Shown: positions 1 through 56,556 of the stretch, one piece after another
Numbering within the stretch: the stretch's first letter is position 1
Layout: every line of letters begins with the position of its first letter
Origin: Guillardia theta CCMP2712
Taxonomy: Eukaryota > Protista > Cryptophyta
Length of the DNA: 56,556 nucleotides
Assembly (NCBI RefSeq): GCF_000315625.1
Contig: NW_005434529.1
Coordinates: 1-56,556, forward strand
Reading direction: 5' to 3'
Program-made: the position numbers and the translations under genes
Notes under the pieces: generated by a model
The model's database searches: none
What the model saw: the letters and a program-made list of their open reading frames with translations, nothing else
Told to the model about the DNA's origin: nothing

Positions 1-131
1 CCTAACCCTAACCTAACCCTAAACCTAACCCTAAACCCTAAACCCTAAACCCTAAACCCTAAACCCTAAACCCTAAACCCTAAACCCTAAACCCTAAACC
101 CTAAACCCTAAACCCTAAACCCTAAACCCTA
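1..131. repeat. Telomere, (CCCTAAA)n = TTTAGGG type, left chromosome end
   Basis: Uninterrupted CCCTAAA array from ~30 to 131 at the window start. The first ~30 nt contain CCCTAA/CCTAA variants. Confidence 0.97.
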
Positions 132-778
132 GAAATCGATAAATCTGAGCGATCTCGGCCGTCGACATTCCTCCAAGAGCTAAGAGCTGCGATAGCTCGG
201 CAAGGCTCCCTCCCTTGCCCCAAGGTCCTCGCTTGGCTCGAAGCTTGAAGGACCGGTCGTGTGCAATGCTGACCTCTGTGGCTCGAAACGATCTGCCGTC
301 TACTCCATCGACTGAGTCTACCGTGAGACCCAGCTCCATAAGCTTCGATTTCAACTTTTCTTCTTGTCGAACAAACATCGAGGATATCCCTAGGAGAGTC
401 ATGGAGATGAAGGAGGTCCCCTCGGTGCCTTCGGCCCAGTGCCTATGTATGTCTCGACATTCTGCTTCTTGGCCTCCTCCATCTGTTGAATAAACCATGC
501 TCTCGACTCTGAGCTCCATTCGCTCAGAGAGTCTTCAAACACAGTGACAGGTCGCGTCTCGCCTGCCGACATGTCGAGCGGATGGCTTCAGCGATAGCGT
601 CGGGAGTGCATCCTCCCTCAGCTCTGCAACCATGAGCTGTCCGACTATTCGGATAACGCTTCGCGAAGCTCTTCACCTTCTCGACGAGGTCGGCGGCCTC
701 CACGACGTGGCCTCCTACGCGCCGCAGGGCAGCATGTGCCTCTGACAGGCGCAGCATGTGCCTCTGACAGCGCAGCAT
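115..778 (-). pseudogene. Degenerate subtelomeric coding fragment, possibly a retroelement ORF1/gag remnant
   Basis: Protein-like stretches lie in three frames: ORF 524-778, MSAGETRPVTVFEDSLSEWSSESRAWFIQQMEEAKK, and ORF 115-519. There are no introns, and the last frame runs into the telomere. The family assignment is inference only. Confidence 0.35.
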
Positions 779-791
779 GTGCCTCTGACAG
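729..791. repeat. Tandem repeat, 3 x ~21 bp (GCAGCATGTGCCTCTGACAG)
   Basis: Three direct copies abut an internal telomeric tract. Confidence 0.9.
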
Positions 792-810
792 CCTAAACCC
801 TAAACCCTAA
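792..810. repeat. Interstitial telomeric tract (same orientation as the terminal array)
   Basis: cctaaaccctaaaccctaa. Confidence 0.85.
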
Positions 811-1170
811 GGGGCTGCCTGACTGTCACAGTGTGAAAATAACGGCGCTGCCTGAAAATAACGGCGCTCCTATCATCATCATCATCATCATGTGAGTTTA
901 TTGAATTGCTAGAATGGTGTTTAAGCCGCTTATCGGCTCTCACATAAACAATCCTAGTCTAAAGAGGCGCGCGAGTACTGGGAGTACACGGCCTAAAGTG
1001 CTAACCCTGCTTCTGAGGCCTCTTCCTTCTTTCTACTTCTGCAATCTTCTCTTGGCCCACCCAAGTTTCCTCAGCCTCGGTCGGGAGAGTTGCGGCCTCT
1101 CCTCCCCTCTGCCTTCGGTCGCCACCTACTCCTCCTCCGAGTCCGTTTCAGCTTCCTCAGCCTCAGTCAA

Positions 1171-1190
1171 ACCCCTAAACCCTAAACCCT
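1171..1190. repeat. Interstitial telomeric tract (CCCTAAA orientation)
   Basis: acccctaaaccctaaaccct. Confidence 0.85.
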
Positions 1191-1682
1191 CACAGCGGCC
1201 CCTTCCTGTTGCCCCCGGCTCTCAGCCTCCCTTCTCTCCCCACATGTAGTCAGCCGAGGCTGTGGCAGGAAGGCCTTCTCCTAGCATGGCTGGACCTTCT
1301 CTTCTTCCCTTCATGTGTCCTATCACTTTGAGCTGCGCCTGCCTCCTTGGTGCCAGGCTCTCCCCGCATGGAGATGGCTTGCCTGTGCATAGTGCCTGCC
1401 CCCATGGAGCTAGGTCATCTCTCCTCCCCTTCTTGAAGTCCATAGAATGTGTTGTACTTCCAGCAGTTGCTTGATTGCTGCTGTCTTGATGCCTTCCCAT
1501 TCCGTGTCTTCCACCCTGAGCTTCCTAAAATTCTCATGACATTCCCTCTCCATGATCGATCCTTTCACTCCTGCTATAAATGTTGCTGTTCCACTTCATG
1601 ATCAGGCAGCAAAGTGATGAGTTCTGCTCTCAGGGAGGCATATTTCTCTTCCTTTTCCTGAAATTTCTTCCTTAGGCACTCC

Positions 1683-1698
1683 AGGGTTTAGGGTTTAG
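1683..1698. repeat. Interstitial telomeric tract in inverted orientation (TTTAGGG on +)
   Basis: agggtttagggtttag. Confidence 0.8.
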
Positions 1699-1837
1699 TC
1701 AAGTTGTCGAAGGTGTGCAGAAAATTTTCGAATGATAAAAAGCAAAAGATTGTGTGAGGAGCACAAGGGGAATAACTAGAAACATCTACATCCTTCAGCC
1801 TTGCGTGCTCCTAACCCCTCCCCCTTCTGAAGGGCTC

Positions 1838-3407
1838 TCACACTGCCACGCGCTTCCTGCCACTGGATGATGTTGAGACAGCAAAGACGACCTGTCGCTC
1901 AAACATCAGGAGACATATCAAGGGAAGTGTTTGCGAAGAAACAGTTGGCCTACCTGTCTTGCCTCTCTGTCGGCCTGCTGATATCCAAGCAAGGGATCAG
2001 GCCGGTTGCTGATATTATTACAGTCAATATTTTCTTGTGCGTCTAACAACAAGGCAAACCTCATGAGTGAAGAGTCTTCAACCCGCATGGTACTGGCGTT
2101 ATCTTCAACTGGGCTCTGACGAGCTACGACCTAGCAGAAAGGAACAATCAATAAAGATCACAAACGACCAATGAATAACCTGTATTGCAGCGTCTGCAAA
2201 CGCATCGGCCCCAGGAATTCCATATGTCATCTTCTTGAAATCCTCCAAACTTGCCTGCACAAACTAGATTCAAACACAGGATTCATGACTTGATTTGAAA
2301 CCTCAGCCGAGGAAGCTGCTGCCTTCTTCCAGTCTTCAGGGTTCATCGACGCCTTCATCGGCCCAATCTTCTGGCACCAGAACGGAGGATCCTGGCTTTC
2401 CGGGAGGTACACAAAGTAGTACAAGAAGAGTGAAACTGATCCTAACATCCAGAGAACCGCAAGAAACGGGATCCCGCTGGTGCAGAAAACTCCACCCGAC
2501 AGTGCGATAGCGAACATAACAAGAGATGCCCAACCTCGCGTGCATGACCAGCAGCATCCCATGACAAACGTGGTTAAGGTAACTGATCCGACCAACGCTC
2601 CAAACCCGACATTCAGGAAGCAGCCTGAGCTTGGCAGTCCAATAACATCCAGGACGTCACAAAGAGGCTTTAGAACGCAGCCCAACCCAACAAATAAGCT
2701 GATCATGCTGCCCATAGTCACATAAGGACGCGCAGCTTGCGAATTCGCTTCCTTCCTTTCCAGATCCTTCACTTGCTCATCTTTGTACTCCATCTGACCG
2801 CCCTCCATCATCCTCTTTCGGAAATCTTGTTCTCTCACAACCAGAACGACACGGATCTCACTGAAGACTAGCATGGTGACGGCCAAAATGAGAATAAGAA
2901 AGCCGAAACCTCCCAGCTTAGCACAGACGAAGTGAAGTTCTTGTGCATGCTAACATACGCTTCAAGAATCGAAGCCGCTTGTTCGGAGTTGAACGATTGC
3001 GAAGAAGCCGTACTTGCCCCCTCCATGGTACTCGTCACCACAGGTTGAGGTTTCTCAGCAGAGACAATTGCTGGCTGATCCACTTTACCTTGTGCGACAA
3101 CATTCGTCCCTACTGCAGCATCAAGACCCTGTACCTTTGGTTTCGAGGAAAACTTGACATTCTTGACTGCATTTTTTCCAACAGGACGATCATGCTGAAT
3201 CTCATTTCTTCGAAACAGAGCCCATTCTCTGCTAAGATCCTTGTCGCCAGCGAAAGCCTGCTGCTGTTGCTGGGTCCTGAGCATTGAAATACCTTCATAC
3301 TTGGCCCAGGAACTACTCATGCTTGATGTTGAGTCACCCAGAACAATTGAGACCATCTTCAAACCAAGGAGAGAGAAAAGCAACATAAACTTGACAGATT
3401 TTACCAT
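1838..3407 (-). CDS. Multi-exon membrane protein, TMEM43-like
   Basis: N-terminal signal peptide. A ~38-nt intron joins ORF 2868-3407 to the frame of ORF 2227-2886 (EAY|LGGFGFLILILAVTMLVFSEIRVV, resembling TMEM43 TM1 'F.NE.R'). The C-terminal TM cluster resembles TMEM43. Four more short GT-AG introns lead to the stop at 1838-1840. Confidence 0.6.
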
Positions 3408-3551
3408 GATGGATCAAAGAGCTTCAGACACGTCAGGTCAAGTTCCTAATAAAAAACGTATGTCAGTTGAGCGAAAGACATTCATTTCTGATGCATGGAA
3501 CTTGAACGTGTGAATAGTGCAAGCTACAACTGAGAGACTAGGGGACCTCGG

Positions 3552-3791
3552 CTACATCTGAGAGACTAGAAGGAGAGTTAGACTACATCTGAGAGACTAG
3601 GAGGAGAGTTAGGCTACATCTGAGAGACTAGGAGGAGAGTTAGACTACATCTGAGAGACTAGAAGGAGAGTTAGACTACATCTGAGAGACTAGGAGGAGA
3701 GTTAGGCTACATCTGAGAGACTAGGAGGAGAGTAAGGCTACATCTGAGAGACTAGGAGGAGAGTTAGACTACATCTGAGAGACTAGGAGGA
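3552..3791. repeat. 31-bp minisatellite (CTACATCTGAGAGACTAGRAGGAGAGTTAGR), ~8 copies
   Basis: Units start every 31 nt from 3552, with a degenerate copy at ~3524. There are no unique spacers. Confidence 0.95.
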
Positions 3792-4804
3792 TTCTGCAGG
3801 GATCTTGTAAGCTTCCATCTTCACTCCTCTTGTCATACATCGTTAGTACTCACCTTCCAATCCAGCCATGCCCGAAGAGTCACTGTGCAATGGAGGAACG
3901 GAAGGGGGTCACATTCACACACAAAAGAGGGGGTAGGGTCTTTTATACCTCATCCCCGCTAAGTCCCACTTGTTCGGAGATACGGGAAAGCAGCAGCAGG
4001 GATAAAACATGAAAAGAAAGCAGCGGGAAAGCCACTGGGAAAGCCAGCGGGAAAGCACAGCGGGAAAGGAAATCCTCAGCGGGGAAACATGGCGGGCTCT
4101 GAAGCACATTAGACGAGCATGGCGCATAGAAGAGGAGGGGAGGGTGTTCAGATCTGTGTTGCGCTCTCCTCTCTCCTGCTCCTACCGCCATCTTACTTGA
4201 TTTGCTACCTTCCCTCGTCTTCTCAGCCAATAGAAATCACAAGCAGACGGAGGAAGGACGGGACAGCAAGAGTGAGGGAGGAGGGAAGGGAGGGAGAAGG
4301 AGGGACGAAGGGAAGAGGGGAAGGAGGGAAGGATGGAAGAAGGGAAGGATGAAAGGAGGGAAGGAGGGAAGGAGAGACATAGAAGAGACAGACAAAGACA
4401 GAGACGGACAGAGAAAGACAGAGAAATATCCGGAGAAGGAAGGGTGCTCAAACTTTTCGAGGAAAATTCTCAGATTTCACTCGCTGTGTCGATAACTCGT
4501 AAGCAGCAGCAGTAAGGGCTATGGGTTTGGGGATTGCTATCATGTGAGTAGACTCACTATGTTGCTGCCATCTTGCATTAAGGCACATTCAGCACTTCCA
4601 GCTCTAATCACAGAATGCCTAACATTCTGTAGAAAGACCAAGCTTATGTGGTAGAGACAGGGAGAAACACTGGTCGATGTAGACTAGAATCGACACTGTA
4701 AATAGGGTAGGGACAAATTGCAACACAATCTATGATCGAAGGAGCCCATTTTTGTGATAGAATCTTTGATCTGATAATCTTGGTATTGTTACAGGCATCG
4801 AAAC

Positions 4805-6002
4805 ATGTTAAAGCTCCTACTACTCTTGGCTCTCCTGCTCTCATTTGGATTCGCTTCAGCTTCGTCGGCCATTCTCGCAGATTTGGAATTTCCAATGGCC
4901 CTCAAGAAAGTTTCGTCGATCCTGTCAAAATCGCTGCAGACCATGTCGTTGAAGCTTCCCTTACTGACATCATGCTTTGTTCAAGGCTCTTCTGAGGAGG
5001 TAAAAAGGCGGAATTGTTGATTTATGGACGACTGACCATGATTGAAAGCCGTGGACAAGTGGAGAGATGAGAGTGAAGGTAATGTACTTTTTGGTTCAAA
5101 AGACGTTTCTGAATTTCCTTCTAAAAAGATTGAGAGGAGGAAGAGAGAAAATGAACTTTACATTGACTGGCTTCGTCGTCGAGCGACAAAGATCAATGAA
5201 GTGGCTGCTCATATATCCAACCGTGTCGCAACCTGAACAAAGTGCAGGAACTGAGCATGACACGATATGACATTGAAGAAACCAAGACAAGGATAATTGA
5301 AATGCTGTCTAGCGGTTCCCACAAGCTGTCTATCTCCGAGACACGAAATAGCCTCCACCAGCTGCTGTCAGCCATGGACATGCTGCACAAGAAGGAGAAT
5401 TTTGAAAGAGACCACCAAGCACAGCTTTTGCAACGCATGAACTCAACTTGTGCCAATTTGACGGTTGAGCTGATCACAACGATGCTGTTCTTGCTGACAT
5501 GCTTCTAGCGAGCAAACAACGTACTTCAATGCAAATTGGAGGAAGCTAAACGTGCAGAAGAAGAAGTAAGAAGAAACCTGGTGACTCTTTCGCAAGAATT
5601 TTCTATTGAAACTTCAAGTGACGCTAATTTTGTTTTTCCAAATGCAGTCTTGGACTGAATTTATCTTGTAGATCGCGAGAATAAGCTGATGGAGCTCAAA
5701 GAGCTTGTATCTGATCTTGAGGTAATCGTAGGGCTTCTTCTGTGTACCGATGACTTTGACTTCGAAAGGTAAAACTTGGGGAAGAGACCAAGAAGGCTAC
5801 AAGCGCCAAGGAGTCTCTAAAGCGTGAAATGGAAACAATCAATGAGATGAAAAAAGAGGCGGACAGCAAGGAAGCTCGCGCTCGTGGGCGCCTGGATAGA
5901 TTGAGAGTCATATTGCAAGACATGTCTATTGATTCCTTCGAGGAGAAAGTAGGCGAGGCTAAGAAGATTCTTGAAGAGGTGCAAGAGAAGACCACGCGTT
6001 GA
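4805..6002 (+). CDS. Multi-exon signal-peptide coiled-coil protein of unknown function
   Basis: Signal peptide MLKLLLLLALLLSFGFASA. Short GT-AG introns join E/K/L-rich heptad exons (IERRKRENELY..., ELSMTRYDIEETK..., VKLGEETKK...EKTTR*). Confidence 0.65.
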
Positions 6003-6423
6003 TCTGACTTCTGACTCTTGTTTTCAGTCCCTCACCGCGTGATCTTTTCTGTTTGAACGCCTTTGTTCCATTTCATGTTGAATTCTCCGTGAAGTTCTCA
6101 TGGCCTCGAGTATTCAAATCTGAAGTAGCGCAAGATGACTTGATGTTCCCTGCATCTCCAAATTGTTCTCGATATTTTTTTCCATCGCAAGTGAATGTGA
6201 ATGAGTGATTTAATAAATGATTTCAATAACGATTTCAATTGCTCTCTTATTTCAAGAGAGCATCAATTAGACATCACTCAGAATGAACCATTCTAAGCAA
6301 ACAAAAATTACAACATGAACATTTTGGGTTCGAAGCAAATCTCTCAAATTCATGAGAAGGAATCGCGCGAGTTGTAGCGGAGTTGACGGAGAGAAAAGGG
6401 CTAAATTGTGAGATCAAAGGTGA

Positions 6424-9400
6424 TCACGCGGATCGATTGCTACCTTCTTTCACCTCAGCACATCTTCCTGATCTCATATGATCAAAGAAAGATAGACCAT
6501 CCTGCGAAGAAAGCCCCCGGACCCAATGCTCAATCTCAACTTCACTCTTGCTCGGGTTCTTTCCAAGCGGAATAACATTCCTAGAGAACAAAACGTTCTC
6601 GCTCTTTGTCATTCTTGCATCTTTCGAATCAAGCAGCGACAGGGACAGGGACAGATCAAGCATCCTCTCTAGCCAACGGCATTTCCAGTCTTTGAAAACC
6701 GCATCAGGCAAGCGCTTGAGAAACTTCGCCCTGGCGATAGGATGGTGATGAATCTTGACGTCTTTGCGAGACGGAGGAAAGGAACACTCCGTCGTTGACA
6801 ACTTCTCTGTGACATTTCCCATCAGCCGCACACGAGAAGTCTTGCCGAACACAAGTGACGCGGCGGATTCAAACAGCAGCTGATCAACATGATGCAGCAC
6901 CATATCATCCTCCAACGCAACCTTCCCGTCTAGAAACACCACCATCTCCTCATCATGAACATGCTGCAGCACTGCTCGGCGAGCAAAAGCCTTTCCTCGT
7001 CTCACCGTTGCGTTGAGCATCATGGCCTTTTGACTGCAGACCTTGACACTCTGCAGAGCAGCGAGCGCAACCTGAGCCGTCTGGTCGGAGGACTTGTCAT
7101 CGTACAGAATGACTCGTACGAAGGGAAACACTTGAGAGCAGACAGAGTCAACGACTCGTTTGATGTCACTCTCCACGTTGAATGCGTAGATGAAGACCAC
7201 GAAGAGAGAGGTTTGTCGGACATAACTCCCAGCCACAGCGTGCAAGTGACTCAGGTTGTGCCCCAGCAGGCCCTCAGCCCCCCACATCTGGGAGGGAGAA
7301 GAAGTTTTCAAGTCCCTTCCGAGCCTGAGGAAGGCCTCGTAGAGCGCCATCCTCTCCTTGGCAATCATCTCGTACTGCAGGAACCTCGGCTTCGCGAACT
7401 TGTTCATCTCCAGAGGCCCGAGGTTGTCAGAGTCGCGAACTTCCGGGAGAATCACGTTGGGAAAGACCACCGGAGCCCGCCAGCCCGCACACACCATGAT
7501 CCAGTTCCACAAGGCGTCAGCGGGGATGAGGTACCGCGGGTGCTGGAGGGTCCAGCTGGTCCACTGGTAGAGAAGCTTGATCATGGGGCGCTTGAGCACG
7601 ATGGAGTAAGTGCCGTAGGTGTAGAGAGTCTGGTCATAGAGCGACGTGTTGCTCATCCCCACCTGGCGTCGAAGATAAGTGTCCCAGGAAGCTGTCTCGG
7701 TGAAATAAAATCTGAAGCCCTTCCCTCCCTGCTTGATAGCATGCTTCTGAGTCTGCGTCCAGAACAACTGGTTGGCACCCAGGTAGTACATGGGAGCAAA
7801 CTGAAGAGCATGCGGGAGAGATCGATTGTTATGCAGGTAGTGAGCAGCGTCATGGATGAAATAGACGTCATCCTCCAGGAGAAGCACCTCGTCGACGTCC
7901 TCCCGCAGCAACTTCTCGAACAACTTGAAGTGAGTCATGAGGAGGCCAAGAGCTCCCTTGGAGGGAAAGTTTGGGCCAGGAATGCGGAATTTAAGAACCC
8001 TCCAGAGCTCTTGGAAGAGAGATAAGCACTCTTGACTTGCCTTGCAGTCCACTGCGTCGAAGAATTCGAAGTCGGTCAGGCCAATCTCGGACATCTTGTG
8101 CCTCATGGAAGCTTTCTTGTCTGCTCGTCGAGGTAAGTTGATGATGATTGTTCTTCGACGCTTCTTCTTGTGCAGAATCGACTCCGATCTTTCAAACTTG
8201 CTCCGAGACGCATTGCAGCGATGTAGAATACACATCTTCTCACCATTTTGCTTCAAAATGTTTGCGAGGCTGTTGATCGAAGTCTCGACTTGCAAGGCTA
8301 GGTCAATCTGCTGACGATCACAGGCGTTGGGCAGCAAACTTTGCACAACCATATCTTTGGTTGTGTTTCTTCCTGCCTGCACGATAGTAGCGTAGATGTC
8401 AGCAGTTTTTCCATGATGCACGATGGAGGTCGCACGACTGCAAATGTGAACGAGCGACAAGGGTCGAAATACGTCCGGCAACGGGTCATGCTCGATCGGC
8501 ATCAAGAAGATTCTTTGAGCCTTTAACACCCCTACCTCTCGAAGGTTTGGATGCAACGCGTTTTGAACGATGATTGGGAAATCGCCATGAATGCTGCGAA
8601 GTCTTTGAGAAACAAGCAACATGCATTCGGTGAAGGAATGAAACTCGTCGCATTCTGTGCCGCTGAGGGAAAGAAAGCAGTGAAAAGGTTTTGATAGCTG
8701 CAATCCCATCCCATCCAAGTATCGTGACGAAGCTTTCTGAATCCAACTGCTCATCGTCAAATCAAACCTGACCGGAGCCATGGCGTGTCCCCATGACATA
8801 TACTTCAACATCACCTGGTTACCCGAGCAAGCATGTATCCTCTTACATACTGCCTTCACAAAATCTTTGTTGGGAAAGAAAGTTTCACTAATCTTCTCCC
8901 TCAGCGTGTGAAACTGTTTTCGTGACGCAACCGCATCCTTCATATCCACTTTCACTGCACAAACATTTTTGATTTTTGCCTTCCCAGCACGATAAATGCT
9001 CGACGGAAACAAGTGAGACAAGAGAAGCGGGCTGGAAGATTGGTTTGCGTTCACGCGACTTTGATTCATGACGACATAGTCCAGGAGCATCACCCCACAA
9101 GCCTTGGCAAGTTCAACGTCATTCAAAGCGATCCACATCCAACCTTCCTTCATGGTCGACGGTTCCCTCAGCGAGATCTCATTAAAGATGACTTTGCCTG
9201 TCACTTTCGGTTTCGCTCTTGCTGTCGATATTCGCTGGTTCTGCAGTAGAAAATTTCTTCTCATGAGGCCTTGCTTTTTGGGTAGGTGAGGGACATCAAC
9301 GATGAAAACTACGTGAAAAGAGGTGTAAACCATGAACAACACAAGAAACGTGCGAATACACATCATATTGATGAATCCCACTTGATTAATATCTTGATTT

Positions 9401-9432
9401 GACATGTCGCAAAGGAAAAAAACTGAGGACAT
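6424..9432 (-). CDS. Intronless type II membrane glycosyltransferase with GT25 + GT2 domains (1002 aa)
   Basis: GT25 motifs IINLPRRADK, FEFFDAVD, GALGLLMTH, LLLEDD. GT2-type N-terminus FIYAFNVESDIKRVVDSVCSQ...ILYDDKSSDQT. N-terminal TM helix. Confidence 0.85.
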   Translation of the reverse strand: MSSVFFLCDMSNQDINQVGFINMMCIRTFLVLFMVYTSFHVVFIVDVPHLPKKQGLMRRNFLLQNQRISTARAKPKVTGKVIFNEISLREPSTMKEGWMWIALNDVELAKACGVMLLDYVVMNQSRVNANQSSSPLLLSHLFPSSIYRAGKAKIKNVCAVKVDMKDAVASRKQFHTLREKISETFFPNKDFVKAVCKRIHACSGNQVMLKYMSWGHAMAPVRFDLTMSSWIQKASSRYLDGMGLQLSKPFHCFLSLSGTECDEFHSFTECMLLVSQRLRSIHGDFPIIVQNALHPNLREVGVLKAQRIFLMPIEHDPLPDVFRPLSLVHICSRATSIVHHGKTADIYATIVQAGRNTTKDMVVQSLLPNACDRQQIDLALQVETSINSLANILKQNGEKMCILHRCNASRSKFERSESILHKKKRRRTIIINLPRRADKKASMRHKMSEIGLTDFEFFDAVDCKASQECLSLFQELWRVLKFRIPGPNFPSKGALGLLMTHFKLFEKLLREDVDEVLLLEDDVYFIHDAAHYLHNNRSLPHALQFAPMYYLGANQLFWTQTQKHAIKQGGKGFRFYFTETASWDTYLRRQVGMSNTSLYDQTLYTYGTYSIVLKRPMIKLLYQWTSWTLQHPRYLIPADALWNWIMVCAGWRAPVVFPNVILPEVRDSDNLGPLEMNKFAKPRFLQYEMIAKERMALYEAFLRLGRDLKTSSPSQMWGAEGLLGHNLSHLHAVAGSYVRQTSLFVVFIYAFNVESDIKRVVDSVCSQVFPFVRVILYDDKSSDQTAQVALAALQSVKVCSQKAMMLNATVRRGKAFARRAVLQHVHDEEMVVFLDGKVALEDDMVLHHVDQLLFESAASLVFGKTSRVRLMGNVTEKLSTTECSFPPSRKDVKIHHHPIARAKFLKRLPDAVFKDWKCRWLERMLDLSLSLSLLDSKDARMTKSENVLFSRNVIPLGKNPSKSEVEIEHWVRGLSSQDGLSFFDHMRSGRCAEVKEGSNRSA

Positions 9433-10826
9433 GTAGATTAATGCGGCCCGCTGAAACTTACGTTGGCTGGCACAGTTAAAAAATTGATGTACCGAAAGGC
9501 GATTCGATGGTTTGTCTGCTGTATTTCTGATCTAAATGAAAAAATTCGTGTGAAAGAAAGTTGGTATTCTCCGGGATGACTTTATGGATTAAGATTGCCT
9601 TCTTTCTCTCATTCGGTTTCTATCATTCGTCGCTCCCACTTCCACAGGGGAGTTAGTTCGCATGTACCTTTCTCCTTCTTCTCGTTGGCCTTTGTACTAT
9701 GTCATGTCAGCATTTCTTCTCAGTCGTTTCGCTTCTACTCTGCACCTTCCACCATCAAACGTCCGCTTCGCGATGTTCGATCTCCCTTTCGTATTGGATT
9801 CGAAATTCGGGCGATTTAGGTATCAGGGTTTTCCAATCATGGACGAGTAGAGAGCTTCAGCCTGTGCGTCACTGTCTGTCTGCCTATGTCTCTCTGTCTG
9901 TGCGCATGACTTGCTCTGCGTCTCTCTGCCTCTCTTGCTGCTCCTCTGCATCATGCGACGCTTCCGTCTCGTACGGCCACCATTGTTGGGGGGATGCCTT
10001 GCGTTGGTGGTGGGGTAGTATGGCGGGAGAATGAACGGGTGGCGAAGGAGTTTTACAACACAAGGGGTCCCTTCACAGAGACTTGGAGGGGTGTTGCACG
10101 GATGTTGGAAGGACGGGTCTTTTATTGAGTGAATACAGGGGTGTACACATAAGAGGGTGGTTTTGGTCAACTAGGGATCATGTCCCGAAGAGACATGATG
10201 GTACAAGGAAGAAGACGCGGAGAAGAGATGGCAGACGTGGGGGGGGGGGGGGGGGGTGACGACATGGCTGCGTTGACGACATGGCAGAGAAGGAGATACT
10301 GATGACGTTAATGGAGTGAGGAAGACATTAAGATGGCAAGGATGAAAATGCTGAAAGCGCCACTGCTAGTCGCTTATACGAGCAGTGTGAGGGAATGAAA
10401 GTCTACTGACGTCCAGTCTGAGCTAGAAGTGCTGATGTAAATTGAGATGTTAAGAACTATTTAACTGCAAGTCAATAGAGAAAGATATCAGAAGCAAGAG
10501 AGTTTTATAATCAGACCCTTTCAAGGAATTTTATTTTAATGGGCCGAGAATCCCTTGTTTGTACATGAGATGAAAAGCAGCAGACAGGATCATTCGTGGT
10601 TTCTAAGCTTTCGATGGTGTGTGATGCCTGATGATTTAGACATATCAACTCAAAGTAGGAACAATTGATTTAAACCCCAACAGAATGCGTCTCGGCACCA
10701 CGTTGCGCTAACAAGTTGATTTAGAGCATGTCCCACCGGAGGGGATAGCATCAATTTGCGTTCAAGGTTTGAAATGATTCTTCACCAGTCGCCTACGTGT
10801 GTTTGAGAACTTTTGACAGGGGGATA

Positions 10827-13800
10827 ATGCTTTCTTTGAAATCGTCGTTGCTTCCGCTTTCGTTGCTCTTGAATGCGATCCTGCTCTCCGTCTACTTGCT
10901 CCACCGCGGGTGAGTCAGTGTTACAATCCAAGCAGCAAGTTTGGCTGATTGAAGGTGTAGGGGAAGAGCGAGGAACGAGCTCCTTCAGGGCTCGCTGTCG
11001 ACGGTCTTTCTCTCCCCCTCTTAGTTTGACCGAGCCTCACTGTTGTTGTAGCCTCGACAGGATAGCAGACATGCGAAACGAACTGAGGTGAACTTCAAAG
11101 TAGCTCGAAGCGTCTGCTCTGACTCTCATGCTTGCTGTCTGTCTCTGCTACTGCAGCTGGCAGACATGTACACAGCTCCCTTCCATGTCGTCAAGAGCAT
11201 TATCGACAATGCGCTAGCAATGGACGAGGAGAAGAAAAGCAATGAGGTGCTGTCGGCTGCATGTTGCCAATGCTGCTGATCGATTTGCAGGAGAAATACA
11301 CACGAAAACATGTTCCGCTTGCGGATGCCAGCAAAGCCTCGCACAATCTTCAGCTCCTTTCCCATCCTGGTCTGCTCGTACGCCCTCCAAATTGCGACCC
11401 CGCTGATCTCGGTCACAGTCGACTCTGAGCTCAACGCCTTCTTCGATCCAAGCCTCGATGCTTTCGTGAACCCCATGTTGCTCAAGGATCTCAAGATTAT
11501 GAATGCCCTCCAGCAAGAACGTGAGCCTCTGAACTGTTGCGTTTTCAACCTTGACATCCGTAAATAGTGACTGCCCGGAAAGAGAAGATGCTTCTTGCCG
11601 CAGACAGACAGTTTTCAAATCCGACAAGCGAGGGCGTGAAGGCGAGAAGAACCTGAGCTTGCAGCGCGTCAAAGTCGAAAATGACAATCTTGCGACAGAT
11701 CTTAGCGTCGAGAAATGAGAAGGGGGCAACCTTTCAATGGGGAACTCGCAACCCGCTGACAGGTATCATCATAGTCTAGATATTCAAGGTGTTGATGGTA
11801 GTCTTGTTATGCTGCTGAGTGTGACTATTGCAAAGATGAGGTGGGGAAAGTAGGTTGGTGGAGGGGAAGAAAGGGGATGAGGAAGAGAGATGGTGCGAGG
11901 GCTTGAGCTTGTGCTTAAAGAAAACAACAAGGAGCTCAGTGACAAATTTGTGAAGGTGTAATGCGCCTGGACTGCAGCGATAGTCTGATGGACGCTGGGT
12001 CCAACGGGGCTCGACCGGATCGTCTCTGGAGCAAGAATCGACCACTCACGGGTTACCCTGATCCTTGTGGACCGGGAGATCCTTGCAGGTGGAAAGAGGA
12101 GAAGGCAGGAATCATCGGACAGCACTAGACATGAGAAGACTAGACGATGAGATGAGATTTGACGTGAGAAGAGACGATGGGATGGTCGAGATTCGAGAAA
12201 ATTTTGACTGTTATGCCTTGTTGCTGATTTTGTTTATCACAAGGGATCCTTGCGCTTACCAGCCATGCAACGTCGGCGAGACTTTCGTCGTTGAATGTCC
12301 TCCTGGATGCGCAGTCCGAGCGGGGATGGTGATAGGAGGAGGAACTGTTGACAATCCTTTCATGGGTAGGAGAACGCGAGAGAGGCGCAGCCACTGTTGA
12401 CGTCTCGCTGCAGATGCTTCCTCAATTTGCTCTGCTGCCCTCACTGCTGGGGTCGGACGGGAGGATGGGAGCTCTTTAATCACGTTGCGCGTCGTTCCAG
12501 CTGTGCGAGAGTACGCTGGGGTGCGAGGAGGTCGGAACTGTTGGAGGAAGAGGAGAGGCAGTAACGGGGACGCAGGGGCGAGGAGCGTGACATCCATCGA
12601 CTACGTTTGGAGAAACTGGAGCCTCGCAGACGACCCGCAGGTGCAGGAGAAGTTTGAGTCTCCCGAATTCGCGTGCTGTGAGGGACGTGGGGGCCGTGCC
12701 ACAAGCAAACTGGGCGACTACACGCCGATCGCGAAGTTTCGTCAAGGATGGGGAGGCGTCGCGTGGTATGGAGTAAGAGGCTTCGTGCTAGAGGGAGCCG
12801 AGGACGAGACGCGTAGTGCTTTCCCTGGGAGAGACTCAAAGAAGCTGGAGAAGCTGCTGGAGCGGGAGGGGCAGACTGAGAGCATGCTGTCAGTCGACGG
12901 CACGCGAGGGTCTCACAGCATCGCTAAGGGAGCTGCGGGAGTGCATGGCGGGGGCGTGTGGAAGGCGATGACGGTCGAGGTCTGGGTGAAAGACAAGCTG
13001 ATGCGCGAGGAAGGAACATACCTCAAGTCGTCGGGCTCTGCTGGGTTCTTCCTGGGGACTGTAGACAAGCAATTTGCGTGGGGGGTGGGAGTGGGAGGCG
13101 AAGGCAAAGAAATGGATTTCGTGCTGGCCCCCGACTGGCTGACGCAGCCGAACGAGGGGAAGTGGATCCACCTGGCGGGGACGTATGACGAGGAGGATGG
13201 GATGAAACTCTTCATCGACGGCTTGTTTGTGGGCTGCAGCAAGACTCTTTCTGGCCCCATCTCCATCCCAGCTGACTCCCTCGACATCTTTGCTGGAGGC
13301 CAGCCGGGCAGCGTCTCGCTGCTGGGAGACCTCAACGAGGTACGCGTGTGGTCGGTGGCGAGGCAGCAGGACGAGATCTTTGCGGGCATGCACAAGACGC
13401 TGCAGGAAGTTTTCCTTGGTCCATTCCCAGCTGGCCTTGAGCTGTACTGGAGGTTCGACTTCGACCCCAAGGCTTGTCAGCTGGACTGGCTGCCGTGCGG
13501 GGAGACTTGCGATGAAGTTCGCGCGTATCGCATGGACCTGGTGAAGGGCAGCAGCTTTGCTCCCTCATCCTCCCTCGAGATCGAGATGCTGACTGACGCC
13601 AAGGGCTGCCGCGCTTGCCCGCCATACCCGTCCGTCGACTTTGCGCGTGTCTCGCCCTCCGGCAACGTTGCTGTGCTTGAGAACGTCACCATCGCATGTG
13701 AGCCTCTGTGCCTGGAGGAGGCGGATGCGGATGGAGGAAGCCGCTATCCTGTCTGCCAATGGGACATGACCTACACGCCTGGCATCCGCTGCATCCCCCT

Positions 13801-16800
13801 CTGCCCTCCTCTCAACCCTGTTCCTCATGGCGTCCTCTCCTCTTCTGAGCTTGTCAGGTCAGGGACGAAAGTCACGCTGACATGCAAGGAAGGCTACGAG
13901 CTGGAGCAGGGAGGCATCAGCGAAGCTCAATGCCTTGACACGCATAAGTTTACCTACGCCTCTCTTGGCCCATGCGTAGGCCTCTGTCCTCCTTATCCTC
14001 CTGTGCCCAACGCCCAAATTATCCGGAGCTCAACTCGCCATCCTGTTTCGAAGATGAACAATATCGGAGATCAGGTTCTTTTGTCCCCATCTTTCCTCCT
14101 ACTCCTCCTCCTCCTCTTTCTCCTCCTCCTCCTTCTCCTCTTGCTGTTCAACTTCGCGCTGAGAAGGTGAGAGCAGGTGAAGATCGTGTGCGACCAAGAC
14201 TATGTGCTGTCTTTTGACTCGAAGGAGGTCGCGACGTGCCTTGAGGTCACAACCAATCGCATCCTCTTGCTTATGACGAGGCGAGCAGGGAGGCATCTAC
14301 GACTTCTCCTCCCCGCAGTGTCTTCCTGTCTGTCATCCATACCCGTCCGTCCCAAACGGCCTCGTCTCCATCACAGGACCGACAGTCCTAGGCGATGTCG
14401 TCGAGATTTCATGCACAAAGGTTGCCTGACGATCCTCTCTCCCTCCCTCCCTCCCTCCCAATTCCCATCCCCATCCCCTCCCCATCCACTTTTTCATAGA
14501 TCCCTTCCCCACCCCCTTGATGATTCCTCGCGTCTCTCGTTGATCTCAAGGCAGGGTACGTGCTTGAGAACGCTGAGGACGCGACCGCTACCTGTGGTGC
14601 TGATCACAATTATGACCATCCACAAGCGAGGTAGGAACCCATACACCAGAGGCTTCACTCCTCCTGCTTCCTGGCACCTCCCTCCCGTCTCTCTCGCCTC
14701 CGTCCCTCCTCATTTCCTACCTCCTCTCTCTTCCTCGTATGCTTGCCTTTCTCTGCTCTCTGCATCTCTCCCTCTCCCTCTCCCTCTCCCTCTCCCCTCG
14801 TTTCGCCTTCTCCTGACGCCGGGCTGCTCCAGGTGTGTAGCTGCATGTCCAGCCTACCCGGCGGTGGATCACGGGAGGGTGCTGGTGAACGGGGAAGAAG
14901 GACGCGACCTGAGCAACATCAGGGAGGGGGACAGCCTGCAAGTGGTTTGTGATGATGGATACGAGCTGGGCGAGTACAGTCAAGGTGAGGCAGCTCCCCT
15001 TGCTCGCTGCTCTCACCCTCCTGCTCCCTCCAGCATCCCCTACCGCCAAGTGTATCGCAACAGCAAAGGGAGGAGATTACGACCCTCCGCACTGCCGCCC
15101 GGGACTCGCTGCTGCTCCCCCTTACGGCTACAGCAACTGCCAGCCTGCGGTCTGCGTTGAGATCCCCAAACCCCCAGCTCCTCCTCCACCGCCTCCTCCT
15201 CCTCCTCCTCCTCCTTCGCCGCTCGACACAGGGGCGTCGCCCTCGAGCTCCGGGGAAGGATCTCCTTCCTGGCTCCTCAACTTGGAATGCGCCAAATGGC
15301 GAGACTCAGCCGACACGATGACGTCAAGTGATCAAGAGAAAACTTTATCAAAGGTTTGAAGACAATCCCTGCTCCCCTCCTCTGCTCCCTTCCCACCATC
15401 CCTCCTCTCATCTATTCCTCCTCCTGTCCCGTTGATCGCCTCTTGTCACTCCTACGTGTAAATCCGTATTGGCTCGTTCTTTCTCCTTCATCTCAGCCTT
15501 CCTCCTCCTGTCTCATCCTCGCTATCTTCTCATGCAGTTTGTAGTGCATGGCGCAAGACTGCGTGCAGAGTCTTGAGAGCGCGGCGGGTCAACAATCGTA
15601 CGAGGGGTGCAGGTGAGGTTCGAGGGCTTGTGGTTTGGTTGACTTGCAGCGTCAGATTTGTGGATGTCAACGGGTTCTGTTACGCGTCTATGGCAGCCCA
15701 GGAATATTGTACAAGCCATCCGGAAGACACGTGAGAATCTCCCTCCCTCCCTCCCTCCCTCCCTCCCTTCCTCCCTCCCTCCCTCTCTCCTTCCCTCCTT
15801 CCTTCCCTCCCTCCCTCCTTCCCTCTCTCGGTCTACCCTCATTCTCCATTGATCTGTCGGTTGTCTGCAGTGGCTGCAACGATGGAGGGTCCAGCTGGGC
15901 TTATGGTCCCCTTGGTAACTATCAGGGAGGAGGAGCAACCGGCTGGACCCCAGCAGCGCACATCCCATACAAGGGAGATGCAGCGAGCATGGTGAGTGAA
16001 ACCTCCTTCCTCTTCCTCCCCCCTTCCAGCTCGATATCTTACAACCATGAGAGTTTCGCCCTCTCTCCGCTTATCTTCAGCCTGTCGCTGATGTAGGCTG
16101 TTGAAGGGCTTCCAGTCCTGCTCCTGCATGAAGAACTGCGCTTGTAGTGGAACCAAGTGCTTCTGCGTGAATGAGAAGGAGGCGCCAGTTGGAGAAGGAA
16201 GTTTCGTTCCCAGCAAGATCATCCAGGGCGACAAGACGGGCCAGTGCTCCTGTTTCTGCTCGCAAGCGGCGGTGAAAGATACGACGAGCAGCGACGTCAC
16301 GACGGCAAGCTCGGGCAATTCAGGCGTAGTAGCTTCCTCCACCTCCGATGCTCCAGCGATCAATGGCGGGATTGATACAAACTCCATACCTTCTCCCCCT
16401 GCTCCTCCCCCTCCTCCCTCTCCCCCTCCCTCCTCGCCTCCCTCCCCGCCTCCCTCCCCACCTCCTCCAGCTGTCACTCAAGAAGACGCCATCGCAAACA
16501 GCATCTGCAAGCTCGATGACAACGGAGTCTGCAAGTCGCTGCTCAACATCAGGTGCAGCGACTGGCGAGACCTTGCAGACTCGTGGGTGCCGGACAAGCA
16601 GAAACAGTACTATGCCAAGGTAAGCGTGCCCTCTTGCCTCCCCCCCGCCTCGCTCTCTCGTCGTCGTCTTCGTTTCGTCGTCTCGNNNNNNNNNNNNNNN
16701 NNNNNNNNNNNNNNNNNNNNNNNNNNNNNNNNNNNNNNNNNNNNNNNNNNNNNNNNNNNNNNNNNNNNNNNNNNNNNNNNNNNNNGAACGGCTTCTGCTA

Positions 16801-17743
16801 CGCATATGGTTCTGCTCAGGTGCCCTCCGCCCTCCTGCTCTCGTCCTGCTGGATGCCCTCCTCCTGCTTCTCTCTCATGCTCAAACTCCTCCCAGATCTG
16901 GTGCTCAACCGCAGGCTTGGGGTCCTCGTACTGTAACGATGGGGGGAAGAAGTGGGCCTTGGCTCCTCTAGGGTACAGCTGCTCTCCTCATCCTCTCAGA
17001 CTCAAGATTCTCCTACAGGACCGCAAAGGCTCAGCCAACAGCATGGCGGCCGCACAAGAATGTGGGGATTCGAGGAGGGTTCGAGGATACGCCCTACTCG
17101 TGCTCATGCATGAAGAATTGCTCCTGTACTAGCAGCTTCCCTCCTCTTGCTCCCATCCTCTTGCTCCCATCCTGCCCTGCTGGTTTCCCTCCTAGATTGT
17201 CTACCTCTTACTCAGTCTACCCCTCTCTCTTTCCGGGTGTTGAACTTCCAACTTAACAGCTCCCCTTCCTATCTCTCACTTTCTTCTCTTCCCTCCCTTC
17301 TTTCTCTCCATACGCATTGCTAACATTCCGGCAGGTTCCAAAAACACTAAACCTGGGAAAGGTGGGTTGCCTCCCCTCCCTCCCCTCCCCCCTCCACTCT
17401 CGTACCTCTCAACTCCACTCCACTCCACTCCACTCCCCTTAACCGTGGATCTCCTCCCCTCCCCTCCCTCCCCTTGCACTGCCAGGCTGATCGAGTTGCA
17501 GGAACTTGCCAGTGTGTCAGTACAGACGAGAAGGAGACAGGCCCTGCCAGCTACTACAATGGTCTGCTTCTCCCCTCGATCCCTCTCCGCTCCCTCTCTG
17601 TTTCCTTCCCCTCACCTTCCCCTGCTCTCCCTCCTGCTCTCCCTCGTCCATCTCACGTGCATGCAGATCTCAAGAAGATCTACGAGAACTCTAACAGCGC
17701 CGGGACATGTCACTGCACATGCGGAGGCGTTGAGAGCACTTAG
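10827..17743 (+). CDS. Large multi-exon extracellular protein: N-terminal anchor, LCCL, LamG/ConA-like, several Sushi/CCP domains, poly-Pro linkers, two Cys-rich modules
   Basis: LCCL: CPPGC...IGGGT...DASSICSAALTAG. LamG: MTVEVWVK...WIHLAGTYD...LNEVRVWSVAR...LYWRFD. Sushi: CPPLNPVPHG...VTLTCKEGYEL. Exons from 10827 can be joined in frame by GT-AG introns, but joining of the 10827-11760 part is less certain. Confidence 0.75.
16686..16785. other. Assembly gap (100 N)
   Basis: Run of n. It probably hides part of an intron and exon of the LCCL/Sushi gene. Confidence 0.99.
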
Positions 17744-17769
17744 TAAAATCCTCTCCGTGTACAATAGAT

Positions 17770-18050
17770 GACAGTGCCTTCACAAGTTCCGAACTACTAG
17801 GCTGGTGTACTACCGTATGACAGATCGGCAGTGAGCATAGTCCCGCCGCTGACTGAGTGACTAGCAAGTGCCATGATTCATGATCCGGCCGTTTGGCCTG
17901 TGCGACAGTCAGGGTCACAGTCAAGCCTCCGAGGCTCCTCGACTCTAGGCTCCTAATTGTCCTCGTACTGATTTTTAACTTAACTTTGAGTAAAAGTTAT
18001 GAGTCATGATCGGGCCCATGATTCCGGGCCGAAGGCGCGGGGGCCAGGAA
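17770..18050. other. Intergenic palindrome-rich word block
   Basis: Contains ACAAGTTCCGAACT, GCCTCCGAGGCTC, CCGGCCG and TTAACTTAAC words shared with other intergenic blocks. Confidence 0.55.
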
Positions 18051-18249
18051 GTATCGAAGTCGCGCTTTTGAATGGCAAATTTGATTTGTTCCTTTCACAC
18101 GCGACACCTACACCCTGGGAAGTAGGCTTTTACTCAAAGGTGTTTTTGGCTCCTTTTCTAAAACACTTATATATGTATAATAGTTTTAGATCTCTGAAAT
18201 AGTTTCCGAGAGTTTGCTTTAAAAATACTCAATTTTGATTTGTGTGTTG

Positions 18250-18870
18250 AAATACTACCCCCACCCCCAACAATCTCAGTTACCAACCCCTTCTGATGTT
18301 GTGTGCATTCCACTACCAATAGAAGTCAAGGCAGGATCCCACTATACACCCCCACCCACCTCATCTCAACCGTTCCTCAGACATTTTCATTTCGAATTCT
18401 CTCAATGTGATTTATATTTTCAAATTATCTCCCAAAGCATTGAAATGTTGGGACCAGTGACCCTGACGATGGGGTCTTTAGAAATGTCATGATCCCCACC
18501 CCCATATTTACTAACCCTGCATCTAATTAAAGGGGTGGTCGGTGTTAGTCGTGCGAGCTCATGGGAGATTGCGGGTGATTGCAATCTCCCAGAGGAAATA
18601 ACCCTGAGATGGGGTGAAAGTACATAAAATAGGGGGTGGTGTTCAATAAATCTCGACCGGGAGATACGACCCGTCCCACCAACATCCAAAAACAAAGAAT
18701 GAGCAGATTGGACTCTATAAAGTACCTTGACGAGAAGGGAATACGATATCACGGGTCCATGACCATGACTTTGCACGGGTGTACAGACTTTCTTTTTAAC
18801 TAGCATGAATCTGACCAGAGGGTGGGGGTCAGGCTGGAAGAGGGGTCAGGGTGGAGGGGTTGGGGGAAGA
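18250..18870. promoter_or_regulatory. ACCCC/GGGGT-rich block upstream of the Myb gene (putative promoter region)
   Basis: Dense ACCCC then GGGGT pentamers in non-coding DNA. Function is inferred from position. Confidence 0.4.
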
Positions 18871-19497
18871 TTGAAGCGAGATTCCATGGTTGAAGGCGTT
18901 GATTAGCAAAGATGAAAGCCTGGGAAGTTCATGAGAGACGGGCCGATGCAATGAGACAGACAATGCTAGATTAGTATGCAGAGTGCAGAAGAGGAGAGCA
19001 TGGGGGGGACAATAGGCAAGAAGACGATGGATCGCTAACAGAAGGAGGCCAAGCAGGAGGCGAAACTAAGTGCATGCTGTAGCCATTAGAAACGCCAGGT
19101 AGAAGCATAGCATTGTGATCGGGACACAGCCTTCGAAAAAATTGAACTGATTCTAAGTGTGAATTGTGAAATTCCTGTAGATTGAGTAAGCTCGTTGACT
19201 AAGAAGAAGACTTGAACTATTCCAGATCTTTTGTAGCAGAATGTAAAAATAATTCCTCTGTTGTACGACCCGACCACATGAACGAAGTTTTTCAAGTGAC
19301 AATCTGAAATACTGCAATACAGAATCATTTTTCTCGGTCAAATGAATGAGAACCTATTTGTGTTCAAGTAAGATTTCCTAGAATCAGCAAGAGTCTTGTT
19401 CTTGATTTTAGCTTCACAGGAATTGATGTCAAACACAATACTGGTCAAGAACGGTAAAACCAAATAGAGTTTGCGAGTCCGCACCAGAACCACTTCC

Positions 19498-21291
19498 ATG
19501 CTGCTGAATTCACAATCAGCAGGTGCCAGGAAAAGAGGTCACAGTGAATTGTCAGATTTCGATATCCCTTCGTATCCTGTCCCGAGCAGTCATAACGTAG
19601 TCTCGATCGTGTCAAGACGTGTGTCTGATCCATTGCAACAGATACCCATGGATCATTCCAGCATGATGAGCAGGGGGCGGGAAATTCCAACCCATTGGGA
19701 GCGTCGCCAGCTGCTAGACACACTCCTACAGAATCACATTATCGTCAACCCCATCCCAGATCCAAGTTCGCAGCAAGCAGTCCCGTGGTTTGTCTTTCTT
19801 TAAATCATCCATTTCTTGCTTACTGGTCTACTACAGCAGCCTGATCCATCAAGACTACTTCTTGGGTCCGAAAGCATGCACCGATCTGCTCCTCACCCTA
19901 TGGATTCACCAAGGTCTTGATGCTGCTTTACTGAAAGTGATTTGCGGGGATACTGACCAATACATCTTAGCTGTCCTCCATATCAACTCAATCAAACTCC
20001 ATTCGGTGGAAACTATCCACAGCACATTGTGAATCGTAGTTGGAATATGCTCCCCAACAGAAGACGGGCATACCATCATGTATGCGTTTTTGCTTCTTCG
20101 CTTGCTTTCTTTTGACTATTCACATAGAATGGCCCAGCTGGACCTTTGGAGAACGATGAATCGGATCCCAGCGCGCCAGCACCTGTTCAGGCGAGGCCAA
20201 CCTTGCCCGATGGCTACTCTCCGATTTATAGCGCGCGACAAGACGGCCTTGAGGATTCAAATCACCTCGGTATATCTGCGACGAGTGCATTCTTTTATGA
20301 CCATATCTCTCTGCAGGATTCCTTGTGGGTGCTGGAGATGAGCCTGAAGTGACAGCGTTGCTGGAAGTTGCTTCTGAAAATCTGGAGCTCAAGCAGGTTT
20401 TCGTTTTTTCTCTTATTGGCATCAGATTTTGACTTTCTATATTTTTGGTAACATAGCGTTTGCGAGAGGTCTCTTTGGAGTTGAATGAGCTGCAGGCAAG
20501 GTATTGTTTCCGTTCCTATGCATCTGACATGCTTGCAGAATTTAGTACAAAAGAAGCAGATGGAACAACAGATTTCGCGACAGCAACAAGTAAGACATAT
20601 TGTTTCTTATGCTCGTTTGGTCATCCTCCACAGGAGTGGAAATCTCGATACTGGACAGCTCAAGAGCATCAGAGATTTCTCGAAGGGCTTAAGGTATTCC
20701 GATGGTGCTAGGATCTACACATCGCTCTGACCCTCCCAAGGTCCATGGGCAACGAAATTTCAAAGCGATTGCAGGATATGTTGGAACGAGAACCTCCACA
20801 CAGGTTGAGATTATAGCCCACAGGCTCTTCGGTACTCATCTTTTATTGAACAGGTTAAAACACATGCGCAAAAGTTTTTTCAAAAGATGGCGCGTCAGAA
20901 AGGCAACGAAACATCCAGGTCCTCCTTCAGGCAACTTTGCGCGAGAATGATGTGGTGGTGGAACAGCTCTGGAGGCGCCGATGGTTCCACATGTGCTGAA
21001 GCCGTGAAGGACTCGGACATGAAGTCAGATGTCCAGTTTGACTCCAGCGAAGGTTTCCCTCTTGCTCTCGCGCTCTCCCTGGTTGAGTCGCTCCTTGCAG
21101 TTTCTGTTCCTTGCGAGACGAACCCATCAGAGGACACAACCAGTTCTCTGAGCACATATTATGGGTATGTCACATTTGCCTTCGATCTTGTGTCAAAATC
21201 AGCTTCTAACCTCTTGTACTGCAGAATGGGACAGGACAAATCATCTACCGAATCACTTCAGTCGTCATCTCCTAGGTCTGGGGATTCGTAA
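19498..21291 (+). CDS. SHAQKYF-class single-repeat Myb transcription factor
   Basis: Spliced domain WTAQEHQRFLEGLK|VHGQRNFKAIAGYVGTRTSTQ|VKTHAQKFF, preceded by a coiled-coil. The start codon is approximate. Confidence 0.85.
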
Positions 21292-22042
21292 ACGCACTTG
21301 AGAAACGTACAACTTGTTGATAGAAAATGTGTTGAATAGGAACATAGACCATAATTAATCTAATGAAAGGCAACTTGAAAGATTATGAATGATGGACAGA
21401 TAAGAAATTATTTGAGCGCCTGATTTTCAAGATATCCGTCTTCATCGATATGGGAGGTCATGCATGAAACGAGAAAAGCCTTGTGGGCGTTGCAGAAGCT
21501 TCTCTGACCGTTATCCTTACCAGCCATTCAGTCCACATCCTCGACCTTTCCCTCCTCGTCCTCCTCGTCCTCCTGACCTGAACTGCCGTAATTGCTCTCC
21601 GAAGATGATGTAAATCTACAAATCAGGTCACCAGTCCATGACGTGCATGGGGGTAGGGGTACTGGACTTCAGGGGTACTTCGTCATGAAAATTAGTGAGG
21701 GGGGGTCCTGTGAGCAGATTGGTGGGTACAATGTGTGGGTCCATCAGAATGGTGATGCCTATGTTGGGGTAGGGTTGATCCAAAGGTGGTGGGGGTTACG
21801 GGTGTAACGCGGCCGATAAAAGGCCTGCATGACAAGTGGGGCAGAGGGAGGAAGGCGAGGAGGAGCAGGAGCAGGGGGAGGAGGAGGAGGAGAAGCGACA
21901 CATGGTGAAGGAAGGATGGAAAGAAGATAAAACTTGTTGGAGTAGAGCAATCAAAGTGAGAAGAAAGATGCATCCTTGAAGTTGGGTTGCTTCAGCAGCA
22001 AGCAAAACAGGTCCTTGTAGATCGTGAACAGGGGCAAAGGCG

Positions 22043-25000
22043 ATGGTGCGAAGCAAGATTGTGCTGTGCCTCTTGCTCTTCTCCTTCTTCAGTACGCATC
22101 AAGTGAATTCGTTTGTTGTTTCGTTCCGTCCATCTGTGTTCAATGCTGGACAGCACGTTCAGAACCCGTCAGCGCTTCAATTACAGGTTTTGTCACGGAC
22201 ACCAGCAAGCGGAATGGCGACAGGGAACGGAGGCCCGAGTATCGATCCTCTTCTGAAAGAACTCTTCTCCTCTCATCGCAGACATGGACGCTGCTCTCTT
22301 CGCTCTGCTGGGAGGGAGAACGTCGAAGAAGTGAATCAAGGCATTTCGCTGCCAGTAGAAGAGTCGGGTGGGGGCGGGAAGGAGCCGGGGTCTGTGCATT
22401 CGTCCTCGAGCGCTCAGATCCACGAGATGAAACTACCGAAAGCTAGCGAGAGCCAGCCGAGTCAAATCAGCTTGCTCAGGAAGCCTACCCCCCGCCTGCA
22501 GAAACTTAGAGACCTGCTCTTCAAGAAAGACGTCATGGAGACGCTGACGTCGGCAGAGTTCGCGCTGAAACTTGACACCTCCGGTCTGTTCGCCAATACT
22601 GTTGGGATGGAGGCGAACGGAGTGAGAACGAGAACCACCATCGACTACGATCGCATCTTTCGCAGGCTGGGAGCGTGTTTCACCGCCATTGACATGTATG
22701 GCGCTGGTAGAATCTCGATGACCGAAGCAGAGCTGCTATCGTTGCGCGACAGACTGCTAGATATGCAGGAGCAGGTGAATGGAGATCTACACTCTATCGC
22801 TGCTTTTGTTGATTTGCACTCTCAGGTTGCAAGACGCGTCGAGGCTGGGTTTGCTGAAAGCAGCAGATCGAATATTGAAAACTCCAACGTAGACGCACAG
22901 TCAGAGGTGAAATCATCGTGTACCGTGTACCTGCATGTTGTGATTTGCATTCAAGACGGGAAGAGACAACGAAGGCGCTAGCACGTACATCAGCCAAGCA
23001 AAGTGAGTTTGCCGCTTGTGCGACCACATGTCGTGACATTCTGGACTTAGAGAATGGTTGGACAGCATGCGATCGTTTGACGTCTCAAGGTGAGATACGA
23101 TTGCTCTCGCTCCTGTCGTCTACTGCTGCTGTCCCAACTCGTCGCCTCCTGCATCCCTGTGTGCCTGGTTACGCTTGGTCAGCATCGGAGGAGTTTTGCA
23201 AGCTGCCATTGAGGGTCGAGCGAAGGAGGTTTCGAGGCTGAGCGAGGAGGAGGAGAGAGGAGTAAGTCTTGCTCAGGTTGCAGACAATGTTCGTCGGAAG
23301 GAGGAAGAGCTCAAGCCTGTCCTTCAAGTGACTCTGCTTCATCTCGCTCCCTCTTGTCTCACAACCTGCCAAGGCCTTCGTACGCGAGGATGGGTCGTTG
23401 GACTTTGACTTCGGAACTCGAGATGAGGTGGAAGGGATGGACAGAGCAGGTGTGAGGGTTGAAGTCTTGTCGCTGCAGGTTACGAGGATGGGGAAAGAGC
23501 TGTGGGCGCGTCTGAACGGGGTCCCGCCTGGTGAGAGACAACTAATATGGAGGAGACGCAGTTGACAAATTGCGCAGGTGAGGAAGCAGCAGCAAGGAAC
23601 TTGACAGCGTTGAAAGATGCTCTCTTGAATGATCCTGTTGGACTTGAGCTGGAGGTTGGTGACTTCATGCATCCTTTTCTTTCCTCGCACATGCATCTTG
23701 TTCTTCCCCATGTTGTATCTCTTTCTTGTACTTGTTCGTTTCCATTCGGTCCAAGTCTCCTCTCCTTCCTCCTTCTCCACGTAGCTTTCCTCTTTCTCTT
23801 GCTCGCTCCTCTTCTTCATCATCCGATTGATCATGGATTCAGGCCAAGGTGGTTCAAGCTCAAGATGATCTGATCATAGCAGAAGAGAGAAGAGATTCCT
23901 TGTACAGGTGACGGCGCTACACTGCCTGCCCTTGATCATGATCGCCGCCTTGTTTCTCTTCAGATCCCTTCAACGTCTTAGAGAAGGCGGCGAACTTCAT
24001 GAAGATGCGGAAAAACCGAATCGAAATCAGAAGAGAAAGTCGTCGACGCGAAGTGACCCCAAGGCCTTCAACGAGGCTCTTGCAGCGCTCATCTCTGAGA
24101 TTAGAGATTGGGAAGCTCGGGTTCAGCGAGCCGAGCAGTTCCTTGCCCTTCAAGAGGTTTCTCCTACTTCTCACTCCTTGTTTCACCTGCTCCCACTCAG
24201 CTCGTTTTCCTACCTCCCTGTTCCTCGTTCTTGCTCAGTCTTTTGTGAGCTCATTCCTTCCGCAGCTCCAGCTCGACATGGAGAGGATTTGTATCTACCT
24301 TACCTACGAGATCGAGCAGTCGGAGGAAGTGCAAGAGCAGCAGAAACTTGCTGTGGCTGAGTTTGGTAGGAGGGGGAGGGGGTGAATGTGGGGAGGAGGG
24401 GAGGAGAAGTAGAGGATTTGTGGAGTTGGGGTAAGGGGGTTGATGATTTCCCTCTCATGTGCTGGTGCAGGTCTGCTCGATGCTCAGGTCGTCACGCTAG
24501 ATCAGCTCTCCGAGACCGTCCAGGATCGCAACGCAACCAACATCTACGACAGCCTGGGAGAGGAGGACAGCGTAGGGGAGGAGGAGCATGGTGGCATCGC
24601 CTCGCAGGAGACCTTCATGTTGGACGACGTCGTGAGGAAGAGCTTCATTGACTCCAACGAGCTCTCAGGCAATGCGAGGGAAGGGGGTGTGAAGCAGGGA
24701 GAGTGAATTCTTATTGCAGTGGTTGCAAATGATGTAGCTGACCTCGCAAGACGTCTGGGGTTGGACGAGGCAAGTCATCACCTACTCAACCCTAAATCCT
24801 CTCTCCTCGCTGTCTCTGTCTCTGTCTCTGTCTCTCTCCCCCACCAACCCCCCCCCCCCCCTCCTTCTCCTTTTCCCCCTCCTCCTCTCCCCCCCTCCTT
24901 CTCATTCTCCACGACCACCACCACCACCTCCTCCTCCTCCTCCTCTCCCTTCAATGATTAGAGTGCTGATGCTCTCGTCAGATCCTTGATGAGGGTCTGC

Positions 25001-25194
25001 CGCTGGTGCCGAAGTTTTCTTTCTCGTTTCAGGCGAGAAAGGCTTATTGTCCTCTCAAGCTGTTAATAGTCTTGCAGGACGTGGGAAGAAAGTTTGCCGA
25101 CGGTGCGAGGTTCTACGTGGAGGGCAGCAAGCTGCTGGGAACGGACGTGCAGTACGCCGTCCGACTGATCATCAAGGTGCCCTCCCTCCTCCTC

Positions 25195-25227
<33 letters not shown>

Positions 25228-26473
25228 CTTCTCCTCCTCATCATCATCCTCATCCTTATCCTTATCCTACTCCTCCTTCTTCTCCTCCTCCCCCTCATCC
25301 TCCTCCGCTTTCTCCTCCTCCTCATCCTACTCCTCTTCTTCTCCTCCTCCTCTTCCTGCCGAGCCCGTCTAATGGGGAGCTTGTAGGCCGCGCTCGGAGA
25401 CACCCTCCAGCCAAGAGAGGTGCTCAATCCTCGTCCCCCTCCATTCTCTCCTCCTACTCTTGACACTCATCAACACGTGTCCGTCCCTCCTGAACTTATC
25501 CTGCTCCTTCCTCGTTCTCGCCCGCTATTGCTCTCTCCTCCCTCTCTCGTTGTCCCACCTCATCTTCTGCTCTGCATCCTTTCCCTTTCTTCACAACTTC
25601 GCAGGTCCGCACTCTCAGGAGAACAGCAAAGGACCTCATCACTTTCATCCCCTTCATCATCATCCTTCTTATTCCCCTCAGGTTTTCTTCTGACTCCTCT
25701 CAGTCACCTTCTCCGTCTCATCCTCCCTTCCTCGCAGCCCCGTCGGCCATGTCCTTGTATTCTCCTTCATCCAGGTAATCTTTATCCTGCTCTTTCTCCT
25801 TCCCCTCCTCCTCCTTCTGCTTGTCCTCCTCTCCATCTCTCCCTCCCTCCCTCCCTCCGACCTCCTTACCAACGCAAAAATACAGCGCTTCTTCCCGGAT
25901 TTCTTCCCCACCCCCTACACCGATCGCCGTCAGGTACTTCCAACTGGTGGCTACTCGACTCTGACGAGCAGCGCAGAACCTCATGAGGATTTACCAATCC
26001 GTTGAGCTTGTCATGCCGGACACCAGCAGCGGCAAGCCCAGCAACCGCATCTCCTCCTCTACCGTCCGCAGGAATCGGGGAGGAACCACCACGCAGGTTG
26101 TGTAGAGGGGGGTAGGACTGAGGGAGATGAAGGGAGGTCAGGGGGTAGGACTGAGGGAGATGAAGGGAGGTCAGGGGGTAGGACTGAGGGAGATGAAGGG
26201 AGGTCAGGGGGTAGGACTGAGGGAGATGAAGGGAGGTCAGGGGGTAGGACTGAGGGAGATGAAGGGAGGTCAGGGGGTAGGACTGAGGGAGATGAAGGGA
26301 GGAAAGGGGGTAGGACTGAGGGAGATGAAGGGAGGAAAGGGGGTAGGACTGAGGGACTCGGATGAAGGGAGGTCAGGGGGTAGGACTGAGGGACTCGGAT
26401 GAAGGGAGGTCAGGGGGTAGGAGATGCTGACGATCCAGTCTGGCAGATGCGACGAGAGCGAATGAAGAGATAA
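22043..26473 (+). CDS. Plastid-targeted LETM1-like protein
   Basis: Signal peptide ending VNS-FVV (Phe at +1). Spliced C-terminus FYVEGSKLLGTDVQYA...LQPRE|VRTLRRTAKDLITFIPFIIILLIP..PVGHVLVFSFIQ...FFPDFFP is typical of LETM1-like proteins. Confidence 0.75.
26107..26421 (+). repeat. 33-bp G-rich intronic minisatellite (GGGGGTAGGACTGAGGGAGATGAAGGGAGGTCA), ~9 copies
   Basis: Direct tandem copies inside the last LETM1-like intron. Confidence 0.92.
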
Positions 26474-27320
26474 ACTTCTAGTTACTGACTTAAGTATTCA
26501 TTCGACTGTCTGTGCCCCGTATCCCGCCGGCCGATGGTTATCCCAAACAATAAATGATGATCCACCCGGTCACGTGATTAGATGATCGCCGGAGCCACTG
26601 TCGGTGTAAGGTCAAGAGTCTGACAGTGGCTCGGGGCCGGGCCCCGGGGGTCCGATCTTATCCGATCAACTCAGTTCTTTAGAGTAAAAGTTGAGTGAAA
26701 GACTCAGGTGGATGGATTATTAGCACCTCTGTAGGACCCTGAGTCATAGCTGTTGCCATAGGAAATTTTTGATCCTAAAAGTAAGTTTTAAGAGCACTAT
26801 ACACTAAATTCTATAAGTCTTTGTAAGAAGCCCCAGGTGGGCCCAGGAGGTCCCCGGGGGTAATAATGCTTGCGAGGGTGAAGGACGGGTGGAGAGGCTC
26901 GACCAAGGAGGGGTGTCTACTCCATTTGTGTCTCGTTTCAGGAGCTGAGGTGGGTAGGTCTGAAGTGCCAGCTGAGGGTGGAGGTGGTGCATCGAAGTTG
27001 AATGTGAGGGAGTAAAGGGGCGGGGAGGGTCCCATAGAGTGAAAAGTAGTAGGGTAGTGGACGTCTACGGGGGTAGTTTGGTAGGTACGTTCTACACGGG
27101 TCCAGTTGAAGTCCCACAGCCTTGGGGGGTATATCCGTGTAGACAAGGGTTGCTACGAGGGGGTAGGGTGGCAAAGGCGGACCAAGAAAATGGAGGTAAA
27201 AATGGAGTAAAGGGTAGAAAAATATAAAATGTTTTTGAAATTTCACTTACAAACTTACTTTATAAAATATTCTAGGAATAATAACACTAATAAAACTCCC
27301 CATCCTCGTCCCCCCCGTCC

Positions 27321-28499
27321 ATGCACTCCCGTTCGACTTCAGGGCTTTCTTGTGTGGAGGAGTGCGAGGACGTTCAGCTGTCCTCTGACTCCTCCTGCAA
27401 GGATCCCACCCCTCATGGTGAAGTGGTATCGACCGAGGGGGAAGAAGTTGACACGGGAGGGGAGGGGATCATAGGCCTTGTTCAGGGAAGTCTTTCTCCT
27501 GTTCAAGGCCCGTTTGGGAAGGATTACTTGGTTGAGTATGGGGAGATGGTATCAACGGGCTGCGAAGCCCTGACATTCTCCCAATATCAACCATTCTCAA
27601 ACAACCAAGTCGTCGATGAGGATGGGCTTGTTGCTCCAGTGGGGAAATACAACCTTGAGGTGCAACATTCTCCCCTACCTTTTTTCGGCGAGCGTGGAAA
27701 TATGCTTGATGGAATCGTACATTCTTCTGGCGAACAGACTCAGACGGCAAAAGGCGATGCTTCTTCTCCAACATCATTTTGTCCTCGTTGTCCATACGAT
27801 GACATGACGCCAGAGTTGCAAGCGCTTTTCTCTTCATCCCGAAGGACGTCTTCTCCCTTGGATGCATTTGTGAGATCCGATGACGAAGAGAGTGAGAGAG
27901 TGAATTTTCCGGATGAGGAACGGATAGAGAAAGAAAATCAGCGGACCAGGGAGATCTCAACTTACGATCCTGAGTCTCCTCCTCTTTCTTCTTTTCAGTC
28001 TGCTTCTCCTCTTCCTTTGTCAGCTCCTGATGTCCATGAGGCGGTCTCCTTGTCGTTCGAGGAACATGTTTTCGAGTATGTGAGCAGGAACGCGGGTGAC
28101 GCGGTGACCAACCTGAAGAAAAAGTCTGTGAGGCGCATCATCGAGGTCAAGAAGCTGTTTGAAAGGCTCGTTCAAGAGAAAGTCATTAAATGCTCCGGCA
28201 TTGATGCAAGTATCTTCGGCTTTCAGGAGCTGCAAGTCTCTGATCTAGCGCGCTTCGTTGAGGCAGCGACTTTGATGGTGAAGAACAATGATGGCGGATG
28301 CTGGCGCGGCAACGGTGTGACAATCACGTACTGGGCTTGGCCTGTGTACGATCTTCTGCGAATGTGTGGCATCGCCCCTGCTCGTCATCATTGCAGAAAA
28401 TCTGCGAAACCGTTCAAGGCTCGTTGTTTGAACTTCGAGTCATGGAACTTCGACATGTCCCGTTTGAAGAGCAACTGCCATCGACTCAACAAAGGATGA
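27321..28499 (+). CDS. Intronless 392-aa protein; acidic S/P-rich N-terminus and an unannotated C-terminal domain (paralog of 29038-29799)
   Basis: Long clean ORF. Its C-terminal ~140 aa align by eye with the neighbouring ORF. Confidence 0.8.
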   Translation: MHSRSTSGLSCVEECEDVQLSSDSSCKDPTPHGEVVSTEGEEVDTGGEGIIGLVQGSLSPVQGPFGKDYLVEYGEMVSTGCEALTFSQYQPFSNNQVVDEDGLVAPVGKYNLEVQHSPLPFFGERGNMLDGIVHSSGEQTQTAKGDASSPTSFCPRCPYDDMTPELQALFSSSRRTSSPLDAFVRSDDEESERVNFPDEERIEKENQRTREISTYDPESPPLSSFQSASPLPLSAPDVHEAVSLSFEEHVFEYVSRNAGDAVTNLKKKSVRRIIEVKKLFERLVQEKVIKCSGIDASIFGFQELQVSDLARFVEAATLMVKNNDGGCWRGNGVTITYWAWPVYDLLRMCGIAPARHHCRKSAKPFKARCLNFESWNFDMSRLKSNCHRLNKG

Positions 28500-29037
28500 A
28501 TGGATCGATATCCAGCAGTTTACAAGCATACTTTCTACAGGCTCTTTCATGAGTTTTGGTAATCTTCTGTGCCTGGATCGGCTTTGATCAGGAAAAAATA
28601 CCAAAAAAATGATACATAAGCTTTGAGAAAATCCCCCAAACAAATGGTAAGTATGCGTCGGATGGTGTGCGTGTGCAATTCCGATAGCTAATAATTATAA
28701 TAAATCAAAAAACAACCCAAAACCTCTAAGCTGAAGCTTTATGACTCCTCCCACGCGAGATTGCTTCCAAGAGTCTCAGCCAAACGCTTCATTAGTTTCA
28801 TATACCGAGGATAAGTACATTCCTTCCTCGTTAGATGCTTACCCTTCTGCAGTTCATGCGCTGACAGGAACGAGTTATCAGGCAGAAGAACAACATTTGA
28901 GTTTTCATGTTCAAAGGAATGGTGGATCGAACTTCAATTCTTCATGTTAATTCAATTCTGATTGAGTGTTACGTTCAGCAACAACGCCTGCCGTCATTGA
29001 CAGAACGATTGCTATTCTCATGCTATGTAAACGTCAC

Positions 29038-29799
29038 TCAAGATTGTGAAAGAGACCGTTGAGAAAACAGAAGACGGCAGTTGCACTTCACCTTGTTCTC
29101 TCTGAACACATACTTTGTCAAACTTGTGTCTGCGTCAATATTCTTCATCAAAGCGCACTGGCGAAGGAGCTCACGCGTCGCCTTCATCGGCCTTTTCAAT
29201 CTTGAAAATGGCATTCCTGGTCTCCACGCTTGCACATCCCCAAATGTTGTCATGTAATCGTCGAACTTTTCTTGGTCCAGCACTAGCATGGAGCTAAAGC
29301 CGAGGATGGAGCGCGCGCCGTTGGAGCAGAGCTTGACAACGCGATCCTGCTCCCACTCTCTGACTTTCTGATGCATGCAAGAGAGGCGATGAAGTTTCTC
29401 GTCGGTCAAGTCTTCAATTCTCTTCGACATGAGAGTAGTGCGATGAACCTGGAGAAACTCCATGATGTCTCGAAGGGCTCTCTGCTCCTCAGACGTCAGC
29501 GCCCGCTCTGCATCGTGTGTCGACCAAACTTTATTTGCTTTCTGCTCAAGACGTAAAATCTCTGCTGGCATTGCCAGGCTCGCAGTCGCCAAGTGCAACT
29601 TGTCTGCGGCATGAAGAGGACAACTTTGCTGGACAAGCGGTTTCGACTGTTGAAGCACATTGTTCAGATTATGGAGAAGGAAGAGCTGAGGGTCTTGGCG
29701 AACTTCTTCACGCTGTTGAGGTGGAGGAGAGGAGGAGGAGAAGGGACTCCATACCCTCTCCTCCTCGGACTGCCAAGCGGACTCCAAGTCCACCTCCAT
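29038..29799 (-). CDS. Intronless 253-aa protein sharing the unannotated C-terminal domain
   Basis: QDRVVKLCSNGARSILGFSSMLVLDQEKF matches QEKVIKCSGIDASIFGFQELQVSDLARF of the neighbour. Confidence 0.8.
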   Translation of the reverse strand: MEVDLESAWQSEEERVWSPFSSSSPPPQQREEVRQDPQLFLLHNLNNVLQQSKPLVQQSCPLHAADKLHLATASLAMPAEILRLEQKANKVWSTHDAERALTSEEQRALRDIMEFLQVHRTTLMSKRIEDLTDEKLHRLSCMHQKVREWEQDRVVKLCSNGARSILGFSSMLVLDQEKFDDYMTTFGDVQAWRPGMPFSRLKRPMKATRELLRQCALMKNIDADTSLTKYVFRENKVKCNCRLLFSQRSLSQS

Positions 29800-29819
29800 A
29801 TCAGCTCGCTGGTTGCGAT

Positions 29820-30815
29820 GCTGTGGCCCGAGCTCGCCTCAGCCGCGAGCTAGCCAGGAACTCTGTGTTTCTTTTTACTGCGGAGTGGGTTCAAAGTTAA
29901 GTTAAAAATCAGCCTGTACGAGGATAATCCGATCGGACTGAGTCAGCCTGACCGGGCCGCCCGGCCGCGGGGGCCTCAGCCTGCGTCGGACTCCGAGGCT
30001 CAGTCGGGAGACTTGACCCTGCAAACGCATCATGGCATGAAGACCTCATGCGTTTGCAACTTCATCACTGACCTGACTCAGCGGCACGTCATCGGAGGAT
30101 GCCGCATCACGCGCCTGCTGCTTCAGTGCACGGCACGGTTTGCCGCCCGAGCCAGGTCCCGGCGGAATCTCGGCGTTTCAGTATGCTACTCAGTTTTTCT
30201 TCTCAGGCTCAAATCGGAGTTAAGTTAAATTAATACTTCGCTGTCTGACGGATCATCCGATGGCACGGGCCGGGCCGGATCATCGGATCGGACTCGCAGT
30301 CGGGATCGCCGCCGGGATCGGACAGACTCGCCAGGCCCCGCGGCCACGCCGGGCGGCGGGCCGTCACCGTCACGCGGCACCAGGCCCGAGGTCCGCCGGG
30401 CGCGGCGGCCGGCCGGGCTGCCTTGATCGGAGTAGCCTAAGTCGGATGCCGGGGCAACTAATGGCTTCACCGAGGCTACTTCAAGTTGCGGCTCAGTGAC
30501 TTGCCACTCAGCTGAGGCTCGAAGTCCCCAAGTTCAGTGCCACGCCGCGGCCGGGTGAGACGCACCGTACCGCGGCGGCGGCGACGGTGATCGACCGTGC
30601 CACCGCGGTTCAACGGTTCAACGGTTGAACTTGCTTCGCGGCCAGTCATCAGTAGTGATTGGCAGCCATTCCTGTCCGAGAGAGCTACGGTAGGACGGCA
30701 CTTAGACTCGGTGACTCGCGAAGATCGGAAGACTGAGATACTTTACAAGGCGGGCCATGCTCGGACCTAGTACCGGCGCGGTGACAGTGCCAAGTTGCGG
30801 CTGAGTCAACACCTG
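29820..30815. other. Intergenic GC-rich palindromic word block
   Basis: Words include CCGGCCG, GATCATCSGAT, CGGTTCAACGGTTCAACGGTT, CTCCGAGGCTCAG and TTAAGTTAA. Confidence 0.6.
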
Positions 30816-30984
30816 TGGCAACACACAAGACAGATGGAGGTCAGAGGAAGAGAGAGAGACGAACAATCGAACATGAATGAAAGTTGCAAAGGATCGAGCA
30901 CATTCATCTTTCAGGCCTCATCACATTCCAAAGCTTTGAGCGAAATGCAACTTTAGTTCAGTTCTCACTGATGCTCTCAGCTGC

Positions 30985-31647
30985 TCAGTAACGACAGGCA
31001 GGATTCGACTCTAGCACGCAACCCTCCTCTGCTCCCTCATAAACTCTCTGGGATCCATCGATCCCTCCTGAGTTATAGACGGACACGTAGAAGGCTGCGA
31101 GGAGGAGGATGCCAACGAAACCAGCCTTGAAAGAGTTCTCGTTGGCAAACAGGTTCACCGAGTCCCACTGGATCAGCCGCATGTCAACTCATCACCAGCA
31201 TACGATCAAGTCAAGTTTCACCTCCTGCTGCCGGATTGGATCCATGGGCCGTTGCGATCCCGTGCTCTTGTCGAAGAGGCTCCTGCCATTCAGCCAACCT
31301 TGAGCATCCTTCACACGTTCTTCTCTGGTGTAGATTGGTGTTGGCACGTCCTCGAATGAACCCTTCTTGACTCCCGAGTCGTAGCTCTTTGCGTTCTTCC
31401 ATGCATCGTCCTCTGATCTCCTTCCCTCCTCCTCCCCCTCGGGCTCGCCGCCTGCTCTCAATCCCACTGTGCCGGTTCGCTGCAGTTTCCCGCGGGCGCT
31501 CAGACCAACAAAGAACGTCTGTCGCTGCATCGAGCAAGGAGAGGTCGAAGTCCATAACCCTGCATGATGATGAAACGCGTCGGCACAAGGAGCACATGCT
31601 CCGATCACCATCCCCACCATCCCAAGCGCCAGCGCTCCCTTTGCCAT
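30985..31647 (-). CDS. Two-exon plastid-targeted single-TM protein of unknown function
   Basis: Signal peptide ending ADA-FHH plus a Ser/Arg-rich transit peptide. One GT-AG intron joins RQQE|WDSVNLF. TM helix GFVGILLLAAFYVSVY. Confidence 0.75.
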
Positions 31648-31973
31648 GCCGCACTTGTACGTGGTTTGCGCAACCGTTACAAGGCGTTATTTTCTCTCTC
31701 CTGGGCGCAGGCACTGAGTCACGGCTCCCTGCCACCCGCCGGTGATCGGACCACTGGCGGGTGACTGCCGTCGGCCGGGCCCGGTGGCACATGATCGGCA
31801 CTGCGGCAGTGACTGTCCGATCACCGACCACACTGACGGCCCAGGCTGCCGTGATGACTGTCGGAGAGCACTGAGAGTCGGCCCGGAGAGTCGGAGGGGG
31901 TGGAAGCCTTCAGGGAACGAACGAGGTTTAGGCTTCATTGGTTCTAGTCTCACATGGCACACGCGCTCCTCCT

Positions 31974-35059
<3,086 letters not shown>

Positions 35060-35145
35060 CTACAAGAAGGTCAGGTACGGTCTCACTTGATGCGATCTGA
35101 TATCCATATAGTCTAGACGTCTGGTTGCTTCTTGTCTCTATCCTT

Positions 35146-35176
<31 letters not shown>

Positions 35177-35553
35177 ACTTACACTTCAGCCAACAGGACA
35201 AAGTGCCCCCTGCCTTGCTCGTATCTTCCTCTTCCTCTTCATCTTATCCAATCCAAAGCAAGATTCACCCTCCTCCTCTCTCTGCCCCTTGTCCTCGCTC
35301 CCCCTCCCCCTCCTCGCTCCTCCTCTCCCTCCTCGTCCTGCACACTGTCCTCCTCGTCATCGGCATTTTCCACGCACGTGCCGGTGGAACCCTGCTAGTA
35401 TCCGAGCCCTCATCCCCCTACACTCCTTGTATGTCATCAAAATCGACCCCTGCAATCGACCCCTCATACAGCCCTCGATCCACCTCGTTCCTCATCGCCC
35501 TCATACCCATTCTGTAGTGTCGGGGCGACGCAGGGGGCGACGGTCGGGCGAAC

Positions 35554-38500
35554 ATGACGATGCGGTGGAATACGGGAGGAGGAGGAGGAGGAGGAGGAGG
35601 AGGAGGAGGAGGAGGAGGAGGAGGAGGAGGAGGAGGAGGAGGAGGAGGAGGGGAAGGTATGAAGGAGAGCATAGCTCGAGCTCTTGCTGAAAAGAAGGAG
35701 GGGAATGAACATTTCAAGGAGGGCAAGGTTGAGGCAGCTCTCAAGTGCTACCAACGCGCGCTGAATGCTGTGAGCTGCGATCTGTCAAAGGCAGGAAGCG
35801 AGATGAGGCTTTCCTGTCACCTGAACGCGGCTCTGTGCCTTCTCAAACTTGAAAAACCTAAGGGAGCTCTGCAGGAGTGCAACCTTGCCCTGAGGATCGA
35901 CGGGAGGGCAACAAAGGCGCTCTTTAGGAGGTCAAAAGCGTATGTTGGGTTGGGAGAGTACAACAAGGCAAAGGAGGATGTGGATCGCCTGCTGGAGCTT
36001 GAGCCGCAAGACGAGGAAGGAAAGGAGCTTTCTTCCTTCATCTCCAACGTGCTCAAAGGATACATGAACTTCAATGACACCATTCAGCTGCTGTCGCACG
36101 GCGACCTGGTCATGGCCTCGCAGAACCTTGAGAACATCTCCAGCACCGCCAGTAGGATCGGTGCGTTCAAGGTGGCAGCGCATGCTGAGAGCTACCGCGG
36201 TATCGCCATGCAGATGCAGAACAAGCTCGAGGAGGCAGCGACTTGCCATCGACGACATGCGAAACTCGCGGAAGGCCTGGGGGACAAGAGCGAGAAGATG
36301 AGGGCCCTGAGCAACCTGGGAAGGTACTGACCCCCCCTCCTCGCTCATGATGACCCCTCATCCTCCCTCATGCTGACCCCTCCTCCTCCCTCGTGCTTCT
36401 GGTGATGTGCTTCTGTGCTAGTGTCTACCAGATGCTGGGCAAGAGTAAAGAGGCGGTCGAGTGTTACGAGCAGCAGGTGGAGGCTGTTGACGAAGAAACA
36501 AGCAAGATGGACGTCTGCTCGCTGCATGGGAACCTCGGGATCTCCTACAGGCGAGCTGCTCTAGAGCCTCTCGTGCCCTCTCCTCCTCTCCTCCTCTCCT
36601 CCTCTCCTCCTCTCCTCCTCTCCTCCTCTCCTCCTCTCCTCCTCTCCTCCTCTCCTCCTCTCCTCCTCTCCTCCCTATGCATGAAGTGATGGAAGACCGG
36701 GAAGGAAAGTGGAGGGAAGAGAGAAGAGCAAAATGGAGGGAGCGGTCGGTGGAACCAGGGGAGGGGGAGAAAGGGGAGGGAGTAAGAGGGATAGAAAGAG
36801 CAGGGGGAAGGGAGGGAGAGAGGTCACTGACGAGATGGTTGCAGAGCTTTAGGGGAGTATGAGAAATCGCTTGAAAGCTTGACCATCTCATTGCAGATTG
36901 CAATCGCATTAGGTCAGGGAGGGAGGGAGGGAGGGAGGGAGGCGAAGTAGAATTTATCTAAGTGAGCAGGGGAAAAAGAATCAGAAGCGAAAGGCTACAG
37001 TCACGTTGCCTCTACTCACTTCGAGTCCGGGGATCTACATCATGCTCTCATTGCGTTCAGGAAAAGTTTTGAGCTCTTCAAGGTTCCTCTTTTTTTCCTT
37101 CCCCCTTCCCTCCCTCTCTGTTGCCCCCTCCCTCCTCCTTATTCTTCGTCCATGTTCTCCATCCTTTTCTCCTCTCTCCCTGCCTCCTCTTCTGTTCTGC
37201 TTCCTCCTTTCCTCCCTCCCTCGTCCTCCCTCCCTCTCCTTCCTCTTCCTCCTCCTCACTTTGCCTCGCACGCAGGAGCTGGGGGACTTGGTAGCATGCG
37301 CACAAGAGAAGGAAAGAATCGCAAACGTTCTGCACCGTCAGGGAGAGATGGAGAAAGCAATCGCAGAGTTCGGCGAAGTAATGCTCTCCTTGTACTCCTC
37401 TCCTCTTACTCCTCCCCTCCTACTCGTCTCCTCTTTACTTCTCTCCTTTTACTCCTCTCCCTCTCCCTTCCCTTCTCCTTTCCCCACTCCCTGTCCCGGT
37501 TACATCTCTCTCCCTCCCTCCCTCTTTCCTCTCCCTTTTCGTCTTATTTTTGTTCTTTCAGGCTCGTGAAATCCTGAGAGGTTGTAAGTGCGAGGATGTG
37601 CAGCAGGAGATCGATCGACTTGATGGAATGATTGGGATGTAAGTCCTTCTTTCCTGTCATCGTCCCCCTCCCCTCCCCCTCTACTCTCTGCCTCCCCCTC
37701 TCTCTCCTCCTCTCCTCTCTCCTCCTCTCCTATCTCCTCCTCCTCTCTTCTTCCTGCTCTTCCTCTTGGTTTCTTCCTTGCTCTTGTCCTCTACCATATA
37801 CCTTGTGATCAAATCTTCTGTCTCTCCCTTCTTTCTTTCTTCACTCCCTCCTTCTGCTCCCTGATAATTTGCTCCGACAGCTGCCAGGCAGCCTTGGGGC
37901 AGACGGAGGAGGCGCTGCCGGTCCTGACCAAGATGGCGGAGAGGCGGGAGGAGGAGGGAGGGGAGGAGCACGCCTCTGAGCGGGTGCTGGGCATCGCCCT
38001 ACAGTCCATGGAGGCGACCCAGAGCGCGTTGCGATGTCACTCACGTCAGCTGCAAGAGTGCGTGAGGACGGAGGACGTCAGGGGGCAGGCGGAAGCGCAT
38101 GCAGACATTGGCCTCCTCCTCTCCTCCATGGGGCACTCCCTCCCTGCCGCAAGGTGCTTCCTGCAGGCCCTGGAGTGCGCGAGGAAGAGCAGGGACATCG
38201 TGCAGGAGTGCGGGGCACTGACGGGGCTGGGGATGGCGCTGCTGGAGGAGGGAGAACGAGAGGGGGGGAGGAAGACGATGGAACATGCGCTGTCGCTGCT
38301 GGAAGATGCGTTCTCTGACATGTCCATGTGCTCCGACGCTCGCGACCAGCTCCTCGAGCATGCGGCGCGTGCGCTGAAGGCCCTGCAGCTGTTCCACATC
38401 CGATACAGAGGGGGGAGGCGGGGGAAGAAAACCCAAGGGAAGGAGAAGGGGATTGAAATCAGAGATTCCAAGAGCGAGGAGGAGGCGAAAGAGGTGAAGG

Positions 38501-40571
38501 AAGTGGATGAGATAAAGGAGCACGAGGAGGAGGAGGAGAAGCAGGAAGAGGAGGAGGGATTGTCAGCAACAGAGAGGATGGAGAGTCTTCTAGTAACCGT
38601 GCAGCTACAAGCGTACGAGCAGCTGGTGGCGATGGTGGAAGGGGGGGTGATGGAGTGGAAGGAGCTGGAGGACGAGCTGGAGTTTGAGAACTTCAGCCAA
38701 GAGGATGTCAAGTTTCTTTCGAGCTGCACGGGAAAGACCATCGTTGTCATGTCCTGCCTTGACGACGAGGGGACGATCGGGACTTGGGTGATCTCTCCAT
38801 GCGAGGAGGAGGTTGTCTTCTGTAGGAACGACGGGAAGAGAAGTTTGGAGGGTCACAAGTACACATGGACCACCTTGTTGGATGACGTTGTGAACAACCT
38901 CCCCCATGCGCTGATGTCGGCCGAGGAGAAGGATGAGAGATTCTCGACATCAGGGCAAGGAAGGTTGTTTCGATGTTTGTATGACTTGTGTTGGAGACAA
39001 GTTGCTGATCAGGTACAAGACATGCCATCTCAACTCTTCAAATCTCCCTCATTGCTTCTCCTTTCAGATAGACAAAAACACGCAAGAAGTTGTTATCTCC
39101 CCTGTTGGAGTTTTGACCCTCTTCCCATGGAATCTCATGTGCGATGAGAATGGTTGCCCACTGCTCCAGAGGTTGCAAGTCGTCAAGTTCCTTACTTCTT
39201 TCCCTCCTCTCCTACTCTCCATCCCCTTTGCTCCTCCCCATCTGCTCCACGTTGACTCTCCTTTCTCCCCGTCTCTCCCATTTCTTCTTTCCTCTCCCAA
39301 ATGTTCTTCCTCCTCCTGCTCTCTTTCACCAGCACCTTGCTAACACCCTCAGCGCAGGCACGTGCTGACCCTGGAGCCTTGCTTGAAGGCCCTCAGCTTC
39401 CTCCTCCATAACCATCGCAGTGATGAGAATTCAGCCTCCTCCTCCTACCTCTCCGTCCCTGTGCCCCTGGGAAAGAGCAAGGAAGTCTCCTCCGACCCCT
39501 CGGCCCTCGTTGTCGTCAACCCCTCCAACAGACTGTCTGCTCAGCAACGGCTGGAGGACTCCTCCGACAGTGACGACGAGGAGCAGGAGGAGCGGGAGGA
39601 TGCGTCTGGTGTGCTGGCTCGTTTAGCTTGTCTACCGCCTAACTTGAGAATCATACAGGAGGAAGAAGGGAAAGGGCCCAAGCATCCAACAATCCTTCGC
39701 CTCTCCCTCCACCTTCCCCTCCCTCGCAGGTTGCAGGACATCTTGCGCGGTGTGGGTTCGCTGTGGAAGAGCTCTCGGAGGAGATGGCGAGCGTGGGTAA
39801 GAGGAAGAGAGGAGAGGAGAGGAGAGGAGAGGAGAGGAGAGGAGAGGAGAGGAGAGGAGAGGAGAGGAGAGGAGAGGAGAGGCGCGAGCTCATGTCGGGT
39901 GCTAGAGTACGTCGGCAAGGCTGCTGCCATGACTCGCTGGATCCACGTCTCAGCAGCGGTCGAGCTGGGGGGGAAAGGAGGGAGGGTGCGAGTCTTTCTG
40001 TCCGAGGGCTGCCTGTCCTCGGGGGAGAAGGACTGGGGCCAAGTCGATCCTCCCCGCCTCGTTCAAGACTTTCGAGGTGCGAGAGAGGAGAGAGCTCTGC
40101 TGTCGCCCAGCTGACTGCTGGTTCAAGATCGGCTCTTCGGCTCGTCTCTCGTCCTTGCCGGTTACGGTCACCCCGACCTGATGGAGGAGGAGCGGAGGAG
40201 TGGGACGAGGCAGCTGGAGCTGGAGCTGGAAAGGAGGCTCAAGGCAAGGGACCAGGACAGGAGGGAGGGAGGTGACGGTGCTGCTCAGGCATGGTTGGCC
40301 ATGGTCGGCTGCTTTCGGATTAAGCTCGGAGTGCGGCGGCTCATCTTTCCTGTCCTCCTCTCTCAGGAGGCCCAGGTGCTCCGTCTCATGGACTGCATGT
40401 ACAGGTAACGAGCTGTCGTTGTTTCCCGCCCTCTGACGTCTGCCCAGCAATCTGGCGCAAGGACAAGAGCTCTCAGCTGCAGCCCTGACAGGGGCCATGA
40501 AGCAAGTCGGCCAGGAGGGCAAGAGTTGGAGAGAAGTTTGCGGGGGGTTCATGTACCTGGGGAGCGAGTGA
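35554..40571 (+). CDS. TPR-repeat protein with a degenerate C-terminal CHAT domain (TTC28-like)
   Basis: Co-chaperone-type TPRs (KKEGNEHFKEG..., KALFRR) and further TPRs (LSNLG, LHGNLGISYR). CHAT-like ISPVGVLTLFPWNLMCDENGCPLLQR, ALVVVNP and WIHVS. The start may be 35554 or 35659, with (GGA)25 in between. Confidence 0.75.
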
Positions 40572-40684
40572 TCTGCAGGTAGGGTTAAGCTCAATTCATT
40601 CTTATATAACAGCTTCTTTCTGCCAGGTCGTCTGCCTATCTTCTCCTCCTTGCCCTGTGCATGTTTGTTGTATCCTTGACAATC

Positions 40685-41852
40685 TCAACCAGACTTGAAG
40701 AGGAGGATGGCGACTTGGCCCAAGTAGAAGTAGATAAAGTGCTTTGTCTCGTGCGTCACATACGATCCGAAGTTCCTACCTACAATGCAATGCCACGTGG
40801 GGTTGTATTTCTTATCGAACTCCTTCTTGATGTAGGCAGCGATATCCTTCTCGATGTTGTATTTCTCCATTGCCTGTGCAGCGCAATCGATCGCATCTTG
40901 CTGCATGTCCTCTGTGCCAAGATGTCAGAACATGGAGGGTCAGTGATCCTGTTGCGGATACATCCTAGATCGATAACCATCACAGGCTTTTGAAAACCAG
41001 TGCTCAAGTAATTTCATGACAAAAGGAAACCAGATGACCAGATAGTCATGAAATGTAACAGCATGTATCAAATCGATAGATGTGTGGCCATGATAGCTTG
41101 CAGCGAGAGGAGGGAGGGAGGTGACTTGGCCTAAACCCTAAACCCTTTGACATTTCGAACACATGCAACAACATAAACAAATAGAAACATGTCACAGTCT
41201 CAAATCATCGGCATTGTCAATCTCAACATACTCATGCTGTAAAATGGTGTACCCTACTATATCTCTGCATGAATATCACTTTGTTCGCACTATAGAACAT
41301 ATTTGAACACTTGTCTGGTTCATAAACAATTTGCACACGTGGCGAGAATTGTCTTCAATCCACCCTCGTTTCTCAACAACCTCCATAAGGACACATGTGA
41401 CATCAGATTTGAAATCTAATCATCTCACATGTCTCGTCCATCCGGATAAGAGCGTGCAGACCAAAATCAAACCGACACATCACGCAATCGCGACATCGGC
41501 AACACAACGTACTGTCAACCGAAATGCTGTCCCCCCACTTCCTTCCTCCTGTTTGATAACCAAGGACGTACGTAGGAGGATGAAGATCATAAATACATCA
41601 CACCATAGTTAAACTTGACTTCAAAGCTCTGATGCCCTATCCCTTTCCCATTCTGCCCTTTGAAATTCCCCGAGACATCACGATTCCACTTTCACGTCTC
41701 TCTGTGAATTGTGGAGAACACAGACCGAAATGCAGAATCATCTTTCCTAGCACATGTATGATGTATTTTTCATCCTCTCCATCCTGTGTGTTATTCTCTT
41801 GATTCTCACCTGACATGTCCGCATTCTTCACAACAGCCTTTCGGTCCGACAT
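40685..41852 (-). CDS. DYNLL1: Dynein light chain LC8
   Basis: Exon 1 [14 protein letters not shown], an 898-nt intron (40912-41809), then exon 2 [11 protein letters not shown]...[47 protein letters not shown]. Confidence 0.97.
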
Positions 41853-41869
41853 TCTTGCCGCGCGCCTTT

Positions 41870-42540
41870 ACTCAGTACCCTACCCCCTCATTTAAATAAT
41901 CCGCCCACCCTGTTGTTCTCGAAAGGACCCACGACCATACCACCCCACATCGTCAACTACCCCCACCCACAGAACTGATACCGGTATGTTGTCATTTGGA
42001 CCCGAACACGGGAAACATCCTACCCCAGCTTTATTCTTCAAACTACCCCTCTCTACATGAAAATCCATGGACACAACCCCTTGTATAAGCGGTGAAGTAC
42101 CCCTCCTTGGTCGTATCCATTATTCCCACTACCCGTGAGGTTGCCCCCAGAACCCTCAGACTCTATTTCGAGTACCCACCCTACTGACTATCAAGTAGCA
42201 CCCCGCAATTTGTACCCTACCCCCATGTTGTCCCATACCCTTCTTCGAGAGGGGCCTTTGAACGATGACCCACCCATTGACTAGATTAGCAGGTTGTCGG
42301 AAACCCACCCCACCTCCTTAATTTCCTACTACAGGACAATCACCCCTGAAACCCCATGTCTCTCGATATCAAAATCGAACCAGATACCAACCCCGTTGAA
42401 CTGCTGGTGTGGAGTACCCCACCATCGATCATCACCACCCCCTCTATTGTACTACCCCACCCCCATTCCAATGATCCAACGCCTTCTCCCGCCTTCTCTC
42501 GCGCCAACCGAAGACCGTTTGCTGGTCATACCGTTGCAAT
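41870..42540. promoter_or_regulatory. ACCCC-rich block between the divergent LC8 and ankyrin-PDZ genes
   Basis: Many TACCCC/ACCCC words, strongly biased to the + strand. Confidence 0.45.
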
Positions 42541-42790
42541 CCGTTACAACTTTCAAGCTGTCACTGAGATGTCCGGGCCCGGCATCACAACCCGGGCCCG
42601 TCTCACAACCGAGTCCACCTCGGCGTGCTCCAGAGTCATTTTACGGCTCCGGCAGTTACGAGTTAACTGTCGCAACTGCACAACGGTCCGTTGCACCACG
42701 GCCGCCGGGTATGCAGGCAAGGGGGGCCGCGGGAATGCAGCGGCTGTGAGGGAGGTGGGAGGAGGCTCGGGTACAGAAGGAGGAGCGACG

Positions 42791-45700
42791 ATGAGGAAGC
42801 TCCTCTTCACTCTTCTCTTCCTTCTCTTCTTCGTTGCTCCCTCTCCTTTCTGTTGTGCCCTTGGTGGCACAGCTATCCAGAGGACCCCTGCTGCACAGCC
42901 CTTGTCCTCAAGTACAGGTCACCCGGAGCGTCTGACAAGTTCATCTGCCTCCTCTCATGTACTGACCGACAGAGGAGAAGGTTCATCTCCCTTGAATACT
43001 TGCGCTCTCCGTTCCTTGCGCTGCCTTAATGACCCACTCCCAGCTCGGGAGGGGGAGGGGGAAGGGGATCCTGTAGTGCCGAGGTGTCATGGGACGGGAG
43101 TGCAGCGACTTCGAGGAGGAAGAGGGTTAGGGGATCTAGCAAAGACGCCTATTTTGAGTACGATCCAGAAGCTGAACGTGTTTGGGAAGCATCACGATGA
43201 CTGCTGGGACTGCGACGGGGAAGGGTGCCTAATGTTCGAAGAGAACATGTATGAAGAGCGAGTGATGAAGACTTTGGAGTTCATGGAGGCGCATGACGAC
43301 CGTTCGTCCACGGAGCTCGTGCAGAAGCTGAAGAATGAGGTCTCTCCTGTCTCCAAGGGCCTCCGCATCTTCACCGATTGCTTCCGGCCCGGCGACGCCT
43401 CTTCGAAGCACGAAGGATGGGTACACGTTCTGCTCAAGGCAGCGGAGAGAGGGTACGACAGCACAGTGAGGGAGCTGATCAACCTCGGGCTCAGCGTCAA
43501 CAGCCAAGGACGGCACGGACAGACCCCCCTGCATGTCGCCGCCGCCTTCGGCAGACTCACCGTCCTCAACTCTCTCTGTGACCTCGGCGCCGATGTGAAC
43601 GCGGTGGACATGCTCGGCTGGACTCCTCTCCATCAGGCGTCCTTCTTCGGGCAGGCAACTGCATGCTTCCTCCTCGTCGAGCGATGGGACGCGCAGGTGG
43701 ACAAGGTGAACGCGCAGGATCAGACGGCAGCCGACCTGGCGGACTTGACCTTCTACAAGCCCATGGACTTCAACAACCAGCAGGGATACGATGAGGTGAA
43801 CGCTGCGTCTACTTGCTCTGTATTTGTTCTCGTGCTCCTGCTCCTTTTTCCTTCCTCCCTCCCTCCGCTTCTCTTTCTCGTCCTCCTCGTGCTGTCAGTT
43901 CTTATCTGCACCTAAACCCTCAACCCCCCCCTCCCCTCTCTGTCCCTTCTGCTGACCTCGCTCTTCAGTTCGATCGCAACTACTCCGAGGTCAGCGAGGA
44001 CCAGAACGCGCAGCAGGTGGAGACGTTCGACATCGCAGGCTACCTGCGAGGCTTCCTCCCCATCGACATGCAGGAGAGAAGCAAGTTCGATGCGCAGAGA
44101 AACGCGTCCCTGCCGCGGCTGCTCAAGAAGATGTCGAAGTTTGCCAAGAAGGCGAAGAAACTAGCGGAGGAGGAGAGGAAACGGAAGCAGGAAGGAGAGA
44201 AGGCAGGCGGCGCAGGGGCGGGCATGGACTTCTTCAGCAGGAGGGGAGACTCTGCGTCTGGGTCGCCGATGCCGTTCTCACTGCAGGAGATGACAGAGAG
44301 GAGCAAGCTAGCCTGGGACAGCAGAGCAGAGCTGACGAAGGAGGAGGAGGAGAGGCAGCGATCGGTATCCATGGACATGTTCGGCAAGTCGGAGGTCTCT
44401 TTCCCAATAGACTCCGAGGAGATGTCTGCGTTGAGAAGGACGTTGGGGTACGACAGGCTAAAGGACAGTGTCAACGACGAGCTAGGCTCCACCACCATGT
44501 ATGACGACCTGCAAGACCGTAGCTGGGACCTGGATCAGCTGGAAAGGCAGAGACTGGGAGGGGAGGAGGGGAGAGGGGGGGACGAAGAGCTCGTCAGTCA
44601 CGACTGGAACAACCCAGCTAGCAACCTTGACAGCAACCTGACGATGGACCAGCCGCCCTACCTGCCCCAGCAGAACCCCAGCAGGGAAGTCTCGCCCCAG
44701 AAGCAAGTTGAGAAGCAGGAGGCAGACTCCGAGCGCCAGGAAGACAAAGACGCGTCCCAGCAGGACGTCAGCAACAAGTCAGGAACCTCCTCCCCCCGCG
44801 CCTCCTCTCCTGCCAAGGGGGAGATAAGCGAGAGGAGGACGGAGGACTCGGAGACAGGAACAAAGATGTGCGGGGTTGGGATCACCCTCAACATGAACTC
44901 ACAAGGCTTGTACTACGTGAAATCCCTCGCAGCAGGAGGAAGCGCTGAGAAAGATGGCTCGGTCTCAGCTGGGGACATCCTGACTGAGGTGCTTTCCCCT
45001 TCACATTTCTGCACTCACTCGTCATCTTGGCCCCTCTGACCCCACATATTCGTCTGGCCCTCCTCCTCCTCCTCCTCTCCTCTCCCCTCCCCTCCCCTCC
45101 CATCCCACCCCCTCTCTCCCCTCCTCTCCGACTTTCTTTCTCTCACCTTCCTCTTTGTTCGCTCTCCTTGGCATCTCATGATGTGCATTAGGTGGACAAC
45201 AAGCAGCTCAGTGGCGCCACCTATGCCGATCTCGTGGCCATGATCCTCGGACCTCCCGGGAGCTCCGTCCGCTTCTCTCTTAGGAGGTGATGAATCTCCC
45301 ACCTTTCTCCTGTCAGCTCCTCCCTCCCTCCTCCTTCTTCTTTCCTTCCTTCCTTCCTTCCTTTCTTCCTCCTCCTCTTCCTCCTCCTCCTCCTCCTCCT
45401 CCTCCTCCCTCTTCCCGTCTAACTGTAGCCTGCTTCCTCGCTTCTCACGACAAGGACGGCAGGGGGTCGCACGCTTTCCAAGTTGAGCTCATTCGCATGC
45501 CGCTGGGGGAAAGAGAGTCCAAGGCAGTCTACGACGGCATCACGCGCGAGCAGGCAAACCTAAGAAAGATGCTGCTTGCTCAGCAGCGACTCCAGGTACC
45601 CTTCTCCTCTCCCCTCCTCTCCTCTCCTCTCCCCTCCTCCTCCATCAGCACCTCCTCCTTCCCTTCCCCTCCACCACCACCACCTCCTCCTCCCTCCCTC

Positions 45701-46151
45701 CTTACTTCCTCCTCCTCCTCCTCCCCTCCTCCTCCTCTCCTTCAGACTCCCCACAGCCCCACGAGTCTACTCACGAGATCCCACAGGTAGAGAAGCAGGC
45801 GATGGCCGACGAAATTGCGCAGCTCAGGAAGCGTGTGGAGAGGTAGCTGCTGCTCCTGCTCCCTCACTTGTCGCCCCTTGCTTTCTTCCTCCTTTCCCTC
45901 ACACCCTTCTCCTTACATGCCGCCTCCCTCTTCCCCTTACCTCCTCCCCTTCTCCTCATCCTCCTGACTCGCCCCGTGGCAGCGCGGAGAACGAGGCTCG
46001 AGTGTGGAAGGCGATCTCGCAGCAGAACTCGCGGGCTAACAGTCAGTTTGTGAGCTCAGCTAGTCAGGAGGGAGACGACGAGCTCGGGATCCGCCAGGTG
46101 CACGACCTTGACGCGAAGCTAGCAGAGAAGAGCCTGGAGGGAGATGACTAG
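42791..46151 (+). CDS. Signal-peptide/RLRGG-presequence protein with ankyrin repeats, PDZ domain and coiled-coil
   Basis: Signal peptide MRKLLFTLLFLLFFVAPSPFCCA, then QRLRGG. Ankyrin repeats GQTPLHVAAAFG and GWTPLHQAS. PDZ CGVGITL...VKSLAAGGSAEKDG..AGDILTE|VD...ILGPPGSSV. Confidence 0.82.
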
Positions 46152-46899
46152 GAGGGAGGGAAGGAGGGGAAGGGGATGAGGAGGAAGATTGTGAGTGGTG
46201 ATAAAGGAAACGACATTCCTTGTAAAGAATAAACCGTAATCTCATAGCTTCTTGTGCGCCTGTACAAACTCCTGGACACCCGGCAGTTGTTCGATATGTT
46301 TCATCAATCGCATACTGGTCGTGAACGCGTCCTGCTCTTGTCATCCATACAGCTCCATCTTCATCTTCGCCATGAGCCTGCAGATGTTTCTTCTCTCTCC
46401 CCCCCCCCACCCCCCCGCTGCTTCTCTTCCTCCGCGCTCGGGCACCAGGCGCTAGTCCCACATGGAGTAGCTCAGCGTCGCCATGGATACAGCGCCGGGT
46501 ATCACAACTAGTCCAAAATAATTCACTTTTATATCAAATTATTTTCGAAATATGATCACAACATTTCAAAAATAAAAAGGGTTTGTCATGAGCCCTCGAA
46601 GTCAGGAGGCGGTTTCTTGCCGCTTGTTTCCACGGACAAGGCTGGCCCGACAATGGGGCTCAGCGGCTTGTAGCAGGGTGAGGACGAACAGGAGGAGAGA
46701 GGAGGAGGAGGAGGAGAGAGGAGGTGAACTGAGACGGACTCAGATAGTTTGACGTGCCGCTACTGTCATAGAAGCTACAGGTAACAAGTCATCAAACCAG
46801 TCTGTTAGCCGCCTTGATCCAGGTTCGAACTGAACTCGCTGTTTTCAAACCTGCACAACAAGTAGAGGGAAAGCATCCTCTCATAACCAGCTGCACTCA

Positions 46900-49647
46900 A
46901 TGTCGGAGATCGCACAAGCAGCAGCGAGCGACGCCAAGGACAGCCATGAGATGCCGATGGACCTGGTGCGAACATCCGAAGCTTCTGATTATGCGCCATG
47001 CTGACGGCTCTTCCGCAGGGAGGAGGCAAGGAGGAAGCAGACTTCAAGAGCGATCTGAAGCAGGCATGGCCGCATGATAGAGATGAAGAGAAGAACGGAA
47101 CGAGAAGAACTTTCTGGGAGAAGCTTTCATTGCACTCTCCTTTTGGGAACAAGAAGATTGACCCAGCCGTGCGAGACTCGAGAGAGATCGTAGTGACCAC
47201 CAGCAAGCAAGGAGATGACCTCCACGAGGAAACCTCTCACGCAAACAGTGGCCGACTGGTTGCCTTCCTCCGTTACATACGCGCCATGTTCGCAGGCAAA
47301 CCAACCCTCCCTCCCTCCCTCCCTCTCCCTCCCTCTCCCTCCCTCTCCCTCCCTCCCTCCCTCTCTCTCCCTCCCTCTCTCTTTCCAACATCTTGTGCAG
47401 TACCGCCTCTCATCGACTGCTTCTGTCTCAGGTGACCAGGCCATCCTGTGGAATCATCCGCAGACGTCGGCGAGCAAGGATGATCGCCCGAGCATGAGGT
47501 CCCTCCAGGCGCGAGTGCATAGGATGCAGCTGATGGTGATGGTCATCGCGATGCTGGGGCTGCTGATGGGGATCTCCATCAACGAGTACTGCTGGTTGGG
47601 ATACATCCCCACCCCTGCCGAGGAGAAGGGCTCTTGCTCCGATGCTTCCTTCCTCAACCAAGGCAACTGCACCAGCGCCGGCTACCTGTGGAGCGCGGGT
47701 ATCCCCAACCCTGTGACGGGGCCAGGAGGGCAGCGATGTAGAGGGCAAGACAGCGGGGGGGCGGCGTTGAAGGCGTTCTGTACTATCTTCACCTGCCTGC
47801 TCGTCATGGCCATCTTCAGGATGTACGAGACGATCGCAACGGAGATTTGTTTCCGCAATCACTTGGAGTATCATCGAGAGTTCGCTGACATTCCGTTCTG
47901 GAACCTCGGGTTGTTCTACGAGTTCTTCCTCGAAGTGATTTTCTGTATTGTACACCCAGCGCCAGGCATCGGCTTCAACATCACCATTCAAGCGAGAGGG
48001 AGAGATAGCGTGTATAACATTGAATCTGTTCTTGTTGCTGTGATGTTCCTTCGAATGTACACGGTATGGAGATACTTCAGAACATGGATGTTCCTGCGCT
48101 ACTCAGCCAAAAACTTCGCAAGCCGAATGACGGAGGTTGTGATGGATTCCAAGCTTGCGGTCAAGGCCATTCTATCGGACGTGCCCTTCGAGACTCTTGC
48201 CGGCTGCTTTGTGGTCTTGCTCTTCACGTTGGCCTATCTCCTCCGCATCGCCGAGGCTCCTGTAAAGAACCTTTACTGACTTGCGTGGCTTCCCCCGTTT
48301 GATGCTCACGTCAGGTCAACCTGGAACAAGTGTACTACTGGAATCAACTCTGGCTGATCTTGGAGGCGATGATGTCTACAGGATACGGCGACTTGTATCC
48401 TATCACGCACTTCGGAAGAGGAGTGTGCGTGTTTGCGATGCTGGGAGGGATAACCTTCACCGCTATCCTCATCACAGCAGTTGCCAGGAAGCTTGAGCTG
48501 AACACATCTGAATATCGTCTCATGACCTTCCTGGAGAGGTTTGAGGATCCTGTGAATGAGAGGAAAGTTGGAGTGATGGGTTGTTGGTCAGTGAGCAACA
48601 CGAGAAGAGGGTCAAGCTTGCTGCTGCCATTAGCATTCAGTCCTGGTGGAGAAGAGCCATTCATCATCCACGAACATTACAGGTTTTCACATGCACGGTA
48701 TCTCAAACAGGAGCGTGACATTGATATTGTGTTGCTCAGGCTCTACGACAGTTCAAGAACAGAAAGAAAGCATACAGGAAATTCTTGGAGTCAACTCCTC
48801 ACTTCGGGGTTGAGTTGACTTTGCAGCTCAGCTTGTCCCTCACTGAGAAACTTTCTTGCAGGCGTTCGTTGAGAACATGAAGGAAGGAACAGAGCAAGTC
48901 AACAAGACGCTGCAAAAGATCGAAAAAGCTGTCAGCATCCCCAACCTCAATCTTGGCAGGGTCGGGGGCGCACCGAGTGAAGCCGCAAAGGGAAACGCTG
49001 GTGGAAACGTGGGAGCAAATCCCATGTCGAACAAAGCGTTCGAAGAGCTGCTGCATGAGATCGTGCAGGTCTGTGAGAGAGAGCCGAGTCGACGGAGATT
49101 GACCAGCTTGCTGCAGTTGAGACAAGCCAACAAGCAGATCCTGGAAAAAGGTGTGTAGAGATGTGCAAGAGAGGAGGAGTGACGTCAAGGCAGTGGAGAA
49201 GGGGGACATCCACATAGCAGGCGCCATGCCCTCTCATCAGTCTCAAGTAGCGAGTGAGTGGCACCTGTTAGGAGTATGGCGATGTCTCTCGCGCTAACTC
49301 CTCTCAGGTGCAGTCGTCAATTCCTTGCGCGCTCCTCCCTCTATCGCAAGCACTGCCAGGAGCCATCACAACGACCCTGTCGTGATCGCCAGCCAGGTCC
49401 TCCTCCCTCCCCTCCTCCCTCCCTTCTCCTTCTCCTCCTCCTTCCCCCCCTCCATCTTGTGTAACGTTGAGATGCTCTGTGCTAAGCGATTCATCAGGCT
49501 GTGGAGGAAAGGATGCGACGGCTGGAGAACCAGGTGACGATTGAGGCAGCGAGTGACAGTCCTCACTCGCCTTAGGTTACCAACTTTGACAAGGGGATGG
49601 CTCTTTGCCTCGGGCAGATCGTCAGGCTGCTGCAAGGGTTGTACTGA
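46900..49647 (+). CDS. SK/KCNN-like (small-conductance Ca2+-activated type) potassium channel
   Basis: Six-TM pattern with VIFCIVHPAPG and MFLRMY. Pore STGYGDLYP and S6 GITFTAILITAVARKLEL closely match SK channels. Upstream spliced 5'UTR exons are probable. Confidence 0.85.
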
Positions 49648-49756
49648 TCAGAGTTGTCGGCTTGCTTGTAAAGAGAGGAATGGAATATCATTGCACAGCC
49701 AGCACTCGAATTCACATTTACTACGCATCCATATTGCGAAACACGCCTGTCTCACT

Positions 49757-50564
49757 TCAGATGAGAGATTTCTCTTTCAACTTGGCCATGAGCTCTTGGA
49801 CGCTGCCAACAACTCCACCTGCTTGCCTTGTCGGCGGCTCTACAACTTTCACAGTTTGCAACTTGGATGAAACATCGACTCCGAGCTCCGCTGGATCAGT
49901 AGCATCGATCTTCTTCTTCTTCGCCTTCATGATGTTTGGCAAGGTGGCATATCTGGGCTCGTTGAGGCGGAGGTCTGTGGTGATCACGGCAGGCAGCTTC
50001 ATCCCGATAGTCTCCAACCCGCCGTCGATCTCACGCACCACCGTCAAGTTAGAGCCCTCCACGTCCACCTTGGAGGCAAAGGTCGCCTGCGGCCAACCCA
50101 TGAGGCTTGCAAGCATCTGCCCCGTCTGGTTGCAGTCATCATCGATTGCTTGCTTTCCCAAGAGGATCATGTCTGGCTTCTCCTTCTCTGCCACAGCCTT
50201 GAGCAGCTTCGCCACCGCCAAAGGCTGCAGGATGTCGTCGTGCTTCACATGCATGCCCCTATCCGCACCCATGGCAAGAGCCGTGCGAATGGTCTCCTGC
50301 GCCTGTGCAGGTCCGATGGAAACAGCGATGATCTCCTTGAGAATGCCCTGCAGCAAGCTCTGATGAGACCCTGCAACCTAACCTCGCGAACCAACACTAG
50401 TCGCTTACCTTCTCCTTCAGCCTGACCGCCTCTTCCACAGCGATCTCACAGAAGGGATTCATGGACATCTTCACTCCTGCCGTCTCGACTCCCGAGCCAT
50501 CGCCTTTCACCCTCACCTTCACTGCATAGTCGATCACTCGCTTGACCCCCACAAGCGCCCGCAT
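49757..50564 (-). CDS. ETFB: Electron transfer flavoprotein beta subunit
   Basis: [19 protein letters not shown]...[12 protein letters not shown], one 61-nt intron (50348-50408), then GKQAIDDD and [21 protein letters not shown]. Confidence 0.97.
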
Positions 50565-51990
50565 TGTCCTTCACTAGGGACCACCCTACCTAATCCTCAA
50601 TGATACCTCCACCGGTACTCAGCTGCTCTGTCAACCACCACCCCTGGGGGTCATTCCTCCACCCTACCCACCGATTTCAATGCCGTTGCGGGTGCCCAAA
50701 TGGATTTCTTTCCTTAAAAGGCTATATAGTCAAGAAATTGCATCCAACCCCACAATTACATTACCCACCCTCCAGATTCATCTGATTTACTACCCCTACC
50801 ACCTGGAAATCGTATTATCGAAGGGTAAAGACCTGGTCAAAAATTGAAGTGATGCGGTTTCTTCTCAATTGACCCCACCCCAAGTGACCCCACCCCTCAG
50901 TGACACAGAACTTGACTATTTCAATTGCAGACATGGGGTGCATAGTAACCCCACCTACCCTTTTACCACCCCTGTTTGCTAGACCCCGTTTGGGCCAGGC
51001 TGCAGGGACATTGACTACATGTATATAGTCAAAAATTCCTATCAAATATTTGACTATTGCAGCTTTATACGGCAGGGTTGCAGCAGTTACAATACGTTAC
51101 AAGCATCCTGACCTCCACAACACGTGCGCGATGCAACAGCCGAAGGAGGTAAGAGCAACATGCTGGTGAGCCCCTTATGAAAACACAAGATAAAGGCAAC
51201 GCAAGAAGTCTTCCCTCCCAGGTAAAGATCATACATGACACGGACCTGGGCTTCTCACACTCACATGTTACACAACTTAGAGAGATCCTTACTGTACTTT
51301 TCCCCGATTATCTGATATGTATTTGTGGTGTGAAATGCCCTGATGGTGATATCAAGTTCTACGAAATTTTATCTCTCTCACATAGCAACATACACATAAA
51401 CGCAAAAACGCACACGTATACACACAGTGAGCGTGTGGATGACGCGCTTCATTGCCCAATGATTTTTCTAATCGTCCGAACGCACCATGTGGATCCAATA
51501 GTGTGCATGTATTGGATGAGGGCACAGAGGAGCTAATCATATCACGATCAGATCAATTACAGCAGTTGACGCCTCCCTTCTTGTGCAGGGGGAATATGAT
51601 GGAAACGAGATCGATGCTGTGTCTTCAGATTTCTGGGAGTTGGTGAGTTAATCTCCCTTGTCTCTTGACTGTCCTGTCGCCAATGAGAAAAATGATTAAT
51701 TTTTCGTGGCTGAAACTTTGATGTGGAAAAATCGCTGCGTTCTTAATGATTTCTGTCTGTCTTCTACCAATCTTTGTTTTTGTTGCAGCAACATGTTGAT
51801 TGACATTGTGGTATTAGACTTTCGCGGGACACCAATGAAACATAGTTTTGATCAGTGCTGGTGCAATTAGCTGGTTCGATTCCAGCCTGATTATGATCCA
51901 TCTGCAATGCGGGTACAAGGGGCGATCATACATGTTTAATGCAATTTTATGTAGATTTTGAGATTCTAGAATACAGACGTCGTTCTAATC

Positions 51991-54177
51991 TTACGCTACC
52001 GCTACTGGTTCAAGAGCGTTGATCACTGGAACCGGAGGATCTTGTGTGAAGTCTAGGCGAACGAGATCTGGGCGCTTGACTTCTTCCTTCACATACTTCT
52101 CGAACTCCTCTGTAGCAAGATCAGAAAACACATTTCAGCATACTAGAGAAAGGTTACCCTCAGTCAGCAAGCACTCATCAAGAATGGTTTCAATTCCAGC
52201 CCTGTCGATTTCTGGTCCGATGAAGACAATCTCTTGTCGACGATCTCCCCACTTGTTCTCAGGCCCACCAAAATCACGTGCGATCTGAATACATAACTTT
52301 AGAGATGGGTTGCATGCAAACTCAAGCTCACGTCTCGCAAAGAAATCTCATCATCAGGCCACCATCGAAGATCTGTGGAGGCCCAGAATTTGCCGAAGTC
52401 CTTGAGTTCGAAAAATCGACCAGCTTGGGACCTAAATGTTTGATCACCACCTTCTGACGGAACAGCTGTGGAGCGTATTATCTCACCAGAAAAGTGGCTC
52501 ATCATGCTTGGTGGAAACCCACATAAATCCCTTGCTTCGAAGGACCCGGAACATGGGAGACTTCTTATTCTCCTGGAACACTCATCAGCGAAAGCGCTGC
52601 CAGTGGTTTATGCTTACGTGATCCTGCTCTTCGTTATCGATTGCGGGATTTCCAACAATAGGTAACTTCATGATGGCCGCCTTGACCCTCTCGGTATCGA
52701 AAGGGCGACGCCTTATACAAAGTTAGCTATCGACAACTTTTGCAATCAAGCAACACCTGGAGTAGACGAAAGAAGTGATTCCAAACTTGGACTGCGGAGA
52801 TTCGACAACTTTGCTGTGGGAATGGGTAGGATCATTGCAATTTGGATCTGAGCACTCCTCCTTGGCCACAACGCTGTGCTTGTGGGTAGGGTCCTTGCAG
52901 TCGGCGTCCTTGCACTCCTCCTTGGCCACAACGCTGTGCTTGTGGGTAGGGTCCTTGCAGTCGGCGTCCTTGCACTCCTCCTTGGCCACAACGCTGTGCT
53001 TGTGGGTAGGGTCCTTGCAGTCGGCGTCCTTGCACTCCTCCTTGGCCACAACGCTGTGCTTGTGGGTAGGGTCCTTGCAGTCGGGATCAGAGCAAGCTGC
53101 ACTCATTTCACTCTGAATCTGCGCGACAGTCCTCTTGAAATCCATTTCTTCATCTCCCTCAGCCGCCCATTGCTTCTTCTTCGATCCGAAAACGACTCCG
53201 ACATCAACGTCACCGTAGGAGCAAGGCAATACAGTAGCAGTGGGATTCAAAGCATTCACAACAGCCTTGAGCTCTTCGTTCTTCTCTGGCGTAACGGTGT
53301 CCTGCTTGTTAAGCAGAATGTAATCTGCAACCTCAACTTGCTCTGTCAAGAGCGAAGCAACCTTGCGCATGGCTTGCATTTCCAAGGCAGATTCCTCAAC
53401 AAGCTCTGACTTGAGCAGCAAAGGATCCGCAGAATTGTAAATTGGCAAAAAGTTTCCAGAGTCAACGACAGTGATCATGTTTTGCAACTTGCAGTACTGG
53501 GTGATAGGGTGCTCAACGAGTTCCAACTCAAAGAATTGTTTGCGAATGTTCTTCGGCTCAGTCACACCACTGCCCTCGATGACAAGGCGATCGAACTTCT
53601 CGCCTCTCTCAGCTGCAACCAGAAGAAGTTTGCCGAGAGATTCGATAAGGTCATCCGAAGCAGAGCAACATGCACATCCATTCTGCATCTCGATAACGTC
53701 TGTGTCAACTCCGCTTCCATCCTGTTGAACCTTTTGTCTGATTCCATCAGTCTTCACCAGCTTAGAGTCAATGTTGATCGCTGCAAGATCATTCACGACA
53801 ACTCCGACCTTCAATCCTCCCTTGCCGCTCAGCATCTTCTGCAGCAAAGTTGTCTTTCCGGCTCCCAGGAATCCAGACAGAACTGTTACTGGAGTTTGCA
53901 AACTAGAGTCCTTCTCAATTTGCTGTTTCACGTCCTCGGACACGGATGCAACCATTCCTAGGCTCATGGCAGAGCATGATCGCAGCTTGGAACGACACGC
54001 CGCACAACCACATCCCTCCTTCAAAGAGCACGAATGTAATGATGGCTGCCGCAGGGACAACCTGGCCAAGAGCGAGCCTCTCTTGGGCAGAGGCAAGCGA
54101 GAAGTAACCAGAAACGACTGAGTGACAAGAGGAGAGGCGAGGAGGAGGAGGAGGAGAAAGGAAAAATTGCTCTGCAT
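51991..54177 (-). CDS. Plastid-targeted COG0523 (CobW/ZNG1-family) metal-chaperone GTPase
   Basis: Signal peptide ending TQS-FLV. GTPase motifs GFLGAGKTT, NGCACC, EGSG and NKQD. The CobW_C domain is spread over five short introns (RRPF, LRSKGFMW, GDRRQEIVFIG). Confidence 0.92.
52852..53083 (-). repeat. 60-bp coding tandem repeat, ~4 copies (CKDADCKDPTHKHSVVAKEE)
   Basis: Near-identical 60-nt units in frame within the COG0523 linker. Confidence 0.95.
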
Positions 54178-54879
54178 CCCCGTGCGAACACGCGAGTGCA
54201 CCAGCATGGCGGGATCGAATGCCACAAACCCTGGATCATATAATTGAGGGGTGGGGGTCCTGAAAAGAGTGTTTACTACCCCTACTAATGACATGAAATG
54301 ATACGGTACTAGTGGTACTGTCAGGGTGGTGTAAACTGTAGGCAAGGCGAGAGGAGGCTGGGGCAGGGTAGGTTCGAGGCTGAAACTGGTAGGTTGGGGT
54401 CATACGTTCTGTTGGATTCGATATGCAATGGTGGGGTATGAAATAGTATTAAAGGGGGTACATTGAATGGGAACCGGTTAATACTGTAGGGTGGTTTCCA
54501 CAGGGTTATACCGTGAGCAGGGTAGGGTAGTCCCATATAAAGATCAGGCACGGGTGAAAAACCAGGTGAAGGAGATATGCAGTAAAGTGGGTGGGTGACT
54601 GAAGGCAAATGGAGGGGTCTAAGTTAATGAATTCTTCTCCAAAGGGTAGGGGTAGTAGAAGGTGAAAAGGAGGAAATTCATACCACCCTACCCCGTGTAA
54701 TATTTCAGTGTTTCCCCATCTGTACCCCGCGTTTTACCATATAACATACCCGTGTCATAACCACCCCACCCAGGAATAACAGGCTGTTTGTGCTGTAAAG
54801 CTAGATTTTTGGAGATTTAAATTGGGATTTCCTAGTTGTTGCTGAAATTACATAGATACATTTCATCTTATCTCGAACC

Positions 54880-55990
54880 GGTTTCAACCGTATGAACTTG
54901 GCTCAGCCGGACTCCGTCCCCGGGCGACGCCGGTCCTGACTCGGAGGCTCAGTCCAACCAGTCCAACTTGAAGGCTTCGGGAGTCCGGCCGGGCCCTCCA
55001 GCCTCGGAGGCTCAGCGACCGAGCCGCCCGGCCGCGTGAACGGCCCGGGGGGGGGGGGGCGTCCCCCGCCCCTGCAGCTTGGGCACTTAAAGTCCGGCTC
55101 GGCCTCGGCCGGGCCCCCCGAACCGAACTGTCGGAGGCTGCGGCCCGGAATTCAGCGGCTGCGGCCCGGCGGAACGGACAAATTACTGAGTTCCGAAGCC
55201 TGAACGGTGACGGTTCAACGGTTCAACGGTTTTATCATCCGATGATCCGACCCACCGCCGGGGCCGCACTGAAACGGTGGCATGCCATCATGATGGGCCC
55301 TGCGGCTCACTGTGATATGCCGGGTCCGGAACAGAGGCAGCGGCACAGTTCAAGCAAGCCTTTCAGTCACGGTCTCCCAGCTCGAACGTCGGCGGCGCCG
55401 AACCCGGTGTGACCCGCTTTCAATCAGCCCCCGGCGAGGCCCGGCCCCCCCATCATGGCATTGTACCGGTATCCGGGCCATGCCATAATGAGTACGGGCT
55501 CCGGCCCGGCCGGGAGGCTTCAACTTCAATCCGGACTCAACCGTACTATGGCAGTCACAACTCCAGCGGCTGGCACTGTCCGTCCGAGCCACCGTCCGCG
55601 GCAGTGAGTTATCATCCGAAGCAGGGTCGGGCTGCCAGTGTCACGCGGCCTTTGAGTCAGTGATTCAAGTACGTCACGAGTTCGGAACTTGTTACTCAGC
55701 CTACAGGCTAGACAACCGTATGGCAGCCTTATGTCTGAGTACTGTATACCGTGGCATAATCCAGTGATCATCAGTGGATGTATGATGTTTGCCAAGTATG
55801 ATGTTCTTTTTGACGGTATGATATATGTATGTCACAGTGTGTCAGTGTACTGTATGACTAGGTCGGCGAGTCACTGAGCCTGTGGGCGCGGCACCCAGTG
55901 TCACAGTCATGCACTGGGCACTGCGGCAGTTATCAGCTTCAAGTGGTGTGACATGCAAGTAGCTAGTGACTGAGTACAACTGATGTTCAA
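54880..55990. other. Intergenic GC-rich palindromic word block
   Basis: Shares exact words with the blocks at 17.8 kb and 30 kb. Confidence 0.6.
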
Positions 55991-56087
55991 GTTCAGATCT
56001 TCAATCATCGGAGGGAAAAAGCAACAACAAGAAAAAAGCAGTCATTCTCACAGCGGCACTAGAGGTGAGTTATTCTCATCCTTCTCT

Positions 56088-56449
56088 TCACTTTTGCGGC
56101 AGCCACTTGGGAACAGCGTTTGCTCGCTCCACCTGCTGCTGCTGCTGCTCTGCAGAAGGGCGCAGGTTGTTCATCCATGCCGGCGAGCCTCGCTCAGAAG
56201 GAGGAAGGGTGTAGGAGTTGGAGTCAAGGAACTGAGCGAAGGCAGCAAGCTCCTGCTTCAACACAGGCGCTCCTTGCTGCATGCAAGCCGTCAGTCTCCT
56301 CCATTCAACCCCAGCAGAGGGTCAGCTGACGTTCTCCGTCGTCCAGAAGAAGTTGAGGAGGGAGGTAGGAACCAGCGAAAGCTCGCTCAGCGTCTTGCCG
56401 ATGAAGTTGGGCTCTGTCACCTTCTTGACAGGCGGCCTGCGGGAGCCAG

Positions 56450-56498
<49 letters not shown>

Positions 56499-56556
56499 CA
56501 GGAGGAGGAGGAGGAGGAGGAGGAGGATCAGGATGAGGAGAAGAAGGAGAGGGAAG
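56088..56556 (-). CDS. 3' part of a multi-exon gene of unknown function (5' end outside the window)
   Basis: Exons PPVKKVTEPNFIGKTLSELSLVPTSLLNFFWTTEN|QGAPVLKQELAAFAQFLD..., preceded by a (CAT)n/(CCT)n intron. Confidence 0.6.

What the first reader, a model, noticed from the sequence alone, without database searches (positions are those of the whole stretch)
27321..29799. Convergent intronless paralogs define an unannotated domain patterned like a divergent HSF winged helix (candidate new transcription-factor family)
Seen: the C-terminal ~130-140 aa align in order. QEKVIKCSGIDA-SIFGFQELQVSDLARF / QDRVVKLCSNGARSILGFSSMLVLDQEKF; CWRG / AWRP; VYDLLRMCGI / TRELLRQCAL; WNFDMSRLKSNCHRL / YVFRENKVKCNCRLL. 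The N-termini are unrelated, acidic and S/P/Q-rich, like activation regions. Known: the HSF DNA-binding domain runs ..SFHVFDQGQF..SFVRQLNMYGFRK..EF.H..F.RG...LL. The motifs S.LV.DQ..F, LL.MCG and W/Y.F occur here in the same order with comparable spacing, but the SFVRQLN recognition helix is not conserved. Inference: a lineage-specific HSF-derived DNA-binding family with new specificity. It could speculatively read the intergenic words that flank both genes.
Basis: partly seen in the sequence, partly recalled or inferred. Interest (0 to 1): 0.8.

Follow-up and report, generated by a model that had tools for sequence, protein, structure and literature searches.

The report
New winged-helix protein family in cryptophytes
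Two tail-to-tail genes of the alga Guillardia theta are divergent members of an uncharacterised family of over 200 proteins whose shared end domain is predicted to fold like the DNA-gripping domain of HSF, ETS and IRF gene switches, so they are probably a new kind of transcription factor, though descent from HSF is not shown.

Summary
ORF A (27321-28499 +, 392 aa) and ORF B (29038-29799 -, 253 aa) are convergent, with 538 bp between their stops. They share a basic C-terminal domain of about 140 aa behind unrelated acidic N-termini. Pairwise similarity is weak (E 6e-4). A profile built without either gene still finds both (A 4.5e-28, B 5.6e-10).

They are not an isolated pair. Guillardia theta has about 17 such genes, and 223 relatives turned up among 1.84 billion representative proteins. 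The named ones come only from Guillardia and Hanusia; the rest are unlabelled metagenome proteins. There is no Pfam family and no PDB sequence match.

HSF membership fails on sequence: no Pfam hit, hhalign probability 0.9%, and 17 of 150 permuted controls scored as high.

Best reading: a new winged-helix family, probably DNA-binding transcription factors. B is a fast-evolving outlier.

The scan noted a probable member of the same family elsewhere in this genome (s1-446970).

The parts
27321..28499 (+). Gene A: single-ORF gene of 392 aa, annotated as a hypothetical protein
   Evidence: ORF. The exact protein is held by NCBI, UniRef and eukprot. It has a full-length collinear ortholog in the Hanusia phi transcriptome, P0039: 34% identity, E 8e-59.
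27321..28064 (+). Gene A N-terminal region (aa 1-248): acidic and S/P/Q/T-rich, probably disordered
   Evidence: Over aa 1-250: pI 4.24, net charge -30, S+P+Q+T 32%. The ESM Atlas model of the whole protein has pLDDT 0.36. Only 31% identical to the Hanusia ortholog, against 49% in the domain.
28065..28496 (+). Gene A C-terminal domain (aa 249-392): predicted winged helix
28338..28364 (+). Gene A helix 3 (WPVYDLLRM, aa 340-348): candidate recognition helix
   Evidence: Model helix 92-100. It holds the family's most conserved exposed residues: Y95 in 87% of members and R99 in 95%, followed by G102 in 96%. Coordinates checked.
28500..29037 (.). 538-bp spacer between the two stop codons (the convergent 3' ends)
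29038..29799 (-). Gene B: single ORF of 253 aa; the annotated model starts at Met77 and has 177 aa
   Evidence: ORF. The annotated protein P0031 equals aa 77-253. No relative outside Guillardia theta was found by the word-indexed search, which covers proteins of 0.55-1.75 times B's length. It is the longest branch in the family tree.
29041..29454 (-). Gene B C-terminal domain (aa 116-253): a divergent copy of the same domain
29158..29190 (-). Gene B helix 3 (PMKATRELLRQ, aa 204-214)
   Evidence: Model helix 89-99. It keeps R99 but replaces three conserved positions: Y95 with R, T91 with M and G102 with A.

Best explanation
Genes A and B are two diverged members of a previously undescribed protein family. 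It has about 17 genes in Guillardia theta, orthologs in Hanusia phi, and about 200 unlabelled metagenome proteins. The family's defining domain is about 140 aa long, basic and usually C-terminal. It is predicted to fold as a winged helix-turn-helix of the HSF/ETS/IRF type. The core is H1, a b1-b2 hairpin, H2, H3 and a b3-b4 wing. Three elements are added: an N-terminal helix, an 18-residue conserved loop between H2 and H3, and a C-terminal helix. The most likely function (inferred, not shown) is sequence-specific DNA binding. Helix 3 would lie in the major groove, presenting the conserved exposed Tyr, Arg and Gln/Lys. The basic wing and C-terminal helix would contact the backbone. The unrelated acidic, low-complexity N-termini would act as effector or activation regions. 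Some members carry two copies of the domain and could read bipartite sites. Gene A is conserved with Hanusia and is probably functional. Gene B has lost several conserved helix-3 and wing residues, so it either has a new specificity or is decaying.
Confidence: 0.6

Rival explanations
1. The family is a highly diverged offshoot of the heat-shock factor DNA-binding domain. It would have kept the fold and the Arg-Gln of the recognition helix and acquired a new specificity.
Confidence: 0.2
2. The domain is a winged-helix-like module that does not bind DNA in a sequence-specific way. It could be a protein-protein, RNA-binding or chromatin or replication adaptor domain. On this view the resemblance to ETS, HSF and IRF is only a common arrangement of helices and strands.
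Against: The top of both lists is occupied almost exclusively by sequence-specific DNA-binding domains of a single topological subclass. The domain is strongly basic, helix 3 has a conserved exposed face, and it is paired with acidic low-complexity regions. These features are typical of transcription factors.
Confidence: 0.17
3. The genes are remnants of a viral or mobile element, such as a giant-virus or polinton-like insertion, and not host regulators.
For: Several metagenome relatives lie on gene-dense contigs of 20-150 kb that are rich in orphan genes. These contigs carry heliorhodopsin, ankyrin, RING, LRR and exonuclease genes, a content seen in large DNA viruses.
Against: No relative was found in 2.9 million IMG/VR viral contigs with three queries, nor in the BFVD viral structure library. 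The same contigs carry eukaryote-type genes: F-box, RCC1, and an Ephrin_rec_like/CUB/F5_F8 protein. The window's surroundings are ordinary nuclear genes with typical GC content. The Guillardia paralogs are dispersed, some contain introns, and several have one-to-one Hanusia orthologs.
Confidence: 0.03

Closest known systems
HSF DNA-binding domain (Pfam PF00447; structures 1fbq, 5d5u, 7dci, 5d8l)
   Different: No detectable sequence homology. Helix 3 is about one turn shorter and reads VYELLRQIGV, not SFVRQLNxYGF. An 18-residue conserved loop (W..NG...LK.PT) is inserted between H2 and H3. There are extra N- and C-terminal helices. The domain is C-terminal, with no HR-A/B trimerisation region after it.
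ETS domain (PF00178; for example ETV1 4avp, ETV4 4uuv, FEV 2ypr, ELF2 9igj)
   Different: 6-13% identity. No Pfam hit. The LWQFLLELL and R..R..YYY signatures are absent. ETS domains are regarded as a metazoan family (general knowledge).
IRF and vIRF DNA-binding domains (KSHV K11 4p55, IRF4 9toy, IRF3 and IRF7 2o61)
   Different: No sequence similarity. The tryptophan pentad spacing was not tested. The long loop here lies between H2 and H3.
Other DNA-binding winged helices (TcpK 5vfx, DpnI C-terminal domain 4esj, IBP39 1pp8)
   Different: These are bacterial or parabasalid proteins with no sequence relation. They rank lower and their hits are fewer.

Membership tests
HSF (HSF_DNA-bind, PF00447) | Match to the Pfam HSF_DNA-bind model at or near the gathering score | tested here: not met
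   No HSF hit for A or B at E up to 10, for the 10 paralogs, or for 115 family domains at E up to 1. The same model finds about six true HSF genes in this genome.
HSF (HSF_DNA-bind, PF00447) | Profile-profile homology to HSF domains | tested here: not met
   hhalign of A2 against the HSF alignment A3 gives probability 0.9% and P 0.059. After G. theta HSF exon fragments were added as separate rows, the score was 13.8, against 10.8 +/- 2.1 for permuted profiles; 17 of 150 permutations scored at least as high.
HSF (HSF_DNA-bind, PF00447) | Recognition-helix signature SF(V/I)RQLNxYGF | tested here: not met
   The family consensus is VYELLRQIGV. A has VYDLLRMCGI and B has TRELLRQCAL. Only the Arg-Gln pair and the hydrophobic pattern coincide.
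HSF (HSF_DNA-bind, PF00447) | H1-b1-b2-H2-H3-b3-b4 fold superposable on solved HSF domains | tested here: inconclusive
HSF (HSF_DNA-bind, PF00447) | N-terminal DNA-binding domain followed by an HR-A/B coiled-coil oligomerisation region | tested here: not met
   In A and B the domain runs to the C-terminus: aa 249-392 of 392 and aa 116-253 of 253. Most relatives also have it C-terminal.
ETS (PF00178) and IRF (PF00605) | Match to the family's Pfam model | tested here: not met
Winged helix-turn-helix fold class (HSF/ETS/IRF topology) | Three-helix core with a b-hairpin between H1 and H2 and a b3-b4 wing after H3 | tested here: met
   DSSP on both AF2 models, pLDDT 91 and 85. ETS, HSF and IRF domains dominate the top ranks of a search of 48,161 chains for both models. 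These are predictions, not experimental structures.
Sequence-specific transcription factor | Binds specific DNA and is nuclear | not testable with these tools
   Only indirect support: a basic domain, acidic N-termini and a conserved exposed face on helix 3.
CG-1 (CAMTA DNA-binding domain, PF03859) | Match to the Pfam model and a compatible fold | tested here: not met
   One of 115 members hits at E 8e-4. None of ten members with the WKK.NGK motif hits. BLAST against the G. theta CG-1 exon pieces finds nothing below E 0.85. The CAMTA domain is reported to model as a NAC-like beta scaffold (bioRxiv 10.1101/2022.11.22.517060), unlike the models here.

The most novel reading that the evidence does not exclude
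This is a fourth, protist-borne lineage of the HSF/ETS/IRF-type winged-helix DNA-binding fold. It has expanded in cryptophytes and in an unidentified group of aquatic microbes or large viruses, and it includes tandem two-domain forms. It would act as a family of sequence-specific regulators. It might descend from HSF and so show how this fold class radiated outside animals.
Probability: 0.3. Interest if true: 0.7.

Novelty: new variant of a known kind. Interest (0 to 1): 0.55.

Why it matters
Catalogues of transcription factors for cryptophytes and other secondary algae rest on Pfam domains, so they miss this family. With about 17 genes it would be one of the larger candidate regulator families in Guillardia theta. 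If DNA binding is confirmed, it adds a new sequence family to the HSF/ETS/IRF fold class, two of whose three families are regarded as animal-specific. It would also give a handle on gene regulation in an alga that is a model for secondary endosymbiosis. The many unlabelled metagenome members show the family is ecologically widespread yet unstudied.

Tried and rejected
1. Pfam scans of A, B, 10 paralogs, 115 domains and 10 long relatives found no consistent family.

2. PDB sequence searches with two profiles gave only chance-level hits.

3. The CG-1 lead was rejected. It rested on one hit at 8e-4 and a WKK.NGK motif.

4. The two ESM Atlas searches gave only sub-threshold leads. These were plasmid Rep winged-helix proteins, with scores of 0.84 or less.

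5. I looked for a viral origin. BFVD gave nothing.

6. I asked whether the gene-dense metagenome contigs belong to the freshwater cryptomonad Tyrannomonas. This is unlikely, because that genome is reported to lack heliorhodopsins (PMC12747079). Their origin is unresolved.

7. The search for homologous proteins with A's domain returned nothing, because A is clustered under a 55-aa representative.

It was rerun with the fragments cut from the loci by coordinate.

HSF and CG-1 exon pieces were used only as separate pieces.

11. A and B as a recent inverted duplication was rejected. They are not sisters in the tree: A pairs with Hanusia P0039 (support 98) and B is an isolated long branch. This is a quick tree and B's position is unsure.

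Full report
**What is there.** The window is from Guillardia theta CCMP2712: the assembly is 87 Mb, and protein names confirm the species. ORF A (27321-28499, +) encodes 392 aa. ORF B (29038-29799, -) encodes 253 aa. Both end in TGA and the stops are 538 bp apart, so the genes are tail to tail. The 392-aa product of A is already in NCBI, UniRef and eukprot. The annotated product of B (P0031, 177 aa) starts at Met77 of the same ORF. Neighbouring ORFs are ordinary nuclear genes: Laminin_G/Sushi, TPR, ankyrin, and a DEAD-box exon. GC content is typical of the genome.

**Is the similarity real?** BLASTP of A against B gives only 31% identity over 71 aa, E 6e-4. Searching the genome with A's last 138 aa found eight other long open frames with the same domain. 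A profile of ten paralog domains (A1) then found 22 matching stretches, which amount to about 17 genes:
- one gene on contig C154 carries two copies of the domain;
- there is a tandem pair on C264;
- three copies (C108, C4, C51) are split by an intron next to helix 3.

The same profile found 223 proteins at E up to 1e-3 among 1.84 billion representatives, 43 of them below 1e-30. To avoid circularity I rebuilt the profile from 113 domains without A or B. It scores A at 4.5e-28 and B at 5.6e-10, with Z set to 25,000. They correspond to conserved family positions: LGF, V58, W80, R99, (W/Y)xF and N..RL.

**Who has it.**
- I looked up the source clusters of 29 non-window hits. The only named organisms are Guillardia theta and its relative Hanusia phi. 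Two further names are MAG labels (a Promethearchaeia archaeon and a Proteobacteria bacterium) that I take to be mis-binned contigs. The rest are unlabelled metagenome proteins.
- A has a full-length ortholog in the Hanusia transcriptome (P0039, 34% identity, E 8e-59). It is collinear from Met1, which supports the intron-less model. The domain is 49% identical and the N-terminus 31%.
- B has no relative outside G. theta among proteins of comparable length in the word-indexed search of 5.8 billion clusters.
- In a quick maximum-likelihood tree the Guillardia paralogs are interleaved with Hanusia and metagenome sequences, so the family diversified before those lineages split. A pairs with P0039 (support 98). 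B is the longest branch (2.19) and is not A's sister.
- Some metagenome members lie on gene-dense contigs of 20-150 kb with heliorhodopsin, ankyrin, RING, F-box and Ephrin_rec_like genes. No relative was found in IMG/VR or BFVD. The origin of these contigs is open.

**What fold.** No Pfam family matches and no PDB sequence matches.

AlphaFold2 with a 115-sequence alignment gave a confident model of A's domain: pLDDT 91.2, pTM 0.86. Its elements are helix 2-13, H1 19-37, b1 41-44, b2 55-58, H2 61-73, a long loop, H3 92-100, b3 103-105, a wing loop, b4 126-129 and helix 131-141. B's domain gave the same order at pLDDT 84.8. The two models share one alignment, so their agreement is not independent.

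An exhaustive alignment to 48,161 PDB representatives gave these top rows:

|---|---|---|
| A | ETV1, ELF2, FEV 4.8; vIRF-K11 4.7; HSF1 4.3; HSF2 4.2; IRF4 4.1 | 37 |
| B | vIRF-K11 4.9; HSF1 4.8; ELF2 4.4; HSF2 4.3 | 63 |

- the explicit order of helices and strands;
- near-complete coverage of the small target domains;
- the concentration of one topological subclass at the top of both lists.

**Is it an HSF?** On sequence, no.
- The Pfam HSF model finds about six true HSF genes in this genome but none of the 115 family domains.
- I built an HSF profile from the G. theta HSF on C202 and eight relatives. hhalign of the family against it gives probability 0.9% and P 0.059.
- I added further G. 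theta HSF exon fragments as separate, unjoined rows. The score was then 13.8, against 10.8 +/- 2.1 for column-permuted profiles. 17 of 150 permutations reached it, and a reversed profile scored 12.6.
- A greedy alignment is collinear and pairs ELLRQ with SFIRQ and the two wing motifs. That is suggestive but has no statistical weight.
- The domain's position also differs from HSF. It lies at the C-terminus with no HR-A/B region after it.

ETS and IRF fit the models about as well as HSF. I therefore file this as a new family within the fold class and give HSF descent about 20%.

**How it probably works (inferred).**
- The domain is basic throughout the family: median pI 9.4, 97% of members above 8. 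The net positive charge is concentrated from helix 3 to the C-terminus. The N-termini of A and B are acidic (pI 4.2 and 5.0) and rich in S, P, Q and T.
- In helix 3, V94, L97, L98 and I101 form the buried face. The exposed positions Y95 (87%), E96, R99 (95%) and Q/K100 are highly conserved, as are T91 before the helix and G102-x-x-P105 after it. This is the pattern expected of a recognition helix.
- Further conserved basic residues lie in the wing and the C-terminal helix: K88, K104, R111 and R140.
- The likely mechanism is major-groove reading by helix 3 with backbone contacts from the wing. The variable N-termini would serve as effector regions.
- A keeps most key residues. B replaces Y95, T91 and G102 and lacks the RGP..DPGK wing motif, so its specificity or function may have changed or been lost.

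**Leads that failed.**
- A single CG-1 hit (E 8e-4 in 1 of 115 members) was not reproduced. The CAMTA domain is reported to model as a NAC-like beta scaffold (bioRxiv 10.1101/2022.11.22.517060).
- ESM Atlas searches gave nothing above noise.
Those words are the subject of another note (s1-450935).
- An earlier first-reader note on another piece of this genome, 'tandem duplicated domain resembling a highly divergent HSF winged helix' (s1-446970, 1823 letters), probably describes the two-domain C154 gene, which I saw independently.

**Verdict.**
The domain is real, Pfam-less and predicted to be a winged helix of the HSF/ETS/IRF type. HSF derivation is unproven, and the two genes are only divergent members of a much larger family.
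- Novelty: a new sequence family within a known fold class.
- Interest is moderate, 0.55.

Noticed in passing
L041 (JGI 3300021959 contig, 100 kb), L045/L046, L047: Metagenome relatives of the family sit on gene-dense contigs rich in orphan genes (GC 49-62%). These carry heliorhodopsin genes close by, along with ankyrin, RING, LRR, F-box, RCC1 and Ephrin_rec_like/CUB genes. On L041 and L047 two family members lie on the same strand, directly adjacent on L041 and about 3.6 kb apart on L047. They could be compact protist genomes or large DNA viruses. They were not found in IMG/VR.
   Followed up: partly
G000:C154:47203-48894 (L009/L016/L020): One G. theta gene (GUITHDRAFT_119680, 766 aa) carries two copies of the domain. 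They belong to the two deepest clades of the family tree. The same N-type plus C-type pairing recurs in metagenome proteins P0003, P0006, P0043 and P0050, so the tandem architecture is old.
   Followed up: partly
window 26108-26422: A 33-bp tandem repeat of 9.3 copies, 97% matching, lies about 900 bp upstream of gene A. It reads as a repeated MKGGQGVGLRE peptide in one frame. CCT-rich simple repeats lie at 25185-25357.
   Followed up: no
window 26480-27320 and 29800-30300: Both 5' flanks hold GC-rich palindromic words, such as GGCCCCGGGGGTCCGATC and CCGATCGGATTATCC, followed by an AT-rich stretch before the start codon. This is the subject of another first-reader note (s1-450935). I did not analyse it.
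   Followed up: no
G000:C264:8080-10662 and C392:4227-4598: Two tandem family genes lie on C264. A near-identical copy of one of them lies on C392 (tree branch lengths 0.08 and 0.002). This may be a recent duplication or an allelic or assembly duplicate.
   Followed up: no
G000:C21:251077-251797 (L042-L044): G. theta has a CAMTA-type CG-1 domain gene split into at least three short exons.
   Followed up: no
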